Positions 1 to 64,000 of a DNA stretch of 64,000 bases are shown piece after piece (the first letter of the stretch is position 1; the number at the start of each line of letters is the position of its first letter). Both the position numbers and the translations under genes were made by a program. Location: positions 397,638-461,637 of the forward strand of contig JAVZHX010000001.1 in the NCBI GenBank assembly GCA_038871515.1, written 5' to 3'. This DNA is from Candidatus Micrarchaeia archaeon (GTDB taxonomy: Archaea > Micrarchaeota > Micrarchaeia > Burarchaeales > Fermentimicrarchaeaceae). A model generated the notes under the pieces. It was not told where the DNA came from. It saw nothing but the letters and a program-made list of their open reading frames with translations, and made no database searches.

Positions 1-225
1 GTTGAGAGAAGAGCAAATGAAATTATAAAGAAGGGTGGGGAGATAAGGACGTGGAGCGATGAGCAAAAGTTAAATTATCGTTACTGGGAGATTGATGGTT
101 TTCCAAAGATGCCGTGCGGTGGAACCCACCCAAAAAGGTTGGAGGAGATTGGTGAAATAATTGTTCAAAGAGGTAAAAAACCGGGTGCTGGGAAGGAGAG
201 GGTGGAGATACTGCTCAGAAACTAA
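1..225 (+). CDS. AlaX-like alanyl-tRNA editing domain protein, C-terminal fragment (5' end outside window)
   Basis: Frame 1 is open from the window edge to TAA at 223-225. The translation ...FPKMPCGGTHPKRLEEIGEIIV... carries the CGGTH zinc motif of the AlaRS/ThrRS second additional (editing) domain. Confidence 0.7.
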   Translation, partial: VERRANEIIKKGGEIRTWSDEQKLNYRYWEIDGFPKMPCGGTHPKRLEEIGEIIVQRGKKPGAGKERVEILLRN

Positions 226-253
226 TAAAAAAGAATGAAGAGAAATTGATGAC

Positions 254-529
254 ATGGATTGGAAGAAATTTGTAAAGCCAGATAAAAGAGTGCTGATGGT
301 TTTCTTAGTCTTAGTTGTATTGTCCGTAGTAATATCAATATTTGTCCGAGGTTCGGCAGGGCACCACCGGGATCAGTGTCTGAAAGAGACGCAGGGTCAT
401 AAGTTGTGTGATTATATTACTGGGTGGGGGTTTCCTTTTATGTGGATTAATATACACACGGATAACGCAGGGTACGAAAGGGATTACTGTAACGATCCAA
501 GTAGATTTTGTGATGTACTTGCATGCTGA
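254..529 (+). CDS. small Cys-rich membrane protein, hypothetical
   Basis: 91-aa ORF with one hydrophobic helix (VLMVFLVLVVLSVVISIFV) and several Cys. No recognisable family. Confidence 0.4.
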   Translation: MDWKKFVKPDKRVLMVFLVLVVLSVVISIFVRGSAGHHRDQCLKETQGHKLCDYITGWGFPFMWINIHTDNAGYERDYCNDPSRFCDVLAC

Positions 530-671
530 TAGGTGTTCAAATGTGTGTACGGGTTATGATGTTTGATCTTGTGAATTTCAGTTTGGATATGATTATTCTG
601 TATCTTGTGGCATTATTGGTTGTGCGCGTTTATGACTATTTGTTCAAAAAGAAAAGTAAGGAAAAGAAGCG

Positions 672-1208
672 TTAGAATTTCTCATAATGAATGATTTCAG
701 TTAATTTTCTTCTTTCTTTAGCTTGTGGTTTCTCATCTGGGTAGCCAACTGCAATTATTCCAATTATTTCATATTTTTCAGGTATTTTGAAAAATTTCTT
801 AAGTTCATTTATTGTTTTTTCAACTGCAAGCGGTCTGTACAGCCAAACGCTTCCCAAACCAAGTGCAGTTGCTGCAAGCAGCATGTTTTCAACAGCAGCT
901 GCTGTGGAAAGTTTGTGGGCTATTTTTTCAGTGTCAGAAAGAGTGATGATAAGAACTGCGTTTTCAATGAATTCTGTATTCTGCTTGTAGAAGCCTGCTG
1001 TGCTTGAAGCTTCGTCGTATATTTCTCTTACTTTTTTCCTTCCTTCGTTGCTGCGCACAATTATGAATTCCCATGGTTGGGTGTTCATTGCAGAAGGAGC
1101 CCACCTGCCAGCCTCAATTATTTTTTCAATTAATTCAAAAGGAACCTCCTTTTTCTTGAATTTTCTTACCATTCTTCTTTCCTTCACAACGGTGAAGAAG
1201 TCAGGCAT
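672..1208 (-). CDS. nitroreductase family protein
   Basis: 178 aa. RRMVRKFKKKEVP...IIEAGRWAPSAMNTQPWEFIIV is the typical NAD(P)H-flavin nitroreductase N-terminal signature. Confidence 0.85.
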   Translation of the reverse strand: MPDFFTVVKERRMVRKFKKKEVPFELIEKIIEAGRWAPSAMNTQPWEFIIVRSNEGRKKVREIYDEASSTAGFYKQNTEFIENAVLIITLSDTEKIAHKLSTAAAVENMLLAATALGLGSVWLYRPLAVEKTINELKKFFKIPEKYEIIGIIAVGYPDEKPQAKERRKLTEIIHYEKF

Positions 1209-1240
1209 GTTTTAATTTTTATATACCTATTTAAATAATT

Positions 1241-1606
1241 ATGAAGCTTCTGGAATGGTTGTTTGGTGTTGTGCTTCACGTTTTTCTTTTTTTCTCCTGG
1301 TGTGTTGGGGTTTGGTTGCAGCTGTATGGGGATTTTTGGAGTGGTGTAACTATTGTGGTGCTTGTGCTTCTTGTTGAGTTAGTGAGGGAGCTGTGGGGGG
1401 TGAGGAGGGTTAAGAAGATGGGGTGGTTGAAGATAGCTGGATGGTGCTTTGGTGCTTTCCTTTCCCTTTTCTTTTTAATTTTCACTGCAGTTATTGCAGT
1501 TGTTTTTGGCAGTAGAACGTGGCATATTCTGCTTTTCAACACTGCGCTTTCCACGCTTGTTTTTCTTTTTGGTTCGGCAGTGATGTTCTGGAGGAGCAGA
1601 AAATGA
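1241..1606 (+). CDS. membrane protein, hypothetical
   Basis: 121 aa with 3-4 hydrophobic segments. Its stop overlaps the next start (ATGA at 1603-1606). Confidence 0.5.
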   Translation: MKLLEWLFGVVLHVFLFFSWCVGVWLQLYGDFWSGVTIVVLVLLVELVRELWGVRRVKKMGWLKIAGWCFGAFLSLFFLIFTAVIAVVFGSRTWHILLFNTALSTLVFLFGSAVMFWRSRK

Positions 1607-2397
1607 AAATAGATGAGAAAATAAGGGCGATTGAGGAGGAGATGGCGAGGACGCAGTATCATAAGGGAACGGAGCACCATTTTGGTAAATTAAAGGCAAA
1701 GCTGGCTCAGCTGAGAAAGATGGCTGCTCAGAAAAGGGGTGGTGGGAAGAGGTTTTCTGTGAGAAAAAGTGGTGATGCAACTGTTGTCTTAATTGGGAGG
1801 GCGTTTGTTGGAAAGTCAAGTTTGTTTAATAGATTAACTGGCGCAAACTCGGAGGTGGGGGACCATCCTTACACAACGCAGAAAGTGATTCCAGGTATTA
1901 TGAGTTACAATGGTGTTCAGATTCAAATTCTTGATACGCCTGCTTTGGAGCTTGCTGAAGGGGAGATACTTTCTTTTGCGTCAATAGCGGATTTGGTTGT
2001 TGTGGTGTGTGAAGCTGGAGAGGATGTGAGCGGAATTGTTGATAAATTAAAGGGCAAGCTGTTGGTTGTTGTTAATAAATGCGATGTGAAAGAAGCTGAA
2101 GGTTTGTGCGTTTCTGCTTTAACGGGGGAGGGAGTGGAGAAGCTGAGGGAGGAAATTTATAATAAGTTGAGGTTGGTTAGGGTGTATATGAAGCCACGGG
2201 GAGGGAGGGTTGATTTCAGCAGGCCGCTTGTTTTAAAAGAGGGTGCAACTGTCAGGGATGTTTGGGAGAAGCTGAGGTTGAAGGGGGAGATGGAGCATGC
2301 AGTTGTTTGGGGGAAGTCTGCAAAGTTTCCTGGGCAGAAGGTGGGAGAGGAGCATGTTCTAAAAGATGGGGATGTGATAACAATTGCGGTGAAGTGA
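1603..2397 (+). CDS. DRG/Obg-family GTP-binding protein with C-terminal TGS domain
   Basis: The internal ATG at 1603 gives MKIDEKIRAIEEEMARTQYHKGTEHHFGKLKAKLAQL (DRG N-terminus). G1 is GRAFVGKS, G4 is NKCD, and the C-terminal TGS-like segment is VLKDGDVITI. Confidence 0.85.
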   Translation: MKIDEKIRAIEEEMARTQYHKGTEHHFGKLKAKLAQLRKMAAQKRGGGKRFSVRKSGDATVVLIGRAFVGKSSLFNRLTGANSEVGDHPYTTQKVIPGIMSYNGVQIQILDTPALELAEGEILSFASIADLVVVVCEAGEDVSGIVDKLKGKLLVVVNKCDVKEAEGLCVSALTGEGVEKLREEIYNKLRLVRVYMKPRGGRVDFSRPLVLKEGATVRDVWEKLRLKGEMEHAVVWGKSAKFPGQKVGEEHVLKDGDVITIAVK

Positions 2398-2819
2398 TGG
2401 TTTCGCTGAAGTATTGGGAGTGGGAGGATGCGGTGCTGAAGGAGAAGTTGAAAGCACTTTCTGTTAAAGAAATTGCAAGGGTTTATTTCAAAAATGAAAC
2501 GCAAGCGTATAGATTTGCTTCTGCGCTGCTGCTTGTGAAAAGAAAAGGTGCGGTTAGGTTGAGGGAGTGCCCGGAGGAGCTGCCCGTTGCAACGTGGAAG
2601 AGGTATTTGGATTTTGGGGTGCAGGTTGGAATTCTGAAGCATGAGGATGAGGTTTATTCATTCACAGATAGATTCACAAAACCATTGAAAAACTTTGGAG
2701 TGTATATTAGGGAGTGGGTGGAGAAAGGAAATCCAAATGAGGATTTGGGGATGATGTTTGCGCTTGCAAGAAGAGAGAAGGAGAAGAAAAGAGGGGGGAG
2801 AGCTATCTCTTCGCCATAG
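2397..2819 (+). CDS. hypothetical protein
   Basis: The ATG at 2397 overlaps the preceding TGA by 1 nt. 140 aa with no recognised motif. The longer ORF from 2262 overlaps the GTPase gene and is not used. Confidence 0.5.
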   Translation: MVSLKYWEWEDAVLKEKLKALSVKEIARVYFKNETQAYRFASALLLVKRKGAVRLRECPEELPVATWKRYLDFGVQVGILKHEDEVYSFTDRFTKPLKNFGVYIREWVEKGNPNEDLGMMFALARREKEKKRGGRAISSP

Positions 2820-3903
2820 CAGCAAGCACCCTTTCCCTTGCAATTGTCATCGCAGCATCTCTTGGTGAAATTGAATCACTCTTGGCTTTTTCAAGTATTA
2901 ATTTAGTATTCCTCTTTATTTTCTCACTGATTAACTGGAAAGCCTGAGCGACGTTTCCTCCAATGTGCTCAGTGTATGAGGAGATAACTCCACCTGCATT
3001 TGCAATTATGTCTGGAACGATGATGACTCCTCTTTCATAAAGCATTCGCTCGCTTCCGGGAGTTGCGGGTATGTTGGCTGCCTCAACAATTATTTTTGCT
3101 TTTATTATGCTCACATCTCTTTCAGTTATAACATCTGGCCTTGCTCCTGGTATCAGTATATCAACAGGCAAGCTGAACAGCTCCTCTGTTGCAAGCTTCT
3201 TTCCAGAAGGATGCTCACAAACTGCTCCCTTCTCCTTTTTTGTTTTCATAAGCTCCTCGTAATCAAGTCCTGCTTCATCATAGATTGCTCCCTTTGAGTC
3301 AGAAACTGCAACAATTTTTGCTCCTTTTTCTGAAAGGAATTTCATTGTGAAAGTTCCAACGTTGCCAAACCCCTCAATTGCAACAGTTGCTCCCTTTAAA
3401 CTTATGCCTGCAAATTCAGCTGCAACTTCTGTTGATTCCGCAACTCCAAAACCGGTTGAGCCTGTTTCATGTGGTATTCCTCCAAGAGAAGCAGGCTTGC
3501 CTGTTGCTGCTTTTGGGTTTCCAACTCCCTCAACGAATGCTCTCATTTCCTCTGCCCCAGTATTCATATCAGGAGCTGCGATGTATTCGTTTGGGCAGAG
3601 CGATTTCAAAGCAGCTCCAAAAGTTCGGAGCATGTATTGCCTGTCACCTTTTGGGTCTCCACGTATTCCGCTTTTCGCTCCTCCAAAAGGAAGCTCCGCA
3701 ATTGCATTCTTCCACGTCATTGCCCTTGCAAGCCTTGCAACTTCCTTAACAGTTACATCTGGCGTTAACCTTATCCCTCCTTTTCCAACTCCTAAAGCAG
3801 TGTTATCTATTACAAGTATTCCCTTCATCCCTGTTTTTGGGTCGTAGGTTACAATTGTTTTCTCTGGGCCGAATTCATCAGTTATTTTATTGTTGTTCTC
3901 CAT
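2803..3903 (-). CDS. Glu/Leu/Phe/Val dehydrogenase family protein (short, 366 aa)
   Basis: Contains GGIRLTPDVTVKEVARLARAMTWKNAIAELPFGGAKSGI (catalytic Lys region) and the Rossmann motif GFGNVG. Confidence 0.9.
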   Translation of the reverse strand: MENNNKITDEFGPEKTIVTYDPKTGMKGILVIDNTALGVGKGGIRLTPDVTVKEVARLARAMTWKNAIAELPFGGAKSGIRGDPKGDRQYMLRTFGAALKSLCPNEYIAAPDMNTGAEEMRAFVEGVGNPKAATGKPASLGGIPHETGSTGFGVAESTEVAAEFAGISLKGATVAIEGFGNVGTFTMKFLSEKGAKIVAVSDSKGAIYDEAGLDYEELMKTKKEKGAVCEHPSGKKLATEELFSLPVDILIPGARPDVITERDVSIIKAKIIVEAANIPATPGSERMLYERGVIIVPDIIANAGGVISSYTEHIGGNVAQAFQLISEKIKRNTKLILEKAKSDSISPRDAAMTIARERVLAAMAKR

Positions 3904-3950
3904 CTGATCGCCTCGGAGAATAAGTTTAAGTTGAGAAAAGAATAAAAAGG

Positions 3951-4394
3951 GTGGGGAGCAATAGGATAGAAGGTGGTTTGGTGAAGCTTCTTGATTTGTT
4001 TGGCAAGAAGGATGTGGGAGAGGAGCTCACAAAAAAGGTTCCTTATGCGATGAAGCTGAGTTTTCATCCTTACAGGTTGAATGCAAATAAAATGGAAAGC
4101 GTGATGTTGATTATTGAGCTGAAAAATCTTAAGGAGGAGCCACTGCTCACCTCAGTTATTGTTAAACTTCCGAAAAATTTGGGGTTTGACCAGACTGCTT
4201 TATCAAGCACAAGAGAGATAAGGCTGGGGGATTTGAAGCCGGGTGAGGAGAAAGTGGTGAGAGTGGATGTGTGGGGCAACCCAAGGACGGATGCAGGAGA
4301 GTATCCAGTTGAAGTGACTGCAATCTGCCATTACAGAAATTACAGCTATGTTTTGAATGCTGAGAAAAAAGAGATAACGCTGAGGGTTGTTTAG
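3951..4394 (+). CDS. hypothetical protein (start uncertain, GTG at 3951)
   Basis: 147-aa ORF predicted to be beta-rich. No family recognised. Confidence 0.45.
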   Translation: MGSNRIEGGLVKLLDLFGKKDVGEELTKKVPYAMKLSFHPYRLNANKMESVMLIIELKNLKEEPLLTSVIVKLPKNLGFDQTALSSTREIRLGDLKPGEEKVVRVDVWGNPRTDAGEYPVEVTAICHYRNYSYVLNAEKKEITLRVV

Positions 4395-4679
4395 TTACTT
4401 CTGCGGTGTTTTTTCCTCCTCAAGCTTCTGCATGAGTTCACTTAGCGAAGTTGCGAGCTGCATTCCTTTTTCAGTGAGTTTTATTTTTTTCAATCTTCCC
4501 TTTGGCTCAACGGTTATAAGGTTGGATTTTTTAAGTTCTTTAAGGAGTTTTACTGTGTGAACGTATGTGGTGCTGCACGCTGAAGCCAGGTTTGATGCAT
4601 ACCACTCCTTTGAAGCGTCCTTGAGCTGAAGGAAGATGCAGAGTGGCTTTTTTCTGAAGATAATTTCTTTCAATCCCAC
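4395..4679 (-). CDS. winged-helix DNA-binding protein (ArsR/MarR-like)
   Basis: 94 aa. The pattern ...WYASNLASACSTTYVHTVKLLKELKKSNLITVEPKGRLKKIKLTEKG is typical of a wHTH. Confidence 0.6.
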   Translation of the reverse strand: MGLKEIIFRKKPLCIFLQLKDASKEWYASNLASACSTTYVHTVKLLKELKKSNLITVEPKGRLKKIKLTEKGMQLATSLSELMQKLEEEKTPQK

Positions 4680-4761
4680 AGGTTTATTATTGAGCTCACT
4701 TCTTAAAAACGTAACCTTTTTAAATAGAAAAGTGAAAAAGTGAAACGTAAGTGGTGATTGG

Positions 4762-5052
4762 ATGACTATGAGGCTCTCTCGGTTATATGGGATGGATATA
4801 TACAGCGATACTGGAAAATACCTGGGAAGGGTTATTGATTTGATACTTGATTTGGAGAAGGGGGAAGTTGTGAGGATGACTATGCAGCCCCTTATGGCGG
4901 TTAGCAGGGAGGAAGCAAGAAGAATACTGAGAGAGGCGAGTGTGCTTTATAAGAATGTTAAATCTGTTGAGGATGTGGTTGTTGTAACGAAAGGAACTGC
5001 TGCTGAGAAGCTTGCTGAACTTCCGGAAGAGGAGATAAGGGGTTATAGGTAA
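4762..5052 (+). CDS. PRC-barrel domain protein
   Basis: LYGMDIYSDTGKYLGRVIDLILDLEKGEV matches the archaeal PRC-barrel pattern. Confidence 0.7.
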   Translation: MTMRLSRLYGMDIYSDTGKYLGRVIDLILDLEKGEVVRMTMQPLMAVSREEARRILREASVLYKNVKSVEDVVVVTKGTAAEKLAELPEEEIRGYR

Positions 5053-5646
5053 TCAACCCAAGTCAGCGTGCAGTTTCTTCAATTCCTCCTCACTTTTCTT
5101 ATATCTCAGCATGAGCTCGTCTATTATTGAGTCTAGGAAAATCATTGTGGAGAGCTCAAAAAGAGTTCCAAGGGGAGTGAGTGGTTCGTGTTCCCCGCTG
5201 AGCTGCCTTGCCTCATAATCCCTTTTTGCTTCCTCTGGGCGCCTTCCTTTTATCTGAACGACAACGTCTGAAAGTTTTCCAATTTCTGAGTTTGGGTCAG
5301 AGGTTATGCTGACAACCTTCACTCCTTTCTCCTTTGCAACTTTTGCTGCAACGACAACTGAAATTGTTCTGCCAGAGCCTGAAACGAGGATGAGTAAATC
5401 GTCTTTTGAGAGCGCAGGGGTGATAACCTCGCCGAGAACGTAAACTGTGAAGCCTAGGTGCATCAGCCGCATGCCGAATGCTTTTGCAACAAGCCCACTT
5501 CTTCCAGCCCCTCCAATAAATATTCTTTTTGCGTTTATTATTGAGTCAATGAACTGATCTATGCTTTTTCTGTCAATTTCCTTCAGCTGCTCTGCTATTT
5601 TTTGGGTGAGCTTTTCCATTCTTTTCTGTATCATTTTATCACTCAA
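5053..5646 (-). CDS. hxlB: 6-phospho-3-hexuloisomerase (SIS domain, RuMP pathway)
   Basis: RIFIGGAGRSGLVAKAFGMRLMHLGFTVYVLGEVITPALSKDDLLILVSGSGRT is the PHI/SIS signature. Confidence 0.85.
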   Translation of the reverse strand: MSDKMIQKRMEKLTQKIAEQLKEIDRKSIDQFIDSIINAKRIFIGGAGRSGLVAKAFGMRLMHLGFTVYVLGEVITPALSKDDLLILVSGSGRTISVVVAAKVAKEKGVKVVSITSDPNSEIGKLSDVVVQIKGRRPEEAKRDYEARQLSGEHEPLTPLGTLFELSTMIFLDSIIDELMLRYKKSEEELKKLHADLG

Positions 5647-5721
5647 TTAGTTTTTGTTGGATGTGTTTATTAACCCATGCGAAGCGCATTGGATATTTAT
5701 ATTTTCTGTCTAATTAATATT

Positions 5722-6579
5722 ATGGAAAAATATCTTCTCGTAAGCCCAAACTGCGCTGATTTATGTGCGCCGAATTTTGAAATAAAAAAGTTCCCTGATG
5801 GAGAGAATTATATTCGCATTCCAGAGGTTGAGAGGCTTGAGGGGAAGGATGTTGTGATTCTGCATAGGTGCTATCCTGAGCAGGATTCGCGTTTGTTTCA
5901 GCTCTTCCATATTTTGGAAGTAGTAACCCCTTTGGCTGCGCGCGTAACAGCAATAGTTCCATATCTTCCATATGCGAGGAAGGATGAGAAAGCTCAAAAA
6001 GGTGAGGTGAAGTCTGCAAGGTTGTTGTGCAAAATGCTTGCAGATGCAGGTGTTGATGAGCTGGTTACGTTTGACTGCCATTTCATACAGGAAGGGGAAG
6101 GGAGAATTAACTACGCTGGGTTGGATATAGATAACCGCTCGCTTGCTCCTGAGCTGCTTGAGTATCTGAAGCCAAAGGTGAGAAATCCTGTTTTCATATC
6201 TCCTGATGTGGGAACTGCGTATATGGTGAAAAAAGTGGGCGGGGTGAGTATGGAGAAGAAGCTAGGTGACTACGTGCAAGGGCCAGTTATATTCAGGCAG
6301 ATAATTGAGGAGAAGCTGGATTTTGATGTGAGCGGGAGGGATGTGGTATTGATAGATGATATGATAATTGCTGGGGAGACAATGATAAGGGCGGCACAGG
6401 TTTGTAAGAAAGGGGGTGCGAAGAGAATTGTGTGCGCTGCTGTTCATGGGTTGCTTGTGAGCTGCGCGTTTGACAAGATACGGGCTGCGGGAGCGAAGGA
6501 AGTTGTTGTCAGCGACAGCATACCTGGGCCTGCGGCAGTTGTGAGCGTTAAGAGAAAGCTGACTGATTATTTACCTTAA
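5722..6579 (+). CDS. prs: ribose-phosphate pyrophosphokinase (PRPP synthetase), paralog 1
   Basis: Contains FPDGENYIRIPE, YLPYARKDE, and the PRPP-binding loop VVLIDDMIIAGETM. Start taken at the internal ATG at 5722. Confidence 0.85.
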   Translation: MEKYLLVSPNCADLCAPNFEIKKFPDGENYIRIPEVERLEGKDVVILHRCYPEQDSRLFQLFHILEVVTPLAARVTAIVPYLPYARKDEKAQKGEVKSARLLCKMLADAGVDELVTFDCHFIQEGEGRINYAGLDIDNRSLAPELLEYLKPKVRNPVFISPDVGTAYMVKKVGGVSMEKKLGDYVQGPVIFRQIIEEKLDFDVSGRDVVLIDDMIIAGETMIRAAQVCKKGGAKRIVCAAVHGLLVSCAFDKIRAAGAKEVVVSDSIPGPAAVVSVKRKLTDYLP

Positions 6580-6619
6580 TATATTTTTTCATTCCAATTA
6601 GTTATGTTGAAGTGGGAGG

Positions 6620-7255
6620 ATGGCTGAGGTTATACCTGCAATATTAGTGAAAAGCAGAGAGGAGTTGCTGGAGCATATAGAGAGGGTTAGGGGAAGTGTT
6701 TCAAAGGTGCATATAGATATGATGGATAATGAGTTTGTCCCAAATAAAACGATTGGGTTGGAAAGCATTGAGGAGTTGCCAAATGGTTTGTCATATGAGT
6801 TTCACTGGATGGTGAAAAACCCTGAGAGGTGGGTTGAAAAAGTGAGAGGGAAACACCTTCATCTGATTCATGTGGAAACAATAAACAAAAGGAGTTGGGA
6901 GGAGTTGAAGGAAATATGCGAAAAGGAAGGTTGCGAACTTGGGCTGGTGCTGAATCCAGAAACAGGAGTGGAGAAGCTTGAGCAGTATGTAAAGGATGTT
7001 TCGCGCGTGCTTGTTATGGCAGTTCATCCTGGTTTTTATGGGCAGAAGTACATGCCAGAAGTTGAGGAGAAAATTCGTGCGCTCCGGGAGAGGTTTCCTG
7101 AGCTGGAAATAGAGGTGGATGGGGGAGTGAACCCAGAAACTGCAAGAAGGGCTTGCGGGGCTGGCGCAAACGTGCTTGCAGCTGCAAGCGCGGTGTATTC
7201 AGCGAAGAACCCAGGAGAAGCAATTGAAAAAATAAGGGCTGCGGGTGGTGAGTGA
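6620..7255 (+). CDS. rpe: ribulose-phosphate 3-epimerase
   Basis: Contains HIDMMDNEFVPN...MAVHPGFYGQKY...EVDGGVN. Confidence 0.9.
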   Translation: MAEVIPAILVKSREELLEHIERVRGSVSKVHIDMMDNEFVPNKTIGLESIEELPNGLSYEFHWMVKNPERWVEKVRGKHLHLIHVETINKRSWEELKEICEKEGCELGLVLNPETGVEKLEQYVKDVSRVLVMAVHPGFYGQKYMPEVEEKIRALRERFPELEIEVDGGVNPETARRACGAGANVLAAASAVYSAKNPGEAIEKIRAAGGE

Positions 7256-8163
7256 TGGTTGAGGATGCGGGAAAGCAGATGCTTCTTGAAGCTGCTCCGC
7301 CAGAGGTTGGGATGAAAAAGGTAACGGATTTGAGAAAGCTGTATTTGATTGCGAATAATATAAGAAAGGATGTTGTGAGAATGCTGCATGAAGCTAAATC
7401 TGGGCATCCTGCTGGTGCGATTGGGCTTGCGGACGTGTTCGCTGCGCTTTATTTCAACGTGCTAAACCATGATCCTAAAAATCCGGAGTGGCCAGGGAGG
7501 GATAGGCTTGTTCTCTCAAACGGGCATGTATGCCCTGTGATGTATGCAGCAATGGCAGAAGCTGGTTACTTTCCAAAGGAGGAGCTTATGACGCTGAGGA
7601 AGCTTGGCTCAAGGTTGCAGGGGCATCCACACAGAGGTTCGTTGCCTGGAGTTGAGAATAGTTCGGGTCCGCTTGGGCAGGGTTTGTCAATAGCTGTTGG
7701 GATGGCGATTGTTGCGAAGAGGGAGAGGAAGAGCTGGAGGGTTTACTGTGTTTGTTCTGATGGGGAGCAGGATGAGGGGCAGACGTGGGAGGCTGTTCTT
7801 CTTGCAGCAAAGTACAAGCTTGGGAATTTGACTGTGATAATGGATAGGAATAATATTCAGATTGATGGGTTCACTGAGGAGGTTCTTCCTCTTGAGCCGC
7901 TTGCTGAAAAATATAGGGCGTTCAACTGGCATGTGATAGAGGTTGATGGGCATAATATAAGGCAGATTATTGATGCGTGCAACGAGGCGAAGAGGGTGAT
8001 TGACAGACCAACGATGATAATTGCGCATACAATTCCTGGCAAGGATGTTTCGTTTATGGAGTTTGTTGCCGATTGGCATGGGAAGCCTCCTGGGGATAAG
8101 GAAGCTACAACTGCGCTTGGTGATTTGGAGGAGGAGGGGAGGTTCTACGGGGGAGAGGAATGA
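7252..8163 (+). CDS. tkt: transketolase, N-terminal subunit
   Basis: Contains SGHPAGAIGLADVFAALYF, LSNGHVCP and SDGEQDEGQTWEA (TPP-binding). The stop overlaps the next start. Confidence 0.9.
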   Translation: MMVEDAGKQMLLEAAPPEVGMKKVTDLRKLYLIANNIRKDVVRMLHEAKSGHPAGAIGLADVFAALYFNVLNHDPKNPEWPGRDRLVLSNGHVCPVMYAAMAEAGYFPKEELMTLRKLGSRLQGHPHRGSLPGVENSSGPLGQGLSIAVGMAIVAKRERKSWRVYCVCSDGEQDEGQTWEAVLLAAKYKLGNLTVIMDRNNIQIDGFTEEVLPLEPLAEKYRAFNWHVIEVDGHNIRQIIDACNEAKRVIDRPTMIIAHTIPGKDVSFMEFVADWHGKPPGDKEATTALGDLEEEGRFYGGEE

Positions 8164-9155
8164 GTTCAAAAATAAATAAAGAGATGGCGTTGATAGAGCC
8201 GATAGATGCGCCACAAGCGAAAAAAACAAGCAGGGAGGGGTTTGGGAAGGCGCTTGTTGAGCTGGGGATGGAAAACCCGAATGTTTGGGTGGTAACTGCA
8301 GACGTTTCAGAGAGCACAATGGCGCATTGGTTTGAGGAGAAGTTTCCAGAGAGGTTTGTTCAGGTTGGGGTTGCCGAGCAGAACCTTGCGGGAGTGGCTG
8401 CGGGAATTGCTTCTTGTGGGAAGGTTGTTTTCATCTCTGCTTACGGTGTTTTCTCTCCTGGGAGAAACTGGGATCAGGTGAGGGTGGCGATATGTTATAA
8501 TGATGTGCCCGTGAAGCTTCATGGCTCACATACTGGGGTGACTGTTGGGCCGGATGGAGCATCTCACCAGGCGCTTGAGGATATTGCGATTACGAGGGTT
8601 CTTCCAAATATGACTGTGGTTGTGCCGGCTGATGCGGAGGAGGCGAGGAAAGCAACAATTGAGGTTGCGAAGTTGAAGGGTGCTGCGTATATAAGGACGT
8701 GCAGGGAGAAGATGCCTGTTTTCACAACTGCGGCAACACCGTTCAAAATAGGAAAGGCGAATGTTTACAGATTTGGTGATGATGTTGCAATTTTTGCGTG
8801 CGGTCCTGTTGTTTATGAATCCATCCTTGCAGCTGAGAAGCTTGAGAGGGAGGGAATTTCGTGCGCTGTTGTTGACTGCCACACAGTGAAACCAATCGAT
8901 GTTGAAGCTGTAGAGTATTGGGCTGGGAAAACGAAGTTTATTGTGAGTGTTGAGGAGCATCAGGTGAGCGGTGGATTGGGGGGAGCAATTGCAGAAGTTT
9001 TGAGCGAGTTCAAGGGTGAGTGTGCGCTCAAGCGCCATGGAATAAGGGATACTTTCTGCGAGTCAGGCACTGCATTGGAGTTATTGAAAAAGTATGGGTT
9101 GGATGCTGATGGAATAGCGCAGTTTGTGCGCGAGAGTTATGAGGTGAGAGAATGA
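8160..9155 (+). CDS. tkt: transketolase, C-terminal subunit
   Basis: Contains [38 protein letters not shown] and the C-terminal [10 protein letters not shown]. Confidence 0.9.
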
Positions 9156-9799
9156 AATTCTTTCTTGATACGGCAAATGTTGAGCAGATAAAAAGAGGGG
9201 TGGAAGCGGGTGTTGTTGATGGGGTTACAACAAACCCAACGCTGATTGCAAAGGAGGGGAGAAGCCAGAAAGAGTTGATAAAGGAGATAGCTGCAATTGT
9301 GAAAGGTCCTATCTCTGTTGAGGGGAATGGGGTTACTTGCGAGGAGCTTGTGAGGGAAGCGGAAGTTTATGCGAAGTGGGCGCCAAACATAGTTGTGAAA
9401 ATTCCTATGACTGAGGAGGGAATTAAAGCGGTGAGAATTCTTGAGAAGAAGGGAATAAGGACGAATGTGACGCTTGTTTTCAGCGCAAGCCAGGCGCTGA
9501 TTGCCGCAAAGGCAGGCGCAAGCTTTGTCTCTCCTTTCATAGGGAGGTTGGATGATAATTCAATGAATGGAATGGAGTTGGTGAGAGAGATAATGCAGAT
9601 TTATAGGAATTATGGGTTTAAGACAGAGGTGATAGTTGCAAGCATACGCCATCCCCTTCATGTGGTTGAGGCAGCAAAAGCAGGTGCGCCAATTGCAACG
9701 ATACCACCAGATGTGCTGGCTAAAATGTGGAATCATCCTTTAACTGATGTTGGAATAAAGAAGTTCAGGGAGGATTTTGCTAAAACAGAAAAGAAATAG
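9152..9799 (+). CDS. tal: transaldolase (short Fsa/TalC type)
   Basis: Contains [13 protein letters not shown]...GVTTNPTL...VVKIPMT...[11 protein letters not shown]. Confidence 0.9.
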
Positions 9800-10672
9800 T
9801 TAAAGAAACTTCTTTATTGATTCTGTTATATCTATTTTTGAAACTGATGTTGGTATTGAGTTGCTCACAATAATTTCCTTTGCGCCAGCTTCTTTTAATT
9901 TTCTCAGCGAGTCGCTTAAAAATAAACCGTGGGAAGCACCGCAGCGAATTGATTTTGCTCCAAGTTTTTTGCATGCTTCAACTGCTTTCAGCATGGTGCT
10001 TCCAGTGCTTATCATATCATCAACAATCACAACGTCTCTTCCTCTTACGTTTAAAGTGAATTCAACTTCTGGTTTTCTGTAGATTGTGCTTCCTCCACTG
10101 TAAGCTCCTCTTCTCTTTTTCATCACTCCTGCATCCTTCTCCTTTGCAACGAGGTAGGATGCGCCCTCGTCTGGCGAGATTATTTTTGGTGAGTGAAGTT
10201 TGTTTTTGAAGTAGGAGAGAATTTGTTTTGAGAGGGAGAGGTTGTTTATTCTCAAACCACCGTAGTTGAAAACTCCTTGTTTTTTCAGAAAGTGGCAGTC
10301 AAAAGTTATCAGCTCGTCGCATCCGCTTGCTTTTATCAGACTGCAAACTATTTCTGAGCTCAAAGCTTCTCCCTTCATAAAAAGCTTATCCTGTCTTGCG
10401 TATGGAAGGTATGGGATGACTGCTTGCACGCGGGAGGCGCCCATTGTTTTTAGAGTTTTCAGTATAAGGAGAAGTTGAATGAGGGATTTATCCTGCTCTG
10501 GGTAGCATCTGTGGAAAAGAAGTATCTGTTTTCCATCAACTTCTTCAGGTATTCTCACGTAATTCTCGCCGTCAGGAAACTGCTTGATTATAATTTTTTG
10601 TGGGGAGGGGAGCTTCTTTGCAAAGTCGTAAGAATTAGGGGTGAGGAGAATTTGCTTCATAGTTATACTCAC
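9800..10672 (-). CDS. prs: ribose-phosphate pyrophosphokinase (PRPP synthetase), paralog 2
   Basis: Contains FPDGENYVRIPE, YLPYARQDK and VVIVDDMISTGSTM. Convergent with tal, with stop codons abutting. Confidence 0.85.
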   Translation of the reverse strand: MSITMKQILLTPNSYDFAKKLPSPQKIIIKQFPDGENYVRIPEEVDGKQILLFHRCYPEQDKSLIQLLLILKTLKTMGASRVQAVIPYLPYARQDKLFMKGEALSSEIVCSLIKASGCDELITFDCHFLKKQGVFNYGGLRINNLSLSKQILSYFKNKLHSPKIISPDEGASYLVAKEKDAGVMKKRRGAYSGGSTIYRKPEVEFTLNVRGRDVVIVDDMISTGSTMLKAVEACKKLGAKSIRCGASHGLFLSDSLRKLKEAGAKEIIVSNSIPTSVSKIDITESIKKFL

Positions 10673-10690
10673 TTTGTTTTAAATAATATT

Positions 10691-10912
10691 TCATTCGCCT
10701 GTTGCTGTCTCGCCAACAAGCTCGTCCCACTCAACCTTTTTTATAACAACTGTTTTCTTCTTTGGGTCGAGTTTTATAACAACTGCATCCTTCTCATTAA
10801 GTGGAAAATTCGGGTTTTTGATTACTTCTGTTGGAAAGTAGATGTGAAGCCCGCTTCCCTGCCTTCTCACCTTGCTGAGGAAATGCTCTTCCTTCTCCAC
10901 TGCTACCACCAA
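10691..10912 (-). CDS. small hypothetical protein (possibly SpoVT/AbrB-like)
   Basis: 73-aa ORF. LHIYFPTEVIKNPNFPLNEKDAVVIKLD weakly resembles a swapped-hairpin barrel. Low support. Confidence 0.35.
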   Translation of the reverse strand: MVVAVEKEEHFLSKVRRQGSGLHIYFPTEVIKNPNFPLNEKDAVVIKLDPKKKTVVIKKVEWDELVGETATGE

Positions 10913-10948
10913 TCTAATTTGGGAGTGGTGTTATATAAAGCTTCGTTT

Positions 10949-11398
10949 CTAAAGCAAAAGCTCTCTTGCCTCAAACGCCATTTCGCAGAAGAAGCAACGG
11001 TATTTTGTTTCCGCGTGGTTTTCCATTTTGAAAATTGTTTCAATGGGTTCAAAGTTAGTTATGCATTGTGGGTTGGGGCATTTGGAAACTCCGTGAAGCT
11101 CCTTTGGAAGCTGAACAATTTTCTTCTCAACAACTTCTGAGTTTTTTATTATATTGAGAGTTGCATTTGGCGCGATTAAAGCTATTTTATTGACTGCTTT
11201 GTCATCAAGTGTTTTCCCTTCAACCTTCACTATGTCTTTCTTTCCAATTTTTTTGCTTGGGACGTTCATCATAAGAGCAACGCGTGCTCCGTAGTTTCTG
11301 TCAATTTTCAGTATTTCCAGAACTTTTAAGCCCAATCCTGCGGGTATGTGGTCAATCACAGTTCCATTCTCAAGTTTTTCAACTACAAGAGGCATCAA
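10949..11398 (-). CDS. pyrI: aspartate carbamoyltransferase regulatory subunit
   Basis: Contains VEKLENGTVIDHIP and the C-terminal zinc domain CPNPQCIT...YRCFFC. Overlaps the pyrB stop. Confidence 0.9.
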   Translation of the reverse strand: MMPLVVEKLENGTVIDHIPAGLGLKVLEILKIDRNYGARVALMMNVPSKKIGKKDIVKVEGKTLDDKAVNKIALIAPNATLNIIKNSEVVEKKIVQLPKELHGVSKCPNPQCITNFEPIETIFKMENHAETKYRCFFCEMAFEARELLL

Positions 11399-12309
11399 AC
11401 CACCATTGTATCCATTATCGCCATTCTCACAGGTATTCCCATTTTTGCTTGCTCGAAGTAATACGCGTGCTTGCTGCTGTCAACCTCTGGGGCTACTTCA
11501 TCAACTTTTGGGAGCGGGTGCAGTATTATCATATCCCCCTTCGCTCCCTTTATTGTTTCCCCAGTTATCCTGAACTCCTTCTGAACTTTCTCCGCTTCAT
11601 ACTGGTCTGAGAAGCGCTCCTTCTGAATTCTGCATAGGTATAAAACATCTGTGTTGGAAAGTTCAATGGTTGATTTCTCTTTAACGTTTGCATTGAATTT
11701 CTTTTTCACTTCCTCTATAACCTCTCTGTTCATCTCAAGCCCTTTTGGCGCAACCAATTCAACGTTTGCTCCGTACATCGCAAGCCCGTAAAGTAAGGAG
11801 CGCATCGTCCTTGCATGCTTTAAATCACCAAGTAAGGTAACATTGAGCCCTTCAATTTTTTTCTTTGCTCTTTTTATTGTGTATAAGTCAAGCAGCGTCT
11901 GCGTTGGGTGCTGGTTTCCTCCGTCACCGCCGTTTATCACTGGGTGCTCGGCAAGCTGGGCAGCGTAGCGTGCTGAGCCCTCTTTTGAGTGTCTTATAAT
12001 TATTAAATCAGAGTAGCCATCAACCATCCTTATTGTGTCTGAGAATGTTTCCCCTTTCACTATGGAGCTTGCCCCAATGTCCTCAAAGCTCAGCACCTTG
12101 GCGCCAAGCCTCATTGCAGCTGATTGAAAAGATAATCTGGTTCTTGTGCTGGGTTCAAAGAAGAGGGTTGCTACAACTTTTCCTTTAAGTGAGTTGAGCT
12201 GCTTTCCGGTTTTCAGCGCTTGCTCCATCTGCGAGGATTTTTTCAAAATCAGGTCAATGTGTTTCTTTTCCAAATCGCGTATAGAAATAAGGTCCTTCAC
12301 AAATTGCAT
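11395..12309 (-). CDS. pyrB: aspartate carbamoyltransferase catalytic subunit
   Basis: Contains FFEPSTRTRLSFQSA, HPTQ and ILHPLP. Confidence 0.95.
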   Translation of the reverse strand: MQFVKDLISIRDLEKKHIDLILKKSSQMEQALKTGKQLNSLKGKVVATLFFEPSTRTRLSFQSAAMRLGAKVLSFEDIGASSIVKGETFSDTIRMVDGYSDLIIIRHSKEGSARYAAQLAEHPVINGGDGGNQHPTQTLLDLYTIKRAKKKIEGLNVTLLGDLKHARTMRSLLYGLAMYGANVELVAPKGLEMNREVIEEVKKKFNANVKEKSTIELSNTDVLYLCRIQKERFSDQYEAEKVQKEFRITGETIKGAKGDMIILHPLPKVDEVAPEVDSSKHAYYFEQAKMGIPVRMAIMDTMVV

Positions 12310-12362
12310 TTAACCCAAGGGAGTTATTTAAAAACTCAAAGTATATAAATTTGTTGGTTTGT

Positions 12363-12968
12363 ATGAGGGGGAAGTTAGTCTGTTTTGAGGGAATTGATGG
12401 GGCTGGGAAGGAGACGCAGGTAAAGCTGTTGCTGAAGTTTCTGAGAGGGAAGGCAGTTGTTTTCAAATATCCGGATGCGAAAAGCGCGTTTGGGAGGGTG
12501 ATTGATGCTTTTCTGAAAAGAAAGGTTGAGCTGAATCCTTTTTCGCAGTTTTTAATATACTTGATGGATATTGCAAAGGATCAGAGGAGAGTTGAGGAGG
12601 AGGTTGCAAGAGGGAGTGTTGTTATACTGAACAGGTATGTTTTCTCAACGGTTGCATATCAGTGCAGCAAGGGAGTTTCTTTCAAGAAAGGAGTTGAGAT
12701 GGTGGAAAGTATGAATCTTTTGAAACCGGATTTGGTTGTTCTGCTTGATGTTTCACCTGAAGTTTCAAGGGAGAGGAAGAGGAGGCAGAAGAGGATGGAT
12801 AGGCATGAGGCAGATGCGGAGTTGTTGGGGAAGGTGAGAGGTAATTATCTGAAGTTGATGAGGAGAAGGTTTCTCGCAAGGAAATGGGTGAGGGTGAATG
12901 CTGAAAGAGAACCTGAAAAGGTGTCTGAGGATGTGAAAGGTTTAATAGTTCAGCTTCTTAAAAAGTAG
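12363..12968 (+). CDS. tmk: thymidylate kinase
   Basis: MRGKLVCFEGIDGAGKETQ P-loop. Start taken at the ATG at 12363. Confidence 0.85.
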   Translation: MRGKLVCFEGIDGAGKETQVKLLLKFLRGKAVVFKYPDAKSAFGRVIDAFLKRKVELNPFSQFLIYLMDIAKDQRRVEEEVARGSVVILNRYVFSTVAYQCSKGVSFKKGVEMVESMNLLKPDLVVLLDVSPEVSRERKRRQKRMDRHEADAELLGKVRGNYLKLMRRRFLARKWVRVNAEREPEKVSEDVKGLIVQLLKK

Positions 12969-12973
12969 TTCTC

Positions 12974-13063
12974 GCTCCAGTCGTCTAGTCCGGTCAAGGA
13001 TCCCGGCCTTTCGTGCTTGCGCGAGGAAAGCCGGCGACCCGGGTTCAAATCCCGGCTGGAGCA
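12974..13063 (+). tRNA. tRNA-Glu(UUC) with a canonical 15-nt intron (13014-13028, position 37/38)
   Basis: Hand-folded cloverleaf: acceptor GCTCCAG/CTGGAGC, anticodon stem CCGGC/GCCGG, loop CTTTCG[intron]A, T arm CCGGG-TTCAAAT-CCCGG, discriminator A. Confidence 0.85.
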
Positions 13064-13086
13064 CTTCTGAAAGAACAATTGCTCCA

Positions 13087-14016
13087 TCATTTTTCTTCTG
13101 CGTTAAAAATGTCATTTCTCACAAAAGTTTTTCCATTGAAAGCAATCGGAATTGCCTCTCCAAACATGTTCTCTGCATGAATGTGCAGATGCGGCTCGGT
13201 TGTTCTTCCCGAGTTGCCTATTCTTCCTAGGGGCTGTCCAGTTGTAATTAACTCTCCTTCAGAAACAAGCAGACTTCCTTTTTTAAAATGACAAATGTGA
13301 ACGCTTACTCCAGAACAATCCAGAATAACATAATTCCCTTCAGGTTCTCTCTCATTTCTTTGCATAATTGGCATATCCTCTGAGAGATTATTTATCTTAG
13401 AAACAACTCCGTTGCATGGTGCGTAAACCATTTCATCAAAAATATAGTAATCATACAAGTTGTCTGAGAGAAGTCCTTTTCCCCTAAATCCAAAAGAATC
13501 TATTTTGATTATGTCATACGCGTATTTCTGTGATTTGGATGTGTGAGTATTTAATGCGGTATTGCTTCCTGCTTGTGAAAAAAAGTATTGGCCTCCTTTA
13601 AAAGGAAATTGAAGTTGCACTGCTTCTATGGGATAGAACTGCGCTCGGAAGCATGTGATAGCAGTTAGCAAAAATAAAACTGCCATTACCAGCAAACAGC
13701 CATAATAAAGGTAATCTTTTATTCCAGCTTTCTTGAATAAAGGAATTGTTTTTGATTTGGTAATCCTTAGTTTTTGAAAGGAATAAATGCTGGCAATCAA
13801 AAACAGTATTGGAAAGATGTATCTTAGATAATAATTGAGTATAGCCCAGGGAAGTAAAAAATAAATCCAAATGAAAAATGAGGCACTGAAAATAAAGCGC
13901 ACAATCCAATCAAATTTTGATTTGTTTTTACCGAAAATTTGCCAGAGGATGAGTAAAAGCGGTAGAAGTAGTGACAGATAAAATTGAGCGAGTTCAAACG
14001 CAGCGGTAAAATTCAT
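13087..14016 (-). CDS. membrane-anchored peptidase M23 (LytM/lysostaphin-type) family protein
   Basis: The N-terminal half is polytopic membrane. The C-terminal GRIGNSGRTTEPHLHIHAE is the M23 HxH zinc motif region. Confidence 0.75.
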   Translation of the reverse strand: MNFTAAFELAQFYLSLLLPLLLILWQIFGKNKSKFDWIVRFIFSASFFIWIYFLLPWAILNYYLRYIFPILFLIASIYSFQKLRITKSKTIPLFKKAGIKDYLYYGCLLVMAVLFLLTAITCFRAQFYPIEAVQLQFPFKGGQYFFSQAGSNTALNTHTSKSQKYAYDIIKIDSFGFRGKGLLSDNLYDYYIFDEMVYAPCNGVVSKINNLSEDMPIMQRNEREPEGNYVILDCSGVSVHICHFKKGSLLVSEGELITTGQPLGRIGNSGRTTEPHLHIHAENMFGEAIPIAFNGKTFVRNDIFNAEEK

Positions 14017-14078
14017 ATCAAATAATAAATCAGAAGAAGGTATAAAAGGGTATGGATTATTGTGGTGTGGGTATAGTT

Positions 14079-14768
14079 TTAGCGGGCAGCTGATGAACTG
14101 GTATGCTCAAAAGTATTGATTAAATCAACCAACTCAGAAAGGTTGTTTATTAAATAATCTGGTTTCTCCTTCTCCAATATTCTTCTTTTCTGCGGTCCTG
14201 TTATCACACAAGCGATTTTCACTCCTGCGTTTTTTGCAAATTGTATATCCGTGATTGTATCTCCAATGTATAGAACTCTGGTTTTGTTGATGCCCATTTT
14301 TTTAATTGTTAATTTCAATGCTTCTGGATGTGGGCGTGGTTTTGTAACATCCTCAAACGCAACTAGAATTGGGAAGTATTTTAAAATTTTGAAGTGCTCA
14401 AGAAGGAGAACTGCTTCCCTTCTCTCCATACCTGTCTGGCAGGCAGTTTTAATTCCTTTTTTGTTTAACTCTTTCAAGCACTCCTCTGCGTAGGGAAGGA
14501 GTTGAAATTTGTTTAAAAACTCATGGGGGTATCTGGCTTCAAACTGCTCGTAGCATTTTTTAATTAATAAGTCAGCATTCTCCTTGCAGAGAGGGGGGAT
14601 GATTTTTCTGAAAATGTTCCGGTGTCCTACTCCAAAGTGAATGAATATTTTTTCATCCGGGGGAGGGGTGAGTTTATTTTCAAGCAGAGTTTGTTTTATT
14701 GCTGAAAGCAGAGCATCCTCAGTTCTTATAAGAGTTCCACCTATGTCAAAGATGCAACCCTGAATCAT
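14079..14768 (-). CDS. HAD-superfamily hydrolase (phosphatase)
   Basis: The ATG at 14768 gives MIQGCIFDIGGTL (DxDxT-like motif I) and the C-terminal YIGDTITDIQFAKNAG (motif IV). The 405-aa ORF extension upstream is a shadow over the opposite-strand gene. Confidence 0.8.
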   Translation of the reverse strand: MIQGCIFDIGGTLIRTEDALLSAIKQTLLENKLTPPPDEKIFIHFGVGHRNIFRKIIPPLCKENADLLIKKCYEQFEARYPHEFLNKFQLLPYAEECLKELNKKGIKTACQTGMERREAVLLLEHFKILKYFPILVAFEDVTKPRPHPEALKLTIKKMGINKTRVLYIGDTITDIQFAKNAGVKIACVITGPQKRRILEKEKPDYLINNLSELVDLINTFEHTSSSAAR

Positions 14769-14822
14769 ATTTTTACTTTTCTTTCGGAAAGTATTAAATT
14801 TTATAATTGGCAATCTGTTATT

Positions 14823-15707
14823 ATGAGGGAGAGGGTTATACAAGAGGTAGCGGAGGTGTTGCTGAACTGCAATTACCTCTCTGTTTTCTGCACAAGCATG
14901 CATAGCTGTTTTGATATACTTGCGAAAAGGGAGAGGGCTCTGCTTGTGAAAGTGCTTGAAAATATAGATGCATTCACAAGACAGCAGGCGGAGGATATGA
15001 GGAAGATTGCGGGTATGTTGGGTGGGGAGGAGTTTCTTGTTGGGGAGAGAAGTAATGAGTATAAGTTGGTGGATGGGGTGCTGTATGAAAGGCATAAGGT
15101 TCCTGCTGGAACTGTTGAGACATTCAGGGGAATTGTGGAGGGGGAGGAGTTGCCCAAAATGAGAAAGAGGAGGGAGTTGCTTGTTGATATCGATGGGGAG
15201 AAGATGGTGAGGAGGAGGGGGGAGATGAAGCTGAGTTTGGAGGAGCTTGCAAGAAAATCTGGGATTTCCAAAGAAACCCTTTACAGGTATGAGCACGGAA
15301 AGATATATGCAAGCGAGGAGAATGCGAGGAGAATTGAGGAGATACTTGGAGTAGAGCTGAGGAGGTTTATCAACCCGTTTGAAAATAAACAGAAGTTTGT
15401 TGCTGAGGAAACACTGATAAGCATGCTTGGTTTTGAAAGTGTGAAAACAAAAACTGCTCCGTTTGATATTGTTGGAAAGGAGAGGAAGCTGCTTTTTGCT
15501 GGGGAGGAGAGAGATAGGAGGACGATGAGGAAAAGAGCAGAGGTTTATGCGGATGTGATGGAGATTTTTGGCTCTGGCTCTTGCTTTATTTTGAATAAAT
15601 ACAAAAAAGATAGTATTGCGGGCATACCTGTTGTGAGGAGGGATGAGATAAGTGAAATTAAGAGGGCGAGGGAGCTGATGAAGCTTATTGAGGAGAGGGG
15701 CGGTTGA
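14823..15707 (+). CDS. archaeal HTH (XRE-type) transcriptional regulatory protein
   Basis: Central MKLSLEELARKSGISKETLYRYEHGK is an HTH_3 motif. The overall layout resembles the conserved archaeal putative HTH-type regulator family. Confidence 0.7.
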   Translation: MRERVIQEVAEVLLNCNYLSVFCTSMHSCFDILAKRERALLVKVLENIDAFTRQQAEDMRKIAGMLGGEEFLVGERSNEYKLVDGVLYERHKVPAGTVETFRGIVEGEELPKMRKRRELLVDIDGEKMVRRRGEMKLSLEELARKSGISKETLYRYEHGKIYASEENARRIEEILGVELRRFINPFENKQKFVAEETLISMLGFESVKTKTAPFDIVGKERKLLFAGEERDRRTMRKRAEVYADVMEIFGSGSCFILNKYKKDSIAGIPVVRRDEISEIKRARELMKLIEERGG

Positions 15708-15784
15708 GTAAAGCTTTTAAATCTGTATGCATATATATACATTAAAAATGCTAGTTATGAAAATCAAATTTGGAGGTGTTTAAC

Positions 15785-17443
15785 ATGGCAGAGGCACAAC
15801 TTGGTGGACAGCCCGTGCTCATCCTTCCAGAGGGAGCAACAAGGTTGTTGGGGAGGGATGCGCAGAGGACGAATATAGCTGTTGCGTATGCGATTGGAAA
15901 TGCAGTTAGAACAACCCTCGGTCCAAGGGGGATGGATAAGATGCTTGTAAGTGAGCTCGGTGACATAGTGATAACAAACGATGGAGCGACGATTCTTGAG
16001 GAGATGAATGTTGAGCATCCTGCAGCGAAAATAATGGTTGAGATAGCGAAAACACAGGATAAGGAAGTTGGGGATGGAACGACAACTGCTGTGATGCTTG
16101 GTGGGGAGCTTTTGAAGAGAGCGGGCGATTTGCTGGATCAGGAGATACACCCGAGCACAATTATAAGAGGGTATAAGAATGCTGCTGGCTTCTGTGAGAA
16201 AATGTTGAATGAGATAAGTTATAAGGTGACGCTTGATGATGTGGATACGCTTGAGAAGATTGCGTCTGTTTCTATGGGCTCAAAAACAGTTGGGTTCGGC
16301 AAGGTGAAGGATAAGCTGGCGAAGCTTGTTGTGAGCGCAGTGAGGCAGGTTGCAGAGAGGAGGGATGGGAAGATAATTGTGGATGATGATTTTATAAAGG
16401 TGGAGAAGAAGGAAGGGGGGGAGATGGATGACACCCAGCTGATAAATGGGGTGCTTGTTGACAAGGAGATAGTTCACCCAGGGATGCCCAAGAAGGTTGA
16501 GAATGCGAAAATTGCATTAATTGACTCTGCTTTGGAGATTGAGAAGACGGAGACGGATGCGAAAATTGAGATTACATCGCCAGAGCAGATGGAGGCGTTC
16601 CTGAAGCAGGAGGAGAAGATGCTGAAGGAGATGGTTGAGAAGATAGCTGCAAGCGGTGCGAATGTTGTTTTCTGCCAGAAGGGAATTGATGATGTAGCTC
16701 AGCACTTCCTTGCGAAGAAGGGAATTGTTGCGGTGAGAAGGGTGAAGAAGAGCGATATGGAGAAGCTTGCGAGGGCAACTGGAGGAAAGGTGGTTACAAG
16801 CTTGGATGATTTGAGCGAGAAGGATTTGGGAGTTGCTGGTTTGGTTGAGGAGAGAAAGATTGCGGGGGAGCAGATGGTTTTTGTTGAGAAGTGCAAGGAT
16901 CCGAAGAGCGTGACAATATTTGTAAGGGCAAGCACTGAGCACGTGGTGAATGAGGGGGAGAGAGCGATTGTTGATGGAATTGGAGCGGTGAGCAGCGCAA
17001 TTGAGGAAGGGGAGTATGTTGCGGGTGGAGGGAGTGTTGAGATGCAGCTGGCGATGGAGCTGAGGAAGTATGCGACAGAGGTTGGTGGAAGGGAGCAGCT
17101 TGCAATACAGGCGTTTGCAGATACGTTGGAGATTGTTCCAAGGACGCTTGCGGAGAGCGCAGGGATGGATCCGATTGACACATTGGTTGAGCTGAGAACG
17201 AGGCACAAGAAAGCGGATGGAAAGGATGTTGGGGTAGATGTATACAACGGCAAGATTGCGGATATGAGGAAGCTTGGCGTGATTGAGCCAACAAAAGTTA
17301 AAAAACAAGCAATTGCAAGCGCAACGGAAGCAGCTGCGATGTTGTTGAGAATAGATGATATGATAAGCGCAAAGCCAAAGACACCTTCAGGAGGTCCGAA
17401 GGGGCCGGGAGGGATGGGGGAGGAGGGAGGGGAGTATGAGTGA
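15785..17443 (+). CDS. ths: thermosome subunit (group II chaperonin)
   Basis: Contains [34 protein letters not shown], and a C-terminal GGMGEEGG tail. Confidence 0.95.
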
Positions 17444-17450
17444 ACTCCCT

Positions 17451-17735
17451 TCACTCAAATTTAATCCCTTTTGTGCCAATTGATTCCCCCATAAGCTCAA
17501 AAAATTTTTTTGTTTCTTCGTTTTTTGTTTTTTCCTTTGCTTTGTCAAGCACTGTGTGGACTGCACACTCAAGTTTTATCCCGTTGTCGTGCAGTTTGTT
17601 TCTCAAAAATTCCACTCCAAGTTTCACCTGCTCATCCATTGGAAGGTGCTTCCATTGCTCTCTTTGCAGTTCAAGTTTTTCAATTATTTCATAGACAATT
17701 CTTTTCGTTTCTTTTCTATTTTCTACTTTCTGCAT
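17451..17735 (-). CDS. hypothetical protein
   Basis: 94-aa charged ORF between the thermosome gene and the suhB-like gene. No family recognised. Confidence 0.4.
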   Translation of the reverse strand: MQKVENRKETKRIVYEIIEKLELQREQWKHLPMDEQVKLGVEFLRNKLHDNGIKLECAVHTVLDKAKEKTKNEETKKFFELMGESIGTKGIKFE

Positions 17736-17739
17736 TTTT

Positions 17740-18489
17740 TCACCTCACGTGTTTTAGAAGCTGTTCTGCGAGGGGTTTGTTTGAAGCAACAATTGTTCTT
17801 TCGTAAATGCTCCATGGCTTTCCTTTGAAGTTCAAAACTTCCCCTCCAGCTTCTTTTATTATAATATACGCGGCTGCTGCATCCCACGGAAGAATGTCGT
17901 TATGAATATATGCCTGAACTCTGTCAAGCGCAACGTAGCACAAACCCAAGCTGGCTGAGCCGAGAATACGAACAGCGCGTGTTGCTGGTATGAGTTTTTT
18001 CACTCTTCTTGCAATCAACTTGCTCCTTTTATGCCCTAAGTCGGTTGCAACGATGCAGTTTATCAATTCTTTTTCACTGCCAACTTTCACTCTCCTTCCA
18101 TTCAAGTACGCCCCTTTTCCTTTTTCAGCATAGATAAACTCGTTGTGAAATGGGTCGTGAACAACTCCTAAAATTGGCTGTTTTTTATAAGCAAGCGCAA
18201 GAGAAACTGAGAAGAAAGGTAAGCCTGCTGCGTAGTTCACTGTTCCATCAACTGGGTCAATAATCCAGAGGTAGTCTGAATCTGAGTTGTGCTTGCCTGT
18301 CTCCTCAGCAAGTATTCCGTGTTTTGGGAAGTTTCTTTTTATTTCTCTTATCACAAGTTTCTCCGCTTCAGTGTCTGCGATGGTTAGTATATCCTGCTTT
18401 GATTTGAAAGTTGTTTTCATTTTTCTCCTGAAGTGCTTCATTATAACTCCTCCTGCTTTCTCTGCTGTTGTCAAAGCAAATTCTATCAT
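17740..18489 (-). CDS. suhB: inositol monophosphatase / fructose-1,6-bisphosphatase family protein
   Basis: Contains ILAEETG, WIIDPVDGTVNY and PWDAAAA. Start at ATG 18489. The longer ORF runs into the tRNA gene. Confidence 0.85.
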   Translation of the reverse strand: MIEFALTTAEKAGGVIMKHFRRKMKTTFKSKQDILTIADTEAEKLVIREIKRNFPKHGILAEETGKHNSDSDYLWIIDPVDGTVNYAAGLPFFSVSLALAYKKQPILGVVHDPFHNEFIYAEKGKGAYLNGRRVKVGSEKELINCIVATDLGHKRSKLIARRVKKLIPATRAVRILGSASLGLCYVALDRVQAYIHNDILPWDAAAAYIIIKEAGGEVLNFKGKPWSIYERTIVASNKPLAEQLLKHVR

Positions 18490-18500
18490 TCTTTCACCAG

Positions 18501-18588
18501 CGGGCCCGGAGGGATTCGAACCCTCAAACCAACTGGTCCGAAGCCTTGCGAGTTGCCTAGTCGCGCTATCCAGTTGCGCCACGGGCCC
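18501..18588 (-). tRNA. probable tRNA-Arg(UCG) with a 13-nt non-canonical insertion (18546-18558, about position 29/30)
   Basis: Acceptor GGGCCCG/CGGGCCC, D arm GCGC-AACTGGATA-GCGC, T arm GAGGG-TTCGAAT-CCCTC. Removing AGGCAACTCGCAA yields anticodon arm ACTGG-CTTCGGA-CCAGT. The variable loop would be 6 nt, so the fold is not fully canonical. Confidence 0.6.
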
Positions 18589-18612
18589 CATAAATTTAGG
18601 GAAGTAGGTTAA

Positions 18613-19323
18613 TTAACTCTTTTTCCTTCCAACCAAGTTTATGTAAATTGCTGATTCTTCTTTTCCATTAATTTCAAGCAAGGAGTTGATTTGTTCCTCT
18701 GAGAAAGCGCCTATTGGGACAGAAGCAAGGTTGAGGGAAGTTGCTTCAAGCAGCAAGTTTTGGCTGATGTGCCCTGCTTCAATGTAAATATATCTTTCTC
18801 CTCTTTCACCATATTTTGCTTTTGTTCTTTCAAAAACAGCGGTGAAGATGAAAACTATTGCGGCATCCCTTACTGGTTGTTGGTTGGAAGCAGCGTAAAG
18901 CTTCTTGCTGAAATCCCCTTCTTTTAGAAGCTCAAGTGAGTGCTCTCTTACGTTGTAGTGGTATATTCCCTTGCTCAAATTTTCAACTCTGTTGACAGCT
19001 AGGTATATCTCTATTGGGTAGAGGGCGCCTGCGCTTGGCGCTGTTCTAAATCCTTTTTCTTTGTCTGTAATTCCTTGTGCTGAAAAGAGCAGTTGGGAGA
19101 GCTCACTGAGAGTTATCTCATCGCTTCCAAATTCCCGTATTGTCCTTCTTTCAGCAAGCGCTTTTTCAAGTGTCATCCCTTGGTAGTTTGGTGGGGGGAG
19201 AGGGAACTTCTGAGCTGAGGGGTAGGTTTTGTATTGCTGTTGAGCCGGCATATTCAGCGAGGTATGAAGGAGCAGCGCTAGAATAAGCAGGAAGAGGAGG
19301 GTTATTGCAAGTATTTTTTCCAT
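18613..19323 (-). CDS. SagB-type dehydrogenase / nitroreductase-fold protein with N-terminal signal anchor
   Basis: Contains RRTIREF...LSELSQLLFSAQGIT...APSAGALYPIEIY, plus an N-terminal hydrophobic segment. Confidence 0.7.
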   Translation of the reverse strand: MEKILAITLLFLLILALLLHTSLNMPAQQQYKTYPSAQKFPLPPPNYQGMTLEKALAERRTIREFGSDEITLSELSQLLFSAQGITDKEKGFRTAPSAGALYPIEIYLAVNRVENLSKGIYHYNVREHSLELLKEGDFSKKLYAASNQQPVRDAAIVFIFTAVFERTKAKYGERGERYIYIEAGHISQNLLLEATSLNLASVPIGAFSEEQINSLLEINGKEESAIYINLVGRKKS

Positions 19324-19346
19324 AAGAATATGTTGTTTATTATTAA

Positions 19347-20231
19347 TTATTTAGTGAGAACCCGCGCTGCATCTTTTTCAACAACCACTGTTAATTCTGC
19401 TTGGGAAACAATCCCCTTTCCGGCGTCTTTTAAAACAGGGTATTGTTTCAACGCGCCAGAGAAAACAAGCTCCCTCAAAGCTGCGTGTAAAAGCAGTTTG
19501 GAGTGAAAATCCTTGTAGAGCCATCTTTCAGCAAACGGAAGTGTTTTGAAGTTTTCTTCAACGTAGTTGAGCAACCTTCTTGATTCCCTCATTCTCACTG
19601 GGAGTGGTTCGAGTAATGAGAAAATTTCAACTTGTGGTGCTTCTGAAACCCTTCCCTCTCCGTTGGTTGCAAATGGCTCTATCGCAAGCACCATTCCCTC
19701 CTGAAGTTGATTTGGGTCTTTGTTTGCAATGTTTGGTATTTCTACTCCTGCGTGCAGGTTGTATTCGCCAAGCGCATGCCCAGTTAGGTTTTCTATTGGT
19801 TTGAAGCCAAACCCCTTTATCGCAACCTCAACCTCTGCTCCAATGTCGCCAAGCTTCGCGCCAGCGTGAATTGAGCAGATTGCTGCATCAAGCGCTTTTT
19901 CGGCTGCTTCAACAAGCTTGCCGTTTTCATTTGATAAGTCAACAGTAAGCGCATTATCACCGATAAAACCATCTATATGAACTCCTATGTCAAGCTTGAC
20001 AATGTCTTTCTCGCCAATTGTTGAAGTTGAATCCTTCTCTGGTGTGAAGTGGGCTGCAATTTCGTTTATTGAGATGTTGGGTGGAAAAGCTGGCTTTGCT
20101 CCCTTCTCCGCAATTTTTCTTTCAGCAGTTTCTGCTATTTCAAGCAGTTTTGCACCTGGTTTGATGAGCTGCTTGCACTCCTGTAGAACTTCAAAAGCAA
20201 TCCTTCCTGCTTTCTCGTATTTTTCAATCAT
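19347..20231 (-). CDS. map: methionine aminopeptidase, type II
   Basis: Contains FPPNISINEIAAHFTP, VKLDIGVHIDGFIGD and GHALGEYNLHAG. Confidence 0.9.
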   Translation of the reverse strand: MIEKYEKAGRIAFEVLQECKQLIKPGAKLLEIAETAERKIAEKGAKPAFPPNISINEIAAHFTPEKDSTSTIGEKDIVKLDIGVHIDGFIGDNALTVDLSNENGKLVEAAEKALDAAICSIHAGAKLGDIGAEVEVAIKGFGFKPIENLTGHALGEYNLHAGVEIPNIANKDPNQLQEGMVLAIEPFATNGEGRVSEAPQVEIFSLLEPLPVRMRESRRLLNYVEENFKTLPFAERWLYKDFHSKLLLHAALRELVFSGALKQYPVLKDAGKGIVSQAELTVVVEKDAARVLTK

Positions 20232-20872
20232 TTTCTCAACTCCTGAAGGATGGGGATGAGCTCCTTTATAGCAGTTATATTGTAGTCCGCGTTGTTTTTC
20301 TTTTTTGAGAGAAGGACAGTGGTTATACCAGCTTCTTTTGCTGGTTCAATGTCTTTCTCAACGCTATCCCCAACCATCACAACATCATGTGGTTGCATTC
20401 TCAGTTTTTTCAAAATAGAAGAGTAGAATTTTTTTGTTTTTTTCGGAGTGACAAAAACATAATGGAATAGGTTATGGAGTCCTAGGCGTATTAGCTTGTC
20501 CCATTGCTTTATCGCCCTTCCCTCAGAAGCAACGCAGATTGTGTAGCCCTGCTCGCGGAGTTGAATAACTGTTTTCGGCACGTCTGGGAAAGGGAAGATG
20601 CTGGCTTTTGTTTGGTGGTATGCGACAACTCCTGCTGCAATTATTTTTGGTTCTGATTTCTTTCCAAGCTCGCGCAGCAGAGCGTTGAAGTGTTTTGGGT
20701 AATTCGGTCCGTATTTGTTTATTATTTTCAGAAGTTTTCTGTAAGCAGCTTCCTCATCAACATCCAAGCCAGCGGCGATCATTGCGTTTAATGCATTCTT
20801 TCTAGCAAGCTCAGCAAATTCAGAGGAGGGAAAAAGTGTGTTGTCAATGTCAAATAATATTGCTTTAACCAT
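20228..20872 (-). CDS. HAD-superfamily hydrolase
   Basis: The ATG at 20872 gives MVKAILFDIDNTL. The C-terminal motif is MVGDSVEKDIEPAKEAG. Overlaps the polB stop by 8 nt. Confidence 0.8.
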   Translation of the reverse strand: MVKAILFDIDNTLFPSSEFAELARKNALNAMIAAGLDVDEEAAYRKLLKIINKYGPNYPKHFNALLRELGKKSEPKIIAAGVVAYHQTKASIFPFPDVPKTVIQLREQGYTICVASEGRAIKQWDKLIRLGLHNLFHYVFVTPKKTKKFYSSILKKLRMQPHDVVMVGDSVEKDIEPAKEAGITTVLLSKKKNNADYNITAIKELIPILQELRK

Positions 20873-23249
20873 GCCAGTCACCCAGAACGGATTGCTTTCC
20901 TCCAAATACCAAATCCTCCTTCTTAACTCCAAGCTCTCGGAGAATTTTTAGAACGGCTGGTATAACCTGATGTTCAATATAGTAAACTGCATCATAGTCT
21001 TTTGCAAGCTCTGCTGGAACTGCTTTTTCAGAGATGCTTGCTCCTTTCTTTGTGATTACGTAGCCAACAAGCGAGCCCTCCTCAACATGTATTCCTGCGC
21101 TGAGCGCTTTCTTCGCAGCCTCAAGCTCAGGGGAGGTAACCTCATATTTTCCGATGCTTTTCTTTAATTGAGTGTATATAACAAGCTCGTCAAGCGGTGT
21201 TCTTCCTTCCCTCAGCTCATTTATTTTATCCCTCACTATTTTCAGGGCTTTCTCCTTGCTTCCTTCCTTGAGAATTGCCTCAAGCACCTGCTGCTGAACT
21301 TTTTTTGCAACTCCCGCCCAGTCCCTTCTCACAAGCTCAAAGCCACGTATTTTTATCCTTCCATCCTCTCCAATTAATGCGTATTTCTTCTTCGCTCCTT
21401 TTGCCTCTGATTTCTTGCTAACGAAAACCCCGCGGGAATAGAACCCTTCAAGCTCAAGCTCCATTTTCTCAGGAAGCTCATTGTTTATTTTTTTCACAAA
21501 TTCAAGCGCATCCTTCTTTGTTTTCTCTCCAAGCAACAGCATTAAAGAATCTGTATCGCCGTATAGAACTTTGAAGCCAGCTTCCTCTGCTTTTCTCATT
21601 GTTTCCTGTATATAGTGCCTTCCCCAAGCAGTTGTGCTCTCGCCGGCTTCTTTGGAATACCAGCGGGAGCGTGGGTAGAGCAGATAGCCATAGAAGGAGT
21701 TTGCAGTTATTTTCAGTGCCTGTTGCTGTGCGTCAAGCTGGATGTATTCCTCTGTCCCTGGCTTCATGGACTTCATCTTTTTCTTAATCTCTGCTCTTTT
21801 TTGCAGAAGCTCCTCAAGCACTTTTGGGATGAGCCCCTTCTTCTTTTTGCAGAAGCGGTGCCCAACTGGTGAAAGATAGGAGTCCTTTCCACAGCAGGAG
21901 CAGTTCAGAGTGAATGGGTCAACGTTGTGCGAGATGATTATAGATGGATATAGGGAGCGGAAGTCAAAAACAGCCAAATTTTCATAGATGCCTGGCTCAG
22001 GCATTTTCACAAACGCTCCAACTGCTGGCGAGGCAGCCCTTGCAGCAATCTCCTCCTCCTTTGGCTGGTTTGGCACAATGATGTTCTCCCAGTGGGCCCT
22101 GTTGATGAGGAGCTGCTCAACAATTGTTCCTGTTGATGAGCCGCAGATGTCAAAGAGGGGAACTTTGGATAGTTTGGAAATTTCAAACTCCATTGGGAGG
22201 AGCTGTTCCGCAAGCTCCTTAACTGCAACAGCATCATTTAATGAATACTCGGCAAGCTCCCCACATTTTTTTTCATCATCCCAGTACTTCCAGATTTCAA
22301 TTTTTGGGATTGATTTTTTGGTTTTTCCAGTAAGCTCGGAGTAAACTTCTGAGAGTGTGAATTGGAATGTTTTTAATGCTCCGATGGTTGCGAGGAAGCG
22401 GATAATGTGAAATAAATCTATGTGAACTCTTCCTGTTATTTTTGCTTTTGTTATTAACCCTCTTCTGTGCAACCTGAAGCTTGAGCCATCCCTCCCAAGC
22501 GAGAGTTGTGTTTTCAAAACAGCTGCCCTCTCCTTCAAGTATGGTAAATCAAACTGGCTGGAGTTGTAGCCGATGAGAATTTCGGTGTTTGTTTCCTTTA
22601 CCAGCTGGCAGAATTTCTCAATCATTTCCTTCTCATCCTTGCAGTGAGTGATGAATGGTTTGTTTATTCTTTTTGTTGTAAAGACACCTGAGGAGGAGTT
22701 GGCGTAGCTTATCATCAGTATTGGGTCCTTGGTGGGGCGAGGGGCTCCTTGTGGGTTGTAGGTTTCGATGTCAAATGCAAGTGTGTTGAATTTCAAGGGA
22801 GTTTCCTGTGTTTTTGTTATTCTTTTTAACTCCTTTCCTTCTCTCTCAAATTTTATTGTTGTTAGTGGGGTGAGCCCTTTGTCTATTATGTATCTTCTTG
22901 TGAATGGGATGTTGTGCTCGTAGGTTGTGCCGAGTTTTTTAACTTCCTCGCGTATAACTGGCACGTGTCTTGGGTGGTTGCAGATTATCTTGAGCAGCTC
23001 CTTTTCCTTCCCAAGAAGAATTTTTCTAACTTTTTCAACTCTTTTTGGCTTGATTGTTTCGTTTTTTTCCTCAACTACGAGCTGTTCAATAGTTTTTTTT
23101 GTTGAGTCAATTTCATCAGCATCCAAATAGAAATACGGCTCAAAGTTGCTGTCGTATATCCTGAAAAATCTTTTTCCTTTGAAAACTAGTGAGATAACCG
23201 GTTTGTTGCCCTTTGTCTTGTAGGTTACGTCAATGAGGATGCCTCTCAT
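20865..23249 (-). CDS. polB: family B DNA polymerase
   Basis: 794 aa. Exo motifs FDIET and YNSSQFDLPYL, polymerase motifs DFRSLYPSII, KITANSFYGY and YGDTDS. No intein. Confidence 0.95.
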   Translation of the reverse strand: MRGILIDVTYKTKGNKPVISLVFKGKRFFRIYDSNFEPYFYLDADEIDSTKKTIEQLVVEEKNETIKPKRVEKVRKILLGKEKELLKIICNHPRHVPVIREEVKKLGTTYEHNIPFTRRYIIDKGLTPLTTIKFEREGKELKRITKTQETPLKFNTLAFDIETYNPQGAPRPTKDPILMISYANSSSGVFTTKRINKPFITHCKDEKEMIEKFCQLVKETNTEILIGYNSSQFDLPYLKERAAVLKTQLSLGRDGSSFRLHRRGLITKAKITGRVHIDLFHIIRFLATIGALKTFQFTLSEVYSELTGKTKKSIPKIEIWKYWDDEKKCGELAEYSLNDAVAVKELAEQLLPMEFEISKLSKVPLFDICGSSTGTIVEQLLINRAHWENIIVPNQPKEEEIAARAASPAVGAFVKMPEPGIYENLAVFDFRSLYPSIIISHNVDPFTLNCSCCGKDSYLSPVGHRFCKKKKGLIPKVLEELLQKRAEIKKKMKSMKPGTEEYIQLDAQQQALKITANSFYGYLLYPRSRWYSKEAGESTTAWGRHYIQETMRKAEEAGFKVLYGDTDSLMLLLGEKTKKDALEFVKKINNELPEKMELELEGFYSRGVFVSKKSEAKGAKKKYALIGEDGRIKIRGFELVRRDWAGVAKKVQQQVLEAILKEGSKEKALKIVRDKINELREGRTPLDELVIYTQLKKSIGKYEVTSPELEAAKKALSAGIHVEEGSLVGYVITKKGASISEKAVPAELAKDYDAVYYIEHQVIPAVLKILRELGVKKEDLVFGGKQSVLGDWHG

Positions 23250-23287
23250 GTTATTGATTTTTTAATCTAACCAATTAAAAACGTATC

Positions 23288-23938
23288 ATGAGGGGAAGGT
23301 TGAATGCTGCAAGGAAAGCGCTGGAGTATGTGAAAGAGGGGATGGTTGTTGGTTTGGGGACGGGCAGAACTGCGGAGTTATTTGTAAAGTTGTTGGGGAG
23401 GAGTGGGAGGAAAGTTATAGGGGTTCCGACTTCAAAAAGAAGCGAGAGGGTTGCTAGAAAGGTTGGGTTGGTTGTGAAGGAGTTGAACGAAGTGGAAAGG
23501 ATTGATTTGGCGGTTGATGGGGCGGATCAGGTTGATAAAAAATTGAATTTGATTAAAGGGTATGGTGGCGCTCTGTTCAGGGAGAAGGTTGTTGATTATG
23601 CGGCAAAAAAGTTTTTGGTTGCTGTTGATGAGAGCAAGTTGAGGGAGGAGCTGGGGGGGTGGGTGCCGTTGGAGGTTGCTCCTTTTGCAGTTGAGCAGGT
23701 GAGAAGGGAGTTGAGAAGAAGGGGAGTTGAGTCAAGGGTGAGGAGGAAGGGGAGGAGAGTGTTTGTGACTGATAATGGTAATTTGATTGTTGATGCTTAT
23801 TTTGAAAAAGTGAAAAAACCGGAGAAGGTGCATGAGATGTTGAAGGGAATCCCTGGGGTGATTGAAACTGGTTTGTTTTTTGGAAAGAAGTGGAAGGTGG
23901 TTGTGGGAAGTGAGAGGGGGGCGAGAGTTTTAGGGTGA
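23288..23938 (+). CDS. rpiA: ribose 5-phosphate isomerase A
   Basis: Contains VVGLGTGRTA, AVDGADQVD and KGYGGALFREK. Confidence 0.85.
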   Translation: MRGRLNAARKALEYVKEGMVVGLGTGRTAELFVKLLGRSGRKVIGVPTSKRSERVARKVGLVVKELNEVERIDLAVDGADQVDKKLNLIKGYGGALFREKVVDYAAKKFLVAVDESKLREELGGWVPLEVAPFAVEQVRRELRRRGVESRVRRKGRRVFVTDNGNLIVDAYFEKVKKPEKVHEMLKGIPGVIETGLFFGKKWKVVVGSERGARVLG

Positions 23939-23942
23939 GGTT

Positions 23943-24443
23943 ATGAGAAAACTTCCTGAGAGTTTAAGAGGTGAGTTGAGAAGGCCGTTTGGGAGAGTTG
24001 TGAACACTGAACAGCTTATCTCTGAGTTGAAAGGAAAAGATGTGTTTCTTGTTTCTGTTGGTGATGAGTGCTCGTATGAGTTGATAAAAAATAATGTGAA
24101 GCCGGATGTTGTGATTTATGATTTGAAAATAAAGAGGAGGGATGTGATTGGTAAAGTAAGGGAGGTGTTGGATGAGTTTGATGAAAAGCCAACAATAGTT
24201 CACAATCCCCCTGGTGTGATAATGGATGAGTTGATTGAAACTGTGAAGGAGATGGTTGAAAGAAGGAGTGGTAAGATGCTTGTGAAAGGGGAGGAGGATT
24301 TGGCTGCGCTTGTTGTGATGATGTATGCTCCAAATGGCGCGGTGGTTGTTTATGGACAGCCAGATGAGGGGGCGGTTCTTGTTGAGATGAATGATGAGGT
24401 AAGGGAGAGAGCGGTAAGGGCGTATGAAAGTATGGAGGAGTGA
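23943..24443 (+). CDS. GTP-dependent dephospho-CoA kinase (archaeal DUF359 family)
   Basis: Contains L..ELRRPFG, SVGDECSYELI, PDVVIYDLKIKR and GEEDLAAL, the pattern of the archaeal DPCK family. Confidence 0.75.
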   Translation: MRKLPESLRGELRRPFGRVVNTEQLISELKGKDVFLVSVGDECSYELIKNNVKPDVVIYDLKIKRRDVIGKVREVLDEFDEKPTIVHNPPGVIMDELIETVKEMVERRSGKMLVKGEEDLAALVVMMYAPNGAVVVYGQPDEGAVLVEMNDEVRERAVRAYESMEE

Positions 24444-24445
24444 GT

Positions 24446-25582
24446 ATGGAGGAGCTGAGGGTTATTAATTTCCTAGATGCGTTCATCGCAAATGCTCTGT
24501 CTGTGCTGATTCCACTTATTCTTATTGCGAGAGGAGTTGATGTTGTTGGGGTTGGTTTTGTTGTTTCTATTTCTCCGGTTGTTTTTGTTGTTTCAAGAAG
24601 TGTTTTTGCTGCTTTGTCAGATCAGAGGGGAGTGAAGGAGTTTTTTGTTCTGAATGGGTTTATGAATGTGGTTGCGGTTGCTGTTTATATGGTTGCGAAT
24701 ACGCCGCTGATGTTTTCTGTTGGAAAGATGTTTGAGGGGGTGAGGAATGGGGCGATATGGGCGGTGAATAGAACTGCGGTGATTTATAAGAAAGGGAAGG
24801 AGAGAGCTGCTGAGGAGATGTCAAAAATTCAAGCAATCAGGACGGCTTCTGCTGCGTTTGGAATTGTGGTGGTTGGTTTATTGTTGCAGAGTTATTCGTT
24901 TGATGTGGCGCTGCTCTTCTTCATTGTACTGAGTTTTGTGCTTCTTGGGGTGAGTTTCTTAACTCAGGGAAGGAGGAAGTCAAAAATTAAGTTTAAGAGG
25001 TTGTTTGAGCAGCTTGATTTCAGAAGCAAAAGTGAAGTTTTGAAGAGGACGAGCCTTGTGCTGGTTTTTCAGTCGGTTGCAACAAACACGTTGCTTTCCT
25101 TGGTTTTTCCTCTTTTTTTGAAGGAGATGGAGTGTGATTATTGGTTGATTGGTTTTGTGATTGCGGTGTATTACTTGGTGAGCGCTGTTGTTGCATTCCT
25201 GCTTTCAAAAAAGAATGTGATATCTCTTTTTGTTTATTTGTGGTTGGGTGCTTTCCTTTTCTTTTTCGGGGCGGTTGTTACTCCGTTTCTGTGGGGAGCG
25301 TGGGCGATTCCTTTTATTCTGTTGATGGGGGTTGGGGATGGAATGAGTATGCCTGTTTGGGAGGTGTTGGTTTTCAATTCATTAAGAAGCAAGAATGATG
25401 TTTCAAGTGATATCGCGCTTGTCCACACACCGCCAAATCTTTTGAATTCGGTTGGTGTTATCGTTGCTGGTTTGTTGATTAAGGTGTTTGGTTATTGGGT
25501 TGTTTTTGTGTTGTGTGGTGTTTTGTTTGTTCTATTTGCTTACTTTTCATCAAAAATCTTGAAGGGTTGTTGGGAGGTTTAA
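24446..25582 (+). CDS. MFS-type transporter
   Basis: About 12 hydrophobic segments with a basic loop in the middle (RRKSKIKFKR). The start could be GTG 24440. Confidence 0.65.
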   Translation: MEELRVINFLDAFIANALSVLIPLILIARGVDVVGVGFVVSISPVVFVVSRSVFAALSDQRGVKEFFVLNGFMNVVAVAVYMVANTPLMFSVGKMFEGVRNGAIWAVNRTAVIYKKGKERAAEEMSKIQAIRTASAAFGIVVVGLLLQSYSFDVALLFFIVLSFVLLGVSFLTQGRRKSKIKFKRLFEQLDFRSKSEVLKRTSLVLVFQSVATNTLLSLVFPLFLKEMECDYWLIGFVIAVYYLVSAVVAFLLSKKNVISLFVYLWLGAFLFFFGAVVTPFLWGAWAIPFILLMGVGDGMSMPVWEVLVFNSLRSKNDVSSDIALVHTPPNLLNSVGVIVAGLLIKVFGYWVVFVLCGVLFVLFAYFSSKILKGCWEV

Positions 25583-25962
25583 GGTTTGTCTGAGTTTTTG
25601 TATTTTTTGTAAAGCTCATTAACTGTTCTTTCATCAATCCTTTTATCAAAATAAGCATGAGGTAGCAATGCGCCGCTGAATGTTTTTGGTATGTGGATGA
25701 GCTCGTGAATTAAAACCTTATCTTTCTCTTCTTCAGGAAGAGAGTCAAAATGCTCTGAGAGAACTTCAATTATGTAGTAGGTTCTGATGTCTAACGCTTT
25801 CTGCCAAATTTTTGGGAGGTTCCAGATGCGGGCGTATGCCTTTGCTTCGGAGCCTTTGGAGCGCATGCAGATTATCCGGAGGGAATTGATGTGTTCTAAA
25901 TTAAGTGTTTGGATTATTTTGTTTACTCTTTCCTGAATGTCTGGAGCGAGCTCAAATTGCAT
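25579..25962 (-). CDS. putative zinc metallopeptidase (HExxH)
   Basis: 127 aa with LIHELIHIP (HExxH). Resembles the small predicted archaeal metallopeptidase family. Confidence 0.55.
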   Translation of the reverse strand: MQFELAPDIQERVNKIIQTLNLEHINSLRIICMRSKGSEAKAYARIWNLPKIWQKALDIRTYYIIEVLSEHFDSLPEEEKDKVLIHELIHIPKTFSGALLPHAYFDKRIDERTVNELYKKYKNSDKP

Positions 25963-25997
25963 GGTTTGTTTTTAGTATGGGGTATAATAAGGTTGTT

Positions 25998-26015
25998 TTG
26001 TAACCATGGTTACAA
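25998..26015. promoter_or_regulatory. 18-bp perfect palindrome TTGTAACCATGGTTACAA
   Basis: Read directly. The core GTAACCATGGTTAC is repeated 160 bp downstream. Confidence 0.9.
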
Positions 26016-26157
26016 AGAAAGGGGGACCCCTTACTTCCACTATTCTACTATTTTTGTGTTGTTTGGTGTTGTTTTTTGTTTTTCTCGTCTGAGTTTTTGT
26101 TAGAAAAATAGGGGAAGTGTGGTTGGAATAGGGGTGGAGTGAAGGTATATATATCTG

Positions 26158-26177
26158 AATGTAACCATGGTTACATT
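26158..26177. promoter_or_regulatory. 20-bp perfect palindrome AATGTAACCATGGTTACATT
   Basis: Read directly. It abuts the ATG at 26178. Confidence 0.9.
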
Positions 26178-26420
26178 ATGTTGTTATATCTATATGATTT
26201 GAAAATAAAAGGGAAAAAACCTTACAACAACCTTAAAAGAAGGTTCTACTACCAACTCAAAAACTCTCCCCTCTCCACAAAACCATGGAAAACAAAATCA
26301 GCAATATTAGTGGAAGATTACCTAGAAGGAGAAGCAGACGCGTTTTTCAAAAAATTTGAGGGTTTTGTGGAGGTATACAAAGCAAAAATTGAATCAATTG
26401 AACAACTTTCAAAACCATAA
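26178..26420 (+). CDS. small hypothetical protein
   Basis: 80 aa from ATG 26178 (MLLYLYDLKIKGKKPYNNLKRRFYYQLK...). The annotated ORF start at 26139 would place the palindrome inside the coding region. Confidence 0.45.
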   Translation: MLLYLYDLKIKGKKPYNNLKRRFYYQLKNSPLSTKPWKTKSAILVEDYLEGEADAFFKKFEGFVEVYKAKIESIEQLSKP

Positions 26421-26479
26421 TACTGGAAGTGCACCCCCACTCAAAAAGAATTAATACCCCAACAAACCAATTCCTACTC

Positions 26480-27313
26480 ATGTACGTCACAAAAAACTAC
26501 CTTAAAACACATCTCAGGAAAAGACTTGTCACCTCCCACAAAGGGCAGAACGGCCGTTTATTGGTTGTGGGAGGAAGCCGTCTCTACTTCGGCTCACCTA
26601 TTCTCGTCTCGCTCGCAGCGTTCAGGACAGGGATTGATTTAGTTTACCTTCTCACCCCAGAATACATCTCAAAACACCTCGCCCCCCAATACCCAGACCT
26701 GATAGTATGGGGTTATGAAGGGGAATACCTAAACGAGAAAGCACTGCCTCTCTTTGAGGAGCTGAAAACAAAAACAGATGCAATGGTTATCGGAAACGGG
26801 CTTACAAAACAACCTGGCGTGCTGAAAACAACAACTAAACTACTTTCAGAATGGGATAAACCCCTTGTGATTGACGCAGATGCTGTTCAACCAAATTTGA
26901 AAACAAACTCCAAACAACTCCTCTACACCCCCCACTCAATTGAACTCTCCCGTCTGACAGGAGTTAAAACACCCGAAAATTTAAAGGAAAGGATAAAATT
27001 GGTTGAAAAAACAGCAAGGGAGCTCTCCGCAACCATCTTGTTGAAAGGAAGGCCGGATATCATATCTGATGGAAAACAGCTTATGTTCAACCACATCCAC
27101 AACCCAGGGATGACTGTTGGAGGAACTGGGGACACCCTCGCAGGAATCGCAGGCGCACTCCTCTCGCAGAGACACACCCCATTTGAATCCGCATGCATGG
27201 CTGCTTACATAAATGGTTTGGCTGGCAACTTAGCAATGAAAAAATACGGCTACTCCTTACTCGCATCCGATTTAATAAATGAGATACCAACAATTATGAA
27301 AAAATTTCAATAA
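26480..27313 (+). CDS. nnrD: ADP-dependent NAD(P)H-hydrate dehydratase (YjeF C-terminal/carbohydrate kinase family)
   Basis: Contains HKGQNGRLLVVGGS, VIDADA and VGGTGDTLAGIAGALL. Confidence 0.8.
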   Translation: MYVTKNYLKTHLRKRLVTSHKGQNGRLLVVGGSRLYFGSPILVSLAAFRTGIDLVYLLTPEYISKHLAPQYPDLIVWGYEGEYLNEKALPLFEELKTKTDAMVIGNGLTKQPGVLKTTTKLLSEWDKPLVIDADAVQPNLKTNSKQLLYTPHSIELSRLTGVKTPENLKERIKLVEKTARELSATILLKGRPDIISDGKQLMFNHIHNPGMTVGGTGDTLAGIAGALLSQRHTPFESACMAAYINGLAGNLAMKKYGYSLLASDLINEIPTIMKKFQ

Positions 27314-27315
27314 AC

Positions 27316-27948
27316 TTAGAAAATCTCCACAACTCCACTCACATCACTGAAAACAAAATCCGGCTCCTCTTTTAACAACCACTCCAACTTATGCGTTCCG
27401 TTACAAACACAACCAGTTATCATACCAGCAGCTCTCCCAGCCTGCACATCCTCCACCCTATCCCCAACATAAATACACTCGTCCGCTCTCCTTCTAACCT
27501 TTTCAAGAGCAACCAACAAACTTTTTGGAGATGGCTTTCTCTCCTCCACATCCTCCCTCACAACAACAACCGAAAAATACTTCCCAATTCCAAACCTCTC
27601 CAAATCCTCCTTTATTCTACTTCCCCTTCCATCACTAACCAACCCAACACCAACCCCCAGCAAACTCAGCTTCTCAAGAGTTGGAACTGTTTGCGGAAAC
27701 AATTTAATTTCCTTCCTCATCTTCTCCCAATACTCCCACCACACCTTCTCAACTCTCTCCACCTCTCTCTCCTCCACCCCCATTTTCAAATACATATTTT
27801 TATGATTCATTGAAAACTCCCTTCTGAAAAACTCCAAACTCATCTCCCCATAACCCAACTCAGAAAAGGTTCTTCGGAAACTTTCGTATGTTATATGCAG
27901 AGAATCCAACAACGTTCCATCATAATCAAAAAACACAAACTTCAGCAT
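27316..27948 (-). CDS. HAD-superfamily hydrolase (phosphoglycolate phosphatase-like)
   Basis: Contains MLKFVFFDYDGTLLDS and YVGDRVEDVQAGRAAG. Confidence 0.8.
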   Translation of the reverse strand: MLKFVFFDYDGTLLDSLHITYESFRRTFSELGYGEMSLEFFRREFSMNHKNMYLKMGVEEREVERVEKVWWEYWEKMRKEIKLFPQTVPTLEKLSLLGVGVGLVSDGRGSRIKEDLERFGIGKYFSVVVVREDVEERKPSPKSLLVALEKVRRRADECIYVGDRVEDVQAGRAAGMITGCVCNGTHKLEWLLKEEPDFVFSDVSGVVEIF

Positions 27949-28004
27949 AATATTCAAACATCACTCTTTAATAACTTCTTTTCTCCAATAAAATTGGTGA
28001 ACTT

Positions 28005-28226
28005 ATGAAGTACAAAGTTGAGATAACCTACAAACCAGGCGTGCTAGACCCTGAAGGAAAATCAACCCTTGATGCATTGAAAACACTCGGCTTTAACGTT
28101 TCCAACGTCCAGAGCATGAAAGCATACATAATTGAATGCAACTACGATGAGAAAAAAATTGATGAGATGTGCAGGAAACTTCTCTCCAACCCAATAATAC
28201 ATAACTATTCAATTCAAAAACTATGA
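28005..28226 (+). CDS. purS: phosphoribosylformylglycinamidine synthase subunit PurS
   Basis: 73 aa with KPGVLDPEGKSTLDALKTLGF. Sits immediately upstream of purL with overlapping stop/start. Confidence 0.85.
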   Translation: MKYKVEITYKPGVLDPEGKSTLDALKTLGFNVSNVQSMKAYIIECNYDEKKIDEMCRKLLSNPIIHNYSIQKL

Positions 28227-30589
28227 GGTGGCGCATGCAGCACAAAGCAGATTTTCCATTCACCCTTTACTTCATAAACCTACGTGACGCTTCAGACGAG
28301 GATTTGAGAAGAATAAACTCCGAAAGAAACCTCTCGCTTTCTTTGGAGGAAATGAGAAGGATAAAGGAGCACTACAAAAAACTTAACAGGGATGCAACAG
28401 ACGTTGAACTGGAGATGATCGCCCAAATCTGGTCCGAGCACTGCTGCCACAAAACTCTCCGCGGAAACTTCATCGATTCAAAAGGAAAAGTAGTTGCAAG
28501 AAAACTTCTGAAAAGCACAATAATGAAAGCAACAGAAAAGCTCAAACTTCCCTGGTGCCTGCTTGTTTTCAAAGATAACGCAGGGATAGTTGACTTTGAT
28601 GGAAAGCACGCGCTTGCTTTCAAAGTTGAAACTCACAACCACCCCTCCGCGCTTGAACCATTTGGAGGAGCATCAACAGGAGTTGGCGGCGTCATCCGCG
28701 ACATTTTGGGCGTTTGGGCTGACCCAATTGCAAACACAGACGTCCTCTGCTTCGCTCCTCTCAACTTTCCGGAAAGCAAACTTCCAAAAGGAGTTAAATC
28801 GCCCCGCTACCTATACAACGGCGTTATCGCTGGCATAGGCTCATACGGAAACAACATGGGAATCCCAACAGTAAACGGCTCAATTCACTTTGATGAAAGC
28901 TACTTGGGAAACCCGCTTGTTTACTGCGGCTGTGTTGGGTTGTTACCTAAAAACAAATTTATCAAAAACACCAAGCCAGGCGACTGCATTCTACTTGTTG
29001 GGGGCAGAACTGGAAAAGACGGAATTCACGGAGTCACCTTTGCATCCGCCGAGCTTTCTGAAACTTCTGAAGAGGTTTCTCGCTCAGCAGTTCAGATAGG
29101 CGACCCAATTGAAGAGGAGAAGCTGAAAAGAGCAATCCTCCGCGTGAGGGATGAGGGGCTTGCAACCGCAATAACCGATTTAGGTGGAGGAGGGGTTTCC
29201 TGCGCTGTCAGCGAGATGGCTGAGCGCTCCGGATGCGGTGCAACCGTTGAGCTTGACAGGGTTCCTTTAAAATACCCAATGAATACCCCCTGGGAGATAT
29301 GGCTCTCCGAATCACAGGAGAGAATGCTTCTCTCAATTCCAGAAAGAAACCTAAAAAGAACCCTTGAAATTTTTGAGGATGAAGACGTTGAGGCAACCGT
29401 TATTGGAAGGTTCAACAACACAAAACAAATTGTCGTTCTCTACAAAGACAAGCCAGTTGCCAATCTCTCAACAAACTTCCTTTACAACCTTCCCTATGCA
29501 ACCACCAAAGTAAAAAAACCAAATCAAAAACTCAGGGAGCCAAACTTCAAACAACCAAAACAACTTGGCAAAATACTACTGCAACTGCTTTCTCTGCCAA
29601 ACACCGCAAGCAAACAATCTGTCATTCACACCTATGACCATGAGGTGAAAGGACACACAGTAATAAAACCACTCCAGGGAGCTTTTCTTGACGGGCCGGG
29701 TGATGCGGCAGTGATAAAACCACTCCCCACCTCCTTCAAAGGATTTGCGCTTTCAAATGGGTTCAACCCAAACTATGGAAAGATAGACTGCTACTGGATG
29801 GCTGCCTCTGCAATTGATGAAGCAGTAAGAAACAACATCGCAGTTGGGGGAAGGAGAATCGCATTGCTTGATAACTTCTGCTGGGGCTCCCCAAAGAAAC
29901 CACAGCTTGCCTACCAACTTCTTGAGGCATGCCGAGCGTGCAGGGATGTTGCGCTTGAGCTCAAAACTCCCTTCATCTCAGGAAAGGACAGCTTATACAA
30001 CGAAACAAATGGAAAGCCAATCACCCCATCACTGCTCATCTCAGCGCTTGGGATCGTGCCTGACGTGAGAAAAGCGGTTACGATGGATGCAAAGCAGCCA
30101 GGCAGCTACATTTACCTGATTGGGGAAACTCACAAGGAACTTGGAGGCTCTTCCTATTACTCCATTTTCAAAAAACTCGGTGCTTCTGTGCCAAAGCTCA
30201 ACCCAAAAAAAGCAAGAAGAATTTTCAACTCACTCACAAAAGCAATTGACAAACAACTCCTCCTCTCCTGCCACGATTTATCTGAGGGTGGTTTGGGAGT
30301 TGCTGCAGCAGAGATGTCCTTCGCAGGCAACATTGGAATGGAAATCAACCTGCAACAACTCAACTCCAAACTGCGAGATGACTACCTCCTCTTCTCAGAA
30401 TCAAACTCCCGCTTCCTTGTAGAAGTTTCATCAAGCAACAGAAACAGATTTGAGAAACTTATGAGAGGAATTCCGTATTTCAGAATTGGAAAAACAACCA
30501 ACTCGGATGAATTCACCGTGATTGGGAATGATGTTTTAATTTCAGAAAAACTTGCCACCTTAAGAAAGGCATGGCAAACTCCGCTGTGA
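28223..30589 (+). CDS. purL: phosphoribosylformylglycinamidine synthase II
   Basis: Contains WSEHCCHKT, VETHNHPSALEPFGGASTGVGGVIRD and GKDSLYNE. Confidence 0.95.
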   Translation: MRWRMQHKADFPFTLYFINLRDASDEDLRRINSERNLSLSLEEMRRIKEHYKKLNRDATDVELEMIAQIWSEHCCHKTLRGNFIDSKGKVVARKLLKSTIMKATEKLKLPWCLLVFKDNAGIVDFDGKHALAFKVETHNHPSALEPFGGASTGVGGVIRDILGVWADPIANTDVLCFAPLNFPESKLPKGVKSPRYLYNGVIAGIGSYGNNMGIPTVNGSIHFDESYLGNPLVYCGCVGLLPKNKFIKNTKPGDCILLVGGRTGKDGIHGVTFASAELSETSEEVSRSAVQIGDPIEEEKLKRAILRVRDEGLATAITDLGGGGVSCAVSEMAERSGCGATVELDRVPLKYPMNTPWEIWLSESQERMLLSIPERNLKRTLEIFEDEDVEATVIGRFNNTKQIVVLYKDKPVANLSTNFLYNLPYATTKVKKPNQKLREPNFKQPKQLGKILLQLLSLPNTASKQSVIHTYDHEVKGHTVIKPLQGAFLDGPGDAAVIKPLPTSFKGFALSNGFNPNYGKIDCYWMAASAIDEAVRNNIAVGGRRIALLDNFCWGSPKKPQLAYQLLEACRACRDVALELKTPFISGKDSLYNETNGKPITPSLLISALGIVPDVRKAVTMDAKQPGSYIYLIGETHKELGGSSYYSIFKKLGASVPKLNPKKARRIFNSLTKAIDKQLLLSCHDLSEGGLGVAAAEMSFAGNIGMEINLQQLNSKLRDDYLLFSESNSRFLVEVSSSNRNRFEKLMRGIPYFRIGKTTNSDEFTVIGNDVLISEKLATLRKAWQTPL

Positions 30590-30593
30590 TTAT

Positions 30594-31397
30594 ATGAGAA
30601 TATGCATAATGAGAGTTGCTGGAACAAACCGCGATTATGACGTATACGAAGTTCTAACTTACCTAGGCGCATCCCCAGATGTTGTTCACATGAATGAATT
30701 CACCAGAGGAAGGAAAAAACTGAGTGACTACGATGCATTCATCTTCCCAGGAGGCTTCTCCTACGGAGACAGAATACGCTCAGGCGCAATCTGGGCAAAG
30801 CAGCTCATCTACAAACTTTCAGCTGACTTCAGAAAAATTGCTGAGGAAGGAACACCAATACTCGGAATATGCAACGGGATGCAGGTGCTTGTTGAGGCTG
30901 GTTTGATACCTGGCTTGAATGGAATAAGCGAATACCCAGAAGCAGCAATGGCAGTCAATGCGTCATCTAAATTTGAGTGCAGGTGGGTTTATTTAAAAAA
31001 CTACTCAAGGGGAAACTGCCTATTCACAAGGGAAATACCAAGAAACACAGTGATAAGAACACCTGTTGCCCACGGAGAAGGACGCTTCCTTCTTCCAAAA
31101 GAAAAGGAGAAAGCAATACTCCGTAAACTTGAGAGAAACGATCAGATTGTTTTCCGCTACTGCGATGAGAAAGGCAACCCAGCCAAAGGGAAATACCCGC
31201 TCAACCCAAACGGCTCCTTCTCAGACATAGCTGGAGTTTGCAACCCTCAGGGCAACGTTTTGGCTTTCATGCCTCACGCAGAGGATGCGTGCTTCTTCTG
31301 GCAGCACCCAGATTGGACAAGGAGGAAACTTAAGTTTGAGACAGACGGAATTCTCCTCTTCAAAAATTTAGTATCTTTCCTCAAACACAAAAAATAA
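30594..31397 (+). CDS. purQ: phosphoribosylformylglycinamidine synthase I (glutamine amidotransferase)
   Basis: Contains FPGGFSYGD, GICNGMQVL and MPHAE. Confidence 0.9.
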   Translation: MRICIMRVAGTNRDYDVYEVLTYLGASPDVVHMNEFTRGRKKLSDYDAFIFPGGFSYGDRIRSGAIWAKQLIYKLSADFRKIAEEGTPILGICNGMQVLVEAGLIPGLNGISEYPEAAMAVNASSKFECRWVYLKNYSRGNCLFTREIPRNTVIRTPVAHGEGRFLLPKEKEKAILRKLERNDQIVFRYCDEKGNPAKGKYPLNPNGSFSDIAGVCNPQGNVLAFMPHAEDACFFWQHPDWTRRKLKFETDGILLFKNLVSFLKHKK

Positions 31398-31435
31398 AAA
31401 AACATTGCAATTATTATTTAATTACTAATTAAGAG

Positions 31436-32809
31436 GTGGTTCTCTTGCCCAAAATACAGGAGATACCCTCTCTTAAAGAATGGGAAAGAGTTGGCTCTCA
31501 CAGCCACATCAAAGGACTTGGAATACAAAATGGTGAAGTCCTTCGTATTGCCTCAGGGCTTGTGGGACAGGTTGAAGCAAGAAAGGCAGCCAGCATAATT
31601 GTTGAGTTAGTGAGAAAAGGAAGGTTTGCCGGCAGAGCAATACTTATGGCAGGACCCATGGGAACTGGTAAAACTGCGCTTGCACTTGCAATCGCAAAGG
31701 AGCTTGGAAGGGATGTGCCATTCGTTCAGATATTTGGCTCTGAAATTTACTCCTCCGAAATCAAGAAAACAGAATTCCTGATGAGAGCTCTCAGAAGAGC
31801 TATTGGAGTCAGAATTCACGAGATGCGCACAATTTATGAAGGCGAGGTAACCTACCTTGACTTTGACATGGTGCCTCATCCATACAACCCATACCAAAAA
31901 ATCCCCAAAAGCGCAACAATAAAACTCAAAACAAAGGACGAGGAGAGGCAATTCAAGGTTGACTCCTCATTTGCCCAAAGTATAATTCAGAATGGAGTTG
32001 AAATTCACGATGTTATTCAGATAGACTCAGAAACAGCCAGAATAGCAGTTATTGGCAAAAGCAAGGATTACAAACCAGATGAAAAGGAAAAAGTTGACTT
32101 AACAAAACAACAGATTGTTGAAGTTCCAAAAGGCAAAGTTCAAAAAGAAAAGGAATTCATCTACACAGTTACCCTTAATGATTTGGACATGGCGCGCGCA
32201 AAGAGAGGAAGCCTCTTCTTCTCCTTTTTCGGTGGAGGGAAGGAGGAGGAGCTCAGCGAGGAGGACAGGGCAGCTGTTGACGAGGAGGTTAAAGCGCTGG
32301 TGAATGAGAAAACAGCAGAGATAATACCGGGAGTTCTATTCATAGACGAAACTCACATGCTTGACGTTGAAGCTTTCTCCTTCCTCAACAGAGCAATTGA
32401 ATCTGAGCTTGCGCCAATAATCATTCTCGCAACAAACAGAGGGATAACAAAAATAAGAGGCACAGAGCTTGAATCACCTCACGGAATTCCAAGAGATATG
32501 CTGGATAGAATGCTGATTATAAACACCTCTCCATACTCAAAAGAGGAAGTCGCCGAGATAATAAAAATAAGATGCAGGGAGGAGAAAGTTCAGCTGAGCA
32601 ACGATGCATTTGAGTATCTAACAAAGATTGGCGTGGAGAAAAGTTTAAGGTATGCAACTCAGCTTCTCGCTCCCGCTTCAGAGCTTGCAGAGAAGGATAA
32701 GAAGGAGACAATAGAGAAGAAGCACATCGAGGTTGCTGAGAAGCTTTTTGTTGACGTTGAAAAATCCATCGAGCACGTTAAAAAGTTCGAGAAGAGCTTT
32801 ATGGCATAA
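31436..32809 (+). CDS. RuvB-like (TIP49/Pontin-Reptin type) AAA+ ATPase
   Basis: HSHIKGLG, Walker A GPMGTGKT, a roughly 220-aa insertion, then Walker B GVLFIDETHMLD and ATNRG. This is the TIP49 domain order. Confidence 0.85.
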   Translation: MVLLPKIQEIPSLKEWERVGSHSHIKGLGIQNGEVLRIASGLVGQVEARKAASIIVELVRKGRFAGRAILMAGPMGTGKTALALAIAKELGRDVPFVQIFGSEIYSSEIKKTEFLMRALRRAIGVRIHEMRTIYEGEVTYLDFDMVPHPYNPYQKIPKSATIKLKTKDEERQFKVDSSFAQSIIQNGVEIHDVIQIDSETARIAVIGKSKDYKPDEKEKVDLTKQQIVEVPKGKVQKEKEFIYTVTLNDLDMARAKRGSLFFSFFGGGKEEELSEEDRAAVDEEVKALVNEKTAEIIPGVLFIDETHMLDVEAFSFLNRAIESELAPIIILATNRGITKIRGTELESPHGIPRDMLDRMLIINTSPYSKEEVAEIIKIRCREEKVQLSNDAFEYLTKIGVEKSLRYATQLLAPASELAEKDKKETIEKKHIEVAEKLFVDVEKSIEHVKKFEKSFMA

Positions 32810-32849
32810 GAAATTAAAACCTCTCTGACGTAATATAACCGCTGGTTCT

Positions 32850-33434
32850 ATGGCTAACGACGGCAAGATTATCGTATCTGTTCACTGCGATGTTATCTGG
32901 CAGGCTGCCCACGTGAAGTTTGTGAGAAGGAGAGGGAGAAGGTATTACGAGGGCAATCTGGATAACGTGGTGTGCGTTGCAGCCGTCCTCCGCTCAGTTA
33001 TGCCACGCGTGAGGGACAGAAAAGTAAAATTTTACTTCACAAATGCAGAGGAAACAACAATGAAAGGAGCAAGAAAAGTTATGAGAAGGGAGGGGAAAGC
33101 CCTCTACGTTGTTGTTGACGTAACCCAAGCAGCACGCAGCTCCGATGTTAATATTGAGTGGATGCAGCACATTAACAGAAAAGCACTAAAAAAGGTTCTC
33201 ACAAGAATCCCAAACCTGAAAGTTGGCTTCAAGACAGGCCACCCAGATGAAACAGCCATTTACGGAACAAAATACCCAACCTTCTCAATCACTCTCCCAC
33301 TGCAGGGAAACATGCACGGCAAATCCAAAGTTTCCTTCTGGAAGGTGAAGCGCTTCGGCTTATCCCTCGTTGAAATTCTAAGAAGGATACGAATGAACTA
33401 CGATAGAATTTGTGAGTTTCAGAAATCAGTATAG
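32850..33434 (+). CDS. hypothetical protein, possibly a minimal M28/M42-like metallopeptidase fold
   Basis: The ordered residues HCD...NLDN...NAEE...VVDV...H resemble co-catalytic metallopeptidase ligands. Weak. Confidence 0.3.
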   Translation: MANDGKIIVSVHCDVIWQAAHVKFVRRRGRRYYEGNLDNVVCVAAVLRSVMPRVRDRKVKFYFTNAEETTMKGARKVMRREGKALYVVVDVTQAARSSDVNIEWMQHINRKALKKVLTRIPNLKVGFKTGHPDETAIYGTKYPTFSITLPLQGNMHGKSKVSFWKVKRFGLSLVEILRRIRMNYDRICEFQKSV

Positions 33435-35783
33435 ATAACCCCAAGTATACAGCATATCGCTATCGCTTATCCACTTCTCCCCAATATCCGTTCTGTAAAA
33501 CATGTTTGGAATAAGAATGTTTTTCACCCTTGAATACGCCTGCTTTCTCGCCTCCTCAACAGTCGTCCCAGAGCCGGTGATTATCAACGCATAGCCTGAC
33601 TGCCCAGCCAACCTCCAGTCATCCTCAACAAGCTTCACATCCCCAAGATGAACCCCATCAAGATTTGGCTTCTTGAAAATTATCGTTGCATCCTCCGAAT
33701 ACCTTTTGAAAGCAGCTGGGTCGCTGAATGGGAAGGGTGGGACTGCAACTACAATACATATCTGAAATCCTTTTTTCGTTTTCAGCTCAGTTGCCTCTCC
33801 TTTTGCAAGCGAGTAAAGAAAATCACTCCACCTGCTCGTCACTCCCTCAATCTGCAAACTTATAGTGGGGTAACCAAAACGCATGGTCCACTCCAATGGA
33901 TATATCCCTCTTGAATTCACAATACAATTCAAATCCACATACCCAACATAATTTGATGCAACAAGTGCTTCCTTCATTTTAAGAAGAGTTTCGTTGAAAA
34001 GCTTGTTTGGGGGGCACCAGAACCCAAGCGTATTGCCACAAAAAACAGGTTTCCCATCCTTCCTGATATACATCACATGATTTGGAACCTCAGCGCAATA
34101 AACCTTTCCGTTGTATGGAATCTCCTTCCAGTCTCTCGCATCCAACCAAGAAACAGTTTTCTGCACCCTCTCAATAATCTCATACTGCAGCTTGTCAGAA
34201 GCAATTATCCTGTCGCCAATTTTCCCCTTTCTTGGTTTTCTTATCTTAATCAACCCCACATGACCAATTTTCAGTAACAGTTCTTGAATATTATCTGCAA
34301 GTTTCTTTGATGTTGTATAAAAAACCCGGTAACCTTTTTTATAATGATACGCATCGCCAAGTGCAAAAGCATCTAGGAAAAGCTTTATCTGTCTAGGAGA
34401 TGCTTCCCTCACATATTCTGGGATCCATTTATCAGAAGCCTTCCCAAACTGCTTCAAGTACCTAGCAAGTTGGGCGCTGTGTATCGCAAACCTATCCTTA
34501 CTAACTACCACTTTGAATGGTAGTTTATTAATTATCCTAAACACACTAGCCCGTGTCCTCTTCTTCGCTTGTGCGATAGTAACAGTATTTCCTGAAGAGC
34601 AGCCTTCGCTTAAATAAAGCCCCAGGAATTCAAGCCAACAATCCATCTTAATTCTCATTTGCTGAAGTTGCACTACGCATTTATGATTCGTTCCTTTAGT
34701 ATAGATGTACTCCGGAAGATAAAAGTATTCTTCCTCAACTCCCTTCCAAATGCCCGTTCTTGGGATTACAAATTTGGTTGTTAACTCCTTTGCTTTAACG
34801 AATCTCCACTTATTTCCACCAGTTCTATAAGTCTCCCCCTCCATCCCAAACATATTATGATCTGGCGTTACTGTCAAAGAAACTGCCCTGTTGGTTATAT
34901 CAATCATCCTTTTATGGTGGTCATACTCTACTATCGCAGTTGGTTTTTGATACTCAATCGCAAAAGTACTAGGATTGAGTGTGCAAATTTCATCGCTGTA
35001 TGAAAGATTCTTGAACAACTTCCAACCCACCTTTGTCAAAACCTCTGTTTTGTCATCGTAACACCCCATCTCGCCACAGTTCGGCCCCAACCCACCTGGA
35101 AACAACTTCTTGTGCTCGAAGTTTATGAATATTGGGTAGACAAAATCCCTCCCATTGAAGAAAACCCCAACTGCAACTTCCACGCCCTGCACAAACTTCT
35201 GTAACTGGAACACGCTAATCTTCTTTGACCAGCTCTTCTTGTAGTGCTCCAAAACATCTATCACATCTTTTCCATCCTCTTCCTGTCCAACAAAAAGTAA
35301 CTCCTTCTCATTCTGAGCTCTTCCACTTGGTTTTATCACATACCTATCCGGATTCTTCTTAACAAACTCTATAGCATCATCAAATCCGATAAAATCCCAA
35401 TGGGGTATCGTGTTCACTCCCGCTTTCTTCAACTCCTCCTGCCCAAACTCCCTATCATCCTCAAGCTTATCAGTATAAACAGAACCGCCAACAACTAACT
35501 TACCTTCCTTTCTTAAATCCTCAGCAATCTGCCCAAAACCGATATCGTCAAAGCAAATTACGTCAGCCCAGTCTTCCCACCCCTTCCAATCCTCGCATTT
35601 TTCAACAAACCCATCACAAACATCCTTCTCAGACTTCTCCTTTATGTAATACTTTACCTCACTTCCCTCCTTCTTCACCTGCCAAGCCAAATCGCCAATC
35701 AAACCCTCGTATGAAACAAAAAGAAACTTCAAAGGCTTCTTCTCCTCCTTTTTCTCTTCAACCTGGTTGTTTGATGGGCTCAT
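33426..35783 (-). CDS. purD: PurD-like ATP-grasp ligase (phosphoribosylamine-glycine ligase family) interrupted by an intein
   Basis: The exteins (441 aa) show the PurD order: LIGDLAWQVKKEG, YVIKPSG, GPNCGEMG|..|T, LEWTMRFGYP, TVEEARKQAY. Confidence 0.75.
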   Translation of the reverse strand: MSPSNNQVEEKKEEKKPLKFLFVSYEGLIGDLAWQVKKEGSEVKYYIKEKSEKDVCDGFVEKCEDWKGWEDWADVICFDDIGFGQIAEDLRKEGKLVVGGSVYTDKLEDDREFGQEELKKAGVNTIPHWDFIGFDDAIEFVKKNPDRYVIKPSGRAQNEKELLFVGQEEDGKDVIDVLEHYKKSWSKKISVFQLQKFVQGVEVAVGVFFNGRDFVYPIFINFEHKKLFPGGLGPNCGEMGCYDDKTEVLTKVGWKLFKNLSYSDEICTLNPSTFAIEYQKPTAIVEYDHHKRMIDITNRAVSLTVTPDHNMFGMEGETYRTGGNKWRFVKAKELTTKFVIPRTGIWKGVEEEYFYLPEYIYTKGTNHKCVVQLQQMRIKMDCWLEFLGLYLSEGCSSGNTVTIAQAKKRTRASVFRIINKLPFKVVVSKDRFAIHSAQLARYLKQFGKASDKWIPEYVREASPRQIKLFLDAFALGDAYHYKKGYRVFYTTSKKLADNIQELLLKIGHVGLIKIRKPRKGKIGDRIIASDKLQYEIIERVQKTVSWLDARDWKEIPYNGKVYCAEVPNHVMYIRKDGKPVFCGNTLGFWCPPNKLFNETLLKMKEALVASNYVGYVDLNCIVNSRGIYPLEWTMRFGYPTISLQIEGVTSRWSDFLYSLAKGEATELKTKKGFQICIVVAVPPFPFSDPAAFKRYSEDATIIFKKPNLDGVHLGDVKLVEDDWRLAGQSGYALIITGSGTTVEEARKQAYSRVKNILIPNMFYRTDIGEKWISDSDMLYTWGYLY
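34032..35063 (-). mobile_element. 344-aa intein with LAGLIDADG homing-endonuclease domain inside the PurD-like gene
   Basis: Begins with Cys (GEMG|CYDDKTEV), has block B TVTPDHN, DOD motifs LEFLGLYLSEGCS and KLFLDAFALGDAY, and ends VFCGN|T. Confidence 0.85.
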
Positions 35784-35819
35784 GAAAAAATTTTGTAAAT
35801 CAGTTGATTATAAGCTTTC

Positions 35820-36380
35820 CTATAAAGGCTCCTCAACTCCAAAAACAATTTTTTTGTAAACAGAGCCAATCTCCTCCCTCGTCATCCTCTCCAACTCCAA
35901 CCTTGCTGCTTTTCCATTAACCTCCGCAATTCTCTTTACCTCCTCCTCACTCAAATTAGAAAAATACTCAACAGCTCCCCTGCGCGCGCCCTCCACGCAC
36001 TTAGCAAACGCAAGCAGCTTCTCACCTTTCTCGCCAACCATCTCAGCCAAACCAAACTTCCACATTATGCTGCTTTTCGCTCTTTCAGTTTCCTCCTCAC
36101 TTCTTGGAGTGCTCAAAGCTTTGAACCACTCCCTTTTGCCCTGCCTCACCAAAGCAAGATAACTCTCCCTCACCTCCCTTTTTAAAAAACCTGTGAATTC
36201 TCTTTCCTCCACTCCCATCTCCTTCAACCTTTTCCCAAAATTAACAAGAACCTCCTTCGGCTTCTCCTCCCACAAAACCATCATGCTCTGCAGCTCAACG
36301 AACGCTTCTTTCATCTTCTCCTGCCGTAGCCTCGCTATTCTCTCACGCATCGGCTCCTTTCTCTCAATTTCCATATTCAT
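35820..36380 (-). CDS. hypothetical protein
   Basis: 186-aa charged, predicted helical ORF. No family recognised. Confidence 0.45.
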   Translation of the reverse strand: MNMEIERKEPMRERIARLRQEKMKEAFVELQSMMVLWEEKPKEVLVNFGKRLKEMGVEEREFTGFLKREVRESYLALVRQGKREWFKALSTPRSEEETERAKSSIMWKFGLAEMVGEKGEKLLAFAKCVEGARRGAVEYFSNLSEEEVKRIAEVNGKAARLELERMTREEIGSVYKKIVFGVEEPL

Positions 36381-36464
36381 AAATTACTTGCTCATTTCAA
36401 TTATTTAAACTCGCTTTCGCAATTATTCGAAACCTTTATAAATAAAAATAGAAAAAGTGAAACC

Positions 36465-37109
36465 TCACTCGAACCCCTTCTTCTTCCCCCACCCCACCGT
36501 ATCCTGCGTCCACTCCAAAATAACGCTCTCCTGCTCCTTTGTTATCAACTTCTTTGCAGTTGCCCTCTTCACAAGAGTGCTTATATCTGTCAGTGGAATC
36601 AGCTCCACCCCCTCCTGCCTGAACCCCTCCTCTGCTTTCGGCATCTGATAAGTGAATATCACAACGCAGTGAGTTGGGTTTGCGCCAGCAGCTCTAACTG
36701 CTCTTGCAGTGTGAAGCGAGCTTCCCCCCTGGCTCACCAAATCCTCAACCACCACCACTCTTGCTCCTTTCTCCAGCTTCCCCTCAATCAAGTTCTGCTT
36801 CCCATGATCCTTCTCCTCCTTCCTCACATAAACCATCGGTTTCTTTATTCTGTCAGCCAGCCATGCCGCATGCGGTATTCCAGAGGATGCAACAGCTGCA
36901 AGGCAATCCACATTCCTCAACCCAATCCTCTCCCTCACAACCTTTTCAAACGCATCAATTACTTCTTCTCTCTCCTTCACGTGCGACATCAGCAATCTAC
37001 AATCCGTGTAGATTGGGCTGAGAATGCCTGACGCGTATCTATATGGTTTTTCCGGGCTCAGCGTCACAGCCCCTATCTCCAAAAGTATATCCGCAATTCT
37101 CTCCTTCAT
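36465..37109 (-). CDS. pyrE: orotate phosphoribosyltransferase
   Basis: Contains SGILSPIYTDCR and the PRPP loop VVVVEDLVSQGGS. Confidence 0.9.
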   Translation of the reverse strand: MKERIADILLEIGAVTLSPEKPYRYASGILSPIYTDCRLLMSHVKEREEVIDAFEKVVRERIGLRNVDCLAAVASSGIPHAAWLADRIKKPMVYVRKEEKDHGKQNLIEGKLEKGARVVVVEDLVSQGGSSLHTARAVRAAGANPTHCVVIFTYQMPKAEEGFRQEGVELIPLTDISTLVKRATAKKLITKEQESVILEWTQDTVGWGKKKGFE

Positions 37110-37110
37110 A

Positions 37111-37905
37111 CTACTCCCTCCAACCATAATATTCATTCAAACTCACCTTCTTCCCATACTTCAACCTTGCGAACCTTCCAAACTCGCTCATTTTTGAAAG
37201 TTTTTTTGATGAGAAAACAGGGCCGTCAGCGCACACCCTGTAACCATCCACCGCACAGCTCCCGCAAACTCCAAAACCACAGTGCATGTATCTTTCTAGG
37301 GAGAGCTGGCACTCCACTTTGTTTTTTCTACAAATCTCAAAAACTTTCTTCAACATCAGCTCAGGGCCGCAGCCATAAACAACATCAACCTCCCCAACCA
37401 CCTCCTCAAGCAAATCAGTTGCAAACCCCTTTCTCCCAAGCGAACCATCATCCGTTGCATACCTCACCTTCCCAACCCTCTCCATCCTTTCCCTGAAAAT
37501 CAGCTTTCTTTTGCTTGAAGCACCCATTATGATAATTGGTTTCCTCTTCGCCAGCTTCTCCGCAAGCGGTGCAAGCGGTGCAACTCCAACTCCACCAGCA
37601 ACTATGCACTGTCTCTCCCCAACAACCTCAAACCCATTCCCATACGGGCCTCTAACCCCAATAAAGCTTCCCTCCCTCAACCTGAAAACTTCCTCTGTGA
37701 ACTTACCTCTCCTCTGCACCGTTATTGCTGCCTGTCCATTCAAATACGAAAGCGCAAATGGTTTCTCATCAACCCCAGGAAGCCAAACCATGACAAACTG
37801 GCCAGGAATTGCACCAGGCACTCCCCTCTCAAAAAACACCGTTCTTACCTCCTCACTCTCCTCCACAACTTTCCTCACTTTATTTGAAACCGGCATCTCA
37901 CTCAT
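37111..37905 (-). CDS. pyrK: dihydroorotate dehydrogenase electron-transfer subunit
   Basis: FAD/NAD fold (GQFVMVWLPG, VAGGVGVAP) and a C-terminal 2Fe-2S Cys cluster CGFGVCGSC...C. Confidence 0.85.
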   Translation of the reverse strand: MSEMPVSNKVRKVVEESEEVRTVFFERGVPGAIPGQFVMVWLPGVDEKPFALSYLNGQAAITVQRRGKFTEEVFRLREGSFIGVRGPYGNGFEVVGERQCIVAGGVGVAPLAPLAEKLAKRKPIIIMGASSKRKLIFRERMERVGKVRYATDDGSLGRKGFATDLLEEVVGEVDVVYGCGPELMLKKVFEICRKNKVECQLSLERYMHCGFGVCGSCAVDGYRVCADGPVFSSKKLSKMSEFGRFARLKYGKKVSLNEYYGWRE

Positions 37906-38809
37906 GCGCAACACCAACCAGCTCCGTCACATTTCTATAGCCATTCTCCTCCATCCAAACTTCCATCTCCTCACAAACTTTTCTGAAAATTTCAATTCCT
38001 CTGTAATAAACACCACTTGCAATTCCAACTGCAGTTGCGCCTGCCTGCATCATCTCAATCGCATCCCTTCCCTCCACAACACCACCCATCCCAAGAATTG
38101 GTATTTCAACTGCCTCATAAATGTCATAAACACATCTTACCGCAATCGGCCTTATTGCAGGACCGGAAATGCCTCCCCTCCCATAACTTAGCACTGGCTT
38201 TCTTACCTCAACGTTAATCACCATCCCAGGGCCAACTGTGTTTATTGCAGATATTGCATCCGCGCCTGCTTCCTCGCATGCCTTTGCAACAGCGCCAATA
38301 TTCAGCGCTTGTGGAGTGAGCTTTGGCATTACAGGAACTCTACCTGCAACATCCTTCACTGCAGAAACAACTTCATAAGCAAGCTTCTCGCTGCAACCAA
38401 AAACCATCCCCTCTGCTTTTGTGTTTGGGCAGGAAACATTCAGCTCAATTGCAGCTGGCTTGTGCTTTGCAACCGCCTCCCCAACCTCTCTGAACTCCTC
38501 AACAGACGCCCCATATATGCTCACAAAAACAGGTGCTTTCACCTCTTTTATTCTTGCAAGCTCCCCCTCCATTTCCTTATAACCAGGTGAGGGTAAGCCA
38601 ACTGCGTTTATCATCCCCCACTCATAAGCAAGCACAGTTGGGTTTCTGTGCCCGCTTCTCTCCCTTGGGCCGATTGACTTAAATGTAACCGCGCCTGCCC
38701 CTTCCTCAACAACTCTTTTCAGCATCTCAACGTTTACTCCCAGAATCCCAGATGAAAGCACAGTTGGGTTCCTCATCCTCGCTCCACAAAACGAGACAGA
38801 CAAATCCAT
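37898..38809 (-). CDS. pyrD: dihydroorotate dehydrogenase catalytic subunit (class 1B)
   Basis: Contains NPTVLSSG, NAVGLPSPG, ELNVSCPN and GGISGPAIRPIA. Start taken at ATG 38809. Confidence 0.9.
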   Translation of the reverse strand: MDLSVSFCGARMRNPTVLSSGILGVNVEMLKRVVEEGAGAVTFKSIGPRERSGHRNPTVLAYEWGMINAVGLPSPGYKEMEGELARIKEVKAPVFVSIYGASVEEFREVGEAVAKHKPAAIELNVSCPNTKAEGMVFGCSEKLAYEVVSAVKDVAGRVPVMPKLTPQALNIGAVAKACEEAGADAISAINTVGPGMVINVEVRKPVLSYGRGGISGPAIRPIAVRCVYDIYEAVEIPILGMGGVVEGRDAIEMMQAGATAVGIASGVYYRGIEIFRKVCEEMEVWMEENGYRNVTELVGVAHE

Positions 38810-38906
38810 CAGTTCACCCTTTAAATTATCAAAAGCAGAAAATAAAAGCCTATTGCAACCCCGTTGATAACCTAGAAGTCTGCTCCGCACCGAAATAGAT
38901 ATAAAT

Positions 38907-38927
38907 AAGATAATTCTTACTTATCTT
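38907..38927. promoter_or_regulatory. inverted repeat AAGATAA-N7-TTATCTT between a TATA-like box and the antitoxin start
   Basis: Read directly. Lies 11 nt upstream of ATG 38938, in the usual position for a TA autoregulatory operator. Confidence 0.4.
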
Positions 38928-38937
38928 ACGTGATTCT

Positions 38938-39210
38938 ATGAACATAGAAATAGTAAAATTATCATCAAAAGGACAGCTGGTTTTACCACTTGCAATAAGA
39001 AAGCACTTCAGAGTTGGCAAGGGAGAAAGGCTGATGATAGTGGAGGAAGGAGGGACAATACTTCTCAAGCCCCTCAAGCAGATGAAACGCGATATTGAAG
39101 AAGAAATTTACCTGCTATCAAGAGCGGCTAAAGGGTGGGCGCAGGTTGAAAAAGGAAAAGCAAAAACAATGCTCAAAGATGAATTCCTGAGAGAGCTGTC
39201 AGCATGGTAA
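38938..39210 (+). CDS. AbrB/SpoVT-family antitoxin
   Basis: MNIEIVKLSSKGQLVLPLAIRKHFRV is the AbrB/MazE swapped-hairpin signature. Overlaps the toxin gene by 7 nt. Confidence 0.8.
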   Translation: MNIEIVKLSSKGQLVLPLAIRKHFRVGKGERLMIVEEGGTILLKPLKQMKRDIEEEIYLLSRAAKGWAQVEKGKAKTMLKDEFLRELSAW

Positions 39211-39455
39211 AGAATATTGTCTTTACAAATAATTTTGAACGCTCAATACGCAAGCTTAAGGATGCAGCACTGAGGGAGCGCATCAAAAAGAAGATTGCTG
39301 AGATTGTTGAGCGACCAGAAACTGGCAAACCACTTAGATTTCAGAGGAAAGGCGAAAGGTCCGTAAAGATTTCTCCATTCAGAATCATCTATGCTCTACA
39401 AGGTGATACGATATACTTCCTGGATTTTGATAAGAGAAACAAAGTCTATCGCTAA
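39204..39455 (+). CDS. RelE/ParE-family toxin
   Basis: 83 aa with F.RSIRKLKD...I..I.E.P..GKPL....G.RSVKISPFRIIY.....IYFLDF..R..VY. Confidence 0.75.
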   Translation: MVKNIVFTNNFERSIRKLKDAALRERIKKKIAEIVERPETGKPLRFQRKGERSVKISPFRIIYALQGDTIYFLDFDKRNKVYR

Positions 39456-39587
39456 TTCTGAATAAAAGAGAAGATATTTTTCTCAAAACTTTTCTAATAC
39501 CAATAGAAAACTTTATAGATAAACTACTAATACCGGGCTATGCTCTCCTCTCAGCTAAACACCGTTTTCTTTGATTATTAATTTTAA

Positions 39588-39630
39588 CTCACGTATGAGC
39601 GAAAAATTTAAAAATATGGCTCACGTATGA
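39588..39630. promoter_or_regulatory. direct repeat CTCACGTATGA (39588-39598 and 39620-39630) flanking an A/T box AAATTTAAAAATA
   Basis: Read directly. Sits immediately upstream of ATG 39637. Confidence 0.4.
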
Positions 39631-39636
39631 ACTACT

Positions 39637-40947
39637 ATGAAGGAAGACGAGATAGCGGAAATTTTACTTGACTGGAATTTTTGGGAAAAGGAGCAACCAG
39701 CAGGAATACCCAGGCCCCTCTATCAAGATACGATAAAGAATTTCCTCAAAACAAACCAGATTATTGTAATCATAGGTGTAAGAAGAAGCGGCAAATCCAC
39801 AATAATGATGCAGACAGCAAAAACGTTAATTGACTCCGGTACTGACCCTCATGACATATTACTGGTCAACTTTGAAGATTACAGATTTTACGAGTTTTCA
39901 CTAAAACTTTTGCAACAAATTTATGATTTCTATCTTGAGAAGATAGCAAAAGGGAAGGATAGATACATTTTTCTCGATGAGGTTCACAACATCAAAGGGT
40001 GGGAGAGGTTTGTTAGGACTCTAGTAGACAAGAAGGAGGCAAAGATAATTGTTTCAGGCTCCAGCTCAAAATTAATGGGCAGGGAGCTCGCCACCCTACT
40101 CACCGGCAGACACATAAACTTGCTCGTCTTCCCACTAACCTTCAAAGAATTCCTGCTCTTTAAAAATCTAAAATTAGACAAAGAGACAGAACGTATAAGC
40201 AGAAGGAGAGAGATAAAAAAACTGCTTGCTGAATTCCTTGGATATGGTTCATTTCCAGAGGTTGTTTTGGCAGATAAGAAAGTAAGATATAAAATGCTCG
40301 TTGATTACATTGAAAGTATAATAAACAAAGACATTGTGACGAGATATAGAATAAAGGAAACGCAAAAGCTCAGAGCATTAGTCAAATTCTATATGACAAA
40401 TATAGCATCGCCAGTAAGCTTCAACAAAATAAAAAACTGGCTATCTCTTCCTTTGAGAACTGTGGAGAGGTTCTCCTACTATCTGGAAGAAGCCTATTTG
40501 GTATATTTCCTGAGAAGATTTTCCTTCAAGGTTAAGAAACAGGAAAAATCAGCGCGGAAGATATATGTTATAGACCAGGGTTTGTCAAACGCATACGGGC
40601 TCAAATTCAGTGCGAATGTTGGCAGAGTAATGGAAAATGTCGTTCTGCTGGAACTGCTTAAGAATGGCGCACAGGTTTATTACTGGAAAAGCCAAACAGG
40701 AAAAGAGGTGGACTTTGTCATTGAAGAAAACTTGAAAGCTAAACAACTCATTCAGATATGCTATGACGTGAGCGATTATAACGTAAAAATTAGAGAGGCG
40801 AGTGCTTTAATAAAAGCTTCTGAGGAGCTGAAATGCAGAAATCTTGTTGTGATCACTTGGGATTATGAATCCGAGGAAAAAATCCAAGGAGTTAAAATAA
40901 AATTTGTTCCTCTCTGGAAATGGCTTCTGGATGTCAAATCAGACTGA
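39637..40947 (+). CDS. COG1373-type ATPase (AAA domain plus DUF4143-like C-terminal domain), copy 1
   Basis: Walker A GVRRSGKST and Walker B IFLDEVHNI. The C-terminal EVDFVI...ITWDYE resembles the nuclease-like DUF4143 end. Confidence 0.75.
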   Translation: MKEDEIAEILLDWNFWEKEQPAGIPRPLYQDTIKNFLKTNQIIVIIGVRRSGKSTIMMQTAKTLIDSGTDPHDILLVNFEDYRFYEFSLKLLQQIYDFYLEKIAKGKDRYIFLDEVHNIKGWERFVRTLVDKKEAKIIVSGSSSKLMGRELATLLTGRHINLLVFPLTFKEFLLFKNLKLDKETERISRRREIKKLLAEFLGYGSFPEVVLADKKVRYKMLVDYIESIINKDIVTRYRIKETQKLRALVKFYMTNIASPVSFNKIKNWLSLPLRTVERFSYYLEEAYLVYFLRRFSFKVKKQEKSARKIYVIDQGLSNAYGLKFSANVGRVMENVVLLELLKNGAQVYYWKSQTGKEVDFVIEENLKAKQLIQICYDVSDYNVKIREASALIKASEELKCRNLVVITWDYESEEKIQGVKIKFVPLWKWLLDVKSD

Positions 40948-40974
40948 TGTTTTTAATTTTAACTCATATATAAA

Positions 40975-41791
40975 CTACTTTTTTGAAATCACCACATACG
41001 CATAATTCCCCTCAATCACCCTATAAACTCTAAGACCTGCTTTCTTAAAAATATCCTCAATTTCACTCTTTCTCCATCTATGAGAGCTGAAAACTTTCTT
41101 CTTATTGGCATACACCGCAATATCATGCGTTTTTTCATCATACGTTATTATCGGTGGGACTCCAAATATCTCAACAACAGGATTCCATATCCAACTTTGA
41201 AAACTATAATCTATAAGCTCAAGATACTTCGCAATATCACAGCCACGTGGCCTAAGATGAGGTGGTATCCTTTTGATAGCCGCACCATCTATTCTCATAT
41301 CCTCCGGTAACTTATAAAGCATCACAACAAACCTATCCTTCTTACTCATAACTTTTCTAACACTCCTTAAAACCCTAACCCTCTCTTTGATTGGAAAGTT
41401 ACCTAGGGTATTAACCAAACAAACAAAGATTTTTGGTATACCCCATCTCCTAACCAACATTTTAGTTTTACTCAAACTTCTAAAATCCTCTTGGATTAGT
41501 ATCACTCGTTTTGAGCATTTCTTTGCAATCCTTCCACAGAACTCCAACATTGGCTTTGAAAAATCTACCCCAACAATAAATGCGACATCCTTAATTCCCC
41601 CAAGCCATTCCAACGCCCTCCCAGGCCCAATTCCCAATTCAACAATAATTTTTTTTATTTTCAGGACGATATCCTTTGATAAATTTCACCAAATATTTCT
41701 CATCAACAATATCCAGTTTCTTCTGATATGCTTCATAAAATGCCTTCGGAGCTTTGCTGGACTTATATAAATCCACCCATTCGTACTCCAC
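40975..41791 (-). pseudogene. class I SAM-dependent methyltransferase, reading frame broken at an A8 run (about 41649-41656), paralog of 48047-48865
   Basis: The GTG at 41791 gives VEYEWVDLYKSSKAPKAFYEAYQKKLDIVDEKYLVKFIKGYRPENKKNYC*. Frame +1 continues IIVELGIGPGRALEW..., collinear with the intact paralog. Confidence 0.7.
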
Positions 41792-41806
41792 AAAACCACT
41801 TCCAAC

Positions 41807-42364
41807 TTACTTCTCAGAAGGTATGCTAACTGGGTCGAATATCCACTTACCCTTCAGCTCAAACGGCCTCATACTCCAAACTTTCTCCACCCACCCCTGC
41901 TTAATCAACTCCTCCCCAAACCGTTGGTATTCATCCAAATCCTGTGTGGTGACAACCAGAAGCAAATCCCATTCAGTTCCCTGGAGGGAGTAGGCCTGTC
42001 TCACTATGTTCACACCAAGTTTCTTCTGGGTTTCTATTATTCTCTCAATTATTTCAGTCCACCCACGTGGATACTCTATCTCAACCCCGACAACAGGAGG
42101 TGATAAATTAGCTTTTATGAAAACAATGAGATACTCATCCCACAGCCTGACTGGGTCGATAATTGCAGAATTTGTTTTTATTATAATCCTACGCCTTTTA
42201 AGAGAAACAATTCTCCTCCGTAATTCATTCAAGCTAATGCCAACTTTTTTACTCAGTTCCATCAACTCAGTCTTGCTAACTTCCCTCTCTTTCACAAGAA
42301 GATTCATTATCCTAAGATCTATTGCATCAATTTTCTCTTTGCTAATCTTTTTATATAACTTCAT
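41807..42364 (-). CDS. Lrp/AsnC-like regulator (HTH plus RAM-like domain with C-terminal extension), cassette copy A
   Basis: IDAIDLRIMNLLVKEREVSKTELMELSKKVGISLNELRRRIVSLKRRRII is an HTH_AsnC pattern. About two-thirds identical by eye to 48870-49469. Confidence 0.7.
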   Translation of the reverse strand: MKLYKKISKEKIDAIDLRIMNLLVKEREVSKTELMELSKKVGISLNELRRRIVSLKRRRIIIKTNSAIIDPVRLWDEYLIVFIKANLSPPVVGVEIEYPRGWTEIIERIIETQKKLGVNIVRQAYSLQGTEWDLLLVVTTQDLDEYQRFGEELIKQGWVEKVWSMRPFELKGKWIFDPVSIPSEK

Positions 42365-42461
42365 AATTCCACAATATTATACTGGGTATTATAAATAAAC
42401 TTTACTTAACATTCGCTACGGGAAACGGAAGAATCCACACCGCATATGTAATGTCAGAACT

Positions 42462-42513
42462 GAGGATTTCTGCTACCTAATCTCATATGGTCTTACTTCC
42501 TCAAAGCTCACAA
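42462..42513. repeat. about 50-nt remnant of the 3' end and flank of the nuclease-like gene
   Basis: 42483-42513 is identical to 47024-47054. The preceding 20 nt match with a few mismatches. Confidence 0.75.
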
Positions 42514-42550
42514 TAATATAATAAAATTCCCCTACTCACAGAAATTTATT

Positions 42551-42985
42551 CTACAGTGGCCTCACCACAACTTTCCGATTATCCAAATTTTTTAACTCTC
42601 CTTCCAACCATTGCTTACCCACTTCTGTCTCTAAGACTTTCTTCACTTCTGACTCAATTTTCTTTCCGTCATAATTCGCATATTCCTTAACCCCCTGAAA
42701 TTTACCTATCTTTATTAGCTCGCCCGTTTTATCAAACTCTGCGCTTAACTTCATCAATACATCTTCTCTTAACCCCCACAATTTACCCTCTCTTCCAACT
42801 ACCTTCATATCAAGTTTCACTCTTTCGTTTAATTTTACCGATACTTGCACTTCCTTCTGGTTGCCATGCTCGTCAATCTCTCTTCCCACAAGAATGCGCT
42901 CTCCTTCAACTAGCCAATGAGGCTGTATGCTGAGACGTACCCCATCTATCACCATCTCTTCACGAATTTTAACCCCACTACCCAA
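42551..42985 (-). CDS. hypothetical protein, cassette copy A (distant paralog of 49630-50085)
   Basis: 144 aa. Shares the C-terminal GKQWL.(G/E)EL.NL..R..V..PL with the 151-aa paralog. Confidence 0.55.
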   Translation of the reverse strand: MGSGVKIREEMVIDGVRLSIQPHWLVEGERILVGREIDEHGNQKEVQVSVKLNERVKLDMKVVGREGKLWGLREDVLMKLSAEFDKTGELIKIGKFQGVKEYANYDGKKIESEVKKVLETEVGKQWLEGELKNLDNRKVVVRPL

Positions 42986-43017
42986 ATCATCACCTTTGGT
43001 TATCTATTGAATTGAAA

Positions 43018-43557
43018 TTAAAGCTGGTAAGGTCTTACTTCCTCAAAGCTCACAACAAAGCTCTTAGGATACCTCTGCACTGACTGCTTCACCTCTTCCC
43101 TCAACTTCCTTAAGGATGCAACAAACAGAACCAGCTCCCTTCCCCTTTTCCTCTTCTCAGCTTCCCTTGCCCTCTCCATCAGTGATTCAATTTCCTTCTC
43201 TGTAACCTCCTCCCCCCACTTCACCTCCCCAACAACAAGGTACTTTGAATTCACTCCCACCGCATCAAAGCAGGCATTTCCCCAAATATTTTTAGCCTCT
43301 CCAAGGGGAGGGACTGCAAACCCTGCATGCACCAGCGCATCCCTCACCCTGTCCTTTGCAAACTTCTGCATTTTCTCCACTTCAATAATCTTTCCACTTT
43401 CCATCAGAACTTCCTGGTAGTTGCCTGTGTACTCCAATGCGCACAGAACCTTTCTTCTGAGGAGAGAAACAGGATCCTCCACCTCCTCGACTACCGCTTG
43501 CCTAACCGGCTCCTCCCTTTTAATCACCTTGCCCAGCATGGCAAGGAGACCCACCAT
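43018..43557 (-). CDS. putative PD-(D/E)xK nuclease-fold protein, copy 1
   Basis: 179 aa. CFDAVGV-x8-LVVGEVKW gives a D...ExK arrangement. Nucleotide-identical to copy 2 over 525 bp. Confidence 0.5.
   Translation of the reverse strand: MVGLLAMLGKVIKREEPVRQAVVEEVEDPVSLLRRKVLCALEYTGNYQEVLMESGKIIEVEKMQKFAKDRVRDALVHAGFAVPPLGEAKNIWGNACFDAVGVNSKYLVVGEVKWGEEVTEKEIESLMERAREAEKRKRGRELVLFVASLRKLREEVKQSVQRYPKSFVVSFEEVRPYQL
43031..43555. repeat. 525-bp perfect direct repeat, copy 1
   Basis: Line-by-line comparison with 47030-47554 (offset 3999) shows no mismatch. Confidence 0.9.
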
Positions 43558-43974
43558 ACCACCTCCGAGAGTTAGTACACTACCCCTTTAAGTTTAGATG
43601 ATCCTCCTTTAAACCACTTCCTTTTTCTATAATTTTTTAAAAAATGTAGACTAATTAACTAATTTTAATCAATCCTAATACATTTTTCTAAATAAAAATT
43701 GCATATTATATGAACAAAATAACTTTAAGGAAGATAGAAACGCTTCTCGCAATTCATATGTTGTAGTCATATTTTCTATAATCTCTCTAAATTAATGATA
43801 TTAAACATTATTTTTAAACAAAATTTAGATATAACTTATACTTATTGCACAACTAGACGAATCTTTCCACCCAACTGCTCAAATTCCATTTTTTACAAAA
43901 CATAAATAAAACATCAACAAAAATACAATGTACTAAAAGAAAAATATTTATATTTTAAGCGCTATATCAAATTT

Positions 43975-45663
43975 ATGGTCGAATTTGATGTGCTTTCTAA
44001 TCTTGTTTTTAGGGAATTATGTATGAACAGCAGAGTGACAATAACCGACATAGCACACAAACTTAACTGCTCCAGAAACGCAGTAAAACGAAGAATAGAC
44101 TTCCTTGGTAATGAGCTGAAGATCAAATATGTAACTGAGTTGGACGAGAGAGAACTTGGGTTTGCATATAACTATATAATCCGGGCTAAACTCAAAAAAC
44201 CCATCGACAAAAACACTCTGCTAAACTATCTCAAACACGATCCAGTTCCACAATTTGCTGCTTTTACAAAAGGGGATTTTGACCTTATAATATACGCAAC
44301 TGCAAAAACACATAACGAGTATTGCGAATGGGAGTATTGGATGCGTTACCTACTGAGAGACCACCTTGAAAATTGGAACAACGCTCACTTCTTAGCTTCC
44401 AGATACGGTTTCTTTCCTCTTCATGAAAATGCTCTAGAAACAATATCCCTACCAACTCCGAGAAAAGAGATATTGCTGTTGTTAAACCGTAACTCACGCA
44501 TTTCGCTAAAAGATTTGGCGAAAAGCACTAAACTAAGTCACCCAACAGCAAGATATCATGTCACCAAGCTAGAGGAGTCAAGAGTTGTAAGGAGATTCAC
44601 CGCAATTGCGAAGAAACCTCCCAAATCTGTCCATTTTTTCGTATTTTGGACATATCGTTTTAATGAGGGGTTTGAAGAGAGGGCGATAAAAGTCAGAAAA
44701 ATCATAAGAGACGAACCAGAGCAGATCACAATGAATAAATGCTCCTTCATAGCGAGCCTAAGTGGCACGGCTGACGAAGTTGCACTTCTCTCCTACGATG
44801 ATATTGAAAGAGGTTATGAAGAGATAAAACTCATCGACAAGATATTCGCACCGGATGAAGTAAAAACAGAGAGCGGAATAATAACACAGGTAATCTATGG
44901 CGAGCTTCCATTCAGAAACACAGATATAAGCAAGCTGTATGATGTTTCATGGCCGATATATAAGCGGGTGGGAAGCACTAAAAAAGAGACTGCAAAAGAA
45001 AAACTCAATGCGCTTGATTATTTAAACGAATTCAATGAGAGATGGGGCAACATAGTCCTACCACAAATTGACTCTTTTCTAAAAAGCAGAAAACCTTACC
45101 TTGATGTTACTCAGTATTTCAAAAACACAAAATCCCGAATTTTTGAGACAAATATAAAGAATGGCAAACACGTATATGCGCTATGTTTCGACGGTGCGAA
45201 AGGAATGGTTGATAAATTTGAGATAACTGAGAAAGGTGGGATACAGAGAGATTCAAATAACAAGTTAATTGTGAAGGTTAATGCCTCTATGGTAGTTATG
45301 GGGTTGCTTGACTTGTTCGTCCCATTCCTCACAACTGATGAAATCCTACCCTTTAACAGAACTCTTGAAAGACCGTATGGGTTGGACCCGAAGAGAGTTA
45401 GAAAAACTGTAACGAAACTTGGCAAAGACCCACGGAAAGATTTGATTTGCTTCTTCATCCAAGACCCCCAAGAAATAGACGAGAAAATCAAACTGTTCCT
45501 GGTGGAGTTCAGGAGGTTGGTTAGTGGCGAGTATTTCAAAAGAGAAAAGGTATCAACCTTCACAAAACCGCCCCACTACAACATAGGTAATGAGGAACTA
45601 TCAAAACTTGTCAAAGAGCTCGTTGAGCAGTACTGCGAACCCACAGCTGGTGTGAAGAGGTGA
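43975..45663 (+). CDS. large protein with two tandem Lrp/AsnC-like units and an unknown C-terminal region of about 230 aa
   Basis: HTH 1 is RELCMNSRVTITDIAHKLNCSRNAVKRRIDFL. HTH 2 is LLLLNRNSRISLKDLAKSTKLSHPTARYHVTKLEESRVV. Each is followed by a RAM-like segment. Confidence 0.6.
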   Translation: MVEFDVLSNLVFRELCMNSRVTITDIAHKLNCSRNAVKRRIDFLGNELKIKYVTELDERELGFAYNYIIRAKLKKPIDKNTLLNYLKHDPVPQFAAFTKGDFDLIIYATAKTHNEYCEWEYWMRYLLRDHLENWNNAHFLASRYGFFPLHENALETISLPTPRKEILLLLNRNSRISLKDLAKSTKLSHPTARYHVTKLEESRVVRRFTAIAKKPPKSVHFFVFWTYRFNEGFEERAIKVRKIIRDEPEQITMNKCSFIASLSGTADEVALLSYDDIERGYEEIKLIDKIFAPDEVKTESGIITQVIYGELPFRNTDISKLYDVSWPIYKRVGSTKKETAKEKLNALDYLNEFNERWGNIVLPQIDSFLKSRKPYLDVTQYFKNTKSRIFETNIKNGKHVYALCFDGAKGMVDKFEITEKGGIQRDSNNKLIVKVNASMVVMGLLDLFVPFLTTDEILPFNRTLERPYGLDPKRVRKTVTKLGKDPRKDLICFFIQDPQEIDEKIKLFLVEFRRLVSGEYFKREKVSTFTKPPHYNIGNEELSKLVKELVEQYCEPTAGVKR

Positions 45664-45722
45664 ACTAAAACTATCTAATGTTAATAGAAAAGTTTATAAA
45701 TAAACTATTCTAATACTAAACT

Positions 45723-46991
45723 ATGTTATTCCACCCGATACTAAAGGAACAGAGGGAGGAGCTTGAGCAAATAGAAAGGGAAGAGAACATCATTGAACGG
45801 GATAAGCATAACGAGGCAAAAAACCTTTTGGAACACCCAAACATTCTTGCAGTTCTTGGAATTCGAAGGTGTGGCAAATCGGTTTTTTCGTATCTGCTTG
45901 CCAAAGACAGCATGGGTTATGTAAACTTTGATGATGAGAGGCTTGCCGGCTTGAAAGGACAGGAGCTTAACAACATCCTCCAATCAATCTACGAGCTTTA
46001 TGGCGATGTGAAATACCTAGTCCTTGACGAGGTTCAGAATGTTGATAACTGGGAGCTCTTTGCTAACCGACTGAGGAGAACCAAGAGGGTTATTCTCACC
46101 GGAAGCAACTCCAAACTACTTTCAGGTGAACTTGCAACACACCTCACTGGAAGATATGTGAGCATCAACCTATTCCCCTTCTCCTTCCAAGAATTTTTAA
46201 GATTTAAACGACACAAGTTGGAGGGGTTTCATACCACAAAGGAAAAAGCAATGCTCCTCACTCTTTTAAGGGAGTATTTGGAAACAGGAGGTCTCCCGGA
46301 AGCATACAAATTTGGCAAATCCATAATCGCGCGCATATATGACGACATAATCACAAAAGATCTTCTCCTGAGGTACAAAATAAAGAGAACCGCTGACCTC
46401 AGGCAGCTTGCAAGATATCTGGTAACAAACTCCGCGGAGGAGTTCACATACGGCAAACTCGCAAAAATTTTTGGGATAAAGCACATTTCAACGGTTTCCA
46501 ATTGGGTTTCATACCTTGAGAATTCCTTCCTTTTATTCAAAATTGACAGGTTTGACTTCAAGCTCAAAAAACAATTCCTCGCCCCCAAGAAAATTTACTG
46601 CGTTGATACTGGAATTATTAATACAGTTGGCTTCAAGTTTTCAGAGGATACGGGAAGGATAATTGAGAATGCAGTTGCTGTGGAACTACAGAGGAGAATA
46701 ACCTCTGCTGAGAGGAAGGAAATTTACTACTGGAAGGATCACCTGCAAAACGAAGTTGATTTTGTGGTGAAGGAGGGAAAAAGGATTACCCAGCTGATTC
46801 AGGTTGCATACGCAACTAAGAGAAATGAAATTAGGAGGAAGGAGCTCACAGCATTGGTGAAGGCAGGCAGAGAGTTAAGGTGCAGAAACCTCCTCGTGAT
46901 TACATGGGACTGCGAGCTTGAGGAGAGAGTTGGCGGATTCAGAGTAAGATTTGTTCCTCTCTGGAAATGGCTTCTTGGAGAGCCCAGATAA
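45723..46991 (+). CDS. COG1373-type ATPase (AAA plus DUF4143-like), copy 2
   Basis: Walker A GIRRCGKS, Walker B LVLDEVQNV, C-terminal EVDFVV...ITWDCE...FVPLWKWLL as in copy 1. Confidence 0.75.
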   Translation: MLFHPILKEQREELEQIEREENIIERDKHNEAKNLLEHPNILAVLGIRRCGKSVFSYLLAKDSMGYVNFDDERLAGLKGQELNNILQSIYELYGDVKYLVLDEVQNVDNWELFANRLRRTKRVILTGSNSKLLSGELATHLTGRYVSINLFPFSFQEFLRFKRHKLEGFHTTKEKAMLLTLLREYLETGGLPEAYKFGKSIIARIYDDIITKDLLLRYKIKRTADLRQLARYLVTNSAEEFTYGKLAKIFGIKHISTVSNWVSYLENSFLLFKIDRFDFKLKKQFLAPKKIYCVDTGIINTVGFKFSEDTGRIIENAVAVELQRRITSAERKEIYYWKDHLQNEVDFVVKEGKRITQLIQVAYATKRNEIRRKELTALVKAGRELRCRNLLVITWDCELEERVGGFRVRFVPLWKWLLGEPR

Positions 46992-47003
46992 TGGTTACCC
47001 CTG

Positions 47004-47594
47004 CTACTGAATTTCATATGGTCTTACTTCCTCAAAGCTCACAACAAAGCTCTTAGGATACCTCTGCACTGACTGCTTCACCTCTTCCCTCAACTTCCTT
47101 AAGGATGCAACAAACAGAACCAGCTCCCTTCCCCTTTTCCTCTTCTCAGCTTCCCTTGCCCTCTCCATCAGTGATTCAATTTCCTTCTCTGTAACCTCCT
47201 CCCCCCACTTCACCTCCCCAACAACAAGGTACTTTGAATTCACTCCCACCGCATCAAAGCAGGCATTTCCCCAAATATTTTTAGCCTCTCCAAGGGGAGG
47301 GACTGCAAACCCTGCATGCACCAGCGCATCCCTCACCCTGTCCTTTGCAAACTTCTGCATTTTCTCCACTTCAATAATCTTTCCACTTTCCATCAGAACT
47401 TCCTGGTAGTTGCCTGTGTACTCCAATGCGCACAGAACCTTTCTTCTGAGGAGAGAAACAGGATCCTCCACCTCCTCGACTACCGCTTGCCTAACCGGCT
47501 CCTCCCTTTTAATCACCTTGCCCAGCATGGCAAGGAGACCCACCGCACCACCTCCAAGCGACCTTTTATTGGCTGACAGATAGAATTTTAGCAA
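47004..47594 (-). CDS. putative PD-(D/E)xK nuclease-fold protein, copy 2 (start uncertain; TTG 47594, GTG 47553 or ATG 47538)
   Basis: Protein is identical to copy 1 apart from the extreme termini. Confidence 0.5.
   Translation of the reverse strand: MLKFYLSANKRSLGGGAVGLLAMLGKVIKREEPVRQAVVEEVEDPVSLLRRKVLCALEYTGNYQEVLMESGKIIEVEKMQKFAKDRVRDALVHAGFAVPPLGEAKNIWGNACFDAVGVNSKYLVVGEVKWGEEVTEKEIESLMERAREAEKRKRGRELVLFVASLRKLREEVKQSVQRYPKSFVVSFEEVRPYEIQ
47030..47554. repeat. 525-bp perfect direct repeat, copy 2
   Basis: Identical to 43031-43555. Confidence 0.9.
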
Positions 47595-47698
47595 AAGGTA
47601 TATATATAACTTTTGTTTTTTTATACACAGTAAAAAATAATTTACAAACCTCTAAAAAACAGCATACAATTTTAAACTTTTAACTATAATTTTTTCTT

Positions 47699-48046
47699 AT
47701 GGGTCGAGCTATTCGTAATAACAAAAATAATAAGTGGTCCCTTATTCACATTATAACAAAACCCCAGAATAAAGCCATAATCCAGCTACTCTCAGATAAA
47801 AAACCAAGAATGCCAGTACAAATTTGTAAAGAATTAAGCAAAAGTTTTCCCAAAGCCACGTTATATCTCGCAATGAAAGAACTAGCTAAGAGAAAGTTTC
47901 TAGTCCCAATGATAATTGAGAACAAAACTAAACCTTGGAGAAGCTTAACAGAAATTTTGGGTTATACTCTGGATGAGGATCTCTACGCAATAATAAAAAC
48001 TTTAGATGAAGTCGATGAAAAAGCTGGGCGCATATCAAATAAATAA
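47699..48046 (+). CDS. winged-helix DNA-binding protein (ArsR-like)
   Basis: 115 aa with NKAIIQLLSDKKPRMPVQICKELSKSFPKATLYLAMKELAKRKFLV. Confidence 0.55.
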   Translation: MGRAIRNNKNNKWSLIHIITKPQNKAIIQLLSDKKPRMPVQICKELSKSFPKATLYLAMKELAKRKFLVPMIIENKTKPWRSLTEILGYTLDEDLYAIIKTLDEVDEKAGRISNK

Positions 48047-48865
48047 CTATTTTTTCGAAACCACAACGTACGCGTAGTCGCCCTCTATTATTCTATCTAT
48101 CTTTAATCCCGCTAGCTTATGCAAATCCTTTATCTCTTTCTTACTCCATCTATGAGAAGCGAAGACCTTTTTATCTCCCACATAGGCAGCTATATCCTGA
48201 CTTACTTCATCATATGTTATTATCGGTGGGCTACCAAATATCTCAACAACTGGATCCCATATCCAATTCTGAAAACTGTAGTCTATAAGCTCAAGATACT
48301 TCATAATATCATAACCACGTGGTCTAAGATGGATGGGTATCCTTTTAATGGCCGTGCTATCTATTTTCATGTCCTGTGGTAACTTATAAAGCATCAAAAC
48401 TATTCTATCTTCATCATTCATCAACATCCTCACTTTTCTTAAGACCCTTAGTCTATCTCTTGGTGGGAAATTACCCAACGTATTCACCAAACAGATAAAA
48501 ATTATTGGATGAACCCTATTTTTAATGAACCTTTTTGTTCTACTCAGATCTCTAAAATCTTCATGAATAAGCACTACCCGTTTAAGATATCTTTTAGCAA
48601 CATTCTTACAGAAATCTAACATATACTTCGAGAAATCTACTCCAATAATTGTGTGGATGTTTTTTATTTTATCTAGCCACTCCAACTCCCTACCTGGCCC
48701 TATTCCAAGATCTACTACAATTTTTTCACTATTTGGATGATAGCTATTTATAAAATCAACCAAATGCCTTTCATCAATAATATCTAATTTCTTCTGGTAA
48801 GCTTTATAAAAAGCTTCGGGAGCTTTAACAGATCTGTACAAGTCTACCCATTCATATTTTTTCAC
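48047..48865 (-). CDS. class I SAM-dependent methyltransferase, cassette copy B (intact)
   Basis: Motif I is VVDLGIGPGRELEW, followed by IGVDFSKYML and LVNTLGNF. No DNA-methyltransferase DPPY/NPPY or PC motif seen. Confidence 0.75.
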   Translation of the reverse strand: MKKYEWVDLYRSVKAPEAFYKAYQKKLDIIDERHLVDFINSYHPNSEKIVVDLGIGPGRELEWLDKIKNIHTIIGVDFSKYMLDFCKNVAKRYLKRVVLIHEDFRDLSRTKRFIKNRVHPIIFICLVNTLGNFPPRDRLRVLRKVRMLMNDEDRIVLMLYKLPQDMKIDSTAIKRIPIHLRPRGYDIMKYLELIDYSFQNWIWDPVVEIFGSPPIITYDEVSQDIAAYVGDKKVFASHRWSKKEIKDLHKLAGLKIDRIIEGDYAYVVVSKK

Positions 48866-48869
48866 AAAA

Positions 48870-49469
48870 TCACTTCAAATGTTTAAGAGGTAACTTAACA
48901 TTTTTAACATACTCCATCGGTGATGGTACTTCAACAGGATCAAAGAACCATTTTCCTTTCAGCTCAAAAGGTCGTATACTCCATATTTTTTCTATCCACC
49001 CCTGTTTAATCAATGTTTCTCCAAATTCCTGGTACTCATTCAAATCCTGCGTAGTAATTATCAAAAGCAGATCCCATTCAGTGCCTTGGAGAGCGTAAGC
49101 CTGTCGTATTATATTTATCCCCAATTCCCGTTCAGTTTCCTTTAGTTTTTCTATAATTTCTGTCCATCCTCTCGGATAGTTTATTTCAACTCCAATAACC
49201 GGTGGAGAAAGATTAGCCTTAACCATTACGATTAAGTATTCATCCCATAATTTGATTGGATCAATAAGTGCAGAATTTGTTTTTAAAATTACACCTTTTT
49301 TACTTAAGATTGAAATCCTATCTTTAACCTCATCCTTATTTATTCTCAATTTTTTTGCTATATCGCTCACTTCTCGATCTGTCAGATCTCTACCTGCTAG
49401 AAGTAATTTAAGTATCCGCAAATCTACTTCATCTAATTTTTCCCGGATTACTTTTTTCCATATACCCAT
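48870..49469 (-). CDS. Lrp/AsnC-like regulator, cassette copy B
   Basis: Contains LDEVDLRILKLLLAGRDLTDREVSDIAKKLRINKDEVKDRISILSKKGVI. The C-terminal domain is nearly identical in pattern to copy A. Start taken at ATG 49469. Confidence 0.7.
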   Translation of the reverse strand: MGIWKKVIREKLDEVDLRILKLLLAGRDLTDREVSDIAKKLRINKDEVKDRISILSKKGVILKTNSALIDPIKLWDEYLIVMVKANLSPPVIGVEINYPRGWTEIIEKLKETERELGINIIRQAYALQGTEWDLLLIITTQDLNEYQEFGETLIKQGWIEKIWSIRPFELKGKWFFDPVEVPSPMEYVKNVKLPLKHLK

Positions 49470-49629
49470 ATTCTCCCATATTTTCTCTCCTTCCAAGTTA
49501 AAAATCTTTTGTTTGTTAACCACACGACTAGCTCCCGAATTCCCGCAAATCACTTAGAGATACCCAACAAACAGATGCATAATTTATAAAGCAAATACAG
49601 TAATCTACCAATAATCATCAACCAACAAC

Positions 49630-50085
49630 TCAACCAAGTGGTTTCGCCACAAACCTTCTTTTTCCTAAATTTTCTAACTCTTCTACTAACCATTGTTTAC
49701 CGATACGACTTTGAATAACTCTCCTCAACTCATCTTCAAGATTTTCCTTATTTGTATATGCTGCGTATTCTCCGATACATTCTGAGCGAATTTTTACCAA
49801 TTTAGCATCTAAATTAAAATCTGCATTAAATTTTACTAATATATCCTCTTTGAATCCACCCCATTTCCTTTCCTTCCCGCTCATCTTCAATTGCCAGTTT
49901 ATCATTTTATCATGCTTCAAAGAAATTTTAGTTTCTTTCACCCCTTCTTCATCCTCTTTCCTACCCACCAACAGAGTCCTGTTCTCCTCTAAACTATGTG
50001 GCTCTTTCTTGAGACTTATTCCAAAAACCATTGCTTCATCTTTTGCCGAAGATTTTCTTAAACCCTGCATACTATTAAATCTCAT
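49630..50085 (-). CDS. hypothetical protein, cassette copy B
   Basis: 151 aa, distant paralog of 42551-42985. Confidence 0.55.
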   Translation of the reverse strand: MRFNSMQGLRKSSAKDEAMVFGISLKKEPHSLEENRTLLVGRKEDEEGVKETKISLKHDKMINWQLKMSGKERKWGGFKEDILVKFNADFNLDAKLVKIRSECIGEYAAYTNKENLEDELRRVIQSRIGKQWLVEELENLGKRRFVAKPLG

Positions 50086-50177
50086 TTTATATATTTAAAA
50101 TAATAAGTCAATTGAAATACCAAAGAAGAAATAGGCAAATTTATTTATATCTCCCAACAATAGTCTAATGAGCTACT

Positions 50178-50537
50178 ATGCCAGAAACAATGGAAAGTGT
50201 TTTGGATGATTTACTAAAAGAGGAGGATATACTAGCAGTAATGCTTGCCAGAAAAAATGAAGTTTCGATAAGACCTTCTCCTGACAAATTTAAGTTAAAA
50301 AACCCCGCGATATTTAATATACTGCAATCGACAATGGACGAATTTTTTACAGTGATAGAGAAATTTTCAGAGCAAGGGTTAGATAAAGTCTATTTTGAAC
50401 TTGGTGATTACGAAGTAATGTTTTTCCTCATATCCGGAGGTACCGCTTTGGTAGCGATAATACCTGCGTTAGCTAATAAAGGTTTACTGGAAGTTGAAAT
50501 GGAAAATGCACGAAGAGCAATCAAGAAAATGATATGA
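50178..50537 (+). CDS. Roadblock/LC7 (MglB-like) domain protein
   Basis: 119 aa. DILAVMLARKNEV...GDYEVMFFLISGGTALVAIIPALANKGLLEVEMENARRAI follows the Roadblock pattern. Confidence 0.55.
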   Translation: MPETMESVLDDLLKEEDILAVMLARKNEVSIRPSPDKFKLKNPAIFNILQSTMDEFFTVIEKFSEQGLDKVYFELGDYEVMFFLISGGTALVAIIPALANKGLLEVEMENARRAIKKMI

Positions 50538-51818
50538 GTGGTCCTTATGGTTTTTGAAACTCTTACAGTAATAAGTCGTAATTTTAATGCATATGAAGCT
50601 GGTGAAGAAATCGGGAGACAGATCATAGAAAAACTTAAAAAAAATCCTACATTTATTCTACTTTTTTCAACAATTCATTATGAAAAATACGGAGGCTTTC
50701 AAAAATTCCTGGATTCTATAAATATGCAATTACCACAAAAAACTCCAATTATAGGTGGTACCGTAGCGGGTTTTATGGATAATACTGGTTGCTATAGTAG
50801 AGGAGCCGTCGCACTTGCCGTTTATTCTAATGAAATTAAAATAGCAGTTGGAGTTGGCCATAACACTAAAAAAAATCCTAAAAAAGCAGCAGAAGAATGC
50901 GCCCAAATGATAAAGCAAAACCTTAACATCAAGGAAAACAATATCGTCTCATTATTATTTACATCTGGACCGACTAAACCAATATTCCCAATCATCGGTA
51001 AAAAATGGGTTATAAAATCCGGCTTAGTTAGCCATTTTTCAGTTCCTTTTTTTGAATTATCAACTCGGATACTCCAATTAGGTTATGGCAGAGAAGAAGA
51101 AGTCTTTCGAGAATTAGTATCTCTGCTCCCCAATTCCTACTTCTTAGGTGCTTCTTGTTCCGATAATAATCAAGTCTTACGCAATTTCCAGTTTTTCAAT
51201 AATTCTGTTTTTACTAACTCAGCAGTCATATTAACAATGTCAACTAAAAACACCCCCACCATCTCTAGTATCCATGGTTTATTACCAACCAATCGTAAAA
51301 TACACATCACAAGAAAAAGTTCCGGAGGACGCATAATATCTAAAATTAATGGAAAATCTGCAACAAGAAAGTATCTGGAGGCGATAGGGTTACCAGAGGA
51401 TATGATAGATGAACAATTACATCGAAAAAGTTTTTTCTATCCTCTTGCATACAAGAATTTAGATGGTAAAATATGCCCCGCCGCAGTTGGAGCTTACCTT
51501 AAGGACTCGTTCTCCTTTTCCTATGGAGTTGAATCTGACGAATTAGAATTAATGGCCTTCTCTGGAAGGAGTATGGCTGAGAATGTAGACTCAATCATAC
51601 AAAACGAAATAAAAAAATCAATCAAATTTCTTTTCGGTGTAATTTGTTGCTCTTGGCTTGAGACGTTGGGAAGCGGGATTTTCAGAATAAATGAAAAGAT
51701 TAGTTCAAGACTGTCAAAGCCTTATCTTTTTATATTCTCTCTTGGAGAAGAAATTTATGCGCCCGGTCAGCATCCCTGTCACCTAAATGAAACTTTTAAT
51801 ACTCTAACTCTAAGCTGA
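50538..51818 (+). CDS. FIST-domain-like sensor protein
   Basis: 426 aa. Contains PTFILLFSTIHY...KTPIIGGTVAGFMDN...GAVALAVYSN and a C-terminal half with repeated G-rich turns. Abuts the Roadblock gene stop. Confidence 0.5.
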   Translation: MVLMVFETLTVISRNFNAYEAGEEIGRQIIEKLKKNPTFILLFSTIHYEKYGGFQKFLDSINMQLPQKTPIIGGTVAGFMDNTGCYSRGAVALAVYSNEIKIAVGVGHNTKKNPKKAAEECAQMIKQNLNIKENNIVSLLFTSGPTKPIFPIIGKKWVIKSGLVSHFSVPFFELSTRILQLGYGREEEVFRELVSLLPNSYFLGASCSDNNQVLRNFQFFNNSVFTNSAVILTMSTKNTPTISSIHGLLPTNRKIHITRKSSGGRIISKINGKSATRKYLEAIGLPEDMIDEQLHRKSFFYPLAYKNLDGKICPAAVGAYLKDSFSFSYGVESDELELMAFSGRSMAENVDSIIQNEIKKSIKFLFGVICCSWLETLGSGIFRINEKISSRLSKPYLFIFSLGEEIYAPGQHPCHLNETFNTLTLS

Positions 51819-52961
51819 CTTCAAAATTTTTTCAGTTAACTCCCAATCTCTTAACAATACCATTTTATCAAATTCCATTGCTGAAAATGAATTAGACATC
51901 AGTCCTAAAAGTAGCAAATACTTTTTTCTTCGTTTTATCCCCATTGCCTTATACACGCAATCCATAATTATTTTAGACTTCTTTATAAATGGAATTTTTT
52001 TATCTACCAATCTCTCATATTCCATTTCCTTGTCAGTCCCTATAATCCTCCCCAATATGGTCCCGCATATAATCGCAGGTATAAAACCTTCAACAAATGG
52101 CTTAATATTTTGATTTGCAGCGTCACCAACTACAAAGAGATTATCATAATTATATCTTGTCTTTGGGTCTCTAAATGGAGCAATTTTACTCTTTTCCACT
52201 ATTCTTATTGAATTCTTTGTTTGGTTCTTCAACCATCTGTTTTTGATTAACTTATCAAAACATTTTTTTAAATTTATATTCGGTGACAAAGAAGCAACAC
52301 CCACATTCGCACTATTTTCGTTTTTAGGAAAAACATAACCAAATGTATTAGGAATGTACCCCCCAAAATAGAATTGTTCTAGATTACTTTCACTTAGATT
52401 CATATTACTCAATTCCCAACTATAAACATTTAAATGTCCATTACTCATTTTGTTACAAACTCCCATTTTTTCAAGAACTAAAGAAGGATATCCATCAGCA
52501 GCAATAAAATACTCCGCTCTAAAACGGCACTTTCCACATTTTTTCCTCACCATTACTTCTTTTATGCCAATTCCTTTCTTGTAGAAAACATCTATTACTT
52601 CAGTATTAGTTAACAAATCAACTCCGGCTTCTTCAGCGTTTTTAGCTAACCACTCCTCCACTTTCCTTCTATCTATTGAGTAACCACTCCACTCTTTGCC
52701 TCTTTTAACAACTTCGATATTATCATATTTAAAACTCAATCCATCTATCCGCCATTCAAGAAACTCTGAAGGAATTTCAAATGGCATACGATCTAAAACA
52801 TAATCACTAACGGCCTCTCCACAACGTACTGGATTCCCAATTTCGTTTTTTTTCTCAATACACAACACTCTTCTACCTCTTTTTGCTACCGTCTTTGCCG
52901 CGCTTAAACCTGCAGGTCCACCACCAACAACAATTACATCATACTTTTCCATCATTACCAC
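51810..52961 (-). CDS. geranylgeranyl reductase family FAD-dependent oxidoreductase
   Basis: Contains YDVIVVGGGPAGLSAAKTVAKRG.RVLCIEKK..IG.PVRCGE and VGDAA. Confidence 0.8.
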   Translation of the reverse strand: MVMMEKYDVIVVGGGPAGLSAAKTVAKRGRRVLCIEKKNEIGNPVRCGEAVSDYVLDRMPFEIPSEFLEWRIDGLSFKYDNIEVVKRGKEWSGYSIDRRKVEEWLAKNAEEAGVDLLTNTEVIDVFYKKGIGIKEVMVRKKCGKCRFRAEYFIAADGYPSLVLEKMGVCNKMSNGHLNVYSWELSNMNLSESNLEQFYFGGYIPNTFGYVFPKNENSANVGVASLSPNINLKKCFDKLIKNRWLKNQTKNSIRIVEKSKIAPFRDPKTRYNYDNLFVVGDAANQNIKPFVEGFIPAIICGTILGRIIGTDKEMEYERLVDKKIPFIKKSKIIMDCVYKAMGIKRRKKYLLLLGLMSNSFSAMEFDKMVLLRDWELTEKILKSA

Positions 52962-54010
52962 CCATACTTATGGGCTAGCTCAAAGGTTTTTGCAAAATTT
53001 TTATATTTTTGGGAATGAGATTCCCCAATTGCCTTTATCATTTCCATCAATTGCCTATTGTTCATTTTCTCAAGTCTTGTAAAAACATGCATATACCATC
53101 TACCATTGTAATTTGAACTCTTCCATTTTGTTTCATACAATGCAGGATTGCCTCGAAGTATAGCCTCGGCAGCATATTTCCCAGCAATCATACCACTTCT
53201 TATACCCCCCTTCGTTATCGGATTTGTCTGAAAAGCAGCATCTCCAATAAACAATACCCTCCCAACATGATACTTATCCATACCCCCATACCCAACAACT
53301 CTAGAATGCCTCTCTAAAATTACTTTTTCCCCCACCTCTTCTTTAACATTAATATTTTTAAATAAAGGGAAGCCTATTTTTGTGGTTTTTCCGTTTGGGA
53401 ATACCCATTTATAATCCCCGCAGTACTTTTGATCGTATATAAATAGTAGAGTCCCATGTCCAACTTCATTTCCAACTACGATAAATTGCGCAAATAGTCT
53501 TTTCAACCCGCCCGAGCTCCCTAGACATTTTCTAATTATTGAGTTAGTACCGTCTGCGGCTATCACATAATCAAACTTCTCCCTCCCCTCTAAAAAACTA
53601 ACAATTGGTTTCTCGTACGGCTTTTCAATTCCAACGACAGTTTTATTCTGAAAATGTCCCCCTAGCCTTTGAAACTTATTAATTACATTATTCAAAAAAC
53701 ATCTTCTATCAATTAGATACCCATCCGTTTTGATATCCAACTTAAACCCACCCGGATAAACATCTCTAATTAAATCTACTTTCTCTATAACTCCATAGGG
53801 TCTTATTGGCTCTAGTTCCTGAAAAGCTTTTTTACTAATTCCCTCTCCACACATTTTATGATACTTCTTATAATGATTCTTCTTAAGTTTCTCTACGAGA
53901 GTTACTACCATCCTTTCATCTTTATCTAAAAATTTTAAGAAAAAAGCAGCACTCACTCCGCTAGGTCCCGCACCGACCACTAATACTCTACATTTTTCCA
54001 TCTCAATCAC
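52955..54010 (-). CDS. geranylgeranyl reductase-like FAD-dependent oxidoreductase, divergent paralog
   Basis: Contains VLVVGAGPSGVSAAFFL, CGEGIS and IGDAAFQTNPITKGGI. Confidence 0.7.
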   Translation of the reverse strand: MIEMEKCRVLVVGAGPSGVSAAFFLKFLDKDERMVVTLVEKLKKNHYKKYHKMCGEGISKKAFQELEPIRPYGVIEKVDLIRDVYPGGFKLDIKTDGYLIDRRCFLNNVINKFQRLGGHFQNKTVVGIEKPYEKPIVSFLEGREKFDYVIAADGTNSIIRKCLGSSGGLKRLFAQFIVVGNEVGHGTLLFIYDQKYCGDYKWVFPNGKTTKIGFPLFKNINVKEEVGEKVILERHSRVVGYGGMDKYHVGRVLFIGDAAFQTNPITKGGIRSGMIAGKYAAEAILRGNPALYETKWKSSNYNGRWYMHVFTRLEKMNNRQLMEMIKAIGESHSQKYKNFAKTFELAHKYGW

Positions 54011-54124
54011 ATTGTTATATACTATAATTCTTAAGAATAAATAAACTTACTAATTATTTAACCCACACAAAATTTTGATAACCAATATATCATAATTTTA
54101 TTTCAAAAATCCCCAACGTACAAA

Positions 54125-54763
54125 TCAATCATCCATCCTCCATATTCCATTTTCTCCTGCCCTCACCTCAATCTGTCTAACAATTATCTCATCCGGCGTA
54201 TCTATCATCAAAAATTCATACTGCGCCCTTATTAATCTATTTGCATACCCCCCAACGATATGATACGCCAAATCAAAAAACATGAATGCCGCAAAGTAAA
54301 TCGGTTCAAACATCCCTCCAAGAACTAAAAGCAACATCACCACTTCCATACTTACTCTGTAATGAAAGAATGTTTTCAGAGTTTTTGAATTTATCAACCC
54401 AAGGTCTGCCCTATTATTTCCCACCTCATCAACAATAGCACCGAAAACAAGCGCAGCTGTGGGAAGCCAGTTTATCACTATATTCCTTGTCAAGAAAAGT
54501 GGAACTGCAAAAGCCAGAATAGCTCCAATGAAAAACGGATTTGTATCTATCTTCCTGGTTATTGCAACCCCCATAATAACAGCAAGAAATATTGAGGATG
54601 CCTGAATATCTGAGCCAATCATATACCCCATTACAACCCCACAAACTAAACCAAGTACAACTGCAACTCTCCTGTCAAACACTCCCTCATCATACACGCA
54701 GTCAATATACTTCAACCCTGCCCCAAGAAAAGCAAAGCTAGCAAGCAAAAACCAATGCTCCAT
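54125..54763 (-). CDS. polytopic membrane protein, hypothetical
   Basis: 6-7 hydrophobic segments. Start taken at ATG 54763. Confidence 0.5.
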   Translation of the reverse strand: MEHWFLLASFAFLGAGLKYIDCVYDEGVFDRRVAVVLGLVCGVVMGYMIGSDIQASSIFLAVIMGVAITRKIDTNPFFIGAILAFAVPLFLTRNIVINWLPTAALVFGAIVDEVGNNRADLGLINSKTLKTFFHYRVSMEVVMLLLVLGGMFEPIYFAAFMFFDLAYHIVGGYANRLIRAQYEFLMIDTPDEIIVRQIEVRAGENGIWRMDD

Positions 54764-54813
54764 ATCACCACATCTGGTCGCAGTTTTTTTATTCACTCCA
54801 AACTATTTATACT

Positions 54814-55263
54814 TTATGCTTTTGTCACCCTAAACCCATTCGTCACTCTCTTCACAAGCTTCTGGAATGCGCGCCCCCTATCCCTCAGCTCAACAAACAG
54901 CTGAGCAGAATTGTCACTTCGTATAATATCAACCACCCTCACCTCCCTTTTCACAGGCGCAATAAGGGTGTCAATATCTGAGAAACGCCCCCTTCCCCCA
55001 CCAGAAACAGTGATCATCCCTATACCCTTCATTATATAAAACTGAATATTCCCTCTCACCACCCTATCAAGTATCCCAACCGCCCTGTCGCACTCACTTT
55101 CCTTCACATAGAACTTCAGCTCATCCTCCTCCACTCCCACTCCATAAACATTTATACCTGCCTTGCCCAACGAGCCAAGCACCTCAATAAGCATCCTGCG
55201 ATTTTTTGGATTTCCCTTAACCACAACATTTGCCAATGGGTGCTTCAGCATTCTCACTTCCAT
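54814..55263 (-). CDS. ACT-domain-like small protein
   Basis: 149 aa with two beta-alpha-beta-beta-alpha-beta-like halves (VLGSLGKAGINVYGV..., FVELRDRGRAFQKL). Moderate support. Confidence 0.45.
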   Translation of the reverse strand: MEVRMLKHPLANVVVKGNPKNRRMLIEVLGSLGKAGINVYGVGVEEDELKFYVKESECDRAVGILDRVVRGNIQFYIMKGIGMITVSGGGRGRFSDIDTLIAPVKREVRVVDIIRSDNSAQLFVELRDRGRAFQKLVKRVTNGFRVTKA

Positions 55264-55355
55264 AACCAGTAATTACGAATAATGAATATTTAAAAACAAC
55301 ATATTCACTGGGAAGTTACCCCTGCAAGAGCTTTATAAGCGCGCCAATAACCATA

Positions 55356-55666
55356 ATGGATGAAAGGAGGAAATGTTTAAATATATCATATGTGATATCA
55401 ATGTGGATATGGGAATGGAGAGGTAAACCTCTCTTCATCTCTGCACATGCGATGGACGAGCTGAAAAAGCTTAACTGGCGTATGGAAAGAGCCCTTGAAA
55501 TCTTGGAAGATGGGCATACTGCACAACAAAGGATGAGAAAAACAAGGGAAAGATGGCCAGATGCCTAAGAATAGGAGGAAAAACCTACAGGGTTGTGGTT
55601 GGCGAATCTTACTCAATTCATTATAAATGTGAATGTTGGGTGCTGGTGCACGTGAAACCGGAGTAG
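55356..55666 (+). pseudogene. DUF4258-like toxin gene disrupted by a frameshift
   Basis: Frame A gives ...FISAHAMDELKKLNWRMERALEILEDG... and stops at 55568. Another frame continues DEKNKGKMARCLRIGGKTYRVVVGES...LVHVKPE* to 55666. Confidence 0.45.
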
Positions 55667-55671
55667 TCAAC

Positions 55672-56004
55672 ATGGTTGGTAGAAAAAAAAGCGAGATGGA
55701 ATGGGAGAAAATGCGCTTCAAATGTCTAGAATGCGGAAGAGAGACAGAACCATTGAAAATAACAAGAGAGGGAATTCCCATAAGGGTTTGGAAATGCCTA
55801 CACTGCAACTTTGCGATAACACACCCAGAGGATGCTGAAAGACTGCTCCTCAAGGAAAAGGGAGTGAGAGCGACTGTTGGGAAGGTGGGCAGCCAAACCA
55901 TAATACGAGTGCCCGCGGTGGTGAGGGAGTACTACCACCTTGACAGAATAAAGAAAATACTGCTCAAGCCAGTCAGCGATAAGAAGCTGGTAATTGAAAT
56001 TTAG
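55672..56004 (+). CDS. zinc-ribbon plus SpoVT/AbrB-like antitoxin candidate
   Basis: Contains CLECG...CLHCN, then ATVGKVGSQTIIRVPAVVREYYHL. Confidence 0.5.
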   Translation: MVGRKKSEMEWEKMRFKCLECGRETEPLKITREGIPIRVWKCLHCNFAITHPEDAERLLLKEKGVRATVGKVGSQTIIRVPAVVREYYHLDRIKKILLKPVSDKKLVIEI

Positions 56005-56018
56005 AGCTCACAAATCTG

Positions 56019-56636
56019 CTATGGTTTTGCCATCCAAACATCAACCCCCCTCACCTTCACCCCCTCTCTCCTGAGCAACCTTTCAACCTCCCGAGAACTC
56101 CTTTGAGGAAAGAGAAGCGAGGCTATCCCTATTCTCAACCCGCCCAATTCCCTCACAAGCCCCTTCTTCTCACTCACGTACCTCCTCCCACCATAACTCT
56201 TCTCACTCCTCTTCCCAAAAAGCAGCCTGTTCACCCTATCCTTCTTCGCCTTCCCAAGCGCTTTCAAATCATATTTTATTATTCTATAAGGCTCCAAACC
56301 TAGCTTTCTCAGAGAAACATCCGGCATCTTACCTGAAATTACCTTTCCCTCCCTGAGAATTGTTTCAAGAAGTTGCCTGTTAACCCCACTCAATTTTGCG
56401 TTTAGGAAAACAACCTCTATGTTCACGTCATACTCTCCCTCCAGCTCCAAAATTCTCTTGGAAACTGCCTCCTGCGCTCTGCCATCATCTAGCACAACAG
56501 CCAAATCCAAATCCGATCTCCTGTCTGCTTCGCCCCTTGCAACCGAGCCGAAGACAATTATGGAGGAAACTCCTCTCAAGCTGCCAACTTTCTTTCTTAT
56601 CTCCTCTACAAGCTCTTTGAACCCCTTCTCAACCAC
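56019..56636 (-). CDS. minimal nucleotidyltransferase (MNT) domain protein with C-terminal extension
   Basis: Contains IIVFGSVARGEADRRSDLDLAVV (GS...DxD). Confidence 0.8.
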   Translation of the reverse strand: MVEKGFKELVEEIRKKVGSLRGVSSIIVFGSVARGEADRRSDLDLAVVLDDGRAQEAVSKRILELEGEYDVNIEVVFLNAKLSGVNRQLLETILREGKVISGKMPDVSLRKLGLEPYRIIKYDLKALGKAKKDRVNRLLFGKRSEKSYGGRRYVSEKKGLVRELGGLRIGIASLLFPQRSSREVERLLRREGVKVRGVDVWMAKP

Positions 56637-56997
56637 CTTTCAACACCTCCAAACACACCTCCTCCAGCTTCTTGAACTCCTTCTCAATTCTCTCCAAGTC
56701 AGCTTGGCTTCCCCTTCCACCATAAACAAATTTCGGCCTTAGCTGATTCTCTATTCTTTGGAAGCTCTCCCATACAACTCTTGTTTTCTCTCCGAATATG
56801 AAATCGTTTTCCTCCAGCATCCTCCTGACAAGCTGGTGCTTGTGTATGTGAACTCTGTTCTTTGCTGCGCATGCTTCCACCAAATGGTAGGCGGCCAGAA
56901 AATATGCTTCTGCTCTTGTTGCACTGAACAGATTTTTACTCTCCGCATCCCTCTTAAATTTCTCATACATCTCCTTGTGGGTTTGCATATCTGCCAA
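56629..56997 (-). CDS. HEPN-domain protein (partner of MNT)
   Basis: 122 aa, helical, with RVHIHKH fitting Rx4-6H. Overlaps the MNT gene by 8 nt. Confidence 0.6.
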   Translation of the reverse strand: MADMQTHKEMYEKFKRDAESKNLFSATRAEAYFLAAYHLVEACAAKNRVHIHKHQLVRRMLEENDFIFGEKTRVVWESFQRIENQLRPKFVYGGRGSQADLERIEKEFKKLEEVCLEVLKGG

Positions 56998-57006
56998 CGA
57001 ATCACC

Positions 57007-57068
57007 TTTCGGCAGATAATCTTACGAAATAGCAGTATATAAGCTTTTCGGCAGACTATCTTACGAAA
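57007..57068. promoter_or_regulatory. 23-nt direct repeat TTTCGGCAGAnnATCTTACGAAA (57007-57029 and 57046-57068) flanking a TATATAA box
   Basis: Read directly, with 2 mismatches between copies. Lies just upstream (minus-strand sense) of the HEPN-MNT operon start at 56997. Confidence 0.55.
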
Positions 57069-57791
57069 CTACTTCTCCACCACAATTCCCTTCGGCCCAA
57101 CCGTAACAGTTCTCGCAAGGAAATCGTGCTTCGTCAACCTCATCTTCTCAACAACAAGCGTTCTCTTCCCAAGCGCCTCTATCTTCGCGAGCTTTATCAC
57201 TCCGTCAACCAAATACTCACACGTTTCCTTTGCGCTCTCAAAAGTTCTCTCCTCATAAATGTAAACAACAGTGCACTTATCCGTCTCCTTCATCCTCCTG
57301 ATAAACCTTGTCGTCAATGCTCTCAGCAGCATATCCTCAGTGATTGGTATGCTTCCCACCTTTTTAATCGCCTCAAATATCTGGTCAGAAACAAACTCCT
57401 CCCTTGTCAGGGGAAGCTTGCTAAGGAATGAGGTGAGGGAGTCAATCACAACTCTTGCTGGTTTATACGTTTTAATATCTGAAACAATCACCCCTTCCAA
57501 ATCAGGCTCCCTTGTTATATCATAGTTTTTGAACTCAACAGGCAAACCCTCAAAATTCCACCCAAACAACTCCGCCTGCTCCTTCAAACTCTCCTCCCCC
57601 TGCGTAAACGAAATATACATCCCTTTATCTTTAAACTGCTTCGCGCCGTTGTAAAGGAACTGCAATCCAAGAATTGTTTTCAAAGTTCCCGGAGAACCCT
57701 TCACAAGCACCGCAGAACCCTCTGGAAAACCACCTTCAATTATCTTATCCAACTCCTCTATGCCAGTTGGAACCCTTTTAATATCCGCCAT
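57069..57791 (-). CDS. KaiC/RecA-superfamily ATPase-like protein with degenerate Walker A
   Basis: Contains TGIEELDKIIEGGFPEGSAVLVKGSPGTLKT (GTLKT instead of GTGKT) and Walker B ARVVIDSLTS. Confidence 0.75.
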   Translation of the reverse strand: MADIKRVPTGIEELDKIIEGGFPEGSAVLVKGSPGTLKTILGLQFLYNGAKQFKDKGMYISFTQGEESLKEQAELFGWNFEGLPVEFKNYDITREPDLEGVIVSDIKTYKPARVVIDSLTSFLSKLPLTREEFVSDQIFEAIKKVGSIPITEDMLLRALTTRFIRRMKETDKCTVVYIYEERTFESAKETCEYLVDGVIKLAKIEALGKRTLVVEKMRLTKHDFLARTVTVGPKGIVVEK

Positions 57792-57833
57792 TACCCCACC
57801 TCATCAATGAGAGAAATTAGTAGAAGAGAGTAT

Positions 57834-58613
57834 TTATAACTTATGCATACCCTCAAGCTTAACCAGTAAATCATTCTTCAACTCCAACCAATCCCTAGGC
57901 CTGTTGTTCAATGGGATGAACGGGTTTGTGAGATTGCGTAGTTTTCTGTAATCCATCTTTCTAACTGCCTGAATAGTCCGCTTTAGAAACTCCCCAACCC
58001 CCTCCTCGCTTCTTTCAGACTCTAACATTTTTTTAATCGCGTTCTCCATCCTGCCGCAGAGAGGTAAAGCGTTATACACATCATACACATCCTTCCCTTC
58101 AGCTCGTGTGCAAAGCGCATGCATCTTCCGTGCAACCAAATCCTCCAAAGAGTAAACATGAAAGCCGCTGACAAGCTGCTGCGTATATGAAGACATCGCT
58201 GCTTTAACTACAACTGGTTTATCAGTTACAATTCTCTTTGCTGCGATATCAACTCGCACATGACCCTCCCCCCCAAGTGGGCTATCATAAGTGCAGTAGA
58301 ACTGGAGTGAACTGCCAACCCTACGAAATTCCACTATTTCATACCCTTCCATTCCTTCAGATAGTTCTCTGCAAAGCCTCTGCACCTCCCCCATGCTCTC
58401 TGTGCCTGAGTCAAAGTCCAAATCATCTGAAAAGCGCTGGAGCTTTCCAAGGTAGACTTTATTCAGGGCAGTCCCTCCTTTAAAAACAATATTCGGTTGT
58501 TGTGCGGTTATCTTGCTCAGCACGTCAAAAACATAGAATTCCTTCACAATAAACTGCAGGGGCAGCCCGTACTTCACTGCCATGTTCCTGCACGCTTCCA
58601 GGTTAATCTCCAC
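57834..58613 (-). CDS. AbiEii/AbiGii-family nucleotidyltransferase toxin (DUF1814)
   Basis: Contains VFKGGTALNKVY....RFSDDLDFD. Confidence 0.8.
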   Translation of the reverse strand: MEINLEACRNMAVKYGLPLQFIVKEFYVFDVLSKITAQQPNIVFKGGTALNKVYLGKLQRFSDDLDFDSGTESMGEVQRLCRELSEGMEGYEIVEFRRVGSSLQFYCTYDSPLGGEGHVRVDIAAKRIVTDKPVVVKAAMSSYTQQLVSGFHVYSLEDLVARKMHALCTRAEGKDVYDVYNALPLCGRMENAIKKMLESERSEEGVGEFLKRTIQAVRKMDYRKLRNLTNPFIPLNNRPRDWLELKNDLLVKLEGMHKL

Positions 58614-58617
58614 CCTC

Positions 58618-59223
58618 TCACCCCCTGATGAAATTTACTACCTTCTCCATTCTCTTGGCGAGTTTGCCTTTTGCAAATTTTTTCACGTAGGTGTTAAACT
58701 CCCTCCACTCCTGTCCCGTAAGTCCCGCCTCCTTATATGTAGCGATAAGCTTATCCATCTCAACAGAATATCTTGGCAGGTAAAGACAATCAAACAGCGT
58801 TTTAGCCCGAGTTGAAATTACATACCCTCCAATTTTAGCAAAGCCAATCGCTTTTTCATCAAGGGCCACAGCTCTGAATTCATACTCCCCAAATCTCTTC
58901 ACTTTTGATGTGCTCGTTGTGACGACAATTAAACTGAACGGCATCTCGGAGATAAGCTTGTGAAGGTACAGGGCGGTGGAGAAACCCAGATAGCCGTTAA
59001 ACGTTGCCTGTGCGCACGCATATGGATCTCTCATCGGTTTGATGGAATAAACCCCTCGCTTTAGACGGATGATTCTGCCAGACTTGTTCAGGCGGCTCAG
59101 GGTAGTTTTCAGTGTGAACGAATCGCTCAGCTTGAGACTTTCCAGGACATCCAGCGTTGCAATTCCATAGGGAGAAGCGGATATTGCATCCAGCACCGCT
59201 TGGCTGATTTTCATACTTGACAT
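58618..59223 (-). CDS. AbiEi-family antitoxin / transcriptional regulator
   Basis: N-terminal wHTH (TLSRLNKSGRIIRLKRGVYS) plus a C-terminal domain, immediately upstream of AbiEii. Confidence 0.7.
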   Translation of the reverse strand: MSSMKISQAVLDAISASPYGIATLDVLESLKLSDSFTLKTTLSRLNKSGRIIRLKRGVYSIKPMRDPYACAQATFNGYLGFSTALYLHKLISEMPFSLIVVTTSTSKVKRFGEYEFRAVALDEKAIGFAKIGGYVISTRAKTLFDCLYLPRYSVEMDKLIATYKEAGLTGQEWREFNTYVKKFAKGKLAKRMEKVVNFIRG

Positions 59224-59573
59224 GTATTAATAAACGAATTGTTTATTATTAAATGTTTCTATAAAGGAGTAAATCCTTCGGTCAGTTCACAAACAACTTC
59301 CCAAAACATTCCATCCCAGTTATAGTAAACCTCTTCACACAACCGACGCATAAATCTATGTTATGTATAATTAACACAAACTAGAAAATAAGTTACTTGC
59401 ATATGACAAAAATTCAATGTTAAAAAGGATATATCCTTTCATCTGAAAGAGAGGAAAAGATAAAAATTGAGGGAAAAGTTATAGAAGTTGTGCCTCTCTT
59501 CAAATTTCTCCTGAACTTTGCACCCAGCTTCAAATGTTAACTTTAAATATACAATTGTTCTATAATAAAGAAC

Positions 59574-60164
59574 ATGTTAGAACTGCTTATTCGGTCGAAA
59601 ACAGAAGTAAAAATACTTGGAGTTGTTCTGTTTGAGAATGAGCTCCACTTGCGGGAGATAGCGAGGAGAGCTGGCGCCAGCCCCTCAGAAACAAAAAAGG
59701 AGCTGGACAACCTTGTGCGCCTTGGCGTCCTGAGGAAGCAGAGGCGGGGCAATCAGCTGCTCTTCGCTGTAAACACCCAATGCCCGTTCCTCAGCGAGCT
59801 CAGGAGTTTTTACATAAAAACAGATGGAGTTGCTGAGCAGCTCAGGAAAACTCTCTCCAAAAAATATGGTGTGAAGTACGCTTTCATTTTCGGCAGCCTG
59901 GCAGCTGGAAGCTTCAGCCAGAAAAGCGATGTTGATATCCTCATAATCGGCAGTATTGATGAAGAGGAAATTGCAAGAGATACCTCTCACCTTCAGAAAA
60001 TAACTGGCAGGGAAATAAACTGGGTGCTTTGGAGCGAAAGAGACTTTGCAAGTAAGTTAAAAGAGAAGGGTTCATTTATTACCTCTGTGCTTAGAGGAAA
60101 GCGCATATGGCTAAAGGGTGATGAAAGTGAATTTGAAAGAATTACTTCAAAAGCGACTGGTTGA
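59574..60164 (+). CDS. wHTH-fused minimal nucleotidyltransferase (MNT)
   Basis: Contains LHLREIARRAGASPSETKKELDNLVRLGVL, then FIFGSLAAGSFSQKSDVDILIIG. Confidence 0.8.
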   Translation: MLELLIRSKTEVKILGVVLFENELHLREIARRAGASPSETKKELDNLVRLGVLRKQRRGNQLLFAVNTQCPFLSELRSFYIKTDGVAEQLRKTLSKKYGVKYAFIFGSLAAGSFSQKSDVDILIIGSIDEEEIARDTSHLQKITGREINWVLWSERDFASKLKEKGSFITSVLRGKRIWLKGDESEFERITSKATG

Positions 60165-60558
60165 AAAGTCCACGCAGGATTTGAAACTATCAGCAAAGTT
60201 CCTGTCAGATGCACACAGAGACATCTCGGCAGCCGAAGATAATTTGAAGACGAAACATCCTGACTGGGCTTTGGCGATTGCATACAATGCAATGCTCTCT
60301 GCAGGAATGGCGCTTATGGCGTATAAGGGTTATCGCACCTTTGCCGAATCGCACCACGTTGCAGTTGTGCAGTTCTGCGCAGCTGTTATGCCTCCAGACT
60401 CGGCAACACTCGTGAGCGTATTCAACCGCTACCGGGTTAGGAGGCATGATGTAATCTACGGAGAGTCCAGCTCTGTTGGAGAGGATGAGGCAAGAAAAGC
60501 TATTGAGAATACAAAGAAGTTTGTTGAGCAAATTGAAAAAATTATAAAAGTCAGTTAA
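60121..60558 (+). CDS. HEPN-domain protein
   Basis: Helical, with RYRVRRH fitting Rx4-6H. Overlaps the upstream MNT gene. Confidence 0.7.
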   Translation: MKVNLKELLQKRLVEKSTQDLKLSAKFLSDAHRDISAAEDNLKTKHPDWALAIAYNAMLSAGMALMAYKGYRTFAESHHVAVVQFCAAVMPPDSATLVSVFNRYRVRRHDVIYGESSSVGEDEARKAIENTKKFVEQIEKIIKVS

Positions 60559-60777
60559 CCACTTTGTTAACAAATACTGGGCTGATTATTTTTCTAATTC
60601 CAGCACATCTTATTGGTGTTATAATTTTTAATCTATCTTCGCTAAAATGGGCAAGAAATTGATGCATAATTATAGGGATATGATAACTTAGCAACTTTAG
60701 AATGTTGTTAATGATAATTTCATAGTATATGTGAGCATTTTTGGATAAAGGTTTAATCTAAATATAACTAAGTATGC

Positions 60778-61026
60778 GTGATGTATATGGATGTGTCTAC
60801 GATAAGGCTACATAGGAAAACCAAATTCGCCCTTGACAGATATAGAGAATACAGGAATGAGAGTTATGATGAAGTTGTGATGAAGCTTGTTAACATAGCC
60901 GACACATGTAAGAAAGAGCCAGAGCTTTCCAAAGAAGCGGTTGAACGAATAGAGAAGGCACGTGAGAGGATACGGGCAGGCAACTTTGTGAGTGAAAGTG
61001 AGGCAAGAAAGAGGCTGGCCCTGTGA
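60778..61026 (+). CDS. ribbon-helix-helix-type antitoxin
   Basis: Contains STIRLHRKTKFALDRYREYRNESYDEVVMKLV. The stop overlaps the downstream degraded toxin start (GTGA). Confidence 0.6.
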   Translation: MMYMDVSTIRLHRKTKFALDRYREYRNESYDEVVMKLVNIADTCKKEPELSKEAVERIEKARERIRAGNFVSESEARKRLAL

Positions 61027-61289
61027 CATACGAGGTGGTTTTCGACAGGAAAGCACTTGAATTTCTAGAAGGCCTGCCGAAGGAGTTGCAGCAGAGGATT
61101 TTCAATAAAATAACTGCTGCAAAGGAGAATCCACTTCACTTCTTTGAGAGGCTGGAGGGCGGCAGGATTACAAGCTGCGTGTAGGCAAATACCGAGTCAT
61201 TGCGGATATCTCACAGCTTGAAAAGGATTGAGGTGACACTCATAGACCACAGGAAAAAGGTTTACGAGAAGTTGCCAAAAGAAAAATGA
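61023..61289 (+). pseudogene. RelE/ParE-family toxin gene with two frame disruptions
   Basis: Frame 1 gives VTYEVVFDRKALEFLEGLPKELQQRIFNKITAAKENPLHFFERLEG. The pieces QDYKLRVGKYRVIADISQLEKD* and IEVTLIDHRKKVYEKLPKEK* lie in other frames. Confidence 0.7.
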
Positions 61290-61499
61290 GAAAGCTGTGA
61301 AGCTGGCTAGGTATGCGAGAAAACTGCAAGCTCAGAAGATATCGGCTAACAGGGTAACTATAATATATCGTGAAGTAATAACTTAACGCATGGCTGATAT
61401 GAAGCTTAGAGAAGGCGAGGTAATCATCAAAAGTGGGTTGCGAAGAAAGATAAGCTCCAGCTAGAAATTATAAACAAAAAAGTGCACGAAATTTAAAAG

Positions 61500-61601
61500 T
61501 AGCGGGGCGTGGATTTGAACCACGGATCTCTGGGTTATGAGCCCAGCGGGCATTACGGTAGCTTCCGAGAAGAAGCTATCTCCATGCTACCCTACCCCGC
61601 T
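61500..61601 (-). tRNA. initiator tRNA-Met(CAU) with an insertion of about 26-28 nt in the D-loop (within 61552-61588)
   Basis: A1:U72 acceptor AGCGGGG/CCCCGCT and anticodon arm CTGGG-CTCATAA-CCCAG with three G:C pairs. T arm is CGTGG-TTCAAAT-CCACG. The D stem GGGT/GCCC encloses 37 nt including a 7-bp hairpin TAGCTTC/GAAGCTA. Confidence 0.8.
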
Positions 61602-61675
61602 TCAATAGTATTTACCTCTCAACCTTTAAAAACTCGTCGATTGTTTCTTCGTTTAATAAAATGAACGATCGTTTT

Positions 61676-62539
61676 TTATATCGAACTGCAACTTAAAACA
61701 CGAACTATTGGCTCCACATTCCACCCTAACTTCAGCTTTTTCATTTTCTTTAAATCAGCCCATAACGCCATGCTGTGCTCTCCTCCGTATTTAACTCTTC
61801 CCTCCCCCTTTCCCTCAAAAACAATGTAAACAGAATGCTTGCTCAAATCACCCTTTCTATACACTTTTGAGCTTGTGCAAAGCAGCTTCATTTTCTTAAT
61901 TTTCAAACCAGTCTCCTCAAAAACCTCCCTCCTCACAGCTTTTTCAGGCGACTCTCCCCACTCCACTCCACCACCAGGAAACTCCCAAACTTTTGGCTCC
62001 CTTCTCTTCAAAACAAGAATTCTTCCTTTTGAATCTCTCACAACTGCGTAAACATTCAACTCCTGCACTCTGCCTCTCATTGAATCAACCTCCTCAATTA
62101 ACTTTTTCATCCTCCTGAACATCTCGCTTCCTCCAAGCAGCTTCTCAATTCTCTCAACCTTTCCTTTCTCGCATACTTTATCAGCATAGCAAACAATTTT
62201 CTCCTCAACTGTTTCAGGAATAAAATCTCTTGCAGGCAACCCCATTCTTCCAGCCTCCTCCCTGCTTATCCCTCCGAGCACATGCCTCTCCGCAATCCTT
62301 GCAACCTCCTCCCCCACCCCCTCCTTTCTTAGAATCTCCCCTCCCAGATAACCATGCTCCAAACTATGGGTTAAACTCCTTCCAACATCATGAAGTAAAG
62401 CCCCTTCCTCAACAAGCTTCAAATCAACCCCCCAACCCCTTCTTTTAACCTCTTTTGCAACCTGAAGGGCAACTCTCCTAACCTTTTTTGAATGCTCAAT
62501 TATGTTTTTTGGCAGTTTGTATTTCAGAAGCAGCTTCAT
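61676..62539 (-). CDS. HD-domain / NUDIX hydrolase fusion protein
   Basis: The N-terminal half has HSKKV...LLHDVGRS...ERHV (HD). The C-terminal half has the Nudix box GGGVEWGESPEKAVRREVFEETGL. Confidence 0.75.
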   Translation of the reverse strand: MKLLLKYKLPKNIIEHSKKVRRVALQVAKEVKRRGWGVDLKLVEEGALLHDVGRSLTHSLEHGYLGGEILRKEGVGEEVARIAERHVLGGISREEAGRMGLPARDFIPETVEEKIVCYADKVCEKGKVERIEKLLGGSEMFRRMKKLIEEVDSMRGRVQELNVYAVVRDSKGRILVLKRREPKVWEFPGGGVEWGESPEKAVRREVFEETGLKIKKMKLLCTSSKVYRKGDLSKHSVYIVFEGKGEGRVKYGGEHSMALWADLKKMKKLKLGWNVEPIVRVLSCSSI

Positions 62540-62560
62540 GCAGAAATTATAAAACAACAC

Positions 62561-63145
62561 TTATTTAGTATTTTTCTTTTCAACAAAAACAAGAGGAGCC
62601 CCGCAGTCAAGGCACTTGAATTTATTTTCAAACGCAACATCAAAAGGAATCATAACCCCTTCCCCTTTCTTGCAGGATTTGCATGTGTAGAACTCAACTG
62701 TCTCCTCAGAAACTGTGCTCGCTGGCACCTCCTTCCTCTGAAGCAGTTTATCCGCTTTATTAAGCGACAACCTCCAGACATACGAATACCAACCGCTCTC
62801 CTTATCCCTGCTCCTCTCGTAAGCAGTTAAACCATATGAATGCAGCTTGTTCAGCACAGCCCTTACCTCGCTCAGCTTTATCTTGCATGCGCTCGCCAAA
62901 TCCTCATCGCTCAGCGGCTCCTCCAACGCCTCTGCAACTGCAAGCGCTTTCTCCCCAGCAATCTGAAGAATCAAATTCCTCACATGCTCGTCTGCAAGTT
63001 TCCTGCTAATCCTGCTCCTTCTTTTCACCTTTCTGGCCGCCTTCCTTACTTTTTTAACAACTCTCATCCTGCGCTTTGCAACAGCCACCTTTTTCCTCAC
63101 AACCTTTCTAGCTCTGGAGCGCGCTCTGCGCTTCTTCATCTTCAT
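62561..63145 (-). CDS. tfe: transcription factor E (TFE/TFIIE-alpha homolog) with highly basic N-terminal extension
   Basis: The wHTH is LSDEDLASACKIKLSEVRAVLNKLHSYGL..YER.RDKESGWYSYVW. The zinc ribbon is CKSC...CLDCG. The first 50 aa or so are mostly K/R. Confidence 0.8.
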   Translation of the reverse strand: MKMKKRRARSRARKVVRKKVAVAKRRMRVVKKVRKAARKVKRRSRISRKLADEHVRNLILQIAGEKALAVAEALEEPLSDEDLASACKIKLSEVRAVLNKLHSYGLTAYERSRDKESGWYSYVWRLSLNKADKLLQRKEVPASTVSEETVEFYTCKSCKKGEGVMIPFDVAFENKFKCLDCGAPLVFVEKKNTK

Positions 63146-63186
63146 GGGCTATATTATGCACGAAAGAATATTTATAACCTTCGCAA

Positions 63187-63693
63187 TTATTCTATTTTCT
63201 TCCCATGCGCCTGTGGCACAACCCTCAGTTTCGCGTTTTCAAACCTTTTTTCAAGCTCCTTTCCCTCAAAATACCTGTCAAGAAAAACAGCCAGCGCAGC
63301 AACCTCTGAGTGTGGCTGGGTTGAAACAGATATGTTATAATCTACGTTTCTATAAACTTCTGGAGGAACCTTCTCAGCCCCAACCACCAAAAGAAGCTTT
63401 TTCTCCTTTCTCAGCTCATCAATTTTTTCATTCAGCGGTTCCCCATACATAGTGAGGTGGACAGTTTTTCCATCCCACTCTCTCAATACTGCTCTCCAAT
63501 CCTTTCTGTATTCCACTTCAAAATTCCCTCCCCACTTCTCAACAACCCCCTTCACACTTCTTATAACTGACTCATCTCTCTCCCCTGAAAGAAAAACCTT
63601 ATCCGCTCCAAGCGCCCTTGCCGCTAAACAGACGTGGGTTGTCACCCTCGCATCCCTTCCAACCCTATGCCCCAACCGAAGAACCGCAATCAT
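63187..63693 (-). CDS. tRNA (cytidine56-2'-O)-methyltransferase aTrm56 (SPOUT)
   Basis: MIAVLRLGHRVGRDARVTTHVCLAARALGADKV matches the aTrm56 N-terminus. Start taken at ATG 63693. Confidence 0.8.
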   Translation of the reverse strand: MIAVLRLGHRVGRDARVTTHVCLAARALGADKVFLSGERDESVIRSVKGVVEKWGGNFEVEYRKDWRAVLREWDGKTVHLTMYGEPLNEKIDELRKEKKLLLVVGAEKVPPEVYRNVDYNISVSTQPHSEVAALAVFLDRYFEGKELEKRFENAKLRVVPQAHGKKIE

Positions 63694-63736
63694 AAACAAC
63701 CTTTTTATTCTCTAACCTATTAAACATATTCCACAT

Positions 63737-63837
63737 GGGCCCGTAGCTCAGCGTGGCAGAGCGGCTGAAAGTTTGCCGAAGCTCTTAACTTCGCTGGCGA
63801 AACCAGTAGGTCGCGCGTTCAAATCGCGCCGGGCCCG
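63737..63837 (+). tRNA. probable tRNA-Lys(CUU) requiring removal of two insertions (63768-63780 and 63790-63803) flanking the anticodon loop
   Basis: Acceptor GGGCCCG/CGGGCCC, D arm GCTC-AGCGTGGCA-GAGC, T arm GCGCG-TTCAAAT-CGCGC. Excising 13 nt and 14 nt gives GCTGG-CTCTTAA-CCAGT plus variable AGGTC, a 74-nt canonical tRNA. Confidence 0.65.
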
Positions 63838-63851
63838 CTTCCGGTGGTTTT

Positions 63852-64000
63852 GTGGAGGTGACATTCCTAGGGACAAGAGGCTGGTATTCCAAAAAAGGGC
63901 AGACTTCCTGCGTGGTTCTTGAAACAAAAGAAGGAAACTACATACTTGACGCAGGGACAGGAATATACTGGGCTGATGAGTTTGTTAACTTTAATAAACC
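63852..64000 (+). CDS. metallo-beta-lactamase-fold protein, N-terminal fragment (3' end outside window)
   Basis: A GTG start gives VEVTFLGTRGWYSKKGQTSCVVLETKEGNYILDAGTG, typical of the MBL/RNase Z-like N-terminus. Open to the window edge. Confidence 0.5.
   Translation, partial: MEVTFLGTRGWYSKKGQTSCVVLETKEGNYILDAGTGIYWADEFVNFNK

Follow-up and report, generated by a model that had tools for sequence, protein, structure and literature searches.

How a functional lysine tRNA could be made from a gene with 27 extra nucleotides around its anticodon loop is the question raised by positions 63737-63837 of the window (the whole 64,000-nt stretch of DNA analysed here). An earlier note on this DNA, made from the sequence alone, read the locus as a tRNA-Lys(CUU) gene in which two short excisions would remove the 27 nucleotides and leave 74, and both Rfam and ARAGORN agree with this reading. 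The Rfam tRNA model RF00005 matches exactly 63737-63837 on the + strand and scores 47.1 bits (E-value 4e-9), where the gathering score is 29. This match was obtained with permissive filters only, and a default gathering run over the window missed the gene. In the RF00005 alignment the insert measures 36 nt against 9 expected, which gives the 27 extra nucleotides. The region is a genuine tRNA, far above chance.

Gene structure and mature product

The precursor has the order GGGCCCG-UA-GCUC-AGCGUGGCA-GAGC-G-GCUG...CAGU-AGGUC-GCGCG-UUCAAAU-CGCGC-CGGGCCC-G. Splicing in silico, by removal of 13 and 14 nt, shortens this 101-nt precursor to a 74-nt sequence, which ARAGORN recognizes as a canonical tRNA-Lys(CUU) with the anticodon stem GCUGG/CCAGU, the loop CUCUUAA and U33. 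The ARAGORN check proposed in the earlier note gave Lys(CUU) for the spliced sequence but failed on the raw one, for which the program reports Lys(CUU) with a wrong start at 63750 and, in intron mode, Leu(UAA). The mature tRNA aligns to a tRNA-Lys(CUU) from Micrarchaeota (L110) with a score of 69/73, or approximately 94 % identity. Between 63600 and 64000 there are no differences between the window and an independent Logan assembly of the source run. We conclude that this is a lysine tRNA gene with two short introns, which is ordinary archaeal biology, and that standard tRNA finders mis-handle such genes. Its parts are as follows (a slash within a triplet marks the predicted cut).

63702-63709 (+): T-rich, TATA-like box (TTTTTATT) about 30 nt 5' of the tRNA; a putative archaeal promoter
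63737-63767 (+): exon 1, positions 1-30, comprising the acceptor 5' strand, the D arm, G26 and GCUG 27-30 (Rfam, ARAGORN)
63758-63761 (+): AGAG, predicted 5' strand of the intron-1 outer helix (h'), formed by the last D-loop base and the D-stem 3' strand; partner CUCU at 63782-63785
63762-63765 (+): CGGC, positions 25-28, predicted 5' strand of the intron-1 central helix (H), with 4/4 pairs to GCCG at 63775-63778
63766-63768 (+): UG/A, predicted intron-1 5' splice-site triplet, inside a 9-nt terminal loop (motif scan)
63768-63780 (+): intron 1, 13 nt (AAAGUUUGCCGAA), at the non-canonical position 30/31, with a unique placement (deletion test, geometric scan)
63775-63778 (+): GCCG, predicted 3' strand of the intron-1 central helix, within intron 1 (motif scan)
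63779-63781 (+): AA/G, 3-nt bulge with the predicted intron-1 3' splice site (motif scan)
63781-63787 (+): exon 2, 7 nt, G31 followed by C32-U33-C34-U35-U36-A37; the anticodon CUU is 63784-63786
63782-63785 (+): CUCU, positions 32-35, partner in the predicted intron-1 outer helix and also 5' strand of the predicted intron-2 central helix
63788-63801 (+): intron 2, 14 nt (ACUUCGCUGGCGAA), at the canonical position 37/38, the best of four equivalent placements by geometry
63796-63799 (+): GGCG, predicted 3' strand of the intron-2 central helix; against CUCU it gives C-G, UxC, C-G and U·G
63800-63802 (+): AA/A, 3-nt bulge with the predicted intron-2 3' splice site (motif scan)
63802-63837 (+): exon 3, positions 38-73, comprising A38, CCAGU, AGGUC, the T arm, the acceptor 3' strand and the discriminator G, without an encoded CCA
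63848-63851 (+): short T-run downstream of the tRNA, a putative archaeal terminator

A similar T/A-rich box is found by alignment at an equal distance upstream of the tRNA in two syntenic loci, L116 (a sister contig from the metagenome) and L050 (Micrarchaeota).

Cleavage motif of intron 1

We defined the cleavage motif as a 4-bp central helix between two 3-nt bulges, each lying 3' of its own helix strand, with the cut between its second and third nucleotides. For calibration we used the 37/38 intron of the tRNA-Glu gene in the window and the statement that in 37/38 introns the central helix contains the first two anticodon bases (PMC4090602). In the geometric scan the tRNA-Glu intron, which is 15 nt long, has a central helix with 4/4 pairs, an outer helix of 5 bp and an inner helix of 2 bp.

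A blind strict scan of the Lys precursor returned the cut pair 63767/63768 and 63780/63781, which corresponds to intron 1. This is where the earlier note had placed its first excision (30/31), and 63768-63780 is the sole 13-nt deletion that yields the mature sequence. The central helix CGGC/GCCG has 4/4 pairs, the outer helix AGAG/CUCU has 4 bp, and the 3' bulge is AA/G. The 5' site follows directly after CGGC, two nucleotides 3' of the helix strand, and is symmetric to the 3' site across the 4-bp helix. A central helix with 4/4 pairs arises in 0.7 % of shuffled introns. The helix is present in the unconstrained minimum free energy (MFE) fold; its pair probabilities fall from about 0.99 at 37 °C to about 0.7 at 70 °C, and the outer-helix pairs reach 0.96-0.99.

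The scan found no real inner helix for intron 1 (1 bp, with the 5' site in the 9-nt loop), which places it outside the strict hBHBh' definition. The predicted structure is instead a perfect relaxed HBh' motif, also termed bulge-helix-loop (BHL), and it was overlooked in the earlier note. That note was nevertheless right that neither insertion forms a textbook bulge-helix-bulge (BHB), as both fail the strict definition. For the intron-1 motif to form, the D stem would have to open.

Conservation and covariation of the 30/31 intron

A pattern scan of 185,579 species-representative genomes yielded 111 genes that resemble tRNA-Lys(CUU) and carry additional nucleotides 5' of the anticodon loop. When the window gene is added, 81 of the 112 carry an intron exactly at 30/31. 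The hosts of this intron belong to Desulfurococcales, Sulfolobales, Thermoproteales (Thermoproteus, Pyrobaculum), Methanomethylicia, Bathyarchaeia, Nitrososphaerota, Micrarchaeota, Woesearchaeota and Nanoarchaeota. The 30/31 intron, found in 80 reference genomes, is a standing feature of public data. A text search of the literature for a 30/31 intron in tRNA-Lys(CUU) returned nothing relevant, the primary intron-position catalogues being outside its scope.

In 74 genes a 30/31 intron is combined with a D stem directly upstream. The central helix has 4/4 pairs in 68 of these, and the outer helix is paired in every one, either as AGAG/CUCU or as GGAG/CUCU with one G·U pair. The position of the bulge (AGG or AAG) is the same in most of them.

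Covariation was assessed on a register-fixed alignment of 27 distinct motif versions. Compensatory changes on both sides are present at three of the four central-helix pairs (22 cells in total), and the helix variants include CGGC/GCCG, CAAC/GUUG, CAUC/GAUG and CACU/AGUG. The covariation score of the helix was reached by 0 of 500 shuffles, and sliding the 3' partner by 1-3 columns lowered pairing from 95 % to 20-57 %. Since the central helix covaries, the intron sequence follows exon positions 26-28, as is needed for a cleavage motif. Both strands of the outer helix belong to exons, and this helix is therefore unable to covary; among the 27 versions its first pair is A-U in 23 and G-U in 4, and the remaining three pairs are invariant.

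The two-intron layout recurs in 17 other distinct genes, including that of the syntenic sister L116, where the intron sequences are different and the mature tRNA deviates in the D-loop only. Intron 2 is absent from the close relatives L050, L110 and L119, which have intron 1 alone.

Position and motif of intron 2

Four 14-nt deletions (63787-63800, 63788-63801, 63789-63802 and 63790-63803, corresponding to 36/37 through 39/40) give an identical product because of the flanking AAC/AAAC repeat. The site of intron 2 is ambiguous by sequence over this range, and the predicted pairing register fits 37/38 best. Only this register has bulge-helix-bulge geometry together with an outer helix (3/4 central pairs, 5-bp outer helix), and we rejected 36/37, 38/39 and 39/40, which by hand gave at most 3/4 central pairs and no outer helix. 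ARAGORN in intron mode, run after removal of intron 1, also calls a 14-nt intron (acttcgctggcgaa) at the canonical site.

The second excision was assigned to 39/40 in the earlier note; the product was correctly derived, but nothing places the cut specifically there. We consider cleavage at any of the three other sites (36/37, 38/39 or 39/40) in place of 37/38 very unlikely. The mature sequence is the same for all four placements, and the product cannot discriminate among them, but 3-nt bulges flanking a 4-position helix with a 5-bp anticodon-stem outer helix exist at 37/38 only. All relatives that have a second intron also fit 37/38, with CUCU mostly pairing with GGAG or AGAG.

The outer helix of intron 2 is the anticodon stem itself, which has 1 bp before intron 1 is removed and 5 bp afterwards. 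The central helix has one mismatch, U33xC63798, and intron 2 falls outside the strict hBHBh' definition; its inner helix was not found in the geometric scan (0 bp). The mismatched base C63798 is confirmed by the independent assembly. A strand that makes a perfect helix (GGAG, AGAG or AGGG) is present in 20 of 30 other genes with a second insertion; L116, at the same syntenic position, has GGAG and a perfect intron-2 helix. Single mismatches in this helix are also found in L076/L112, L107 and L117. The folding energy is -32.6 kcal/mol with the central helix and -33.1 kcal/mol without it, and a C-to-A change would bring it to -37.1 kcal/mol; the net stability of the helix is lost because of the U·C mismatch. 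For the intermediate from which intron 1 has been removed, the cloverleaf fold is not predicted. Unmodified tRNA sequences commonly are not predicted as cloverleaf. Judged from its predicted pairing, intron 2 sits at the canonical position in a relaxed motif that has degraded, and it is the weakest link of our model.

Proposed processing and alternative interpretations

We propose that the anticodon-arm region of the primary transcript would not be in the cloverleaf fold. AGAG, from the last D-loop base and the D-stem 3' strand, would pair with CUCU (C32-U35) to form the outer helix, and CGGC (C25-C28) would pair with GCCG of intron 1 to form the 4-bp central helix. The 3' splice site AA/G would then lie in a 3-nt bulge and the 5' site UG/A in a loop across the helix, and a splicing endonuclease of broad specificity could accept this fold as a relaxed HBh' (bulge-helix-loop) substrate. 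Once intron 1 has been cut out and the ends ligated, the 5-bp anticodon stem would be able to form. CUCU would then pair with GGCG of intron 2 in a weak BHB-like motif with the bulges UA/A and AA/A, and removal of intron 2 would give the 74-nt tRNA, to which CCA would be added. The intron-1 and intron-2 motifs are mutually exclusive because both use CUCU at 63782-63785, and for this reason processing is expected to be stepwise, with intron 1 removed first. The earlier note had considered the processing of this RNA an open question; a specific answer is now suggested by the placement of intron 1 in an HBh' motif with the D-stem 3' strand, a motif that is both conserved and covarying.

The observed sequences, motif geometry, conservation, covariation and in-silico product are all consistent with this model, and we consider it quite probable that a functional tRNA-Lys(CUU) gene with two protein-spliced archaeal introns lies here. 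The sequencing runs that matched the locus in our run searches are DNA metagenomes only, and it is from the sequence observations that we infer splicing itself, its efficiency and which of the two introns is removed first.

The earlier note had put forward a different structure, one long precursor helix that joins the two insertions through GUUU/AAAC, GCC/GGC and CGAAG/CUUCG. All three complementary segments are present, but they cannot form simultaneously because C63777 belongs to two of them. The extended fold has an energy of -39.1 kcal/mol as written and -41.1 kcal/mol when optimised, against -46.8 and -47.8 kcal/mol for folds with the intron-1 motif. This is a deficit of 6-9 kcal/mol, and the probability of its pairs is about 0. 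The complementarity between the insertions (-8.6 kcal/mol) is reached by 2.3 % of shuffles and is modestly above chance, which is what can be said for an RNA that folds as an extended hairpin and is either cut once, with loss of the anticodon loop, or functional unspliced as a non-tRNA. The scan also finds a BHB-like geometry that would suit such a hairpin, with GCUG/CAGU as the central helix and GUUU/AAAC as the inner helix; its partner bulge lies in the variable loop, however, and we rejected it because the excision of 63770-63809 deletes the anticodon arm. GUUU/AAAC as a central helix was rejected for wrong handedness, as its AAA bulge is 5' of the strand and cleavage needs it 3'. Pairing between insertions above chance was found in 0 of the 17 other distinct two-intron genes (the value for the sister L116 is 0.27), and the one-intron orthologues are plainly tRNA-Lys(CUU). 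We treat the helix between the insertions as incidental and regard the extended hairpin as extremely improbable. The alternative raised in the earlier note, a single cut pair that deletes the anticodon loop, falls with it, as it depends on the disfavoured fold and leaves a product without an anticodon arm. The chance that the gene is instead a tRNA-Leu(UAA) whose variable arm is long and whose single intron has 16 nt (63768-63783), the layout that ARAGORN proposes for the precursor in intron mode, is negligible. We rejected this layout for its faulty anticodon stem, in which one position is a U·C mismatch and two are G·U, and for a cut pair with 2/4 central-helix pairs; moreover, the tRNA body is identical to the tRNA-Lys(CUU) of L110 at 69/73 positions.

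The gene might also be decaying or poorly functional, with the intron-2 motif blocking or slowing the second step and AAG codons being read by another tRNA-Lys or by tRNA-Lys(UUU) through wobble. GGCG in place of the GGAG or AGAG of most relatives, and a central helix that contributes no stability, are consistent with such decay, as is the absence of intron 2 from L050, L110 and L119, which implies that this intron is dispensable and evolutionarily labile. The exon features, on the other hand, are all intact and canonical, the promoter-like box and the synteny are conserved, and L076/L112, L107 and L117 keep single mismatches too. Relaxed motifs are, furthermore, accepted by broad-specificity endonucleases (PMC3239211). 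We therefore find decay unlikely and favor the functional, two-intron gene. More speculatively, the 30/31 intron may be ancient and kept across phyla as the exon supplies the outer helix (AGAG with C32-U35), the hand-over of CUCU between the two introns may enforce their order, and the U·C mismatch together with the incidental inter-intron helix may retard the second step or let it regulate how much tRNA-Lys(CUU) is supplied; we think this combination unlikely.

Genomic context and the splicing enzyme

The sample is a hot-spring metagenome. Three genes upstream of the tRNA (aTrm56, a TFIIE-alpha-like gene and an HD/NUDIX gene) have 71-81 % amino-acid identity in tblastn to the neighbours of tRNA-Lys(CUU) in Micrarchaeota MAGs and in contig L116. 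All three neighbours are present in L116 and L050, whereas L110 has aTrm56 only. By this synteny the source is an uncultured archaeon in or close to Micrarchaeota, a DPANN lineage in which disrupted tRNAs and an ε2 endonuclease of broad specificity are on record. The rest of the window is an ordinary archaeal chromosome with genes for thermosome, PolB, TIP49, the pentose-phosphate pathway, purL/purQ and pyrB/pyrI.

Like the Lys gene, the other three of the four tRNA genes of the window are interrupted, and their motif geometry is correct. ARAGORN with default settings calls the Arg(UCG) gene "Ser(ACT)" and misses the initiator tRNA, and Rfam at the gathering threshold finds the Glu gene alone of the four. 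The stem-located intron of the Arg gene is not bridged by the Rfam tRNA model, and the gene was resolved by in-silico splicing followed by ARAGORN. Three of the four window tRNAs were thus beyond the default tools, and the tRNA sets of DPANN MAGs can be expected to show false gaps unless the search is intron-aware and based on BHB motifs.

A Pfam scan of 70 of the 75 ORFs called in the window gave no match to the splicing endonuclease family PF01974. ARMAN-1 and ARMAN-2, which are Micrarchaeota, carry an ε2 endonuclease (PMC3239211), the structure of which has been described (PMC12397907), and in vitro the ARMAN-2 enzyme cleaves relaxed as well as strict motifs (PMC3239211, PMC12397907). By phylogeny alone, as ε2 occurs in the same phylum, we infer that the organism may use an enzyme of this type.

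Comparison with known archaeal tRNA introns

Marck and Grosjean in 2003 and Sugahara and colleagues in 2007 and 2008 reportedly described archaeal tRNA genes with BHB/HBh' introns that are multiple or lie at non-canonical positions. Such introns with relaxed motifs are now textbook knowledge for archaeal tRNAs (PMC4090602, PMC4033280, PMC3241643). The known introns are short, protein-spliced and located off 37/38, often beside a canonical intron, and have relaxed hBH/HBh' splice sites that require a broad-specificity endonuclease; the window gene resembles them, with intron 1 off 37/38 and intron 2 probably at the canonical site. There is no difference in kind, although the intron-2 central helix in the window is mismatched. 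Intron 1 agrees with the relaxed class in those defining features that we tested, and both introns lie outside the strict hBHBh' class. The gene is one further example of a well-described phenomenon, and its practical importance is for annotation. It is also a natural substrate with an imperfect canonical-position motif, which could be used to probe the mismatch tolerance of ε2 or (αβ)2 endonucleases.

By synteny the window falls in the same phylum as ARMAN-2 (Candidatus Micrarchaeum), in which 56 % of the tRNA genes are disrupted (PMC3239211), compared with four of four in the window. The ε2 endonuclease of ARMAN-2 cuts 13-nt introns with relaxed motifs in vitro, the substrates tested being at 37/38 and 59/60, not 30/31. 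The closest likeness is to the other genes with a 30/31 intron, such as those of L116, of L110 and L050 (Micrarchaeota), of L016 and L120 (Woesearchaeota), of L012 (Pyrodictiaceae) and of many Desulfurococcales and Sulfolobales. These share with the window gene the intron position, the exon-only AGAG/CUCU helix, the 4-bp central helix between positions 25-28 and the 3' part of the intron, and the bulge positions; they differ from it in their intron sequences and in the strand that faces CUCU in intron 2, which is GGAG or AGAG rather than the GGCG of the window.

Interrupted tRNA genes in the window

All of the tRNA genes in the 64-kb window (4/4) are interrupted. Besides tRNA-Lys(CUU), they include a tRNA-Glu(UUC) gene with a textbook intron and an initiator-type tRNA-Met(CAU) gene, the fourth tRNA of the window:

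12974-13064, + strand, tRNA-Glu(UUC) gene
13014-13028, + strand, tRNA-Glu(UUC) intron, 15 nt, position 37/38
61500-61601, - strand, initiator-type tRNA-Met(CAU) gene
61553-61579, - strand, tRNA-Met(CAU) D-loop intron, 27 nt, AUAGCUUCUUCUCGGAAGCUACCGUAA

The tRNA-Glu intron lies in a motif with a complete central helix (H 4/4), an outer helix of 5 bp and an inner helix of 2 bp. ARAGORN in intron mode places a shifted intron in 12974-13064 and misreads this gene as Ser(UGA). The tRNA-Met(CAU) gene, with its A1-U72 end and GGG/CCC anticodon stem, was called neither by ARAGORN nor by Rfam at gathering score; its D-loop intron is enclosed by a near-strict bulge-helix-bulge motif (H AUGG/CCGU, inner helix 8 bp, outer helix 2 bp), and ARAGORN identifies the spliced 75-nt product as tRNA-Met.

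Gene neighborhood

The tRNA-Lys gene is adjacent to, and divergently transcribed from, the gene for a tRNA modification enzyme, and this adjacency is kept in three Micrarchaeota relatives (the metagenome sister L116, L050 and L110). Elsewhere in the window, GC content falls to ~0.34-0.41 at 40-56 kb, compared with ~0.44 outside this stretch, which harbours two AAA_14/DUF4143 paralogues and may represent a variable or island-like region. A defence or toxin-antitoxin-like gene cluster is found at 56019-60558, and a protein with a 'phage metallopeptidase' domain is encoded apart from it.

63187-63699, - strand, aTrm56, tRNA C56 2'-O-methyltransferase (PF01994, 3.5e-49)
39637-40947 and 45723-46991, AAA_14/DUF4143 ATPase genes
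56019-56636 and 59574-60164, two nucleotidyltransferase genes
57069-57791, KaiC-like ATPase
57834-59223, AbiEii/AbiEi
60118-60558, HEPN-domain gene, overlapping the second nucleotidyltransferase gene
25579-25962, 'phage metallopeptidase' domain protein

The 30/31 intron and a related design in tRNA-Arg

In the tRNA-Lys(CUU) comparison loci (L001-L120), drawn from numerous archaeal phyla, exon sequence alone forms the outer helix in the 30/31 intron motif, with AGAG at the end of the D-arm pairing with C32-U35; this may account for the occurrence of the 30/31 intron of tRNA-Lys(CUU) in so many lineages, be it by descent of a single ancient intron or by repeated gains. Five tRNA-Lys(CUU)-like loci from Micrarchaeota, including Ca. 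Fermentimicrarchaeum (L026, L051, L081, L083 and L088), carry two insertions of ~16 and ~14 nt, which do not fit the 30/31 or 37/38 geometry as used here.

The remaining tRNA gene of the window is interrupted at position 29/30:

18500-18588, - strand, tRNA-Arg(UCG) gene
18546-18558, - strand, tRNA-Arg(UCG) intron, 13 nt, AGGCAACUCGCAA

ARAGORN labels this gene tRNA-Ser(ACT), a reading rejected in favor of tRNA-Arg(UCG) with a 13-nt intron, and the Rfam tRNA model does not report it. Its central helix, GCGA/UCGC, pairs positions 24-27 with the 3' part of the intron, and is accompanied by a 3' bulge AA|G and an outer helix of 3 bp, a design that the 29/30 intron shares with intron 1 of tRNA-Lys.
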